Source: Botryllus schlosseri (lineage: Eukaryota). From it: a stretch of DNA of 64,000 nucleotides. A model generated the notes under the pieces. That model made no database searches. It was not told the origin of the DNA and saw only the letters and a program-made list of their open reading frames with translations. The stretch spans positions 23,252,001 to 23,316,000 of the forward strand of contig CM119371.1 in assembly GCA_051294905.1 (NCBI GenBank), read 5' to 3'. A program made the translations under genes and the position numbers. Shown here in pieces: positions 1 to 64,000 of this stretch. Position 1 is the first letter of the stretch, and each line of letters begins with the position of its first letter.

Positions 1-517
1 CGGCAAATAATCCGGCTCTACTCCCAAATGAAACGATAAATTCTCGATAAGACCATGGAATGCCTCTGTGTTCTAGGTACGCTATATGCGGCATATGGAA
101 CCCAGTAATTATTGACGTGAAGAATATTGCAATGGGTCCGTAAAAGTTCACTTTATCTACCTCTTCCTCTTCGCAGTCGGGCATCCGTGTATATATATGA
201 AGCCAAAGATGAGGAATAGACTGAAAAAGTGCTTGAAGTACACTCGCAACGGTGTAATAATTTCTTGTCCGGCTTTTCCACTCTGTGACATTGTCTGCGA
301 TGGACCATACATGGGCCGAATAGAACGACAGGCCTATGATCAGGAGCCAACCGACAAACGCACTCAGCATCATAAGAACTGGAACAACAATTCTCTCCGA
401 GAAGTCATTGTTGTCCCAGTAGATGGCAGCCGTACCTAGCGCAGTTACACCGTTAACCACCATCAGAACATTGAGCAGACAGTAGCATTCCATTAGGATC
501 TCGGAGCAGCGAGGCAT
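1..517 (-). CDS. XK-related-like multi-pass membrane protein, paralogue A (3' end runs off the window)
   Basis: Not in the ORF track. Manual translation from ATG at 517 is open to the edge: MPRCSEILMECYCLLNVLMVVNGVTALGTAAIYWDNNDFSERIVVP...VLQALFQSIPHLWLHIYTRMPDCEEEEVDKVNFYGPIAIFFTSIITGFHMPHIAYLEHRGIPWSYREFIVSFGSRAGLFA. Collinear with the 25986..26906 protein. Confidence 0.9.
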   Translation of the reverse strand, partial: MPRCSEILMECYCLLNVLMVVNGVTALGTAAIYWDNNDFSERIVVPVLMMLSAFVGWLLIIGLSFYSAHVWSIADNVTEWKSRTRNYYTVASVLQALFQSIPHLWLHIYTRMPDCEEEEVDKVNFYGPIAIFFTSIITGFHMPHIAYLEHRGIPWSYREFIVSFGSRAGLFA

Positions 518-1907
518 AGTCGCCGTATTTCAGTGAATACAAACGTGGCTATTCCAGGTCAGAAGACCCCGACGAGCAAAGCGTTCGACTGTACGTAGGC
601 CTACTAGACAACTATGAAGTACGTACACCTACAATATGATATTTTAAAAACCTGTAGCAATTATATGAGCATCGACCATTCACTACCTGCAAGAATTTTT
701 CTCTTGATAAACGGCCTATTCTATTAGTCTCCACGCGCACAAACTAGCGTCTATAACAGATCTTGCACTTTCGCCAGTTTTTCCGAGATACGGCAGTGCA
801 ACTGTGACGCGGAGCAACGCCATGATCATAAATGATGTAATCAGTGATACGCGTTTGAAGTTTGGAGCAGTCCGTAAATGCCATTGACTATTTGGCATAG
901 CGGGATCTCGTCAGAGTACCGTTGATTACTACGTGGCGCATGTCTAAACTTTCTCAGCATTCACACTAATTACTGACGAATTACTAGTTCATTCACAGTT
1001 GGCTGGCAATCGGTGACCCAAACAGGGTAAAATATAATTAAATAGTTTTGGACAGGAGAGGATTACAAGCGTGACAGTAACATAATGTTAAAAGCATCCA
1101 TAACTGGATGAGAACCAAAGATTGTTATAACCCTCTGAGCAATCATATTTTCTGACCAGTTCAACAATGGCAACCAGCAAATACCGAGATCGCCCTTGAA
1201 GATGATATATTCATTGCTTTTGCATCGTTACAGCGAACGGTTCATTTGCTTGTATCTTGTTAACGTTATAAAGGCAAGAAAAAAGTGACATGCTATTGCT
1301 ACGCATTTTAACTCAGGGGAGGTAAGTTTTGGAATGGAATTGCAGGCAGTCAATTTTTATTAAACTCTTTCCACAATGTACTGTACCTAATATAGCTCAG
1401 TGATACTCGGTTTCTAATCTGGTCACTTGCTATTATCACTAGCAAGTTCGAACGTAATATATAGATATAAATATATTCACATTGCGTACGAAAATCCAAG
1501 ACAAAGATTGACTCAAAACATTTCATGACACCAGACGACAAGCTAAACGTACATTTACTGCAACCGACGTCCAACCAAACCCTTACACTTTCAAATATAT
1601 AGCATTTTTATACATAAACGAGTACGAACTCCCACTTGGCATAAGCATTCCAATCACAAACATGCTAACCAATTATATTCTGTCATTTTTCGTCACCCTG
1701 TCATTTTTCGTCACCCAAGAAAACCAATCTACCAATGACAGAAAGATTCCAACCGGTACATCTTTCTCGTGACTGAAAATGTAAGGTAACTTCGTACTTC
1801 ACTCTCTTCTACTCAATCTCCAACATCTAGATGCACGCCTCAGCATCACTCGTTCTAATCCCCCGGTCTCCGGCACTATTATTATCTTACCAAAGCCATT
1901 CCTCTAG

Positions 1908-2914
1908 AAGAAGTGAGCAAACTTTTGAGCTCGCGGGCCGTATTCAACATCTGAATCCATTCGCGGGCTGCACTATATAAAATTGCGATTATAGACCAAA
2001 ACGCAATATTGGTGTTTGATTATATAGTGAGGACATGGATATAATATATATGCTTATTCGAAACAAACCAAACAATGCTTTGATGAAATCGTACACGCAA
2101 AAGAAACAGTGGCGAGATTTCACAGGCTGGTCCACCTAAATAACCAAATTGTCAAAACTATAGAGATGAAAGCGGGTTGCACAGATTCTTAGAACAGGAT
2201 TGACATTTAAATCTGGGAGCATAGATCTGTTCATAGATATACGAATTCCACTTTTGATTCAGTTCCAGGACACACAAAGCTGACATCATCATAACCATGT
2301 TAGCTTCAAACGCGCTTCTATTGTGTGTAGATACAGAGAACGAATTTACCTACGAGACGAGCGAATCGTTTTTTTTTTATAAGATAGAGTGGCCAATCTG
2401 AAATCACACTCCGAATTAAGTCAATCTCATTTAGGATTTCTGTGATGTTTAGCAGTTGACACCTTTTAAACTGGTTATCAAACTTTTAAAGGCACTCGCC
2501 CCCCTATATAACAGCGAAAGATTTCTCTCGCCCCTTACCGTAATATCACAAAACGCAATCAGGATGCTAGCAAACCTAATGGATAGTTTGATGGCGAGGG
2601 AAGGTTACGACTTTGGGTGAGAGATTTCTAAATATGACATTCAGACTAAATAGAGATCAATAACTACGAATTGGATGTATATCGCCCGAAGCGCAAAAAT
2701 TTCTTCTGTTGAGCTCAGCTTCGCGCACACTTCAGATCCTTTCACGCCCCCAGTTTGGGAGCCACTGCCTTCGAATTATCACGGTGAAATATACTAAGAA
2801 AAAAGTCCCTGCATTAATTTGATTTTTAGTACGCATTTTATCAATACTTTTGATTGGTTTCTTTAACTCTGGCGGGCCGCATGCGACCCGCGGGCCGTAG
2901 TGTGCCCACCTCGG
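1908..2914. mobile_element. hAT (Charlie/Buster-like) MITE, same family as 37391..38453 in opposite orientation
   Basis: GCGGGCCG subterminal motifs and degenerate TIRs flanked by CTCTAG on both sides. Internal homology to 37391..38453, including the nested ~300-bp element. Confidence 0.75.
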
Positions 2915-2938
2915 CTCTAGCAACATCCAAGTACATAT

Positions 2939-4779
2939 TAGGGATGGTGTGAATGTGAGGTCTGTAAAACTCTGAAATTTGGAGGTTCACATTAACAAAC
3001 GACATATGATAGGTTCTGCACTGTGAACTCTTTTCGGTTATTACAATTTTTCACGTCATTATAACGTAGGCTTACCATACGTCCTCCCTATTTGAGAATT
3101 CTGGTTAACTACGGGGTAAAATTCGGCTGAGATACAGTAAATCAGCCCTGATGTAACGGTCCGGCGGCCATTTCTGTAGCTCGGCCGGAAAGTTGAGTTT
3201 TTTTTTCAGTTATCCCCCTGATAATGTGAAAGAAAAACTGTAATTTGTGAGTTGAGCCTGAAAATTGACCATTTTATAGTCAACAGACCATGATCATCAT
3301 TATGGAATAATATGGCATGCGTAGTCGCTAGTTATCACTTTAAAATAATGTATTAGGTTTGTAACTAGCAATATGTCGTTACGTGTCGTCATGGGTTCAA
3401 GTTCGTGTTCGCACATAACCTTTTAAACCACTGGTTTCAAAAGTGAGCGCAAGCACCCCCTTGGGGCTTTTGCGACCGTGAAGGGGGCGGTGACCATGAA
3501 ATGGGCGATTGGGAGGCACTGGCGTTAAAAGCGGGCGGTAGGGGGCGGTGAGAGCAAATGTGGGCGGTGTTAGGTTTATAAGGCAACTGTTGCGCAGTGT
3601 TGAAACGATTGATAAATAAAGCAACTAAATACACAATAAAAATCCACAACCGTTTGGGTCCGGACAATTTAAGGTCGTCCGTTCATTCATTCAGCTGTAC
3701 AGGAAAAATCCATTGTTACTTGGCAATGTTGATCCTGCCAATCAATGGGCCAATTTAGCAGTTGGCAGAATCCCTAGAACGCGTGACTCATTGCGTGCTC
3801 TGACAACTACCAAGTATTAGAGCAGTTATTGCTCACTGGAAGGTGTGATTGCTTTCAAAGAGAAAATGCCTTGCGTGAATTCAATCTCTGTTTCAAACGA
3901 CTGTTGATTTTTCACAGTGCAGCGACCGTGGCCTTCGTCACGAGAAACGATATCGCTACTACCTGACGTGTATATTTCTCAAAATTTAAAAGTAAAATAT
4001 ATTCGTTCTTAGTAATGATGAAACCTGGTTAGGCGGAAAATGGCACTGTCCGGATTTATTGATAAGCCAGTGATCATTCACCGAATTTTTGCGACACGTC
4101 AACTGTTCCAATCCCCAAGCTTGCATGAGCTACCGGTCCAGCTAGAATACCCGATTTGATGGAGAAACATAAATCAATCATATCAGAAAATTGCACGAGG
4201 ATATGCTGATTTGTGTCAGGATATATTCCAATTAGAAATTCCTTACTGCATGATCAATCCATTCCGTAAGGTTTCCGAGCATGAAATGTTTGAGGAGCTG
4301 ATTACATTTAGTGTAGAACAATTTTGAGTAAAACCCGAAGTTCAATATCTCTAAACAATTAAATTGAAGCCGGGTTGACTTTATCGTCATTGCCCCACCC
4401 CGAACATATCTGATAGAACGTGTTTTCAGCGCGGTGACAAAGTTTCTGAATCGCAGCAGAAACCAATTTGACAGTGAAAGACGTGAAGACTGAAGATTTT
4501 AGAATGAGATTGTTCTTATCAAAACTCAAACCCATTATGACGAGGATGATGATGAAAATACACCAGTTTCATCCGTCTCATTATTAGCTGTAATAATGCA
4601 CAACCGCTTTCGTTATTTATTCAGGCGTGGGCTTGGGGACGGGGGGAGGAGGGGGGTCGGGACTGGCTTTTTATTCGTTGTCCAGGGGGCGGTAGCTTAA
4701 AAAAAGTTTAAGATACACTGTTTCAAACACCATCGTTTTCACACAAACCAAAATGTCCCAGAGGTTCGCACCATCACTA
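2939..4779. mobile_element. Old hAT-like element (TIR TAGGGATGGTG), composite
   Basis: TAGGGATGGTGTGAA at left and TTCGCACCATCACTA at right. Ends are homologous to ~52215-53128. TSD poor. Confidence 0.5.
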
Positions 4780-5139
4780 GTATACGAACCATGTGCAGAA
4801 TATGATCATGGACATGGTCGGAGACGGGACATAATCTGAATTTCACGCCAATGCTTGGGAAATACGCATTAGTACCAAACACGACAGACAAAACCGATAA
4901 TGAACGAATCGATATTTCGGATTCAATCTAGAATTAACGGGGGAATTACGGAGCATCATATCCAGTGCAATCGTTAAGTAATCCCAGTTTATAATTCGGA
5001 AACCACCTGAATTAACGTTTTCTCCTAATCCCCATAAGATTATACTCAAGCACACAAGTAATGCATTTTTCCAGCATCAATTAATTGCATTTCCAATGAC
5101 AAACGCAACCCGAACGCGCCCATGTCAAACTCGGCATCG

Positions 5140-5523
5140 GCAAAATTTGGTTTTGAATAAAATAGTATTTACGGTGACCGATTCATTGTTTATTTATTAT
5201 AATTGTGCTCACCGTAAATACTATTTTAGTCAAATCCAAATTTTTCGACGGCAATAACTCCGCTTCCACTGGTTGGAATCGAACCAAATTTGGTGAGCAT
5301 CGTTTCTATAGACAGCCTAACAATTTCATGGGGTGAACAGAAAATTTTCAAATTTTTTATTATTTATTTCTATATAATAAATATAAACTTACTTCTCCTG
5401 TAGCAAAGCGGTTACTGGCTGGAATTGAACCAAATTTTGTGTGTAGGATTAAATTAGATAACCTAACAATTTTATCAAGTAGCCAGTACGATTTGAGAAA
5501 AAAGTCATTTTTGAAGAGCCCTA
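5140..5523. mobile_element. Partial copy of the MITE at 54947..55400
   Basis: Shares ACTGGTTGGAATCGAACCAAATTT repeats and right end GTCATTTTTGAAGAGCCCTA. Confidence 0.7.
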
Positions 5524-6249
5524 CCGTGAAGAGAAAAAGGACAGCTGTTAAATTATAGAAATTTACATAATCCGTAAATTAGCAAATCCATTCGTGCACC
5601 AACGACTCAGATTAATATGTTGTTACATCGTTCGAGATGGAGCAGGCGCATCGAAACGGTTAATTGCGACCGACTCCTTCCGTAGAGGTTCATTATTAAC
5701 CAGTAATGAGTGTTCTAATCAACCAATATATAAACTGACATAAATATTATTAGGGAGACATTGAGCGCAGATTCAAAACTCTAATTATATTTCCTTACAT
5801 ATAGGATAGGCCTAGGGGTCGACGTGTAGAATGGTTAGGAAAACACTCTAGCACAGTGTTTCCTAAACTTTTTAGCACTTTTACCCCTTCAGCTGTCACG
5901 ACATGTTTCTCGTACCCCCCATTCTGGATCGAAACAGCATTTTGTCAACCCACCGTCAATGGTTGGTCTTGGGCCCCCATAGGGTGTCGAAACCACTTAG
6001 GGATCTCAGCAACAGGTGACCTGTCAGCGAATGGAAATAATAATAGCGATAGTTTCACAGATATGCTGTAATGCGAGCTCTGGTGATTGCTCCTTGCTAG
6101 GGTTATCAATAGATTCCTCCATACGGGCCAGATGAAATCATCTGGCGGGCCGTGTCTGGCCTGTCAGGATTGCGTTTGACAGCCCTGCTATACAGTTAGG
6201 TGGGTGCGGCAATCTCTTTATGTGTTTTAATTAGGCCGAAACAACATTT

Positions 6250-7010
6250 TATTCGCCCCCCTTCCGCCAAAGAGCACTGATCTTGGGCCCACCATAGGCT
6301 AGTCGATGTAACTTGTTGAGAACTTACATAAAATATAACAGCCAAATTCATAAAGTATGAATTCTGTCAATAATATTGATTCTTCGATATATTGGGCTAC
6401 TATAAAATGCACCAGCAGGTTGCACATCCGGTGATTTCCAACCTTGTATGCTCGCGACCTCATTTCCCACTTGAAAATGTTCCGTGGCAAAGCTCAAAAA
6501 CTTGATAAGCTGATAACTAAAAAAAACAGCTTGCCCAAACTTGCACACGGCATAGGAAGCTGATTACGTTCAACATCATCGCGATCTCCAGATAAAGGAG
6601 GACGACCCCAAGATTTGGAGCCACTGTATGTGATTGAAGCATCCAATCGGCCTTAACCAACTCTAGGAATATACCGGTAGCTTATAATTGCGATTACAAT
6701 CAGACTTATTTCAATAAATGATGGTTATTTATATTTATTTTTATTGCATTTTTGGCGAGGGTGGTGCCTGAAGCCCATACTAATATCCTTACACGTTGCA
6801 AACTCGCGCGCGGCGCGAAGAACAATTTTGACTAGCATAAATCTGCTTCAAAATAATATTGTTTATGTTGATTTACGAAAAACTTTTGAGCCTGCATCAA
6901 GCCTTCAAAATTCCGGACATTTAGGCATATTTTAGAAATTCCTCCCAGACGCAGATTTTTCAGTGAAATATCGGACATGTCCGGGAAATTCCGGACGTAT
7001 GGCAACCCTA
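6250..7010 (-). mobile_element. hAT-like element end (TAGGGTTGCCA), homologous to 43973-44900
   Basis: Ends in CCGGACGTATGGCAACCCTA. ~750 bp of reverse-complement similarity to the 43973 copy. Confidence 0.7.
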
Positions 7011-7784
7011 GTCTACATTCATTCTGTAACTAATATTGACTGATATTGTATCTTTAATTAGTCCTACTATTATTTTTGGAGGGAAATGAACGCCCAAATT
7101 TAAAGTAAGAATGCTCTTACAGCGAAGCGCAAAGAAAATTTTCGAGTTCAAGAAATCCGACCAATATTATTTCACTTTATGTTAATTTGAAAATTAATAT
7201 AGAGCTGATTAAATAGCGTATAATTGCACTCTGCATCTCGTACCCCCTAGTTTGGTGTTTCGTACCCCCAACGGGTCCGTTGACCTCTGTTCAAGAACCG
7301 CTGCTCTAGCACAATACAATATCAAGACACGCGCTTGTAACAGCCTCAGTGGGAGAGTTCGAATCACTTCACCATTATTTACATACATTTGGTACCGATC
7401 ACCTGTTGCTATTTCCTCAACAGATAATCGTTCTTAACTATAGAATATTTTGAATTCTAGGACGCGCATGCTTTTACTTGAGCAACATAAGAGTCGCATA
7501 TCACACTCGTTTGTGCATGGGGGTCGATATATCTCTTGCAGCATGCATCTCCGACATCACGAAGCAGAAGAACCATTGCTCCTTCAATGCAATAAAAGAA
7601 TTTCAGGAATAATCTCACTACGGTTAAATAAGGCAAACAACAACCAACAACAAGAATTGCGTACTGACGTTTGTTATATATAGTTACATCGTACAAAAGG
7701 GACCTATAAATTTTACGGGAAGATACGCGATTATGATAAGGTCACTTTATAAAGCAGTTCAATATCACTAAATTTAAATATATA

Positions 7785-8772
7785 TTACGCAGTGAAACAA
7801 CGATCCCCACGAGCCACTCGAAACATAGTTACAGACACCAGCAATTGACTCATGCCCACAAAATTCACCAATTGAATCGCTTCATTGCCGACAAAACTTT
7901 CGGGAATGTATTCCAAATATGGATCATCCCACAGTAGCCACGAGAAGACGCTTTGCACCGTTTGATCCAGTGCAAAGAATACCAATTTTTAAACCAGACG
8001 ATTCCGTGCCGTCGTACGGTAGCAGCGGTGTGAAAATGCAATAAACCGCAAGAAGATATCGGTTTGTTAGCTTTGTGAACCGCTGTGTGAAAGAGTACCT
8101 ACTATCCTTTCTATCCAAGAGGTTCAACATCGCCACACGCAGTACCCAGTGTGCCGTGATGAATGCGTAAGTCCACCATCCCATAACATAACTAATTTGA
8201 ATGAAGAACGCCATTTTAGAAGCGAACAAACCAATTCTACTCACGCATGCAAACAACATATTACGGAAAGTGCATGGAAGGCCTCTGTATTTCAGGTAGA
8301 CTACGTGAGGCAACTGAAATCCAACTATAATCGACGTAAAGTAGATTGACAGCGGCAGATAAAATCGCAATCCCAGCCCATTATTCCACACAGTGTCTGG
8401 TATTCCCGTATATAAATGCAGCCAAAGCAGCGGAATTGTCTGAAGCAGTGTTTGCAACAGTTTTACAATCGCAAAACAATCACGGACTAATCTTTCCCAT
8501 TCCGCTGAGCTCATTGTCATGTACCTCATCCCGATTGAATAAGCTATCAGCCATACACATAGAAGCCAAGAGGTAGACACGATAGTTATGATAGCGGTCG
8601 GGAGGCCATTTCTCTCATATACTGGCGTGGCATTCCAGTAAAGTACGGTTGTATAGACTGCTGTTGCAGCGTCTATCAGCATCACCACAATAATCATCTG
8701 AAAATTCATGATGTTCCAGCAACAGCGAGGGAAGCGGTATATCTTCCTGAATATAATGGCGAGTATCTTCAT
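7785..8772 (-). pseudogene. XK-related-like membrane protein, paralogue B, with a single-base frameshift (pseudogene or homopolymer sequencing error)
   Basis: ORF 7924..8772 aligns to paralogues up to PLLPYDGTESS. The family C-terminus (VFFALDQTVQSVFSWLLWDDPYLEYIPESFVGNEAIQLVNFVG...RCFTA*) is in ORF 7785..7985. Removing one base from the T5 run at 7986-7990 fuses them at the paralogue spacing. Confidence 0.85.
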
Positions 8773-11000
8773 TACGTCGGTAGACTCAGATATCTTTTAT
8801 GCTATTGATTATAGAGGATTTACATTAACTGATGTCTTACGTATGTCTGTAATTTGTCGATATAGAATCATATATCATTGCGAAAATCCTATAATCGTTA
8901 AATCGGCAGGTGATCAGTCAGCATGAAACGAGGAGGTCAGGGTATCTTCATACTTCCTTCGTTCGAGCAATCGGAGAGTCGCAACGGGTCATTGTTATGG
9001 CCATCGTGTTGCGGTTACCCGATTGTTCTGAACAATGCCGATACTTCAGACTTGGAGGGCGGATTCTCGGTGGATCAGTGCCTGATCATATTTTAATTTA
9101 TATTTTTTGGAATCGGTGCAACCGTTGCTTTCGATCAAGAACATATTCAATAATTTCTGCGCTCGGGAAGATAGCTTTTAGATTGCCAGAAATCCTACAG
9201 TCGCTTACGCAAAACAATTCTCCACTCCAGCCTCAGCGAAGCGGAACGAAGCTGCAAAATCGGTCGTTGCCGTTCCATGTTTAATTTCTATAGTTGAACG
9301 AATCAATAAATAGATATCTCTATCTCTTTCTCTCTTAAATTCGATATGCATATGCGAGGTACAGATGTGAAAAACATACCATACACGTCAACCCGGCAAA
9401 ATTTCCACTCGATATTTCAAAATCAAGTTGTTTCCATTTCGGAAAACTAACCTTCCGGATTCCAACTTATGGTAGCCCTAATGTTACGTAAGTCAATCGG
9501 AATGCCTTCTACACCTTGGCTCAGCATATCCTTCGCATATCACATGCAATTTTACACATAGTGTGACGCATCTCAACCACCGTTTTACCGCAAATATGTA
9601 CATATCACTGCTTCATACAAAACTGTTCGGCGCCTTTCCGCTCCAAACTATCTGTGCCACAGCTGAGAGACGCCACACTCTGATACAACATCGTGATTAC
9701 GTGTCGCACATGTAATCGGTTGGCAATCATCGATCTTTCGTCTAAAGAATCCCTTTTCAGTCACTATGTCTTATGTCTGAGGTCGTATGCTGTGTGTTTG
9801 GAAATGAGCGATTCAGCAAGAACAGGTGATTATAATTAGACTTGTGGGCAATGGCAGTGGGGAAACAGACCCAGGTCGTCGCATACATGGCGGAGTCAGG
9901 CATACGCCGATGTTAATAATACTATTGTCAATACCGCTACGCTACTGATTTCCAACATAACCTGCTGGTTTTTGAATTTCATAGATAATGTCATATGTAG
10001 GTATTCAGATTCTAAAGCATTCAACTAAGATCTTGTGTTACTCCGTCTTCGTTAATATAATTTGCCCGGTGTCAAGCCAAGGCGCAGCTTACGACACACT
10101 GACAGCCACTTTTACCATCGAGATATTTAATAACAATCAATACGTTGCCGCAGAGGTTCTAAGTTAGGGGGTACGAACCATACCGGGCTCGTTTGTAAGG
10201 GTTATGAATGAGAGCACTAGCAATTAACACGTTTTGAGATCATGAATCCGTCTAGTTCTAGTAGGTTCAGGAACATGCTGCTTTGGCTGTCCGCTGTTTG
10301 ATATTTGAAGGTTAACCTGGATATGATTGTTGGGGTTTAGCTCACCGACTACGTTCGCTATACTAACTGCCTGGCTCGTACCAGAAAAGTCAGCAGAAAG
10401 AATCATGCGACCGACTTATTAATCTTGAGACTAATATGCTAATTTATTTATTGGAAACAAGAAAATAGTACTTTTTGTATTTACACAATAACTGAATGCT
10501 TATGTTTGCAATAATCGCTTATAGCCAAACTATGCCATTGTCGTCGTATCGCATTCGTTTTCGGATGGTCCAAATATATGTTGCATTTCGTTCCATAATT
10601 ATTTACTATAATAAATATATTATCTTTGCTGTTATCAAGATATAATGCGTAGTTGTGCGACAGCACGACCCAGGTTCGTTTTCTAACATTCAAGGGTCAT
10701 AAAAGCGCGATATTAAAAAAAAATGGTTCCACGACACGAAATGTATTGGGATCCACCACCTAAACATCTGAACAAGCCTACGAATTGCAGCCCCTAAGTG
10801 GGTGAATTTTTTTCACGATTATAACGAAACATTACTAAGATGATAGCAGGTCATTCACACACCTCGAAATCATTTCACAGACATTGGTACTTACAATCGC
10901 GATAATGTCCCGTTTTCTCCTCGTTGACGGCAATTTCCGTAACTGAGACTATCATCAAACCTGTACGTTAACCTGAAACCCACGCATGCACTCGTGGCGG

Positions 11001-12316
11001 CAGCACCGTAACTGCCGCACCCCAAACCCCCCAATTGGGGGGGGCGAGCTCGAAGGGTGCCCCAAATTATTTCGTGAATTAGCATAAATTATAGAGTATT
11101 TTTTGAAAATTTATGCAATATTTTCCAAAAATTTTCGCGCTGCGCGCGATTTAGAGTTGCCAAACATCTTGAATATTTGGTACTCTTCCCCCAAGAAAAA
11201 ACACACAAGATTTATAGAAATGGACATATCGGCGTTGGCCATTAATACGCCACTACACACCAAGATATATAACGATTTAGGACTTATTACATGCGACTCC
11301 AAGAAGTGTGCCAGAACGATCGGCAGCGCGAAAATCTTAGCCGAAACAGACTGCCCTTACGCAGACCGAAAACTTCGTTATATATACAAAATAATAGGTT
11401 TAATTGTCCATAGGCGCCTAGATGACTGGCGCCATATGTTGCTTCCTGTCTTGGCAATCTGAACCTCAGAAGACAAATACCATCCAGCAAGAAAAAATAT
11501 ATGCCTGTGAAGAAATACCAATTTGAAATCGTGTGCGTCTTTTAGTTTAGTACGTTTGAGCGATTCTATATTTTTGATATAGAAGACAGGAGGTCACGAA
11601 ATAAAATCATGTAACGAAGTCATACCAACGGGTCCGGCCGCCGGAAGATGTTTAATTATTATTTACGGGCCCTACAGTTTCCGGTAAATCTGATAACGTG
11701 AGCAGAGAGGACAAGATATTGATAGCAATATATTTGCAATTCCCGATCTTATTGACCGATTGTATCATGAATTATCGAAAATTTTCGCGCTTCGAGCTGG
11801 CTCACTAAACAGTGCAGCTAAGTTCGTGGCAAAAGCGAACACTGTGATGAGGGGGTCGGTTTATCACCCTATGAGACCCCCAAACCCAAGTTTTAGTGGG
11901 GGGGCGAGGCTGACGAAGTGCTGTTTCGTTCCTGCCAACGGGTATACGCCCGAAGATGTCTAATTATTATTGGGCGGTCCTACGTTTTAAAACATACGTC
12001 GCTCAGCTCTACCGGTAAATCTGATTACGTGAGCAGGGAGAGGATCAAAATTGATAGCAATATATATGTAATTCCCGATCATATTGCCTGATTCAATCAT
12101 GATTTTCTGAAATTTTTCGCGCTTCGCGCGTCTAGGCGGGAAAAGCTGATTCACTAAACGGACACCCAATGCAGATGTAAAATAGCGTCAAAAAGCGGCC
12201 AGCCAAAGGGGGGTCTGGGGGGGCTTCGCCCCCCAGAAGTTAGGTTTATCACCCTATGGGGGGCCCACGGCCAACGTTTTGGGGGGGGGGCGTGACGAAG
12301 TGCTGTTACGGCCCTG
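11001..12316. mobile_element. hAT-type non-autonomous element with internal tandem duplication
   Basis: TIRs CAGCACCGTAAC / GTTACGGCCCTG and perfect 8-bp TSD CGTGGCGG. A ~320-bp unit is repeated (about 11620-11935 and 11935-12310). Related copies near 16960-17900, 21120-21950, 44830-46045 and 57940-58770. Confidence 0.88.
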
Positions 12317-12895
12317 CGTGGCGGGATACATTATCAGTATATATTGGCTGAATCAGAGCAGTTACCGACGAGTCTAATCGGAGAAACCTGCATCCCGAAA
12401 CTTAGGACGGACAGATTCCCGCTAAACTAGATAGCAGTGGTCGATTTGCGCTAACTTTCTCTCAAAATAGCAAAATCGCTTGTTAGAATATCTTTGACTT
12501 TGGTACCTAATAAATACAGCGATTGCAAATATCTGCCAAAAAGATTGGATCCAGAAGTTAAAATCCGACCGAAAACACCCCAAGCCGACAGGCAATCTAT
12601 TTTTTTCACTGTATTTTGTAGGTACGCAAAATATACTGGTTTTCACTCATTCCAAACAGTTTGCATGCCCATTCATCGATTCGGATAATGCATTTTATTG
12701 CATGTCAGATACAAATTAATGCAGTACGATAAACCAACGTCACCCGAGAAAGATATCATTCAAAAATCATTTCACTACCCAATCCCATGTATCAATGCAA
12801 ATCGTTTTAGTGAATATACCTGCGAATATCACATTCTGTTAGGTGTCTACTGCATATTGATCCGAAAAGAATAGGAAGCCGTGAACAAAATTGTT

Positions 12896-13837
12896 TTATA
12901 CCCTGCCAACGTCGCTCATGAATATCGCAACGCCCAGTTGGCTCAGGCCCATGATATTCGACAGCAGAACTGTTAAGTTGTTCGGAAAATAGCTCAAGAT
13001 CTTTTCCGACGTCGCATTGTAGCTAAACAGACAAAACAAAAACATTTCAAACAAATGCTCAAATACAAAGTAAGCCATCTTCGCAATGGCAGGGCGCGTG
13101 CGATCGAACGGTAAAACAGGAGTGAACATATCGTACAAAGCGACAAACACGGTGGAGGTAGCCTTCTGAAGCCAATCGGCCACAGAATTTCCTCTATCGC
13201 GTACGTTAAACGACAATAGTATTATAATGTGAAGAAACCATTGTGTCAGAATAAATGCGACAGTATACCACCCGATTATAAACGACAATCTCGAGTAGAA
13301 ACCCATTTTAGCTGCAAATATGCCCGCCCGACAAAAGCACGCAACAAGTCTGTCCGTGACCGACACCTTCAACTTTTGTTGTTTTGTGTAAGCTTCGTAA
13401 GGCAAGTGAAGTCCGATTACTATCGAGATGAAAAATACAGACAACCACAAATAAAATGTTAATGCGCCCTCCTTCTCCGCGCCAATGCGTCGCGTTTGGT
13501 AATATAAGTGGATCCACATCTGTGGAATTGAGTGGCACGTTGTCTGCATTGATTTCTGACTTAGCAAGACATGACCTACTCCGTCTCTGCGTTCGTCGGC
13601 TGTAATACTCCCGCTACACCTCAGCTTAATCGGATAGATGACCACTAACAGCGCAGCGAACCAACCGTAAAGCATGGTTATTACGGCAATCGTAGCATCC
13701 CAATTCGGTTGTGTCCGGTCAATACGCCGGCAGAAAGACACGGTGGTGTATCCCGACACTCCAGACTCTAACACCATGAACACGATGATGATAAAATGGA
13801 AAACGCTACAGCAAGACGGAAGGCATGTGCTCCTCAT
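12896..13837 (-). CDS. XK-related-like multi-pass membrane protein, paralogue C (313 aa, most divergent intact copy)
   Basis: Intact ORF with family motifs QTTCHSIPQMWIHLY, IVIGLHLPY, CRAGIFAAKM, GWYTVAFILTQW, FTPVLPFD and multiple hydrophobic segments. Confidence 0.85.
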   Translation of the reverse strand: MRSTCLPSCCSVFHFIIIVFMVLESGVSGYTTVSFCRRIDRTQPNWDATIAVITMLYGWFAALLVVIYPIKLRCSGSITADERRDGVGHVLLSQKSMQTTCHSIPQMWIHLYYQTRRIGAEKEGALTFYLWLSVFFISIVIGLHLPYEAYTKQQKLKVSVTDRLVACFCRAGIFAAKMGFYSRLSFIIGWYTVAFILTQWFLHIIILLSFNVRDRGNSVADWLQKATSTVFVALYDMFTPVLPFDRTRPAIAKMAYFVFEHLFEMFLFCLFSYNATSEKILSYFPNNLTVLLSNIMGLSQLGVAIFMSDVGRV

Positions 13838-15099
13838 TTCTCTTCAATTTCATATATCTGAAAATAATGTTGTAACAATACGACTGATTTCATAACAAAA
13901 CGAACGTTAGTTTTTTAAAATGACATTTTTGCGAATAGAGACCTAATGCAGTCTAAGAAGCAAATAATTAGTGAAATATAGCTGCATTCAAGGACTCGTG
14001 TTTTGGAATTAAGGTAAAAACCCATTCGTGCACTTTAGGATTTCCCTTGCTCTGCCAGAACACTACGACATCACGCTAAATGCAACTGGATATACGATGG
14101 GTTGTATCGGAAAGGATATACCTAATGTATAAGAAAGAACTAAGAATTGCAGAGAATGGATGTAGACAATAAATTCACAAACTTATATCCTGATAACGAC
14201 CGTTTTATGTAAACTCATTTATTGAATTCACGAGAACGCCATCAGCAACATAGTTGATTTGAGCACGCCATGATTAAGATGTTTTCAAACAACGCTTGGC
14301 ACGTTCGTATCAATAATCTAAATATAGTTGCTGATTCACTAAACTCAACCATGTAACCGCTGAAATACCGCAATACAAAGAATCCTGCAATTACTTAATC
14401 GTTCAAGCCTTCAGTTGCACTCTTTCCTCGGTCATTTGCGACGGAGTAGCAGATGGTGAAACGCGTGTGCAATCATTGTAATGATAAGTCGTAAGGATTT
14501 GGCAAAAGTATTCGTACTCAATGAGATGGCTGATATAGTTTCTTATGCGTCGAGGATCAAAACACGTCAACAACGCATGTGGAAGTTTCGCGATCGTCAC
14601 GCACGAAATAATGTGGAAATCTGACTTGAAAGTTACAAGAAACGCCAGCTGACTATTAATGGTATGGTCCAGACAGCATGTTCCACTGAAGCAAAAACGT
14701 CTTCAGACCGTTCCCATTTAACCTATATTATTTATCAACTTATATTCGTCAACAGCTCGTGTTAATGTCAGAAAAAGTGTACATTTGCGACCACACACAA
14801 TGACACATAGGGACAATGATGTGGTGATTATGTCAGTCAGAATCACAATCGACGACATCACTCCACAGTGTAAAAGAACAAATATTCGGGCAGTCAATTT
14901 GATGGAAACAATAGAAATATATACTTGAAGAAACTGGAATAGCTGAAGAACTCTTATACCAAGTAATGACCATGCAATACAATATTATCGGCAGGTCGTT
15001 TCGCATGGTTATCGGGACAACAGACTTGGCACCGAGACATACCTCTCCAAGTAGGCACTATTACCAGAGTGTTGGGCGTCTTGCAGGTAGCATTGGAAC

Positions 15100-15292
15100 C
15101 AATCTTCCCTTTAATTGTTGACGAGCCTGCGCACACTCACCAACTCACTTCGCAGAACTTGGACAACAGTGCGTGACGACTGAAAAAAATGTCATCAGTT
15201 CAGATTTTTTGTGCGCGACTCAGATTTTCTGCGCGCGGAGACCGTGTCAGCAATGTGCATTTGCGCACGTTCGCAGCTTAGAGGGAACAATC
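15100..15292. mobile_element. Short hAT MITE (TIR CAATGTTCCCTCTAA family)
   Basis: Degenerate TIRs, TSD ATTGGAAC/CTTGGAAC, TGCGCA-rich subterminal repeats. Confidence 0.75.
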
Positions 15293-16464
15293 CTTGGAAC
15301 CTATTTGCCGAGAACCCAGTCTTGAACCATAACGGTTCAGTGTATTACACATGATTTCCAAAGTAATAACACTGGAGAGCGACGGCTGTTGTCATTGAAA
15401 CCATTGGCACGGAGTCTGCCCCCGTGAGAATTTTCTGGTATAGTTTACCGATTTATAGACACTGTCCTGACTTAAAAACTGAGTGCATCGCATTAAATAC
15501 AGGATGCACGGTGCTTATGACTTCCGACCGGAATGACGTGTTTGGAATTCATAATCTTAGGGAACGCGCCCGCCCTACAACCATTGCGAACAAAGCCCAG
15601 CATAACCTTTCGTTTCATACTACTGAACGCGAACATTACGAAGAAAAAGAGAAAAACGGGCATGTAATGCATCCTTGATGATTAATAGAGACTTGAAAAT
15701 AATGGAATTTCGTGAAAAAATTTTTCAAAGATTGAAGAACTTAATCTGTGACCGTGCTCTAGTTTATTCTGCATGGCAGATTGCGTGGAAGTTGGATCGT
15801 TGAATTTTTTTTTAGATTTTATTACTCAATTAAAATTAAACGTATTAGTTATGAGGCTATATGGGATACTTGATCGCCACCTAATGGCAATGAGATGGTG
15901 GAGCGTTGATATAAACAAGAAATTTCACATCGCGGATCAGGTAGGATTGTGTTGCATATCAAGGTTGGTGTGTTCGATATTGAATTCTTCGCTTTCCGTA
16001 AGGTAGGTGACTTATATAACTAGTTACCTACATGAGCGTTTCATACACATGAGATGAACTGCAGTCCACTGGTTCTCAACCTTGTTGACCTTGCGAATCG
16101 GCATAAAACTGTGGCTGAAGGTCCGAATAATAAACAGATCACTTCATGACTCCATGATACAACGGATAATTTTTAGTTAGTGAAAATGATAATAAATAGG
16201 ACGTAACGTTGTAATCAACATCCACATTCACAGTACATATTGAAGCTGCGTAACTCGCAAAATATTAAAACGTATCATTATTTTCGTTATCGCGAAAAGT
16301 GTCTTCTCCCAAGTATCTGGATCAGTGGTTCCCTATACCTTTTGGATGCCGGAGCCGCATTTCAAACTTCAGAGTACGTATGGAGCCGCATAACAACACT
16401 CGAGTGGCTACTTGAACCGAATACACGAAGGGAGCTAGCCTAACTCTGGATTTCACCTTCCAGC

Positions 16465-17955
16465 CAATGTTCCCTCTAAGCTGCACACGTGCGCAAATGC
16501 GCAGTGCTGAAACGGTCTCTGCGCACAGAAAATCTACGCTGCGCACAAAAAATCAGAAATGATGTTTTTTTTATAGTTGTTGTGCACTGTTGTCCAATGG
16601 ACCACGCAGGCGCGCAGATTCATGAAAATTAAGATAGAACATTGCCAGGGCCAAATAGTGTTATCACTGAAGTCTGAAACCGAGGTACAAGTGCGCCCCG
16701 CAAAGGTAACTATTGCGCTCCGTGAAGAAATGAGAGTTCACAATCACGTGCGCCTCACGGAAGATATTTTTTTAGTATGGCCTCGTACACGTAAGCGATA
16801 CTGATATCATTTCAATAGCGCATTATTTTCTTGGAATGGCGAAATAACATGGTTTAACAAAGTTATGAATAACAATGGGCTAGCTCGAAAGTAAATCTGC
16901 GAGAAAGTAACGAATGATAATCTTCTCCGCGTGGCATGAACATTGCGTAAGATTTACTCAGGACCGTAACTTTCGCACCCCAAACCCCCCAATTGGAGGG
17001 GCCGAGCTCGAAGGGGGTCCAAAATTATTTCGAGAATTAATACAAATCATGGTGTATTTTTTGAAATTTTTCAGGATTTTTTTTCGCGCTACGCGCGTTT
17101 TATTATTGTAAGATATCTTATTATTGGGTACCTTTTCCCAACAAAAATTAGGCATGATTTATAGAAATGGGCAGTTGGGCGTCGGCCATTACCGCGCCAA
17201 GGCTATGTAACATGCGAATCCAAGAAGTCCGCCAAAATTATCAGCAGCGAGAAAACCTTGGGCGAAAAAGACTGCCCCGGTGCTGACCGAAAACTTCGAT
17301 ACATACAAATATATCTGTAATTGTCCATGTCCATTGGCGCCTAAATGGCTGGCGCCGAATGTTCCTGTCCTGGCAAACCGAGTCCCACAACAAGACAAAT
17401 GCCATATCGAGGGAACATTATTTTCCAGTTAAGAAATACCAATTTGAAATCGTGAACGTCTTTTACTTTAGTACGTTTTGGCGATTTCAATATCTTTTGA
17501 CATAGCAGACAGGGGGTCACGAAATAGCATCATGTAACGAAGTCATTATATCAACGGGTATGCCCGAAGATGTTTTATTACTATTTAGAGGGCCTATCTA
17601 TTCCAACACACCTCACTGGATCAGCTCTACCGGTAAATCTGATTATGTGAGCAGGAAGAGCATAAAAATTGACAGCAATATATATATGCAATTCCCGATC
17701 ATATTGGCCGATGCAATCATGAATTACAATTTTGTTTCGCGCTTCGCGTGTTTAGGACGCTACTACTAAATGGGCACCCAATGTACATGATAAGTACCGG
17801 AAGAAGCCTAGAGCCGCAGGGGGGTCTGGGGGGCGAAGCCCCCCAATAGTTACTTTTATCACCCTATTGGAGGGTGGTTGCGCACTGTTGTCCGAGGGCC
17901 TGCGCAGTGAGTTGACGTGTTTGCGCAGACTCTTGAAAAATTAGAGGGAACATTG
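16465..17955. mobile_element. hAT element (TIR CAATGTTCCCTCTAA) carrying a nested copy of the 11001 family (~16959-17902)
   Basis: Perfect TIRs CAATGTTCCCTCTAA / TTAGAGGGAACATTG and perfect TSD CTTCCAGC. Confidence 0.88.
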
Positions 17956-18693
17956 CTTCCAGCTACCTCAAAAGCATTGCACATATACTTCTACAGATCG
18001 TATATCGGATATTTTAGCATTGATAGACGCTAATTGGCGAATACTGTACATTGAAATAAACTGAGAATGTATATCATTACTGCAACGTACTAGGCCTATT
18101 ACGTCGTCGTGCGATTGCTCTTCATACATTCGAGCGCATAATACACAATTTTGCGGGGGATTATACGCCGAGTAATATTGGATTTATTGTAATTCATACA
18201 TGACTATGAGCCTTTATTTTGATGTTAGTAAAACGGTGTAAAATTTACTCTTCACTGAGACGATATACAGAGGTCTATCACCAGATGAAATCAGATATAT
18301 ACATGTCTGACGGGTATTCATCCATGCGTCTGACGCTAGTCTGCAACAATTCTCATTTCCGGTTTTCAGAAGCGGGCTTGTTCGGCTTTAGACATAACTA
18401 ATATCCCTCATTTTAGCATACTATAGTTATTCTCAGAAATAAACAGCAACTGTCGTTTGTGGCATTTTAGAAGTCAATCAGAGCCGCGAGAAAGCTGCCT
18501 TAGAGCCGCATGCGGCCCTGAGAGCGTTGGTTAGGAATCGCTGATCTGGAATTGTGCAGATACATTGATTATTTCTGGTTCGTGTCGATTTATCATCCAA
18601 CGCTGGTGTGCACCTTGACAGAGCCCCATCTATATTGCTTTTATTGTTGACTATCTCGAAAACCCGTCTGTGAAGACAACTCAATCGGTCGCC

Positions 18694-19671
18694 ATGATGT
18701 TCGCAAGGATATGCTCCGCAATATGTGGCTACTGCTGGAATCAAATAGACTATGAAGCGATCGACGTCTTGATGCTAATGAACTGTGTGACATCAGCGTA
18801 TACGACTATAGTATACTTGAGTGACGCTAACTTTTCGGAGGGAGTTTGGATTCCACTCCTCACTACGCTAAGTCTGCTGTTCGGTTATGCTGTGACTGCG
18901 TGGGTGTCGTTGTATTCTTTTGCGGCGCGGTATTGCACGGAAGATGTCGCACAGTGGAGGGAGGAGGTAGCCGGAAATTATGTGGCCGCGAAACTGCTGC
19001 AAACTGTTTTTCAGTCAATTCCCCAACTTTGCCTTCATCTGTATACACGGATACCTTATGCCGAGCAGGTGGACGTAGACAAAGCTGAATTTTATTTACC
19101 TATTCTAATATTCAGCATGTCAATAATGGCAGGGTTGCATCTGCCGCATGCAGTTTACCTGGAATACAGGGACATCCCTAGTTCATTTCGAGAATTTTTC
19201 TTCACTTTTTCGAGCCGGGCTGCATTGTTCGCTGCAAAAATGACGTTCTTAATGCAAGTAACGTATGCTATGGGATGGTGGACTTTTGCTTTTATAGCGG
19301 GGCATTGGTTCGTGCGTTTGGTGACACTTTTGTGCTATAAAGAAAACGACAGTCGTGACTCCTTCGCGCGTTGGTTTCAAAAGTGTTCAAGCATCAGACT
19401 GTTAGCCTGGTACTATATTTTCACCCCGTTGTTGCCGTACGACGGCACTGAATCTTCCATTTTCAAGGTGTGCTATTTCGCGGTAGATCAGCTCCTGCAA
19501 GCCTTCCTCTCGAGCATATTTTGTGACGACGCGTATTTCGAATATATTCCCGAATGTTTTATCGGCAATGAGAAAATACAACTGATGAATTTTGTCGGTA
19601 TTAGTCATTTGCTGGTGGCGGTTTCTATCCACGGAGTACGATATCGACGTACTCGGTACTTTACCGCGTGA
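18694..19671 (+). CDS. XK-related-like multi-pass membrane protein, paralogue D (325 aa)
   Basis: Start taken at ATG 18694 (MMFARIC) by comparison with the 35494 copy. LQTVFQSIPQLCLHLY resembles the Xkr ExFLESAPQLxLQL motif, FIAGHW resembles FIVLHW, and YYIF resembles IYIF. Confidence 0.9.
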   Translation: MMFARICSAICGYCWNQIDYEAIDVLMLMNCVTSAYTTIVYLSDANFSEGVWIPLLTTLSLLFGYAVTAWVSLYSFAARYCTEDVAQWREEVAGNYVAAKLLQTVFQSIPQLCLHLYTRIPYAEQVDVDKAEFYLPILIFSMSIMAGLHLPHAVYLEYRDIPSSFREFFFTFSSRAALFAAKMTFLMQVTYAMGWWTFAFIAGHWFVRLVTLLCYKENDSRDSFARWFQKCSSIRLLAWYYIFTPLLPYDGTESSIFKVCYFAVDQLLQAFLSSIFCDDAYFEYIPECFIGNEKIQLMNFVGISHLLVAVSIHGVRYRRTRYFTA

Positions 19672-19677
19672 TCATAC

Positions 19678-20638
19678 CAGTGTTGGGATCAAGTCACTAC
19701 CTTCGAGTCACGAGTCATCTCGAGTCATTGCACATTTTGACTCGAGTCAAGTCAAGTCAATCGATTTTCAAAGGTGACTCGACTCAAGTCAAGTCACTCG
19801 ATTTTTGGAGGTGACTCGAGTCAAGTCGAGTCAAGTCAAGTCAAGTCACGAGTCAAGTCACGATTCAAGACAAAGTGAGCTTTCGAAGTATGAGTGATGA
19901 CGCAAAGTCATTACATTTTGCTAACTGGGTGATTGACAAATTAATTTATCTTGAATCAAATAACGAATAGAAAGTTAAATATACATGCAAAAAGGTGTTG
20001 CGTCGCTCACACACACGTAGAACTGCTAATAAAATACGCGAGTAACTGTATATCTACATTCTTCATGCTACAGTCTGATTTTATTAGCCAATATAGAGTA
20101 TCGAATATGAAGCCTCGATAAGTTGAACAAATTGATGTGCTACAATAGGCACTACCCCTCTACACATATACGGGCATAAACTATATTCGTTCGATTTAAA
20201 TCATATAAAAGTGTTGGCAAAGGTGAGCACTGCGCAATGTAAGCACTGAGCCGTCTAAGAAACATCGATACTACTGCTACTACATCGTAAGCAGTGATCG
20301 CGTCGTTAGCGGTCAATTTATCTGTGATGTAACAATCGAGGATCAGTGAAACGTACAATCAGTGAATGACTGATTGCTCTCATAGGTTACACCGACGTAT
20401 CGCGGACAACTCGAACATACATAAGATAAGGGTGATTCAATCGACACCGTTTACTTAATGACTTGAAATTGACTCGTTAATTTTGCTCCGAGTTACGAGT
20501 CAATCCACATTTCTGAAGCGCCGAGTCAAGTCAAGTCAAGTCATTTTTGCAAAGTGACTCGAGTCAAGTCAAGTCATACGAAAAAGGTGACTCGAGTCTG
20601 ACTCGAGTCAAGTCATGACTCGAGTCATCCCAACACTG
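19678..20638. mobile_element. hAT MITE with (GAGTC/AAGTC)n subterminal arrays, inserted at the stop codon of paralogue D
   Basis: TIRs CAGTGTTGGGAT / ATCCCAACACTG, perfect TSD GATCATAC (19670-19677, 20639-20646). The empty site is visible in paralogue F. Confidence 0.92.
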
Positions 20639-20972
20639 GATCATACCATGTCTTCGCTTTTGCAAAATCATATAAATGTCCGTCTATCTGTGGTAATTTT
20701 TCGCTATTATTCGTGCAAGGCTATAAAATAAAACGAATTTACATGAATCGTCAAACATCGCTACATGATGGATCAGCTCTACAAGACACGTCCGATGGCA
20801 TACTATAATATACATATGTAATACGCATATACATTCTGCCGCAGGAATCCAATGCGGTCTATGATTTGATGTGAATTATTTTATATAATATAAGTGTTGC
20901 TCAACCTGAAAAATTGAACACGAAACGTGAGCCAAAAATGGAACGCCTATGAGTGTTGCGAAGTGTTTAAAT

Positions 20973-22306
20973 CAGTGGTTCTTAACCTTTTTTCCTCCAG
21001 CGCCCCCTTACGAAAATTATCGTGCTCTCCCACCTCATATTGCAAGGACTGTAATAAAGATCACGGGTAAGAGGGAGTGCCGTAACAGCACCTCGTCAGC
21101 CCCCTAAAAACGATTGCCTCGCAAACCCATAGCTTGATAAACCAAACTTCTGAGGGCTTAGCCGTCGCGTGATTTCGTTGGTCATCATAATTTGGGGCAA
21201 CTGGTGGCCCTAGGCGGTAAAATTTTCTATAACGCATGCATGTCTAGGTGGTAATTGCATATATATGTCGCTATAAACTTTTTATCCTCTCAGTCCATGT
21301 AATCAGATTTACCAGTAGCGCTGAATGAGATGTATTGGAAAATGAATGCCACGTAATTATTAATTAAACATATACAACTATGTAATGTATAGTTGTACAA
21401 CATGTACAACTATTTTATTACATGTTGTCATTTTGTTACCTCTTGTCCGCTGTACAGTCAAAGATATTGAAACGCATAAACGTAATAAACTAAAGTAAGG
21501 ACACGATTCAAAATTGCTATACTTCTTCACACTGGCAAATAATTTTCTCTGGTAGATGTTATTTGTCTTGTGAGGTGGAGATTGTGACGACATGATAATT
21601 AGGCACGAGTGATTTAGGCCCCTATGGAGATTGGACAATTAGACTTATATGCATCGAATTTTACGATCAGCATAAGGGCAATCCTCTTCGGCTAAGGTTT
21701 TCTTGCTGACGATCTTTTTGACACATTTCTCGGAGTCCCATATTGACCTGAGTTTCATATGTATCTGTACATCGTGGCGTGGTAATGGCCGACACAGAAA
21801 GGCCTATTTCTATTTTCTATAATTATAAGTATTCTTCCGAGGAGAGTCGTCAAAACATGATGTGTAGTTTATATTCATTCAACGAAATAATTTGGGGCAC
21901 TCTTCGAGCTCACCGATTGCGGATTTGGGTTGCAGCAGTTCAGTCCTGGTAAAACATTTTTGTTGAAAATAACCCTAGCAAGCGTGACGGTATGTGTTTT
22001 AACGGGAGAATGGTGATCGAAAGTACGCGCAATTCGTTTTACATGAATTATAATAACCCATTACATTTATCAAAACACATGTAGAAAACATCGTCACGTA
22101 GCGCGACCAAAAAATTCGGGATTTGACATGTTTTGTGCAATGTTAATTTGCTCTGGATACTCATTAAAGATTGTCCTACTACCATATCATCTACTGCGAA
22201 GCCATTTTTGTTCAGCGCCCCCCATATCGCCCCTTGAGCGTTTCCACCTCCTTCGAAGTCGCCAGAGCCGCTTGGGGGGCGTTGGAGGCAAGGTTAAGAA
22301 CCACTG
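20973..22306. mobile_element. hAT (Buster-like) composite MITE
   Basis: TIR CAGTGGTTCTTAACC and perfect TSD GTTTAAAT. Sister of 56968..58926. Confidence 0.9.
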
Positions 22307-22491
22307 GTTTAAATTAAAAGTGTAGACCTAACAAACGTTCAGCCTGAAAGTGGCTGGTTGACTAGACACCAGAACGCAGGGCTCATAATAAAATCACATT
22401 TTATTGATTCATTATTAAATGACAGTTGAACAGCTTCTTTGAGGTACAGAACTTCAATATACAATTGAATAGTATATTCATATTGAAATGA

Positions 22492-22525
22492 ACCCGAATA
22501 TTTTCGGCTGACACTCGTCAGGGGT
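22492..22525 (-). ncRNA. Minimal type I hammerhead ribozyme motif, inverted copy
   Basis: Exact reverse complement of 22600..22633. Confidence 0.75.
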
Positions 22526-22599
22526 AATCGTCAGCAACTAGTAGAGAATTCGAAAAATATACGCTGTTCTTTCGAATTCTCTACTAGTTGCTGACGATT

Positions 22600-22633
22600 A
22601 CCCCTGACGAGTGTCAGCCGAAAATATTCGGGT
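22600..22633 (+). ncRNA. Minimal type I hammerhead ribozyme motif (Penelope/retrozyme type)
   Basis: Reads ACCC-CTGACGA-GTGTCAGCC-GAA-AATATT-C-GGGT: stem I ACCC/GGGT, core CUGACGA, short stem II closed by G-C, GAAA, palindromic stem III AATATT, UUC cleavage triplet. Confidence 0.75.
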
Positions 22634-23307
22634 TCATTTCAATATGAATATACTATTCAATTAAATGACAGTTATAATACCCAACCTGGGTGAATAAATA
22701 TGTGCAAAAATTCGAATGTCCACTAGCTGCTGTGACAGGGTTTCATTAATTCGAATCAGCAGTTGAAACCGTTTCCGGGTTGGTCAATGAAATTACGAAC
22801 ATCACAAATAGTTCAGAGCAAACAAACTGCAAATATCATGCAACTCACTCAATCATGGGAATGAAAACGAATGCATTGGGATAGTGATAACAAAATATCA
22901 TTTGGTATCCTAAACTTTCGTGACAGGGGCATCGATTCATTGGCTACGTTCATTAGCGGAAAATATGACCAACACAAATCATTGCATCTTATTGAATACT
23001 GACCAAACTATGGTTTGTAAATTCAATATTAACCTACAAAGCAGTATATATCTGTATCACTACCGTGAAAACCAGCCATAAGTATTTGTTGACTCTTAAT
23101 GAAATTGGGCCTGCTAACCAGGCATCAAAAATATTCTAGTGCTTGCATTACAAGTAATTATATCAGGTTAATGCCAATCACTTTTAGGTTAAAAAACTAA
23201 GAAATTGTTTCTACGAGTGCATACAAATTTTGCAGACTTGAATAAAAGATTTTGTTGTCCTGTCCAGTCTGTTGCAAAAAAATAATCAAATCTGGAAGTG
23301 ATTAAGG

Positions 23308-23600
23308 CAGTGTTGTTCTCAAACTTTTTGTACAGGCCCCTTTTATTATAGAAAAAAATTCCACACACTCCTCATCTTCATATCATAAAATAAAAACCAG
23401 AACGCTGGAAATCCCAACGGATAGTTTGATGGCATTGAAGGTAATGTTGATGAGAGAATATTCAAATATGAAATTCTCACTATACACAGAGAAATACGAA
23501 TGAGCTGGAGGTAAATCTCGCGGAGCGCAAACAAATTTTAGTTGACTGAGCCATCGCATCTCCTTCAAATGCTTTCACGCATCCTGTTTGAGAACCACTT
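23308..23600. mobile_element. ~300-bp hAT MITE
   Basis: CAGTGTTGTTCTCAAAC ... GTTTGAGAACCACT ends. Homologous to ~2470-2767, 37554-37796, 38620-38803 and 40256-40554. Confidence 0.7.
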
Positions 23601-24123
23601 CTTTAGGGTATGACAAATCGAATGCATAGCAGCTCAAAATGTCAACAATCTCTCTGAATACTTCATCTTCACTGAATAAGTTCATATTCTTGCCATCAGC
23701 TGCAACCCAGGCTTGATGAATCTCTGATTCCTGGCGTGGCATGGTGTCTCCATCTTTTTATTAGTCGACTTCAAGTGGTGCTCCTTGAAAATTGAACATG
23801 CCAAGGAAGTTTCCAAATTTAATGCATAAATATAGATATTACAGACAGGTATATTACAGGAGCACAGGAGAGGCGCTAGGCTACATGTGAAATCCTATCA
23901 ATCACTGACTGAGTAAGACTGGAATTAGCAATACGACTAATAAAAATATCTTTTATCTAAATTTGTATGGCCCACAAAACAGAAACAATACCTGATTCAA
24001 TGATAAGACATGCACTCGGGTCTTGGATTGTATCCGTTTGTCTCTCAATTAGGCTTGCAAAAGAAGACAGTTGCCTTCATTAACCTCATTTTGCTGAATA
24101 TAAAATTGATCACAAACAAGATC

Positions 24124-24315
24124 AGACGTTCCCTCTAATGTTTCAGGAGTTTGCCCGCACTCACCAACTCACTGCACGGTCCCTTGGACTACAGTACGCA
24201 ACGACTAAAAAAGGTCATCACTTCTGATTTGTTGTGCGCAGCTTAGATTTTCTGTGCGCAGAGACCGTGTCCGCACTGCACAATTGCGCACATGCGCAGC
24301 TTAGATGGAACATCG
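24124..24315. mobile_element. Short hAT MITE of the 15100/16465 family
   Basis: GTTCCCTCTAA ... TTAGATGGAACATCG ends and the same TGCGCA repeats. Confidence 0.7.
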
Positions 24316-25985
24316 GCGATAATAGTAATTCCTATGGGTTCACATTCCCATTATGATAATTGACATAGGCTTCACCTATGACTCTCATTCTAAGATTCTA
24401 AGATGCTGCTTTGAATTTAGGCGAGAAAACATATCAGACATAGGACACGTCGATTATCTTTAGTACGAAAACCTTGTGACATCTTATCGAAGGTGCCGTT
24501 TCCTTCATTGCAGTAATTGTAACTGATGTCAATCTTTCGAAATACTTCTTTCGTGATTAAATTTAATTACCCCAATCAATTGGAATTAGCAGGTTATGGG
24601 AAAAGCTCCCAATCTGACCTTTATCTAGTCCGTTATAGTTCAGTAAGCAATAGTTTAAATACAAGTTACACGAGCTCAATACGTTCAACTACACCTCTGT
24701 TCCATGTACGTACACAGATGAAGCCTTTTTCAGCTAATGGCGCATAGCTCGTAGGCTACTAGATAGTATCGCAAAAAATACAGTATATTACAAACAATGG
24801 TGATATATTAAATTATTAAATAAGCTTACATATTCACATGTTTTCATGGGTTCTTGAGACAAACGAATGTATCGCATAAGATGACTACACCAGTACAAAA
24901 TTCGTTACGAATGACTCCTCACGCCACTGTAAACATTGACTGATAGCGCAGGCACGGTAGAACCAGGGGGCTCCTTTCAAAGAGTCGACGTCAGTTGAAC
25001 GAATATGAGGATCAATCAAGACTGTTGAAAAAAAAAGTTGTTTCATATATTCGCAATACAGGTGAAATATTCAGTATTCACGCATACATCGGACTGGATA
25101 CAATTGTGGGTAGCAGAAAGGTGTCTTTCATACAATATTATGAAATGGAAAGTTGCACGCGGCTTTACCGCCAATTTCACTCCAGCAGAAGTGCAGTGGT
25201 GCCTACATTTATAATTACTATAGGGCGATTACTTTTACCTAAAAAACTTAATTTTGTCCAAATTTGACCTAACGTATGCAAATTATGCGATTTCCCACAT
25301 AGTGTTCGAAATTGACCACTTATCTTCATTGCTGGCGGGAACTGTTTGTCCTTGCGAATTAGTTCTCTCGTGGCTCTTTCGTCAATTGTATAAAATCTGC
25401 ATGGCAAAATGCTCAGGGACAATGTTGAGTGAGTTCTAATGAACGGAAGTGTGGGGGGTGGGTGACTTTCTCTGAAAATGGGAGATTTCAAATCGAAATC
25501 AGACAAGCGCAATACATTTGTGAAAGGTACTAGTTTCATACTTGAGGATTCTGCAATACAAAAAAATTGGAAAATTTTGCGGGTCCAGTAGTACCTTAGG
25601 ACCCTCCGATTATTTCTGTGCACTAAATTGCGTTACTACCGGACCAACTAGGAATAATTCTGGGAATTACTTCAGCGTAATTCCTTGGATTTCACTGATT
25701 GTTTATGTGTCCGACGTCGCGTCGCGTCACAGTGTTGCAGTATTACGGCAGAACCATCACAGTGTGTGTGCAAGACAGTTTATGTGTTTGTTTTAGACGA
25801 CCATAGAAACGCCCGTATATCGAAAGTAGAGTTCTTGCTGGTAATACCTGCTGTAGGCTCATATCATATTAACTGAATTTACGAATATCTTAGTATACAA
25901 ATATGTTTTATGTGGTGGTTTATCGTTACTTATTTACTTTCAATGCTCTCGCTTAAATTCGCAGTAATAACCCATTTCCTTCCTA

Positions 25986-26906
25986 ATGGAGCATTATTGT
26001 GCGCTCAATGTTCTGATGGTGGTCAACGCTGTAACTGCGGTGGCTACCGCTGCTATTTACTGGGACAACAATGACTTCTCAGAGAGGATTGTGATTCCAC
26101 TTTTTATATTGCTCAGTGCGGCTTTCGGGACCATTGTGACTTTGTGCATGTCATTTTATTCGGCGGATGCATGGGGAATCACAGACGATGTCAGACAGTG
26201 GAAAGGTAGGACCAGGGATTATTACGTCGTTGCAAGTCTGCTTCAAGCACTTTTTCAGTCCATTCCTCACCATATTCATACACGAATACCCCAATCCGAA
26301 GAAGAAGAGGTAGACGAATTCGACTTTTACGTACCCATTGCAATATACTTTACGTCAACAATAGTCGGCTTCCATATGCCACACGTGGCGTACTTGGAAC
26401 ACAGCGGCATCCAATGGTCGTTTCGAGAATTTTTCTTTTCATTTGCGAGTAGATCGGGCTTATTTGCTGCAAAATTGGCCTTCCTCATGCAAATGACGTA
26501 TGTTGCTGGATACTGGACTTTTACATTCATTGTTGTGAACTGGATTCTGCGATGGGCAACAATTGTCTGCTGTCATGAAAGCGATAATCGCCAGTCCTTC
26601 GTTCCGTGGTTTAGAAAGATGACAAGCGATAAAATGATTGCCTTGTACTACATCTTCACCCCTCTATTACCCCACGATGGCAGCAAATCTTCCACCTTAA
26701 ATGTGATTTTTTATGTGATAGATCAACTCTTGCAGTCATTCGTTTCTTTCACGCTGTGGGACGAAGCGTACTTGGAACATATCCCTCTGTTTTTTATCAA
26801 CAATGAAAAAATTCAGCTGCTCAATTTCGTTGGTATTAGTCTATTGTTGGTATCAGTATCCATTTACAGAATACAGTGTCGTGGATATCGTTATGTTATC
26901 GCTTAA
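25986..26906 (+). CDS. XK-related-like multi-pass membrane protein, paralogue E (306 aa)
   Basis: Intact ORF, closest to paralogue A. Carries a 3-aa in-frame deletion in the SIPHLWLH motif. Confidence 0.88.
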   Translation: MEHYCALNVLMVVNAVTAVATAAIYWDNNDFSERIVIPLFILLSAAFGTIVTLCMSFYSADAWGITDDVRQWKGRTRDYYVVASLLQALFQSIPHHIHTRIPQSEEEEVDEFDFYVPIAIYFTSTIVGFHMPHVAYLEHSGIQWSFREFFFSFASRSGLFAAKLAFLMQMTYVAGYWTFTFIVVNWILRWATIVCCHESDNRQSFVPWFRKMTSDKMIALYYIFTPLLPHDGSKSSTLNVIFYVIDQLLQSFVSFTLWDEAYLEHIPLFFINNEKIQLLNFVGISLLLVSVSIYRIQCRGYRYVIA

Positions 26907-27442
26907 AGAATTTATATTTTCATTGCTGAAATTATGGAAGAATAGTATTGGCCTACCTGTAGTAATTGTGTCACTATTTCCCGTACAAAGTTAGCAGTCT
27001 CTTTGAACATATTCAATATAGTTTCCTACTTACCGTCGTGATTATATTATTCCGGAATTTGAGGCCATGCTACAGCTCTTCGTAATATATTTCGACTCTG
27101 TCACACAGAGCGCAGCGCCTCTGGTACTGTATTATGATGATTCAATATTCATTCTCCGAACATTACTACGTAAAAATGAACTCACGCACAGTATGAACTC
27201 TTCTTTCCTATAAATAACCAATTCGTGCAAAATCATCACGGCGCAAATGCCATGATTATATGATCAACAAACATAACCGGCTTACAGACGAAATAGGGCC
27301 ACTAACACTGCCGAAGGATTGTTACCTCAATAACCCCTGTCGTGGGACACCAGTTAAGTATAGTTGTGGGCTATCGTATGCGCTTAGGATGATATATAAA
27401 TATATATATAAATATATGCGACCATCTGTATAATGACTAGAG

Positions 27443-28852
27443 CAGTGGTTCTCAACCTTTTTGACTTCGCGGACCCCTTTTCACCGTGACGGACCTTCGC
27501 GGACCCCCGAAAGTTTTAGTTCAAATTTAGCACAATCATGGTGCGACCGTTTTGTGCGAATATGAACAGTATGCTTGTGATGAACAGCAACAAAATGACT
27601 TTTCTTGAAAATAACAGTATACTATTTATGTAGAAATTGGGTAGACTTTTATTATTTCGAAGCTAATTTTGCCGAGGTATTTCTTGAAGGAAGTGGTGAT
27701 ATGAACGAGTGCCGAGAATCCCTTTCCACAAAGACAGATAGAGGCTAATGTAATGTTATAACGTGCTCTGATCGTAGGCGCGCTTTCTTCTTGGTCCGCG
27801 GCTCGGTGCAGATAACGCTGACAGGTTAGCGTAACGGCGATGTTCTTCCGACGGTGACTAAAAGCGACTCACATTAAAGAGTGCATCACAACAAGACGTA
27901 GCAGTAACATAATCAGTGATCAGCGAGGGTAATTATAGGTTAATCATGGAGCGGTACGCTACAGTAATAACGAGTAAGGCTTCCGACGACACTGTTGATG
28001 TTCTCGCCACATTTACGGCACCATGATGATGAAACATATTTTTAATGAACATATCACGTCCAGCCTAGTCATTTTTATCAGGCATATCACCTTGAAGTTA
28101 TTCTGGAATAGGGGTGGTGTTATTAATATTATTATTATTACAACACACGACGTTGGTGCTTATTGCCTATTTTAGGGCTTTGTGCTCCACGACAGGATAT
28201 ATTTTACACAGTTCGATGTATTTTTCCATGGTCAAATTCTCTTGGACTCTCTCAATCTATTTATCTTCCAGGCTTTCATCGGTTCTTTTGCCGTAAAATT
28301 TCAGCTCGACCCACTGTCATTTCTAGGCTTTTTAAGTCTCTGCAAGTGGTTATGTATATCACAGAATAAATGTATTTCGTGGCGAGGTCTCAATCCCTTC
28401 TTGGGAAAAAATAGGGAAACTACTTCAGGAGTTTTTATTTCATACGACTGTTCACTAATTTGATGACACCGACAACTCTAAATCGAAAAGGTTTCTCAAA
28501 CATTCACCAAGTCAGCCTAGTTGACATTACTATCTCCATATTTTTATTTTTTCCACAAACCCCAACAAAACGTCTCTAAATAGCAATGTCGTTTGTATCA
28601 GTAGGTTATTGGCAATTTGGCAATAAAAATGAATGTTCACAGTAAAATATTTCATGTCAGAAGATTATTCTGATGATGTGAGTAATGAGGTTTTACCAGT
28701 TGTGGAGGAAAACTGCCTTATGCTTTCTCTACTTTAAAAACAAAATAAAAATTAGGTTATGAATCATTTCATAAATTTAGAGGTCTCGCGGACCCCCTGA
28801 AATTGCTTCGCGGACCCCCAGGGGTCCGCGGACCTCCGGTTGAGAACCACTG
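27443..28852. mobile_element. hAT (Buster/Charlie-like) non-autonomous element
   Basis: Perfect TIR CAGTGGTTCTCAACC, perfect TSD GACTAGAG, CGCGGACCCC subterminal repeats. Confidence 0.92.
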
Positions 28853-28986
28853 GACTAGAGAAAGGAAGACAAAATCACTCATTCGAAATTGATCGAGTTA
28901 TTTTTCATACAGCACGATATAAATCAGTCACGTCGAAGCGAATTCTACGATAATGATAATATATGATAATGATAATCTCATGTAGA

Positions 28987-29830
28987 TCATGTTCGCTCAT
29001 CCCCGCTAACACGGTTGTTGATACAACACCTACTCGCACCACTGATCAACGTGGAAATTTTGACATAACAGGTCCTTCTCCGGTAGGCGTTATCCTCGGA
29101 CAAGTAGTGCAATATATGGCGAAGGTTAGGGATAATGAAGTAGTTGTACATGTGAATAAGAAAAGACACCAGCGTTGGTTTGGAAAAGTTTCCGCGAACA
29201 TCTAATATGGCGAGTAATAGCTGTTGCTGGGAATTATACCCTTCGTAGAGGATTAGGTTTCGATGGGAATGATTAAAAGCGAGAACAATTTGTTCTCAAC
29301 CATTCTCCTTTCAAATCCCTCATAGTGGATATGCAGCTAAAATATTTGGACGTGTTTTACCATTCCAATCCACCTCTGTGATATCGAGGTACGTCTTACG
29401 ACATCACTTCTGAGCCCTTAGCGAACTTTCTGGCACGCTGTTCTCGGCTGTTGCACTTTCTCACCCGAAACAACCAGTTATAGGCAGAGAAGGAATTTTA
29501 GATTGTTGCCAGCAAATTTTACGTAGGAACTGAATCCTACGAAATAAGGTTGTTGTGCTCCGGTAAGTATGAGAGATATACTTATGGCAGCGGCGTTTGA
29601 TGGAGGATGTTCAGTCACGTATATTCGTGTGTGAAGCTTGTATATAATCTGACTCCTTGAAATACTTAACGGCAACATGAATAGTTTTCTACTCCTATAT
29701 CCGTTTTGACTGATACTTCAAGTTTGACATGAAATTCCACCATCGACGACTTGGTCTAATTTGGTCCAGGTATATGCGGATGTATTCGAATTACAAAGTA
29801 TACTGAACCTATCAAGCTGAGTATGTAAGT
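28987..29830 (-). pseudogene. Possible heavily decayed relic of the XK-related-like family
   Basis: Minus-strand fragments occur in the expected order across different frames: NTSAYT (cf. VTSAYT), KLHTRI...SLILTGAQQPY (cf. HLYTRI...SIMAGLHLPH), LILYEGYNS (cf. LLPYDGTES), LVSFLI, RRRTCY (cf. RRTRY). Confidence 0.4.
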
Positions 29831-29958
29831 GTATAGCATTGGAGTTGAAACTGGAGTTGATGAAAGGTCAACGCAAATATTAGTTTTTTCATTGCAAGGT
29901 CATGGTCCATGTTTTAATATTGTCACATTCTCGATAGTAGAAACACATAACCTGATAT

Positions 29959-30444
29959 CAGTGTTAGGATCAAGTCACTGCATTCGAGTCACGAGTCACT
30001 CGAGTCATTGTAAATTTTGACTGGAGTCAAGTCAAATCAATCGATATTCAAAGGTGACTCGAGTCAAGTCAAGTCACTAGATTTTTGAAGGTGACTCAAG
30101 TCAAGTCAAGTCACGAGTCAGTTTGCATTTCAAGTCAAGTTGGCTTTTCGAACTATGAGACATGATTAGGTCATTGCAATTTGCTAACTGTCTGAAATAC
30201 AGATTTAGTGGCCATTGATTTCTAATCGATGAACGAATATAGAGTTAAATATACACGCAAGAAGGCGCTGCATCGCTCAAATATACGTAGACCTGTTAAA
30301 CTGCGTAATTGCATAGCCTTAGTTTATAGTTACCAACCAAAATCGAGAATAGAGAAACAAATTGATAAGATGTAATACATTACCCATTTACAAATAGATA
30401 TGATACAATTGGAGCCTGCGTCAATGGTTGAGGACTATATAAAC
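29959..30444. mobile_element. Left part of a second GAGTCAAGTCA-family element, interrupted at 30445 by another hAT end (CAGGGGTGGGCAA)
   Basis: Starts CAGTGTTAGGATCAAGTCAC and is collinear with 19678 onwards. Confidence 0.75.
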
Positions 30445-33254
30445 CAGGGGTGGGCAATTATTTTTCTCCGCGGGCCAAATGAGCAACAGAAAATACGTTG
30501 GCGGGCCGACTGAAAATGTTTAGATATATTCCCCGGCTTATTAATTTTATTCTAAATTGAAAGCAGTGAATTACATTGTTAATAAATGCCACTCAGCGGA
30601 TACGCTGATATTATAGATAACGAGAAAATGACGGTAAATTAAGAAAAACATAAATCTATGTATTTTCCACCATAACTCGAAACAATGATAAACGTGATAC
30701 ATTTTGAATTCTCTTTAATCCAGGTTTTCATATTAAAATATTAAAAAGGTATTTGATATACTACATAGCTTATTGTCAAAACGTCATTACCAACGTCTTG
30801 GTGTGTCGTGTCGCGATAACAACCGATGCCGAAATGCTGATCTCTAGAAATTAAACGCTTTTTCGGGGAGAGGGGTAGCCATATTAATACCATATAATCA
30901 AGTCATCAAGCCACGATAAATCGTGCGAATCGCGAAGAAAATTTTGATAAAGTTTTGCAAATATCTGAAAAAACTGTAAAATTTATAATAATTTAGGAAA
31001 TAATTTTGGTCCCCCTTCGAGCTCCGGCCCCTCCAATTAGGGGTTTGGGGTGCGACAGTTGCGGCCCTGCGTTTAGTGCTCCATACCGTCTTTGCATTTC
31101 AGCTTCCAACGGTCAATTTTTTACATGCCCGTTCCTCCTTTATGGATGATGCAGGAATATCTAGAACTTCTAGATTCTCTGGGATGATGATGTCTCATAG
31201 TATTTCGAAACGTGGCCAATTACGAAACATTTGAAGCACATGCCGAATAATGCGTAATGTGGCAATGGCAATAAAGAAGGTTTGAACTAAACTATATGGA
31301 AAGAGTGACTTATTGTGACTTTAACTGTTGCGACATACTTGGCTACATTGGCTTCATTTTGAATCTGGATCACGCATGCGAGATTGCGAGGGACGTAGGA
31401 TGAGTAATCGCGGCATATTGGGAGCAGTCTCCAAAGTAAACCAATTTCCGTTGCGGCTCAGTTTATAGGCCTACCGCCCTACAGCTCAGGGTCTCATTCT
31501 ACGCAGCAATATTGCATTCTGTGGGTATGGATGCAATGTGTGTTTCCGAGTGTGACTCAAGCATTACATCAACACACTAGGTTTGCACTATACTGTTGAT
31601 TAAATTTACGAAGGAATGTCAAAACAGTGGAAGTCCACACAGGCAGCTAGATATTAGTTCAAGGCTGCGCGCTAAAAAAATCAAAAGCTCTGCAGTAGAG
31701 TGAAGACAATACCGGACTGATTTTGCAACGAGCGTCATACACAAATATACTTGGCTGCGTGAACCGCCATACCGTTAGTTACCGTAATCAAAACAGCGTG
31801 GATCGTATTACGCGCTGTTTAGTAAGACAGAGTTCCTTCATTATTGAGAACACTTAACCAATCATTATTTTTGTCTGGCGGCATGACTGGCCTCTACTGT
31901 CCAACAGTATGCTTGAATATGCTGGTAAAGTTGCAAGCTAAGTGAGATGCGATTCGTTATCATGGACGTTTGAGATTACAGGTCGCAGTATACAGAGAAA
32001 TCAACTACGTATACGGTCCATGCTAAGTCAATGTTAAAAGTAAATAAGCAATAGTAAAAACTTACCTATAGCTGTTAGTTCACGTCGTTTTTTTCGGATG
32101 AAAATGTAGCTCAGTGCGTGAAGGTTTGAGAATTGGGATCCTTGTTCGGAAGATTGACGATGACATCACCGTGAAATAACGTGGATTGGGATGCCCTACC
32201 ATAAATGATATATTTACGTTGAATGACGATAGAGAATTATAATCAAAGACAAAGGCGGGCAATTTTTTAGGGCGCAGGCGCATTCAACATTTGAATCCAT
32301 TCGCGGGTCGCACAATATAAAATTGGGATATCAAGCACAAATCCAGGATTGTTATATGATTATGTAGTAGGGTTACCATAATTTGGAATCGGGAAAGCAG
32401 GATACTTTGTCAAAATGTTTAAACTTAGATTACCGGTGGAAAATCCTGTAAAATTAGTCAATTTTTCCCACTTTGTAGTCGGTTGACTATAAAAAGGTCA
32501 ATAGTATCTTTTCCTTCAGTTTATCAGGTGGTTGATTAAAAAAAGGTCAACTTGCGTTCATCTCCCGTACTACCCGCCAGTCCCGCTATGTGAGAAGCTA
32601 TCACATATCACAATTTAACGTAGCGATGGATGGAGATACATACAGCAGGTACATCAGCACGGGAATATATTTGCTGCCCATTACGTATTGGCCATCGCTA
32701 CTATACAGTTCATACAGCACTGTTCATTTCCGAAATTGATAGTGACTTTCACTGTTCTATGATTGTCCGATTGTTAGCGAATAGTGATTGAGGCAGATTT
32801 GATTCTGCCTCACCTGACTATTGTTTCTTTGCGCAGCCATTTCGCGTAATAAAGCCACTTTTCACGTTCCACGGGGGGTTCCAGTGCCCTAAGATGGTTA
32901 ATATTCGGATTTTCGGAATTGGTGTTACAATAGTATTTGATGAATACCAGTTATTACGAATTCTGTGATGTTTATGAGGAGTTGAACTGTCGCAGATGAG
33001 CCACGACCAGCCCGTGTCTCACCTGTGCCTCACCTCTTCTTTCGCGCTGCATTTCTGAACAATAATTATGAAAATTAGTGATGTTGGATGAAGATATATT
33101 CAAATTTAGTTATTCATGGACATTGACGGTAAATATCGGTAATTATTGAAAGTATTCACAATTTTAGTTACTCACCCTCGCTCCAGGTGGGTCAGTGCCT
33201 CACTTGCCTCCCCGACCGCAGGTCACTGGGTCGTGCTATTGCTATGATATAGGA

Positions 33255-34626
33255 CAGTGGTCGGAAGCCATATATGGCTCTTTTGGGCATAAGATATGGC
33301 TCTTTGCGAAATTTTTATTTTTGTGCTTAATTTATGAATACTGCAGCAACTTGTTATTAAATCTCCAGCACGAGCAGTACAATTATCCTTGTGGCAGTAT
33401 AAAAATGCTTTTCAGAGGGTAATAATACAGCAGTGACGTATTCAGGTTCTGACCCCCCTTTCAAAATCCTGAAATTGAAGTTGATGTCGCGCCGCGACCA
33501 ATATCACTCGCAAATTCGATGTACTCGGTACGAAATCTTGAATTTCACGATGCATTCATTGTTCAAAGAGACTAGGAGACAGGGCAGCGCCTGTGTCACA
33601 ATGCAGTTTTCAGATATACATTGTCTTCCTGATCTCCGGCGGAAATAAACTGCCGTGGAAGTGACATTCACAATTACAAATTCAAATTACAAACAACGCC
33701 ATAGCTATATATACTTTCTTGATTGATGAAGTAGCTTTGTAGTCGCCGTTAGAATCTAGGCGTGTTGCGCAAATGTTACCACCGAATACTTTGAGAATTG
33801 AGAAGCCGAATGCGAATCAGTGCGACAATTACATTGGAATAATATCAGTTATTATACATTCTATATTTACGATGAATTGCGCTATCACAATGCCTTAGCC
33901 TCTGTTCCGAACTTTATTTTCTAACAATAAATAGGCTGTAAGTTGCGTGATTTTGCTAGTAAAAATGTTCAGAATCTAGTAGACAGGTGAGGCACTGCCT
34001 CACTTGCCTCCCCTAACCCCATGTAACTAACAAATCACAAATGGGTATGTATACTAATGTACAGAGATCATATTAGGCTCCACCTGCGTATGCCATCATG
34101 GGTAGTTACAAGACGAACGATCTCGTATAACTGACGAAAGTCTCAAATTTAGTATGAGGCTTAACCTTAACGATTTATCAACTATACTAAAAAGCAATCA
34201 GGAATACAATGCAACACCAAAAGACGCAATAACTGTAAAAGCGTTTTTAAAGTAAATTCATACACTTATTGTTGTCTCTGTCGCTTGGAAATCTAAATGT
34301 TATGGGTCTTGAGCTTCGTAAAATATCATATGTCTCTCAGTGCGATACAATTAGAAATATATTACTTGCAAAAAAATCTATGTAGCTCAAGTTTTGCATA
34401 CTCTTTATTCAAATAAGGCGGCCAGCATGATTAGTACGAGTTTTCACTGAGAAAATACTGTGCAAACTACGAATCCCGTGTAGTGATGTCGAATTTGCGC
34501 AACTATGACGTTACGATTTGTCATTTGTGACGTAGTGGTTGTTTGACATGTATGGCTCTTTGGGAGGTAAAATGGAAAATATACGGTCAATATGGCTCTT
34601 AGGACGAAAAAAGTTCCGGACCACTG
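33255..34626. mobile_element. hAT element (TIR CAGTGGTCGG), with internal insertion
   Basis: TSD ATATAGGA/ATATAGTA and TATGGCTC subterminal repeats. Homologous to 41582..42506. Confidence 0.82.
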
Positions 34627-35493
34627 ATATAGTAGATTTGTGGTTCGTCACAAGTGACGTACAGAACGTAGTTTTACCGTACAGTATTCGAACGCGTTAT
34701 GCACATTTCAGCCAATGTACCGCACTTATTACTATTTCCCAATTCTAAAGTTGGATTTGTATTGTTGCTATGTTTTACACCTATAGAAAATCAAATCGTT
34801 TTTTGAATTGCCTTTTCACTCGCATATTTTCATGCATGTCGACATAGTTAGTGGTCCAGTCACTCTAATTCAAATAAGACGAGAAATTATTAGTTTATCG
34901 CACATTCAGATATGTTATACTCAACATCCGATCCCCAATGCCATTACGGTCAATTATGTTTTGAACGTGCATTTCAAACCGAGATTGCGTTTTCAGCACT
35001 GTAGGCTAGGTTTCATTGATATACCTATAATTTTGTGTTTAATTTCCGCATTCCTGGCGATTTAATATCCGTGAATGAAAGTTTGGGGGCAACATGAAAC
35101 AGTATAAATTCCGCGTATTTCGCATTGACATAAAACAAAATTGTTGGTAAGGTTGTGGGTGACAAACGGAAAACTTCATCACTCCATCATCCAACGGGTC
35201 ATTTTAAAGAATTGAATTTACCAATAATAATAATAACATCCACCGTCACAGTATACAATGAAGCTCCATAGCTCGCGAAATAAAAAAAATGTATCATCAT
35301 GTTATGTTGCCTGAAAACTGTATTCTCTCAAATTTATGGATATTGTGCAGATAAAATTGATAACTTCTAGTTCGTTTCAATTCATCTTACAACGCAGCTG
35401 TGCACTTTGACAGAACCCCATATATATAGCTTTTAATTTTGAATATTTACTATAATCTCAGACCCGTTCGTAAAGACAGCTCAATCGATCGGC

Positions 35494-36471
35494 ATGATGT
35501 TCGCGAGGATATGCTCCACAATCTGTGGTTACTGCTGGAATCGAATGGACTATAGAGCGATCAACGTCTTGATGCTGATGAACGCTGTGACATCAGCGTA
35601 TACGACTCTAGTCTACTGGCAGGACGCTAACTTGTCGGAGGGATCTTTGATTCCTCTTCTCACTATGCTTAGCATGCTATTCGGTTATGTTGTGACTATG
35701 TGGCTGTCACTGTATTCTTTTGCGGTGCGGTATTGCACGAAAGATGTCGCGCATTGGAGGGAGGAGGTAGCCGAAAATTATATGGTCGCAAAACTGCTGC
35801 AAACTATTTTTCAGTCAATTCCCCAACTTTGTCTTCATCTGTATATACAAATACCCAATACCGAGCAGGTTGACGTACACAAATTTGAATTTTACCTACC
35901 TATTCTAGTATTCAGCATGTCAATAATGATCGGGTTGCATCTGCCGCATGTAGTATACCTAAAGTACAGAGACATCCCTAGTTCATTCCGAGAATTTTTC
36001 TTCTCCTGCTCGTGCAGGGCGGCGTTGTTCGCTGCGAAAATGGCGTTCCTAATGCAAGTAACGTATGTTATGGGATGCTGGACTTTTGCCTTTATAGCGG
36101 GACATTGGTTTGTGCGTTTGCTGACACTTGTCTGTTATAAAGAAAACGATAGTCGCGACTCCTTCGCGCGGTGGTTTCAAAATTGTTCAAGCATCAGACT
36201 GTTAGCCTGGTACTATATTTTTACTCCGTTGTTGCCGTACGATGGTACTGCATCTTCCATTTTCAAGGTGTGCTATTTCGCGGTAGATCAGCTCCTGCAA
36301 GCCTTCCTCTCGGTCATATTATGGGATGACGCGTATTTCGAATATATTCCCGAATGCTTTATCGGCAATGAGAAAATTCAGCTGCTTAATTTCGTCGGTA
36401 TTACTCATTTGTTGGTGGCAGTTTCTATCCACGGAGTACGATGTCGTCGTGCTCGGTACTTTACAGCGTGA
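35494..36471 (+). CDS. XK-related-like multi-pass membrane protein, paralogue F (325 aa), recent duplicate of D
   Basis: Intact ORF, gap-free collinear with 18694..19671. Upstream ~170 bp and 3' UTR are also homologous. AATAAA near 36560. Confidence 0.9.
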   Translation: MMFARICSTICGYCWNRMDYRAINVLMLMNAVTSAYTTLVYWQDANLSEGSLIPLLTMLSMLFGYVVTMWLSLYSFAVRYCTKDVAHWREEVAENYMVAKLLQTIFQSIPQLCLHLYIQIPNTEQVDVHKFEFYLPILVFSMSIMIGLHLPHVVYLKYRDIPSSFREFFFSCSCRAALFAAKMAFLMQVTYVMGCWTFAFIAGHWFVRLLTLVCYKENDSRDSFARWFQNCSSIRLLAWYYIFTPLLPYDGTASSIFKVCYFAVDQLLQAFLSVILWDDAYFEYIPECFIGNEKIQLLNFVGITHLLVAVSIHGVRCRRARYFTA

Positions 36472-37276
36472 TCATGTCGTGTCTTCGCTGTAGAAAAATC
36501 ATATAAAACTCCGTCTATACGTGGTAATTTTTTTCGCTATTATTCGTGCAAGGCTAGTTAATAAAATGAAATTAATATTGAATATTTTTTAATGTTCATC
36601 CTCTAGCATCGTTACCTCATGAAAAAGGTTCTGTCAAGCAAGTTGGTGGATAAGACCAACATGGGGCGATCTAGGAATGTAATTCAAAATTTCAAATAAA
36701 TTTAGACTTGGCAAGGTCTGTATCGCGGGATTAGCAATAAACAAAGGAACCTTTATTACGTCTAGGGTGCTCCATGATTATACGTGAATTGTTTTAAATC
36801 GTGTATATGATACGCCTAACACATGTCCGATGAATATGGCGATACTGTGCTTAATGTCACAGTAAGTTTCCCTCCCTCGACGGTGCCACATGCTCCACTC
36901 GTCACTTATTTAGAAACTGCGTAAAGGTGGTCAGAGAAGTCATTATATCGTACTCGAAGAGAAATTAAGCCGTCATTTTCAATTCAATTACAAGTAGAAA
37001 CCGCGATTTCCACGACAGTCGAACATAGATCAGCTTGACGTTGCAAATGAAGATCCGAAAAGTACTCTAGAGCTTGAGAAGGTCCATTAGGACGAAGGGT
37101 CGCATAGCCTACTGTTAGCGGTTCGTCGGATCGAACGAACGAGAAGTGACCAATGACACTACAAATAGGTACAACCTTTCAACGTATATTCGGTTACAGA
37201 AGTGGTTCTCAAACTGTGTGTGTGGGGGGGGGGGGGGGGGGGGGAAGCTGCGGTAAACTGAAAACTGCACTGATCT

Positions 37277-38611
37277 GGCGAGATTGCGTAGCGGTATGAT
37301 CCACAACTGCACCATCAATGGGTTGCGGGTTCGAGCCCGTCCGAGGTCGACTCCGGAATTTCTGCCAAAGTGTTGAAGGTTTATCTAGACCAGGGGTGGG
37401 CAAACTACGGCCCGCCACACCGTTCTGTGCGGCCCGGGAAAGTCTAAAGAAACTTTTTTAAAATATTGATAAAATCCGTACTAAAAATCGAATTAATGCA
37501 TAGGGACTTCATTAAACTTTTTCTTAGTATATTTCACCATGATAATTCGAAGACAGTGGTTCTAAAACTGGGGTACGCCCCCCCTCCAATGAAAATTTTT
37601 TTCGATTGCTCTGTATTTAGTCTCAATTTCATATTTAAAAATTCCTGATCCACATTCGTAACCCTCCGTGCCATCCAACTATCTGTTAGGTTGCTAGCAC
37701 CCTAGTTGCGTTTTGTGATATGACGATGAGGGTGGCGCGAAATTTTTCACCATCACAAGGGGGGGGGGCGTGTCTCAAAAAATTTTATAGCCACTGTTCT
37801 GAGGTAAATACTTCCTTATTTTATGATTCATTTCTGGCGCGACAGCCCGATCTCAAGGCGCACGCAGTTTGAAAGGTTTCAACTACTAAACATCACAGAA
37901 ATCCTAAACGAGATTGACATAATTCGGATCACGAGTTCGATTTCATATTGGCCACTTCATTGCAGTATTAATTCTTTCAGTGATGTGCTTATAGAAACGA
38001 TTTGCGCGTGTCTTAGGTAGATTCGTTCTCTGTATGCGTAGAATTGGGGTATTTATATTTTATCCATACATCGTAGATTCGTGTTTGAAGCTAACATGGT
38101 TATGATGCGGTCAGTATTGTGTCCTGGAACTGAGCCAAAAGTCGAATTAGTAAATCTATGAACAGATCGCTGCTCATAGATTTAAATTGCAATCCTGCTC
38201 TAAGAATCGGGACAAACGACTTTCATCTCTATAATTTTGACAAATTGGGTATTGAGGTCGACCAGCCTATGAAATCTCGCCTCTATGTTTCTGACGTGTG
38301 TACGATATCATCAAAGCAATGTTTGTTTTGTTTTAAATAGGAACTTATATAATCTCCATGTCCTCACCATATAATCTCAATTTTATATAATGCGGCCCGC
38401 GAATGGATTTAGATGTTGAATGCGGCCCGCAAGCTCAAAAGTTTGCCCCCCTGATCTAGACTGTTCCTCGCCACGTGATCCGAGTAAGCGGTGTCTTGTA
38501 AAAATCTAGAATTGAGCCGTGCTAAAAGTCGGTAAATACGGAATCAAATAAAGAATATCAGCCTGGTGTATAATGACCATTGTAGCCGAAACACCATGAA
38601 TATAAAAAAAA
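37277..38611 (+). mobile_element. tRNA-derived SINE interrupted by a hAT MITE
   Basis: Head GGCGAGATTGCGTAGCGGTA (A box-like) ... GGGTTCGAGCCC (B box). Body resumes after 38461 and ends ACACCATGAATATAAAAAAA. Confidence 0.72.
37391..38453. mobile_element. hAT (Charlie-like) composite MITE
   Basis: TIRs CAGGGGTGGGCAAAC / GTTTGCCCCCCTG and perfect TSD ATCTAGAC. Confidence 0.9.
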
Positions 38612-38986
38612 CATAGCTCTGTGTGTAGTCCAGATTTCATATTTGTAAATTCTCTCATCAACAGTCATAACCCTTCCTTACCATCAAACTATCGCTTCGG
38701 ATTGCTAGCATTTTGGTGCATTTCGTGATATGAAGATAAGGAGGACGTGAAATATTTCACTTATATAAACGGGGACGCGTCTAAAAAAGTTTAAGAACCC
38801 CTGGGTTAGAGTGATACGGTGGCGATTTCACGCGGATCTTGCAACAATGTCGGTCATAATAGTGGTAAAAACTGATCCCGAAATTTTCAAAATCCAAATT
38901 AGAAAGTATATAGTTTTACCAGTAAAAGTGGATGGTCTGTAACAAAGCGACTTGAGTATTTCGAAAAACAATGGAAGTTACTGGTC

Positions 38987-39248
38987 GTTTGTTTGTGATA
39001 TTCGTGGTGTTTTTCGACTACGATGGTAATTTACACCAATCCAATTTTACTCATTTTTATTCCGTAGCTGCCATCTTGTAGCCCACTTCTAAGCCTTATT
39101 AGACACCGCTTACACGGATGCTATGGTGAGGAGGAGCTTATATACACATCCGTACTTAGGTAGGAATTCTGGGGTCCACCTCGGTCAGACTCGAACCCTC
39201 AACCCATTAGTGTTGCGGCTGTGAAAGATACCACTACGCTATTTCGCC
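38987..39248 (-). mobile_element. Full-length tRNA-derived SINE (~260 bp)
   Basis: Minus strand starts GGCGAAATAGCGTAGTGGTA, has GGGTTCGAGTC and ends in (AAAC)n. Collinear with the 37277 copy. Confidence 0.75.
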
Positions 39249-40255
39249 AAAAAAAAACTATTTACTGACTACCTGTGATAAAAGTAGGGTTACATTCAAA
39301 ACGAACGGTGTTTTGGAACACTTACTTCAAAACATGTTTAAATAGTGTTTTAAACAATTGCATTTTTAAAACCATATTTGTGTTTTTTTGCAAACGTTGT
39401 ATAGTTATGCCATAACTTTCTAAAAACATGTGATATGAGCCTACGGACGATTTTCACCCAATATAGTCGACGTATACGATGTGGGGTGGCTGGAACTCTC
39501 GAAATCGTCGTCGATGCAACAGTTCTAGAAAGTAGATACAGATCATTGGTACGGAATGACTGTTCTGATGATGCTGACCGCCGACCGTAAAAATGCTGCA
39601 TAGCGATGTATATAGTCCGTGTTGAAGATATTTTTGGTATGTTTATGACAGCGGTCGGAAGTCCTTTTCGACAAAGAGCCATATCAACCCTATATTTTCG
39701 ATTGCCAACATCGATCCACTGTGACGTCACAACTGATTATCCGTCACGCGTCATTGCTAAATGAAAACAAAACAAAAAACTGTAAAAGACGTGTTTTACC
39801 AAAGGAATTTTTTAAATTTATTTCTGCTTTAATTGCAACCCTAGATATAAACTTTGCCGCAGTGATAAGTATATTAACACGACAACTAAAGTAATCTGGT
39901 ATTACCGTACTTCGTTCCTAAAATCGGACTTTTGACATTTTTCGATTGGGATATAATTGTACCACAATCCACATGTGTCGAATTCGTAGTAACTGTTTAG
40001 TGTTTGCCATATCGAGGCTGCTGAACTGTAGTTAAAGGACGATTATTGATTCTACGACGATGCCGCATAATCGTAACAATTTTAATATGATTTTGCTTGC
40101 TCCTAAGTGTCGAGACCTGATTCATTTTAATCGAGCAATCAGCGCCACTGCCTCAATCCTGTCCTACTCAACCAGTCCAGTCGCTTCTTCAATACACACC
40201 TCGCTCATCTCTTATTTTGAATATATGGCAGTTGGAATGATACAGCGCACCGCTT

Positions 40256-40554
40256 CAGTGACTCTCAAACGTTTTTAGACACGCCCACCTTTATGACAGT
40301 GAAATATTTCTCGCCCACCTTATCGTCATATCACCAAGTGCAACCAGAGTGCTAGCAATCCCAACGGATAGTTTGAAGGCATGGAAGGTTATGACTCTTG
40401 ATGTGAGCATTTTACAATATGAAATTCAAACTTTGAACAGAGCAAAAACCCTGCATTGGAGGTAAATCGCCCAAAGCGCGATAAATTTAGTCCGTTAACC
40501 GCAGCTTCTCGTCCCCTTCAGATACTTTCACGACCCCCAGTTTGAGGACCACTG
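40256..40554. mobile_element. ~300-bp hAT MITE (23308 family)
   Basis: CAGTGACTCTCAAAC ... GTTTGAGGACCACTG ends. Confidence 0.72.
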
Positions 40555-40590
40555 TCTTAGACTGAGGAAACTTTTATGGTAACTCAAAAC

Positions 40591-41328
40591 CAGTGGTTCT
40601 CAAACTTTTTGTCTTCGCGGACCCATTTTGGACTGTCAAGGACCCCCGCGGACCGTCCAAGATTTAGTTCAAATATAGTGTAACCGTCACCCGTGTTTGG
40701 CGAATATTTACGGTGGACTATAGTCACAAACACCAACAAAATGATTATTCTTGAAAATAACTTCACACTCTTTACGTGGAATGGGTAGACGGTAGCGAAT
40801 TCTGCATATGCATTTCTATGCATATGCAATACGTGGTTGTGTCTGGCGAATGGTATAATAACGGACAATGCTTCCGACGACGACCCCTTTGTGTATAATC
40901 GCAACATATATGCCGCCAAAATTAAGAAACAGATTTATTATTGAACGTAGAAGGTCCATCCTAATCATTTCTATGTAGAAGCTCATCTCGAAGTTGTTCA
41001 GGAATAGTCGTTTTGTATATCGCAGAAAAATATGGTTCTTTGCAAACATCTGAAGTCACGTTGATTGACTTTACCATTCCTACTTTTTTTATTAGTTCAC
41101 AAACCCCAACAAAACATCTCTTAACATCAATTTGTTTGTATCGGTAGGCTGTTGGCAATTTGACAATTAAAATGAGTTTCCACAGTAGGATATTTCATCT
41201 CAGACGGTCATTATGTTGATGTGAGCCATGAAGTTGTAGCAGTAATGAAGCGAAACTGCCTCCTAATTTCCCTATTTTGTAAAGTAAATAAAAATACGGT
41301 TCCGCGGATCCCCGGTTGAGAACCACTG
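40591..41328. mobile_element. Deleted relative of the 27443 element
   Basis: Same CAGTGGTTCTCAA TIRs and internal homology. TSD degenerate. Confidence 0.8.
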
Positions 41329-41581
41329 CCCCAAGCTATATGCCGTAATTCAAAATTCCAGTGCTGAAAAAGAAATACATTATGGAGCCGAGGTCACGAG
41401 GTATGCATGTGGCCCAGTATGTTGCGGTGAACTTTACAAGCTGCAGCGCATGATCGCTCGAATAACGTAGTTCCTGCAGATGCTCCAAAGGTTTGAAGCA
41501 TTTTCCATAACTATAGAAATATAGCAATCAATTCAACCGCAGAAAAGGTTTATTTGATATAATTAGGTCCTTATACTAGAG

Positions 41582-42506
41582 CAGTGGTCGGAAACCTATG
41601 GCTCGCGAGCCATATATGGCTCGTTTCGGTATAAGATATGGCTCTTTGACAAATATTTATTTGTGTACTGAATTGATCAATATTGCAGCGATTTGTTGGT
41701 AAATTTTCATCGTGGCGAGTATAATTATTCTCGTGGCAATATAAACATATCTTTGAGAGGTAAGTGTAAGTACAGTGTCGTCTTCAGGTTTAGGGACTCG
41801 AACCCCCTCTTTTCAAAATCATCAAATTTAAGTTACTGTCACGCCGACGGCCAATATCACTCGCGATTTCTATGTACCCGACTCGAGATCTTGAGTTATG
41901 CGACACGTCCATTAATCAAAGAGCATAGCATACATGGCGACGGCCATTTCAAAACGCAGTTTTCAAATACGCATCGTCTTCCTGATCTACGGCGCGAAAT
42001 GAACTGCTGCGGATGTCACAATTACAAACAGCGTCATAGCTATTCACGTTCTGGATTGGTAAGTATAGCTCTGTGTAGTAACGTGTAGTACCGGCGATAA
42101 AATGTAGGTGTGTAGCGCAACGTTATGTAACCGCCGAATATTTTGAAAATTGAGAAGTCGATTATTAGATTTTCAGAATCAGTGTGACAGTCACGTTCGA
42201 TTAATATCAGTTATAATAAATTCCACGCTACTTACGATGAATTACGTTATCAATGGTGAGGCTTGGCCCGTTTTATGCGTTACCTCTCGTTGCGAGCTCT
42301 ATTTTCGTACAATAAATACCAGTTTTTACATAAAAATATGGCGCACACGAGGAATCCCATGTAGTGAGTTCGAATTAGTGCTATCATGACGTCACGAATT
42401 TTCAATTGTGACGTAACGGTTGATTGGCATGTATGGCTGTTTGGAAGTTAAGATGGAAAAATAGGGCCAATATGGCTCTTCGGACAACAAAGGTTCCCGA
42501 CCACTG
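41582..42506. mobile_element. hAT MITE (TIR CAGTGGTCGG)
   Basis: TIRs CAGTGGTCGGAAACC / GGTTCCCGACCACTG and perfect TSD TACTAGAG. Confidence 0.9.
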
Positions 42507-43972
42507 TACTAGAGCACTGGCCTCAGATTCCATGCCGTACTCGATTTAATGCAAACGCTATATGGGGCTAGTCGGCATACATCTCGAACGACATAGCAAA
42601 GTCAGACCAGTAACAGCAACAATGGTATGCCAAAGAGACGCGACCAGCAGATGTAGACATTGATAGCTAATAATGGCTCATCCCGTAATCAACAAGCACC
42701 AGCAAATGCCCGCCGACTCACAGTTGTTTGAGTGTAGATATGGCAGTTCCGGACGTTAGGCACTGGCGAGGGAGCAGCACCGTAGTATATAGTGGTGGGA
42801 AAGATTACGTAATTATATGGATTCATGGGATTGGGAATGACCATCACGTATGCATGCTAGGTAGATGCTAGCTCTAATTTGTTTGCGTGGTTCGCGCTAC
42901 CACTCATTTATTGGATTTGAGTGAATGAAAAGGTGAGCAATCTGAGCATTGCTGGTATAATAGCATGTGATCAGTAGCGGGATAGCCAGACCTATTACCG
43001 ACCAATCGCGTAGCATACGGGCCTGCATCCGCAATCTCGTTCAGGCATCTGCTTTACCCCGCACGTCGAAGTTGGTGTTGAAACAATGACGTGGTGCTAC
43101 CGCAAATAGAACACTAGTGTGCTATAGTCAATGCGTAATCACAAATCGAGTATTCGCCGATTTTCCCCGTAAGAGTATAGGGTAGATAGTTCAGGTAGAC
43201 GGTAAACTTGGGTATATCATTTTGGCTCCTCTACCGTTGCAATCGATGTAAACGTGAGAAGCAAATCAGAAATTCAGTAGTGTAACGGCCCGGTCTTGGG
43301 AATGGAAATGCTTTATTGCGGAGCGTCACATGCAAACTTCAACGTATCGACACCACAACGTAAAACTGCTGACCAGCACGACGTCCAACATAGGGCATGA
43401 CCACAGCTAGGCGCTAACATAAATAATAAGGTGTACGTACAGTAGAACCAGGCCCGCCACATCAGCTGGCCTACCCCTAAACATAACACACAACACTCGT
43501 TGGGCATATCTCTTCGCTGCTGTTCTCGTGCGTTGCGACTTCGTGGTACCAGAGTGGCGAGATTGACTTATTTTAGAGGCAGTTGGTCCGCAGAAAATTG
43601 TTTGGCCCTTTGTTTTCTATATTTGTCCCTTTCTGGAAGCGGTTGGCACACACTCTCATACTAGCTATATAAATGAATGTCTTTCAGACATAGAGAACGA
43701 AAAGTATTATTTGGATGTTGTAGGCAGTGTTGTCATAGAATTTCACATTCGTTATGGGCCGATAATGATTCCTCATCATGACGCTTGAAAGCTTGTATTA
43801 CCGCTTCCAAGCAGGGTGTCCAGACAGCTTTTAAGAATATGGGTCAAACATTATCGGAAAAGGGGCCAAAAATGCCAAACTGGGTAAAAACACCCGAATT
43901 GTTCAATAAGGTTGTTAAACGACATATATTAATGGTAACAACGACATTAACCTTGCAATATTACCCGTAGGC

Positions 43973-46047
43973 TAGGGTTGCCATACGTCCGTAATTTCCC
44001 GGACATGTCCGTAATTTCACTGTTCAAGCTTGTTCCGGGAGGAATTTCTAAAATATGTCTGAATGTCCGGAATTTTGAAGGCTTGACGTAGGCTCGTAAT
44101 TTGTAAGTAAATCAACATAATAACATTATTTTGGGGAATTTTCAGGCTACATGTAATTTTTCTTCGCGCTACGCGCGATTTACTATCACCTTCATTGATT
44201 TTTATATGGGGATCTATGGCACCCTCGCAAAAGCTACAATAATATATAAATAAACAATAACCTTCATTTACTGAAATAAGCCTATTTGTGATCGCAATTA
44301 TAGGAGAATGGTATATTCCTAGAAATGGTTAAGGCCGTTTTAATGCTTGATTCAAAGATAGTGGTTCCAACGTGTGGGTCGTTTCTCTTTATTCTGGGGT
44401 TCGTGAAGATGGTAAACGTAATCAGCTTCAGAAATAGCCCGTGAGTAAGTCCGGGCAAAGGTGCTGACTTCTTTCAGTAATCACCTCGTCAAATTTTCAT
44501 CTGGGCCACGGAACATTTTCAAATTGGAGACGGAGTCACGACCATAATTGGTTGGAAGCCACTGTAAGAGGAGTGTTTATAAAGCTCCGTGGTGCGTGAC
44601 GGCATACGGCTAATAACAATCTTATCGGTGTGACATGAACAATGAACATGGGTTAACGATGTACAATTACGCTCCGATGTATTTTCGAAGTCATCATCCT
44701 CCACCAGCTCTACCGCTAACTCTCGTCATGTGGGCGGAGAGAGGATCAAACTATGTAGTAATATATGGAAGAAACAATCTTATTGACAGAATTCTTCAAA
44801 TAATGTAACGACCAGATGCATATAGCAAGCCCCCCTCCAGAACTTCCATCAATGACCCTATGGGGGCCAAATGCCATTGTTTATTTCGGCGGGAAGGGGC
44901 TTCAAAATGTGTTTTCGGTCCCGGTTTCACAACTCACAGCCACATACTTCTGAACCGGATCGTGACCGCCTCTGGTATATGACTGAATCGGGCTATATGA
45001 TCGGGAAATGCATATATATTGCTGTTTATTTTTATCCTCTCTCTGCTCGCGTAATCTGATTTACCGGTGTTTGAAAAGGTAGGACCCCTCAATAATAATT
45101 AAACATCTCCAGGTGTATACCCGTTGGCAGGGAACGAAACAGCACTTTGTCAGACCCCAAAAAAACTTGGGATCCTATAGCGTGATAAACCGGCCGCCCA
45201 TCACGTTGTTCGCTTTTGCCACGAAAACATAGTTTTATTGTTTAGCGATCCAGCGCGAAGCGCGAAAGTTGTCGATCGGGAATTGCATATATATTGTTAT
45301 CAGTTTCTTGTCCTCTCTGCTCACGTAATCAGATTTTCCGGCAGAGCTGAGTGAGGAGTCTTTGAAACTGTAGAGTCCCCAAATAATAATAATTAAACAT
45401 CTTTGGGCCGGCGGACCCGTTGGTATGACTGCGTTACGTGATGCGATTTAGTGAACTCCTGTCTGCTATATTAAAAAATATAGAATCGCGCAAACGTACT
45501 AAACTAAAAGATCAAACGATTTCAAATTGGTATTTCTTCACTGGCATATAAATTGTCCCTGTGGGATTGTATTTGTCTCGTGAGAGTCAGATTGCCTTGA
45601 CAGGAACATTCGGAGCCAGTCATTTAGGTGCCAATGGACAATTGAACCTATATGTATTTTGTATATATAACGAAGTTTTCGGTCAGCATAAGGGGGCAGT
45701 CCTTTTCGGCCAAATTTAACTCGCCGCCGATCGTTCTGGCACACTTCTTGGAGTCGCATGTTACATGGCCCTAAACTTTAAATGTCTTGGTACGTCGTGG
45801 CGCGGTAATGGCCAACGCCGATATGCCAATTTCTATAAATCTTGCGTACTTTTTCTTGGGGGAAGAGTACCCAATAATCAAGATATTTGGGAGCCTGAAA
45901 TCGCACCTAGCTCGAAAACTGTTTGAAAAATTTGCATCTTTTCAAAAATACTCTATAATTTATGCTAATTCACGAAATAATATTGGGCCCCCTTCAAGTT
46001 CGCCCCCCCCCAATTGGGGGGTGCGGTGGAGTGCAGCAACGGCCCTC
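43973..46047. mobile_element. hAT-like TAGGGTTGCCA element end followed by an inverted copy of the 11001 family
   Basis: 43973-44900 matches 6250-7010 (reverse complement). ~44980-46047 is the reverse complement of ~11001-12090. Confidence 0.72.
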
Positions 46048-47436
46048 ATTGAAACAATGCAAACTCAAATATCAAACCCAACCCTTATTATCGGAAGAAG
46101 GCCTACTTATGCCCCCTTGGACTTAGCATGTGGTATCTGTCCATGCACATTTCACTTTACTTATTGATTCGGGGGTGACATATTCATAGTAAAAAGTACT
46201 GATCCGACTCCGGCCGTATCAGAAAAAGTACTGATCCGGCTCCGGCCTTAAATGAGAAAATCCGGTCGGAAATCCAATTCGGCTCTGTTCCATGCTCCGC
46301 CCTACTGATTAAATCCTACTTGAGTGCTCCGAAAAGGTAGAAGTACTTCGTCAGAGACTCGGTCTGTACGACTGTGGGTGTCGCTATAAAGTATTATGGT
46401 AGTTTTCAGGTGCCGCAAGCCAAAAAAAGAACCGAGTGTGCCGCGAACAATTCTTCATTTTCAAAGGGTGCCGTTTAACGAAATATATTGTTGACGCCAT
46501 TGTAATGGTGATCAATAGGGAGTGTTGTGAACCTTACTTATTTCCTGAAGTGAAAACCCGATAAGACCTTCGTGAGTCGTCTATTTGTCGTGCGAATTAT
46601 AGATAAGAGATATAAATCGTACGATGTTTGGTGCATGTAATCTCTCGTGGCTATGATATATATAAGAAATTATACACATTCAATTCAATTGGTGATCGGA
46701 ATGATATTACGTCGTCGTACGTTGATTCAATAAAGTTGCAAGTCGTGGAGACGGAAACAAAACATTCTTCCGTGTGATTATCGAATACGTTTGCAATAGA
46801 CAGGCTTCGTGGTACGTCAGCCAACGAGCCAATCCACGGCGTGGATTGCCGGTCCGTTGAACGCAAGGGAACACTCAGCGAATCGTAAACGCAACATTCT
46901 GGAGTCAGATTATACAACTATAACATCTACAAACATTCGCTCTGCGTTATATGCCGCGAGGTCAAAAAGGTTGAGAAACACTGGACTAGTGTAATACAGA
47001 GCGGGTGCACACGTTCGAACAGGACCTGATTGGGTCAATCACCATCTACCCTTTATACTGCTAGGTTTCCCTTTAAAACAAAAATATATTTAAACCAACT
47101 ATCTTTATAGCAAGACCTTTGTTTAAAACATATTTGTTATTGTTTTTAAGACATGACGCCACGAATAATAAATTATGACGTCATAGTGCATTGACTTTGA
47201 CAATTGAAATACAGGGTAAATGTAGCTCTTTTTACGAAGTATATCTACGTTGAACCAACTATTTTGAGGTTTCCAACCATATCCCATATCATATGTGTCT
47301 GCTAGGTAGGATGGTAATTGTCTGTAGGATCATACAGCATGTATTTTGAAAAGTATTTACACAACTATGGCATAATATTGCAACTTGAATAAAACACAAT
47401 TTTTTTAATGGCCTTTGTTTAAAACACTGTTTAAAG

Positions 47437-48636
47437 CAGAGGTCTCAAACTCAAATGCGCTCGCGGGCCGGTTTTCCCGTTTTGACGACGCCGCGGGCCG
47501 CAGCACTTATAGGGATGTTTTATGTCTCTCCAAGTAGGCCTTATTTGGCGGGAATGAATTGTCCTATTGAAAGTGAGCCGATCCGGCAGACTGACAGTAA
47601 ACACACATCGTCAAAATGTGATTTACTCTTGTATCAATTTAGGCCTGGCACGAAAAGAATCATCACATTTATAACTATTTGAATAGAATTGTTGTTGTAC
47701 TTGATTTATAATAATTATAAGATATAGACACCATATGGGCGGACAAATGTATGATGCCATCATAAAAGCTATCGGGTTATAATTTTGCAGCTACTATGAA
47801 TGTTTTGAATTTAACAGATTGATAATAGAGACTGATCTGATATGAAAACATTTTTAGGTTGAGAATAATGTAATTCCAATCCAGGATTCGGGTGTACTTC
47901 TGATATGTAGGCTATTAATCTCATGGCCAAATATCCTCAAATACAGGAGCAGAATAAAATATAAATATATTAATGAATGTGTCTTACTGATTGAAATGTC
48001 GAAACGCCGAACGGCCCATTGTTGTTACATCGTTGGAGCGTACCACTACGGTACTCGGTACCTTGAAGTGGCCTTAGTTACATCTTTGGTCACTAAACCA
48101 TGTTATTAACAGATTGCCCATGGTTGCCATAACTACTTGCTTAGTTAGCGAAATACCAAGTTGCGACCTTCTGATCTATTACTACTCCACTGATACGCGA
48201 TTAGTTTGTTGCGTCCATGGTTCTAACAAATTCACTGCATTCCGAGTCAACTCGAGTCATTTTCCTTTTGCTATCGAGTTAGCCCGAGTCTGACTAATTC
48301 TAAGAAAAGTCGCGTCCAGTTCCAACTCACAAATTTCAGTCGCGAATCGTCTAACTCTAAGGGTCAGGTTTTGTCATCATGAATTAGAAATGTGGCGAAA
48401 TAGTGAATCTTCCCCTGCATGGTATAGCGTTTGCAATCGATGTGATAGTGAAGTTTGATGAATAATTTCAGGCTTTCGGAGCAATTTAAGAGGTAATTTT
48501 GACTTTATAACCTGAAAAGATATATGTGACACTTATATATTGTCAAATTATTAAAAATCTAAAATGTCGTCGCGGGCCGCACAAAGTGCTCTGGCGGGCC
48601 GCATGCGGCCCGCGGGCCGCGTGTTTGAGACCTCTG
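47437..48636. mobile_element. hAT (Charlie-like) non-autonomous element
   Basis: Perfect TIR CAGAGGTCTCAAAC, perfect TSD GTTTAAAG, GCGGGCCG subterminal repeats. Confidence 0.92.
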
Positions 48637-51078
48637 GTTTAAAGCAACCATTTATTTTCAATACAAGCCTACATACTACAAGACAGTCGCATTTTCATAT
48701 CGAAACATGATGACGTCTGTCTCCGTATTCTTCTCGTTATGATAGTATCCGTATTCTTCACGTTATGATAGTATAACGTTGGTAAGTGTGAGTGAGGGCC
48801 ACAAGAGTATTCTGCTTCGACGCAGCCAAGTTGAAATTTCGGAAAGAGCGATATTGCCAGCAACAAAGTCAGCGAATCACTGCTATAACATTCCTGTTTG
48901 TACTTTGCTGAACATTTTTCCGTCACCACTTGTGCTGCTGTGCAGAAGGGTCCCATTGTTCAAGCTAACGGGGTCGGTGTCGTAATTAAAGCATCGCTCT
49001 GTCTGCAGGCGATCACCCCGCAACACTCATGATTTGCTACAGTTACGATCTGCCTTCCAATTCGCTTGCTAACAATAATCGATTTTGCGATATTATTAGT
49101 GTTATTTTATCCGCAGTAAGATGTTTCCTGCGCCAGAGGAACGATATTTAGGTCGTGCTGCGACAATTTCCTCTTGCTTTGATGTATATAACGACTCCTC
49201 ATGATGATTTCGATCATTATACAACTAACATAAGCGATGTGAGAAGATACAGGTACTGAGATTATATTGTTTAATCACAGATAGGCAGTATCCTGGTAGT
49301 TGTATTCCTGTCGGAGCGGCGGAGCGGAATCGGGTTGTCCATATGCACGACTTACATAAATGGAGAGAGGAAGGGGAAGATGGTATTGCTTCGTCACATT
49401 GACTGCAATACTCACAGACGTTCTTACCGAAAGACTAAATGTTTTGTTGCTTGTTCAAACATTAACAAGATAGACCCGTGTTGAAGCATGACAGACCACA
49501 AAAGATTCAATCCGCATCATACTAATATATATATTTGAAGTTGTCTTTAGACACATCGCTTTCTTGAAACATAGCGTCAGCCACGTAAGGATCATTTTTA
49601 TTTTAAATTGGCACTAAACAGTGGCGATTTTTCATTCCTTATTCAAAAAGACAATAATTTCGTAGTGTGTATACTGCCTTTTGACTTTCTTATTCTTATG
49701 GAGGACTTTCACTCTTTTTCTTAGTCTTTCCACAACTCAGTGCCTTTTATTCTGGATATTTCAATTCACTGCAGTACCAGTGAAGTAGGACAGGAGGAGC
49801 CCAGAGACACCTCGCGCAGGCGGAAGACGGTTTTGAAACGGGATTCGAAACCACTGCCATTGGTATCGTGGCATCAGCGTTTTAACAGCTGCGCGCGGTA
49901 GTCGCTTCGCAATCCACCTATGAATACTTTACATCACCTGCAAATGGCTGTCGTACCCCAGTTAGATATGGCCTTTGTTCAGGAAACTAGTCTCGAAATG
50001 TGTTCTGCAACTTACACAAAAGATCGGTAAGTAGTGTCTTATGCAGCTGAACTTCCGCAACATTGGCATTAATCGTTGTAGCGGAATTACATATTTACTG
50101 ACGTGGGAAGTTCGTGACGTTGTTTTTATTTACAATCGCTGCCACCACGTCTGGGTTAATGTATCACACTGGGTATGTTCCGCATCATATCCTCTCTGCG
50201 CCACTGTTTAGCAAACCAAAAATAAATTAGGATAAGGTTCTCTTGCTTTGAATCATGACGGAAAATTTAAACATACTACATCATTATAGTCTATAATTTT
50301 TGCAACCAACAGCAGGTTTAATTAACACTTCCGCCTTTCAACCCGAGGGACGAATGAGAGGACTTTCGCGCTTTGTGAAATAAAGGCTACGTTTGCAATT
50401 ATTTGCAAATGCAAAATGCAATGCAAATTTTGCATGCTGCTTTGCGCGCATCATTACATCACGCTGAAAATGCAAAGATTTTTATTACGCATGACACAAT
50501 CAAATTTCGACTGGACAATTATTTCTAACAATATTGGCAAATGCAGTGGGACTTGTCCTATGTGTCTGAGAACGTTCGCACGTTACCTCTGAAAAGCTCC
50601 GTCAAAGCCTGATGAGGAAAAATTGCATCAACTGATTGTATGCGTATGAATATTGAGTGTTGTAATCGATCGTAAGATTTGTCAATATTGCGTTATCCGG
50701 AGTAAAACGATACCTTCGCTTCCGACACGTTATTCCACTAGGGCTTCGCTTATTTCCTCTGTATCCGATAATATCCGTCTGTTGGAATAAGTGTATTTCC
50801 GTTACTTCACGGAGATCTGCGAAGCAAGCATGTACGAGATGTTATCTTGTATTCCGATATCTGCTTGATTACCAATAGTATATATATTTCGAATATAAGA
50901 TAACTTCAGACAGAGCTGGCTACGCCATACTACTATTACAACACCATAGTACTGCCACTACTAAGTATAGTGATTGCTTGATGATATCAACGACAGAGAC
51001 TCAAATCGTATTCAGCAGATTTAATTAATTTGTATTGAATGTTTATGTTGTTTATCGCCCATAGCTCAGATAACCACA

Positions 51079-51172
51079 ATGTATGCTAATGAAGGTGTTT
51101 GGAGATCTATTTTGTTGCAAGGCAAGTATATACTAATATTATTTCGCAATTTCTTCCCTATATTGTTTATTC
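51079..51172 (+). CDS. Candidate first coding exon of the carbonic anhydrase (signal-peptide N-terminus)
   Basis: ATG 51079 is open to a GTAAGT donor at 51173 in phase 1. Splicing to 51826 gives ...[21 protein letters not shown]. Alternative: unspliced in-frame ATG at 51780. Confidence 0.4.
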
Positions 51173-51825
51173 GTAAGTTAGTCTTATTTGGATATGCTTT
51201 GAGCATCAATTCGAATTGAACCCTGGAGTTAATTACTATTCTTCGACAACGAGAAATATTTCTCATGTGAATGCCACGGCAAATAGTCCTATCTACCGGT
51301 CAGTGCCTAACCCCTTTGATCTGATAAATAAATTGAATAAAAAAACAGAAAAAAAATCCCGAACATGAGACGTTCTGCGGATATTATTCCCTGACTATAT
51401 GAATGCTTGAAGCTTGTGATTACCACTGTCGATAAAATGTGTCGTGATATTCTTGATGGGGAAAGATCTAGTTCAATCTGCGTGAGCGTTCCCGATGCGT
51501 GGAAGTGCGGATTGGTCACAACTCTAGTTCTTCTCGCAATAGTCTGCGAACATATTTGACCTAAATTCGTTCCTAAAATATAATGTACTTTCAAATGGAA
51601 AATTCGAATGTTATTTTGGCTGTTTAATACGAAGTCATATTCTGATTATATTCAGCATCTTCACAACACAAATATAAAATTCAAGCCATTATATGGACAT
51701 CTCTGTACCAGAATGCAGTGACTTACCGTGCTTTTTCAAGTGTTCATATAGTGTTTCGACTGCTTTAGTCATTACCACCATGTCTATATTCTTCATTATG
51801 ATTTATGAGCGCGTCTCTATTTCAG

Positions 51826-54800
51826 TTGTCTTCCTGCAACTGGCGTTCAGCAGCGAATGGGGCTACCGTGACGAAAGGCGTTAGTCGACAAAGTCGATAT
51901 ATGCTTGCAAAATTCTTTACCCAATGTTCTGCATTTTAGTAACGCCTTCGGATTGGTATCAAGAATATCCTCAATGTGGCGGGCACCATCAGTCGCCTAT
52001 TGATATTGTAACGAATGATGTACTGGTCGATACATCACTTACGAAGTTGCGTCTGAATGGTTATGGACAGTCATTAACTGGCGGATCATTAGTCAACAAC
52101 GGCCATTCAGGTATCCGATAGCAGTGCTCTTACACCTTTTATTTTTAATGTAATTGACCCCTAGACTGCATATCGTAAAGTGTCAAACCAACAAATCCCA
52201 GTAACAGACAAGAAGACGTTCGCGTTCTGTGTGAACCTCATAAATTTAGAGGTTCCCGTTCACAAATGAACCTCTGTAGGTTCTGCACTGTGAACCCTTT
52301 TCATATATTGCAATTTGTCACGACAATATAACATCTTTGGTATAAATTCTTAGCATTTCAACTTTCGACCAATCTATGCATGGCGCTGACAGCATAACAA
52401 AATCAACACCAAAGGACGCTTTGGTACAAAAGTTTGCTCGAAGTATTCAGCTTTCTGTTTGTGAATATTTAGTGACACTCTGTTGTGAGCTTGTCCCGCT
52501 ATCACACAACATCAAGAACGAAATACACTACTTGTATGTCGTCCGCGAATGATCCTTATTCAACCGATCAAGGAAATCGATATAAAGAATACATCGTTGT
52601 CTGATAATGTAAAAAATCTAGCAGGCGTACGAGATCCATCTTGACTTGATATGTTTATTGTATCATAAAAACTAAATCCATGCGATTGGGATGTTGGCTG
52701 ACATATTTATAGGGTAATATCGGTGGCAATTATAGAAATACTTTTTGCACCCTGATTGATATCCTTGTAGCAATAACTCGATGCCGAAAACGTTCTCCGG
52801 ACTGGCCTGGACCGCTTATAGTTCTTTGGAAGTCCTCGTGGAAATTGTTGGGAAAGCGGGGGAAGATACTGATTTTATTGGGTTATTAGAGCATTTGCTT
52901 GCTCCTGTTGATAGATTTGATGACGTTTAAAAGTCAGCATGTACTTCAGCATTGTGGCAGAATGTGGCCCGAGTCTTCGCTAGGTGTCGCGGTACACTGA
53001 AGTGTAGGGTTGGAATTAGCAGTATGACGTCACGTGACGTCATAGTCTCACGTTCGCGTTCACGCAGAACCTTTCAAAAAGGTTCGCGTTCACTTGAACC
53101 TGAACCAAACATGGGTTCGCACCATCCCTAATTCTTTGATAACTGTATACTGGGGTACAACGGTTTTCGGTCCAATTTACCTTGAGAGCTCTAGACTTCA
53201 GGGTTACTCTCTGCTCCACTCACAAAGTGCCGGGAGATCTAAGATTTTTTTCATTTACACAGCATCGCTTCGTGGGGGCAGGATTATATAGTAGTAATAT
53301 AATACGAAATAAAAACAAATATTTATTAGCACATATCTCTCCTGCTGGTAGTTTGTACCAGAGTGTAAGTGTATAGTGGTCTCGGAAAGTATATCACATC
53401 CCACCAAATAGCTATAGGTCATGGGCCACATGTCAGAGATCTCATGGCAATCCCTGAAATTATTCTCGTATCCGGCGTGTGGCTATATATGGTACAAGAA
53501 TAGTCTACGAACCAAACATATCTTACAGTGACGATATGCACACCAAATTCTTCCATAAAATTTCGCTCATCGAAATGCATTTAATATTTCTCCCTTCAGT
53601 TCAAGTGAATTTCCCACCTGGAAAAAGATACATACTGTCCGGCGGGGGATTTGGATCCAAGCGATACCGCGCGCTACAATTGCATTTTCACTGGCCCCTC
53701 CCGGGATCCGTGGAAGGGTCGGAGCATACGATGAATGGAAAGCATCTCCCAATCGAGGTATGTGTTTACATCATCCGTGACTTCGAATACGAGCGTATGA
53801 ATTGCTTCAGCGTGTATATAGTTACTAATTATAAACTTGTGTTAGCAGAATACGACTTAATTCTCAAATCCCTGAATTACTATGAGCAATGGCCGAAAGG
53901 CATTTATTGTAATAACTGATGTAGCAAAGTAGGCCGCTATAGGCCCTATCTGTTTTTATGTCACAATGCCGTTAAAAGTCAGTGTAATTCTTCAGATGCA
54001 CATCGTTCATATTAAAGAGCCATACGATGCCGTGGAGCAGGTGAAGAACATGACCGACGGCCTTGCAGTACTCGGCGTGTTTCTCGATATAGGGGAATCG
54101 AAGAATTCAGCAGTTCAGAAAGTACTTGATTGCGCGGAAAAACTGACTAAAGCAGGTCGATGATATCAATTTGTATTGTATATCCATGTATCTCAAATCG
54201 ATTTTATTTCATTTGGTAGGCCTATCTTAGTAGAGCATATAACACACGAGACACGGCAGTGTCTTCTGATAAACTAACTTACAAACATTTGAAACGCACT
54301 GGTCCGTTTGTGACCGTTCACTACCACCTCGTAACCGGAATTTATAATGTTGCATCGATATCAAATCGTGTTTTCATTGCCGAATACATTTTGATAACCT
54401 GCTTTTCCGCGCTAAGTAGATTCCACAACTGCCATTGCCGACGGACCTTCGCTACTCGATTTACTGCCAGATTCGGGAACATTCCATCGATATTTCGGAT
54501 CTTTGACAACACCGCCCTGTTACGAAACTGTGGTGTGGACAATATTAGCGCAACCGGTTCTGATATCACGAGATCAGGTATTGAGAAAGCCAAGGATAGC
54601 AAACAGAAATGTGGCCCACGTCTGGTTGCAGATGCGGTAGTTCGATCCTTGCCCACCTAACATTTCATTTTTAGTTTCTCGCAGTGCAATCTCGTCGCAC
54701 ACTGACGGATCAAATAGCAATTGTGTGATTGAATTAGGAACTGTAGCCGACATTGACTGCCAAGATTACGTTGTACATAATGTTTTAGTCTGATATTTGA

Positions 54801-55757
54801 CTACATCTATTGTTTTCGATCACCATATACTCTGTTCGTTATTGCATTTCGATATCGATCATCTCACTATCGACGAATACTCAAGCTGGTATATGTAGAA
54901 TTTATGCGCATCGTGCTATTATGTAGCGTTCAGTTGATATACGCATTAGGGGTCTTCAAAAATGACTCTTTTCACAAATCGTACTGGCTACTTGATAAAA
55001 TTGTTGTTTTACCTCATTTAAGCCTACACACCAAATCTGGTTCAATTCCAACCAGTAGCCGCAATGCTACAGGAGAAGAAAGTTTCCTATCGTAAATACT
55101 ATTTTTTTAAATCCAAATTTTTCGATCGCAATAACTCCGCTTCCACTGGTTGGAATTGAACCAAATTTTGTGAGCATCGTTTCTATAGACAACCTGACAC
55201 TTTCATGGGGTGAACAGAAAATTTTCAATTTTTTTTTGTTATTTATGTTTATATAATAAATAGAAACTTTCTTTTGTAGCAATGCGGCTACTGGTTGGAA
55301 TTGGACCAAATTTGGTGTGTAGGCTTACATCAGATAACCTAACAATTTTATCAAGTAGCCAGTACGATTTGAGAAAAAATGTCATTTTTGAAGAGCTCTA
55401 ATACTCATGCACTGATGGATGAATAGATCTTGCTGCAGTGGCTTTCATTTGGCGGTAATTTAAAACCATCTTTATGAGACCTAATCTATGCTCCGCACCG
55501 CACAAAAACTATATTCTGTTTATTTTTTCATTCCCAAACTGCACTATTGTGATAATATCCCTCCTTTTCAGCTGCGCGCATTTCAACAAATCAAATCGTT
55601 TGAATCTAAACACGACAGCGGATGTAGCGATTCTGCAAGTTGCTTGGACACAATGGTTGATGAGAATATCATCGGAGGAAATTTCAGACCGACGCAACCA
55701 TACAACGGTCGAGTTGTAACGTCGTTCGTCGACACGAGTAAGACTTATAGCAGATAA
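51826..55757 (+). CDS. Alpha-carbonic anhydrase, extracellular (secreted or membrane-anchored) type, multi-exon
   Basis: GT-AG exons with compatible phases: 51826-51879 ([13 protein letters not shown]), 51940-52110 (W..YPQCGG..QSPIDI...NNGHS), 53600-53757 (LQLHFHW...GSEH...PIE), 53996-54155 (MHIVH...[10 protein letters not shown]), 54420-54577 ([18 protein letters not shown]), 55572-55737/55757 ([14 protein letters not shown]). Three zinc-ligand His, the His64, Glu106 and Thr199 equivalents, and the extracellular Cys pair are present. First and last exons uncertain. Confidence 0.93.
52215..53128. mobile_element. Intronic hAT-like element remnant (2939 family)
   Basis: TAGGTTCTGCACTGTGAAC block shared with ~3010. 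Right end GGTTCGCACCATCCCTA. Confidence 0.55.
54947..55400. mobile_element. Intronic hAT-type MITE with long imperfect inverted ends
   Basis: TAGGGGTCTTCAAAAATGAC / GTCATTTTTGAAGAGCTCTA, TSD ATACGCAT/ATACTCAT, ~110-bp inverted subtermini. Confidence 0.82.
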
Positions 55758-56533
55758 GGGCAACATACGGCCCGCGACGTGATTTTTAGCGACTGGCTGG
55801 CAGTTTATGGCCGAACGTGATGATGTGGCCTTCGGCCACAGTCTGCCGCAATCCCCCACTACATGCTTACTACCTAAAATTATAATGGCTGTAAGTTATT
55901 CGTTCACGCGCGAGAGTGGAACTGCGCGTAGGTTCGCCAACACGAGAAGGCTGACCGGCATTTATGCCTGTACTCAACTGCAATTAATTGATATCCTGGT
56001 AGATTTGAACAAAATACAAACCCCTCCTTCATATACAATACATTATATACTAGGAGCGAGAAACATACGGCGGCAAAGAGATTTGAACGATCAGCAGACT
56101 TGGTGTGGAATGAGAATACATCCGCGGTCACAGCGTGCCGGGATTCTCCACTAGGCCTACTTGCTTAATACGTCAAATATAGCGAAAGTAAAGGTTTTTT
56201 TGGACACAAATAATAGTGATTAGTCAATCTTTAGATCTTTGTTTCCCTTGTGTCGGCATGCAGCCAGAGTTCAAAGAACCTGTCCGCAACTTTTGATCGA
56301 CCACAGATATCTCATTGAGTTCAACAGCTAATGAAGTATCACGTAGGAAATTCATGGAATATTGTGTTCGTCTCTATGCTTCAAACTTGAAGTCTACATT
56401 AAATAAGATTATTCCTTGAGTATGTGGATAATTACGTGTGTAATGTATCGATTCAGGAATCCGGCCTGCCAAGTACTTAATTTTCCCATTTGCCATGTCC
56501 GGCCCCCCCGACAGGGGAAGTTACCCACCGCTG
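55751..56533. mobile_element. hAT (Charlie-like) MITE at the 3' end of the carbonic anhydrase catalytic domain
   Basis: Degenerate TIRs CAGATAAGGGCAAC..CGGCCCGCG / CGGCCC..GTTACCCACCGCTG, TSD ACTTATAG/ACTTACAG. Confidence 0.75.
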
Positions 56534-56967
56534 ACTTACAGTGTAGGCTTCTGCAGGGATGGTCATCAGCACAGTACTTTTACTTTTTCGGAATACTCAA
56601 TTTTAACTTTTCCTGCTTCAACACCTTCCTAAAGTGATTATTTTTCGGGATTGCTTTGACTTCCACGTAGCTGTTTGCATGGTACTACTTGTCACACGTT
56701 CTATATTTTGAAGTGACAATTATTTTAGGGAATATTTGCATCAACGTTATGAGTGGAATGGTCACATAATATGTCCTGTATCATGGTGACGTTTGTCGAC
56801 ATATCCATCTATTTACGGTGTTATTTTGTTTGTTTGTTTTGAGGTATTCATGGTGTGTGTCGACTACTATGATAATTTACAGAAGGCCAATATCCTTCAT
56901 TTTTATTGCGCAGCTGCCGACTTGTAGCTCGGCCTACATCTAGGCTTTTATAAGACACCGCTTATAC

Positions 56968-58926
56968 CAGTGGTTCTTAACCTTGCCTCCAGCGCCCCCC
57001 CCCCCACAGGGGCGCTGACGATTTTGAAGGGGTCGGAAACGCTCAGGGGGCGATGTGGGGGGCGCTGAAGAAAAATGGCTTCGCAGTAGATGATGTAGTA
57101 GTGGGACATATCCTTAACGAGAATTCAGAGCAAATTAACATTCCACAAAACATGTCAAATACCGAAATTGTTGGTCGCGCTATACGCGCCGATGTTTGCT
57201 GCATATGTTTTCATAAATGTAGTGGGTTATTATAATTCATGTAAAATGAATTGCGCGTACTTTTAGATAGCCAATTTAGCCGTTGAAACACTGCCGTCAC
57301 GCTTGCTAGGGTTATTTTCAACAAAATATTTCGATCTAGGTATTATATCTTGCAGCGCACAGCGTGTATAAATCGAAGATGGGGAACTGTATATCACTTT
57401 TGAGAGTGAGAGCTCCTTGTACATTATGCACGAAATGAATAACTTAATATACTTGTATTTGAGAGCTACAAAATTAAATCGTCAGAATATTTCTTCATCG
57501 TATGGTAAAGGATGATACTATATAGTGGTCCACAGCCTCACATGAACGTTATATAATATGAGTTGCTTTGTTTGGAATACATTCATGTTAAACTTAATAA
57601 CTGGGTACAGTACTACATTCAATGTGAGCAGATATATGCATCCCATTCTCAGGTGACTTACTCAGTCACTCAAAGCACTAAAACAAAATCCAATACCATT
57701 AATTTTCCCGTATTGCCAATCGCAGATGTGAACTCGGGATGGTTCGAACCACGTAGTATGGGACCGTACCCGATTGTTGTTATAACAACCTTGATTTGAC
57801 CCTGAATATACCACATACAATTGTCAGGATGGTTTATTATAGTCGAGTGGCCCTCGAGCGCAATTAAAGCACGAAATATTTCCAGTACTAAAGTCTCGAA
57901 ACGACCGACTGGACTTTGACTTCTGACCAGCTGGTCCTAGGACCGAAACTGCTGCAACCCAAAACTCCAATCGGTGGGGGGGGGGCGATCTCGAAGGGTG
58001 CCCTAAATTATTTCGGTGCATGAAAATGTATTACACATCGGGTTGACTTCTCCACGAAAAAATACTATAATTATAGAGAATGGAGATAGACATATCAGTG
58101 TCGGCCATCACCATACCACAATACGCGAAGACATACGAAGTTCCAGCCAATATGCGACTCTGAGAGGTGTGCCAAAAGACCATCAGCGAGAAAACCTTAG
58201 ACAGTGAGGATTGCCCTTATATTGACCGTAAACTGCGATGCATATAGGTCTAATTGTCCATAGGTGCTTAAATCGCTCGTGCCGAATCATCATGTCGCCG
58301 CAATCTGCACCCCACAGGACAAATAACATCCATCAGAGAAAAATCATTTGGCAGTGAAGAAATACTAATTTTGAATCGTGTGCTTACTTTAGTTTAATAG
58401 CCCGCGTTTATGCGTTTCATGATATTTCGACTATATAGAGGACAAGAGGTAACAAATAACAACATGTACCGAAGTAATTGTACTAACAGGCAAGCCCGAA
58501 TATGTTTAGTTATTAATTACGTGGTCTTCATTTTCCAAGACAACAACAGCTCACTCAGCGCTACTGGTAAATCTGATTACGTGGGCTGAGAGGATAAAAG
58601 GTTTATAGCGATCTCTATTTGTAATTACCTCCTATTCACTCATGCATTATAGAAAATTTTGACGCCTGGGGTGACCAGGCCACACAAACTTTGCTGACCA
58701 TCGAAGTCACGCGACGGGGTACTTGGGGCGAATCCGCCAAGTTAGGTTTATCACGCTATTGGTGCGCAAGACAATCGTTTTTAGGGGGCCGATAAATTTC
58801 TGTTACGGTCCTCCCTCTTACCCATTGTCTTTATTACGCAAGTCCTTACAATATGGGGGGAGGGGGCGCTAAAGCCCGATAATTTTTGAAAGGGGGCGCT
58901 GGAGAAAAAAAGGTTAAGAACCACTG
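56968..58926. mobile_element. hAT composite element (20973 family) inserted in a minus-strand SINE copy (~56826-59000)
   Basis: TIR CAGTGGTTCTTAACC, TSD GCTTATAC/GCTTACAC. The flanks rejoin as AGACACCGCTTACACGG, as in the SINE at ~39100. Confidence 0.88.
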
Positions 58927-60340
58927 GCTTACACGGACGAGATGGCGCGGGGTAGCCTAGATGAACATCCAACACTTATGTAGGAGTTCTAGGGTCGACC
59001 TGACTACAATATACATTTACACCCGGCCGATTTGTCTTTACTTCGATCCCCTGCCGATCTGTGTCACGGTCCACATCTAGGCTATTTTAAGACACTGCGA
59101 ATCTGGTTGCGAGGAGGAGCCTAGATAAAACTCCAACACGTAGGTAGGCAATCTGGAGTAGACCACGGTCGGACTCTTACCCGAAACTAATTTATGTTGC
59201 ATCCGTGCATCATATCATTAAGCTATATCAACACCAATTAGGTCAGTACAGCGTGATTTTACAAGCCATCTGAATTCGCGGTGCATCGATGAGCACTTAA
59301 AACTAACCTACCCATCCACGCTGTACTAAGCGCTCATCGAGCCACCGCGAATTACGAAGGCTTGGAAAATGAAATTAGGTTAAATATTTTATTCTTCAAG
59401 TGTGTCTGTCCTGAATTTTCATCAGATTTATTACCACAATAATCTGTATGGTGTAACTTTTTGTCGGTTTTTTTTTGGGGGGGGGGTGGGCGCGGTTGAT
59501 ACTTCGGAGAGTTATGTACAATACTGAAAAGCGCAAGATTGAAGATAGAGCATGTCACATTCATTGATGTTATTCTGCCATCTACATGAAAACTAAACAC
59601 ATGATATAACGTTGCAGAGGACGACATCAGAGACATTGAAAACGACGTCGATGCATTGTGTTCAAAGATGACTTCATCCAAAAAGACGGTGGAACGCATA
59701 TCACAATGTGCCAAAAAACAAGCTAATCGTATTTTAAAACTTTTGCGTCGAATGTTTGCATCAAAAGATCAATGAACATTGCCGTTAGTCGAATGTGGTA
59801 GATCTTGCGACGATTGGAATTGAACTATCGTTCAGTTAAATATCGCAGGTTTATATGTGGCGTTTGACCGTTTTGGAGTGTTGCGAGGAATGCTATTTGT
59901 GAGTTAATATAATGATATATCTTCAATGTTCCAAGAATAAAACAAGGACAGATCAGGGTCGTTTAGCTGTTCGATTGTCATCTGCAGACGAGGCGACGAG
60001 AAAGAGCGCTGCAGTCAAAATACTAATAATTGTCCCTAATCGCCAGGCAATAATGCGACCCCATCTTTACGGCACCGATGACCAGATTGCGTTGCCATTA
60101 CAAATCGTCATTGACTGGAGCAACTAATCTGTGTAGGGTTTTTCTCGTCAGGCAGTCGTCGCGAGTGGAGGTCGTTCGAGCTCTACAGATAGTGTCGGTC
60201 TTACGAGACATACGGCAAAGCCACAGAGACAGCCACTAGTTGTTTAGTAGAATCAGGTCTTGCAGCTAACAGTCATACACCAATCGTTCGTACAATAGCA
60301 CCAAGTTCATCCCCCATACCGAGAGTTTTAACTCCTTGGA

Positions 60341-63300
60341 ATGGACGAAAAGAGTCAGAATATATAGGTCGGCCGTTCGCTCAGCAACTTGAAACGTCGA
60401 GGCGCGGATGATTCGTCCACCGATGTGGAGCCAAGACAAAAGATGCGCTCACAAACAGCATATTCTGAACCAAACGCCCCTGTCTTGAATGTTGCCCTCT
60501 CGGGCAATAAGCAGTGCCTTCGAAGCCTTAATCCACTATTCATAGAAAACTGCATAAAGCAATTGATCGGGAACTACGACAATTTACGACCCCTTGCCTC
60601 TTGTAACTTGTTCTATGTTTTTACAGGTAATTAGTAGGTCCTGTACCTGTAAAAACAAAGAACAAGTTACCAAACTGCTTTCGTGCATATCTTTTGCATC
60701 GAGCACAAGAACAGTTGAGCTAAAATCAGCATTATATGCAGCAATCAATTGCAAATCGAAAGCTATCATCCGTGGCGTACCTCTCGATGTTACCAACGAC
60801 ATTCTACTACTTTCTTTCAAAAATACGGCGTCATTACCAAGAAACGATTGAAACGCAGGGTTGCAGAAAAATATGAACTGTACGAGACAGTCTTACTAGG
60901 CTTCGAAACAGACACCGCCCCAAAAGAAGTGAGGTTATCCTATCTCAACTTCCCTACGTATGAATATCGAGAACCCCCTCGACGATGCTTCAACTGCAAT
61001 GATTTTGGACACATATCCAAAACATGCAGGCGCTCTATACGCTGTCCTAGGTGTGGTAAAGGCCATGAGATAAAAGATTGCACGGAAACCCAGAAACGGT
61101 GCTTTAACTGTGATGAGGCACATAGCTCTGCCTATGCAGGATGTAGGAGTTACAAACAAGAGGCAAACATACAAGCTTTGAGCTCGAAGCAGAAACTAAA
61201 CTACAGCGAAGCCAGAAGTCCTATAATCTGGCCGAACCGATTCCAGGTCCTCGGTAACACAGAACAAGCCAATCACCGATGAACGCGGCAGACCATCCTC
61301 CTTCTCATACATACATCAATGTTACGCCAATACGCCAATCTCGCGAACTCGACAATCCCCGAATACACCAAACCAACCGTCTCAAATATCCATACCGATC
61401 CACACGATCCCAGTACCTCCTTTGAACCCTCGACGATCAAACGCACATTATGTCTGTCACAAACAAACGCAACTGCACCATTGAACACTACCAAACAAAC
61501 GCAACTGCACCATTGAACACTATTTCTACTTCTCTAGGGACTGTAGCCTATATAGCCCAGTGACCCCGAACCATCAAAGACCTATTCCCCCGTCTATTTC
61601 ACCTCCCATATGCTTACAATCAGATCAGTTGGTTGCTTTGATTACCAAATCTATCGAAAACGCACTTCAAGCAATGCCCGAAGGTAACCAGATTAATGTC
61701 GCGTCTGTGTTGGCATTCACTGCGGAAACAATATTTGGCGTAGACTTCAAAAATCAACTATTCCGTCAATCCGATGGCAGTCCCCAACAACTCTCTCCCC
61801 TGCAATCCTGCAGTGGAATTCCCGGGGCATATACCGCAAAATACCTGAATTGAAGCGAAGCGAAGCGCTATATAGGGAGTTTACCAGGTATACCCGATAT
61901 CCTTTTCATTCAGGAGACGCATCTCTCTAGCAAATACACCCCGCGATTAAGAGGATTTACACCGATTCGCAAGGACAAGGAAATCCACAGTGGCCGAGTA
62001 TGCATCTTCATTAAAAAAAATACTTCACCATACGGGGAAATAGCCTTTATGGTGAAGTAGCCTTTAACAGCCACACCCCGATAGAAGGTATTGGTATCAA
62101 AGTTGCGGACATAGGCGCACAATCAACATATAGGCCTAGATACCGCCTAGTAGCCTCGACGCGAATTCAAATCAGTTACAGGACCTTCTTTCCAAACTTC
62201 CAAGAGAAAGCTCGCTATTATAGGGAATTTCAAGGCCCATCACTCCTTTCTTGGGTCAGCGGTTGCCAACACAACTGGAAACCTGCTGGTTGAGATTATG
62301 CAAAGTCGTAACTTAACATCACTTAACAATGGTCAACAATGGTCGGCCCACCGTGCTTCACATACAGAACAACTCCTGGTCTCTGATGGACCTTATGCTA
62401 GCAACTAGCGTCATTGCAACACTGTGCAGTGTAGCCGAGACGTCAGAACTCCTGGATAGCGATCACTGTATCATCTCCAACCACATTGAAACCTGTATCC
62501 CACCACTCTCAACGTTCTACCCGAAATGGAACATGGAAAAGGCCAACTGGGAAGACCAGAGAATGGTGCGAAATATTCGTAACATCGTCCTCACGAGTTG
62601 TGGAAACTCGGAATCTGCCATCCGCAACCTTACTGAGAGTCTGTCATCAGCGGTCACAATATCGATCCCCAAAACGAGGCTTCATACCGGTGTCAGAGTC
62701 CCGTGGTGGAACGACTCATGAGAAGGAAGAAGGTATGCGAGTCACACAAATGCAGTATCCTTCGTCACCGCATCCCCATCCGGGACGGAAATCGATTACC
62801 TGGTCGTGGCAGGAGGTCGTCCCAAGTCGCTCGAGTTTCCTTTCCTTCAACTCCTTTACAAGCAATCCACTCTTCGACAGTTTTCACATTGGTACCGCAA
62901 ACGTACTCCCAACACCACCATGGCTCGTATTGCCCCTCGTATGATCGAGTTTAACCGGGACAAGACACCCCCATGCGCTGATCGTATCCAGGGCTAATGA
63001 AACTTCACCAACCTCGTATCTTGAATACAACAAGATTTATACGGACGGCTCAAAGAGCCATTCGGGGACGGCATCGGCTTTCTATGTAGCAGAATTGAAC
63101 GCAATTCAAGATTTTTGGATAACCAACATATCAGTTATGTCAGCAGAATTATATGCTATCCTTCGAGCACTCTATCCGATAGCATTATGTAGGCCAGACA
63201 AATGTTTGATCATAAGCCATTCGGCATTCCTTATCAGCATTGCGTTGCATTTCCTCGTCAAGTCTCTATAAAGACCTTCTACCATTAAAAATTAACCACA

Positions 63301-63870
63301 TGCTCAACACGCTAGCCAGTCAGGGACTTGCCATAAAATTCATGTGGATTCCTAGCCACGTTGGAATAGCCGGTAACGAATGTGCCGACAAGCATGCTAG
63401 GCATGCAGATGAGAGAGGACAACAGTCGACTCGGTGATACCGGTGACAAGTTCGCATTGTCCGCGACATACATGGAAGAATAGAGACAAATTTATGCCAC
63501 CTCTGACTCTGCCCAGCAATACAACACTCTTCGTAGCCTCGACCGGATATCTTCCGTCAGAAAGACGCGCGGTCGACACTCCTTTTCCGCCTAAGAACGG
63601 GTCATTGCCGGTTAAATGGACACCTTAATCGTCTCCATCTACGCAGTACGGGACTATGCGACAGCTGTGGCTGCCAAGAAACGTTGTCGTCCCATTTCTT
63701 GTTACACTCCCCCCAATACGGACACTACGGACGTGAACTACTGGAGAAGACCGCCTGCATCCATCTTCCGTTCACTATAAAGGACATTTTATCTGAACCA
63801 TTGCTAGATGCCGAAATCTACGAATTTGTCGTGAAAACCGGGCGCATATTATGAATGTGCCAAATAACGC
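60341..63870 (+). mobile_element. Decayed RNase H-containing non-LTR retrotransposon (I-group-like LINE) with RT domain deleted
   Basis: Frameshifted ORF1 has three zinc knuckles (CFNCNDFGHISKTC, CPRCGKGHEIKDC, CFNCDEAHSSAYAGC). ORF2 remnants: APE (ILQWNSRG, PDILFIQETHL, IIGNFKAHH, SDH), PWWND, RNase H (IYTDGSK, AELYAILRAL, WIPSHVGIAGNECAD) and C-terminal LRTGH/CDSCG..H. Many stops and frameshifts. Confidence 0.88.
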
Positions 63871-64000
63871 TTACTTACATCATCGTAGTCAGACTGTGTA
63901 TAAAGCGTAAATCGCTACACACAAAACATAGTTGACTCCAGGAATTCTTTTTATTTGAAGCGATTTGATGTAACGTGGGTGATTCCCTTATAGAAAGGAT

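Follow-up and report, generated by a model that had tools for sequence, protein, structure and literature searches.

Inverted insertions of a Penelope-like element in Botryllus schlosseri follow a strict one-long-end, one-short-end rule, suggesting that copying of one RNA is likely primed from each end of the cut DNA

How does a perfect palindrome with a ribozyme motif in each arm come to lie inside an older repeat? We addressed this question for an insert in a 64,000-nucleotide stretch of the Botryllus schlosseri genome (contig CM119371.1; hereafter the window), whose two inverted arms (22463-22555 and 22570-22662; 93 nt each, 14 nt apart) are 100% complementary and which is flanked by an exact 14-bp direct repeat (22414-22427 and 22660-22673). 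An earlier note on this DNA had reported the arms, the direct repeat, a hammerhead core and two cut positions, all of which held when the sequence was rechecked. With the 2,683-bp unit of a Penelope-like element (PLE) as reference, the insert resolves into two unequal pieces of that element's 3′ end, joined head to head. Arm B (22428-22555, minus strand; 128 nt, unit 2556-2683) continues for 35 nt past the 93-nt palindrome into a tail (22428-22462, minus strand) that matches the unit at about nucleotides 20-54 of the ORF and is found in this arm only, and Arm A (22557-22662, plus strand; 106 nt, unit 2543-2648) ends short, without the tail. The 14-nt central 'loop' consists of one untemplated base at the junction (22556, from the unit alignment) and 13 further nucleotides of the right arm; in this pair the short-end arm extends 13 nt further 5′ than the tail arm. 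The likely PLE start codon and first codons lie at 22644-22662 on the plus strand, where the pseudo-LTR overlaps the start of the ORF.

The insertion interrupts an older dispersed repeat (window 22307-23999 at least, plus strand; 77-92% to paralogues) that is at least 1.7 kb long and has 170 candidate copies. The duplicated stretch was present once in 11 of 11 paralogues examined, which, together with the exact repeat, bears out the claim of a real insertion with a target-site duplication; the left copy (22414-22427) is 14 bp long, the family mode being 12, and its counterpart on the right (22660-22673) begins with 3 nt that also end the right arm. In run X16, two contigs lack precisely 22415-22662, but as the target is itself a repeat this does not demonstrate an empty allele. 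Around the insertion, four long ORFs (12896-13843, 18619-19671, 25971-26906 and 35443-36471) with weak XK-related Pfam matches, one of them above the cut-off, form a local gene cluster. Elsewhere in the window an exon at 53458-53919 matches eukaryotic carbonic anhydrase (E = 1e-12), and related 33-37-bp tandem repeats at 19738-19869, 20529-20627 and 30018-30114 probably represent one small repeat family.

We compared the arms with the rest of the family, which comprises two subfamilies. Both are identical to the subfamily-1 majority (0/128 differences in Arm B and 0/106 in Arm A, that is, 0 over 234 nt, with an upper bound near 1.3% divergence), whereas 24 subfamily-1 segments from an unbiased sample showed a median divergence of 3.5% with none at zero. 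The window copy lacks a variant common to six long, very young pairs. Judged by this divergence, the copy is young, its age being loosely constrained; the earlier description of it as very recent therefore stands as to youth, while the identical 93-nt arms on which it leaned date the insertion loosely.

The 30-nt ribozyme core occurs in 3,559 exact copies in the 495-Mb genome (control, 0), and identical matches to the 93-nt arm number at least 41 (40 of 556 candidates scored). Other copies extend upstream of the arm into GIY-YIG and reverse transcriptase (RT) coding sequence, and at locus L032 a 2,683-bp tandem unit holds an open frame of 857 residues with domain matches to RVT_1 (E = 1e-7) and GIY-YIG (E = 0.02, below the Pfam cut-off), the GIY-YIG motif residues being kept in 24 aligned relatives. 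The L032 protein has 1,584 relatives among 8,000 candidates (best 64% identical); none of the 120 matches listed for it is a named PLE reference element, and a structure search returned no solved PLE structure, only distant RTs. Open frames in 6 further loci belong to the second subfamily (89% amino-acid identity to the first), which gives open frames of 857-860 residues in 7 loci overall and substantiates the expectation that a Penelope-type RT exists elsewhere in the genome. The 24-protein alignment further shows a DKG motif in 22 proteins (DKS in one; ADKG counted) and two Cys and His residues around the GIY-YIG core, as in CCHH-type endonucleases. No RNase H domain match was obtained for the element RT, and a CxxC zinc-finger linker occurred in 0/24 linkers, an absence that fits the Penelope/Poseidon clade as PMC8557442 defines it. 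The family thus shows the features of canonical endonuclease-bearing (EN+) PLEs, namely one ORF in which RT precedes a C-terminal GIY-YIG domain, pseudo-LTRs that derive from partial tandems, truncation at the 5′ end, an inverted partner, a 30-40-bp tail and a target duplication.

Full-length tandem or palindromic arrays of the two subfamilies were observed at L032, L251, L108, L243, L244 and L247-L250. The subfamilies share 86% nucleotide identity and an identical hammerhead core, and the two tandem units at L243 differ at 2 of 2,692 positions. Another locus, L241 (G000:C1:37766500-37770000, 1008-2546), forms a short+tail palindrome; its arms are built from internally deleted units of 359 bp in tandem, which comprise the pseudo-LTR plus the first 154 nt, and every full unit has a hammerhead. 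The deletion junction was found in 4 copies, at L241 alone (38 candidates scored). The arrangement at L241 has the look of a retrozyme-like unit that arose in a single event, perhaps by way of circular or template-jumped RNA, and L242 holds a similar small tandem.

On this sequence comparison, the insert is almost certainly a PLE remnant, best read as a head-to-head pair of 3′ ends, each truncated on its 5′ side, from an endonuclease-bearing element that was mobile recently. The small, uncatalogued ribozyme retroelement proposed in the earlier note gives way to these two truncated ends of an autonomous 2,683-bp PLE; of the outcomes foreseen for a genome search, linkage to RT and GIY-YIG frames was found, along with the thousands of core copies, but no tandem array at the window locus. 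An inverted partner, a one-sided tail, a target duplication and a hammerhead have all been published for PLEs (PMC8557442, PMC3846280, PMC4209133, PMC6765202), and the layout is thus of an already described kind. The EN+ PLE units described in PMC8557442 and PMC3846280 share these features with ours: they are truncated at the 5′ end and form partial tandems, a truncated copy adjoins in inverted orientation, one end bears a 30-40-bp tail, the target duplication is short, and the pseudo-LTR runs over the first ORF codons. In those accounts the tail is optional, or is frequently found at one end (PMC8557442; Pen2a_Av in PMC3846280), whereas here the one-tail pairing was counted, proved strict (36/36 classifiable pairs) and is tied to shared templates and to microhomology at both ends.

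The plus-strand motif (22590-22633) contains the core CUGACGA (22604-22610) and GAAA (22620-22623), stem I (22600-22603/22630-22633), a G10.1-C11.1 pair (22611/22619) and a palindromic AAUAUU stem III (22623-22628), and its mirror image, including the pseudoknot strand, lies on the minus strand (22492-22535); cleavage is predicted after 22629 (plus) and after 22496 (minus). It thus shows the features of a minimal type I hammerhead: core, G10.1-C11.1, A15.1-U16.1, NUH site, helix I and palindromic helix III. The stem II described earlier as tiny does comprise the single G10.1-C11.1 pair, but loop II (22612-22618) additionally pairs with the 5′ flank (22590-22596) in a 7-bp pseudoknot. A loose core pattern matched 9 times in the window against 9.04 expected, with no excess over chance, and an Rfam scan of 20000-25000, with models that may miss minimal forms, returned no hammerhead family at E ≤ 10 but sub-threshold hairpin families only. 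The case for a hammerhead therefore rests on its position in the element and on covariation.

We compared the motif with related PLEs at 78 metagenome loci. A strict motif lay behind the ORF in the 3′ regions of 8/42 relatives, against 0/40 in each of two controls; the majority of the closest relatives escaped this strict pattern, since U is the first base of their core. In these relatives (the L167-L239 group and L188; 55-64% amino-acid identity), core position 3 is a U paired with G or A at position 8. Across a covariation alignment of 8 hand-picked rows, three of them from one family group, core pair 3-8 was C-G in 5, U-G in 2 and U-A in 1, and 6 of the 7 pairs in the helix between 5′ flank and loop II showed changes on both sides. 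Pairing in this pseudoknot reached 88.7% of cells, a value attained in 0/500 shuffles (lenient ones that ignore kinship, on hand-picked rows) and well above slid controls (18-42%). Shuffling the flank within each family equalled the native helix in 0.3-1.5% of cases for five rows, with the two most distant rows at 8% and 11%. Between families, helix I and the helix III palindrome vary in sequence but keep their pairing. These patterns make it very probable, at the sequence level, that the motif is a hammerhead homologue, one that appears to be under selection and to have a pseudoknotted helix II, and position and covariation together uphold the assignment to Penelope-type minimal hammerheads.

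A pseudoknot in PLE motifs was not found in the literature searched. Lunse et al., in work on dimeric PLE hammerheads, reportedly mention pseudoknots that join loop II to the flank of stem I. Contacts in which a helix links stems I and II are known for hammerheads (PMC10085705). Among the metazoan PLE pseudo-LTR hammerheads described in PMC4209133, the intact core, G10.1-C11.1, 4-bp helix I and palindromic helix III region are shared with ours, and the U3-A8 core variant and dual hammerheads 100-700 bp apart on opposite strands are reported there as well; helix II in that description is a long hairpin of 6-8 bp, whereas here it is one pair plus the 7-bp pseudoknot with the 5′ flank.

To survey insertions of the family, we started from the first 100 exact matches to the core on contig 1 and obtained 86 insertions, a sample drawn from one contig, chosen by intact core and including a few duplicated or interrupted loci (L095/L096, L118/L120, L108). 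Inverted pairs made up 45 of the 86, all with 3′ ends outward and none facing. The 44 complete pairs comprised 36 short+tail, 0 short+short, 0 tail+tail and 8 with one unclassifiable end (36/36 classifiable pairs short+tail against 0.5, P = 3e-11), and the 41 non-inverted insertions 19 short, 18 tail and 4 other ends. In a wider set of all fetched loci (68 pairs), 57 pairs were short+tail, 9 had unclassifiable ends and 2 were tail+tail, the last two being inner junctions of larger units with short+tail outer ends. Five multi-unit palindromes likewise had short+tail outer ends, with duplications of 12-14 bp. Target duplications of 11-14 bp (mode 12) were found in 34/57 pairs and none in 23/57; in 29 clean pairs they were 75% AT, and element end and duplication overlapped by 2.1 and 2.4 nt at the two ends versus 0.6 nt after shuffling. 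Such a strict pairing of one long with one short end suggests that the copying of one RNA likely starts from each end of the cut DNA. Neither the rule nor such a twin-priming reading was found in the PLE-mechanism literature searched, a search outside which key older papers lie.

The two arms of a pair also bear signs of a common template. After setting aside 3 unclassifiable pairs, 63/65 had arms of the same subfamily, and the 2/65 called mixed were both degenerate. Seven long pairs showed 0 arm differences over 403-2019 nt yet carried different variant sets from one pair to another, non-majority bases were shared 5.5 times as frequently as in random same-subfamily pairs, and the site-private deletion junction of L241 is present in both of its arms. 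The 5′ stops of the two arms lay within 30 nt of each other in 24/57 pairs (7.3 by permutation) and in 15/35 pairs of the unbiased set (4.6 expected). Arm lengths correlated weakly (Spearman 0.27 for all 57 pairs; 0.17, P = 0.33, for the 35 unbiased pairs), and the arm reaching further 5′ was the short-end arm in 21 of the 57 pairs and the tail arm in 20, with 16 within 20 nt. Junction overlaps of 1-14 nt occurred in 31/68 pairs. No remnant of a second cDNA was found beside single copies; 2/73 of them showed a match of 9-10 nt, in each case to the short end. Deletion of the centre or conversion within the palindrome after insertion could also produce near-equal 5′ stops and identical arms.

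These observations suggest that the insert was likely made by double-ended target-primed reverse transcription. The GIY-YIG endonuclease would nick the two strands of AT-rich DNA at positions roughly 12 bp from each other, and each 3′-OH would pair with approximately 2 nt of element RNA and prime RT, one strand starting at a far site (unit ~2683, the tail end) and the other at a near site (~2647). Both cDNAs would copy the same RNA, the trailing RT displacing the leading cDNA, and in the window insert both would have stopped after about 100 nt and been joined by end repair. We consider target priming of both ends probable, given the overlaps at both ends and the tight 11-14 bp duplications. 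That the two nicked strands prime at two fixed sites of a single RNA molecule has, in our view, a somewhat better than even chance: the end rule, the shared subfamily and variants, the L241 junction and the near-equal 5′ stops count for it, and the weak length correlation, mixed-subfamily calls, unclassified pairs, missing duplications and single copies free of a cDNA remnant count against it. An obligately asymmetric form, in which one RNA carries two RT subunits at a spacing of 35 nt and each subunit is primed by one nicked strand, so that every two-armed insertion gets exactly one tail, is a more tentative proposal that we place just short of an even chance.

In L1 twin priming, the second target strand primes on the element RNA and yields an inversion inside one target duplication, with the inverted parts deriving from non-overlapping portions of the RNA. 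Here, in contrast, both arms copy the same segment from two fixed sites 35 nt apart. Another parallel is the Anolis carolinensis Poseidon element PAc, which in vitro nicks and extends both strands and uses two RT start sites that bracket the tail (PMC11167929). PAc shares with our element a single RT-GIY-YIG ORF, AT-rich targets and a hammerhead next to the start codon, and two start sites bracketing the tail, extension of both strands being reported for PAc and proposed here (PMC11167929). The main PAc start site lies 111-118 nt into the ORF, compared with ends at about 18 and 54 nt here; PMC11167929 describes no strand difference in start site and initiation without homology between template and cut DNA, whereas we observed short overlaps at both ends.

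Among other explanations, an asymmetric protein dimer carrying two RNAs of a single source locus, which may pair via the stem III palindrome, would also prime from both ends and would give the short+tail rule and the microhomology at both ends. The palindrome is kept across families of differing sequence, in line with such pairing, and a protein dimer is predicted for the anole PLE (PMC11167929). With two separate RNAs it is hard to account for the surplus of near-equal 5′ stops (24/57 versus 7.3) or for the site-private L241 deletion in both arms, and two subfamilies and several variant sets have been young together, yet long arms are never mixed, so we regard this explanation as unlikely. 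Similarly doubtful is a self-priming fold-back, outlined for PLEs in PMC3846280 and PMC8557442, in which a palindromic intermediate forms and the endonuclease trims one end. It accounts for identical arms, near-equal 5′ stops and the 1-14-nt junction overlaps (31/68 pairs), but folding back of a target-primed cDNA should leave one fixed arm shorter, a polarity that the 21:20 split contradicts. Microhomology at both target ends is likewise not what trimming should produce. A free palindrome trimmed at either end, included in the same judgement, may still have been the intermediate.

The first reading of the insert, a small non-autonomous retrozyme whose two hammerheads cleave as a dimer, is highly improbable. 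Metazoan non-LTR retrozymes, which are kin to PLE pseudo-LTRs, consist of head-to-tail tandem units with the motif in each (10.64898/2026.07.22.740005), and both the type I hammerhead with its palindromic stem III and the pseudo-LTR kinship are found here; a 359-bp tandem deletion derivative does exist, once in the genome (L241). The window arms, by contrast, are plain 3′ ends of a coding element, inverted and variable in length with 5′ break points that differ from copy to copy, rather than a fixed non-coding head-to-tail unit, no tandem array is present at the locus, and the motifs lie on opposite strands, where they would be sequestered. A fold-back assembly or library artefact is least credible of all: the palindrome is perfect and no independent contig among those shown bridges a junction by 31 letters on each side, but the arms are unequal, with a one-sided tail, and end at the family's two standard sites, a family-sized duplication flanks them, and the interrupted repeat is continuous across the site in paralogues.

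We also considered what the two ribozyme motifs may do. Metazoan PLE minimal hammerheads cleave weakly and as multimers only, according to PMC4209133. RNAfold did not yield the hammerhead fold for the monomer (z about -1.0 to -1.4), co-folding of two copies gave another duplex rather than the stem III dimer, and the whole insert folds as one hairpin (-171 kcal/mol). As the two motifs occupy opposite strands, any one transcript has at most one of them in sense, which disposes of the idea that they serve as each other's dimer partners. Whichever strand is read, the antisense arm comes ahead of the motif and, with the long hairpin, would sequester it; from these fold predictions, both window motifs are likely inert. 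None of the records that contain the element was listed as RNA, a neutral outcome. In three raw RNA runs, reads pile on the pseudo-LTR on both strands and 68-98% of them continue into other sequence, mostly read-through of scattered copies, and no pile-up of read starts or ends was seen at the pseudo-LTR. Nor did arms start in excess at the predicted cut (2 arms versus a mean of 1.3 per position, in a small, biased sample of ~40 short arms). In our reading the pseudo-LTR carries the hammerhead as a conserved passenger, which is predicted to work only as a dimer, or with protein assistance, in tandem-element transcripts.

The window locus itself is a dead copy, one of thousands, and is of value because it samples a PLE family that is young and present in many copies. 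How tandem and inverted PLE structures originate is listed as unresolved in PMC8557442, and asymmetric twin-priming, if true, would account at a stroke for the tail, the inverted repeat and the 12-bp duplication. The pseudoknot of loop II, with its covariation, implies that ribozyme test constructs should include about 15 nt of 5′ flank. Together, the one-tail rule, the shared templates and the microhomology at both ends offer sharp predictions for an in vitro PLE assay, for which PMC11167929 describes a system.
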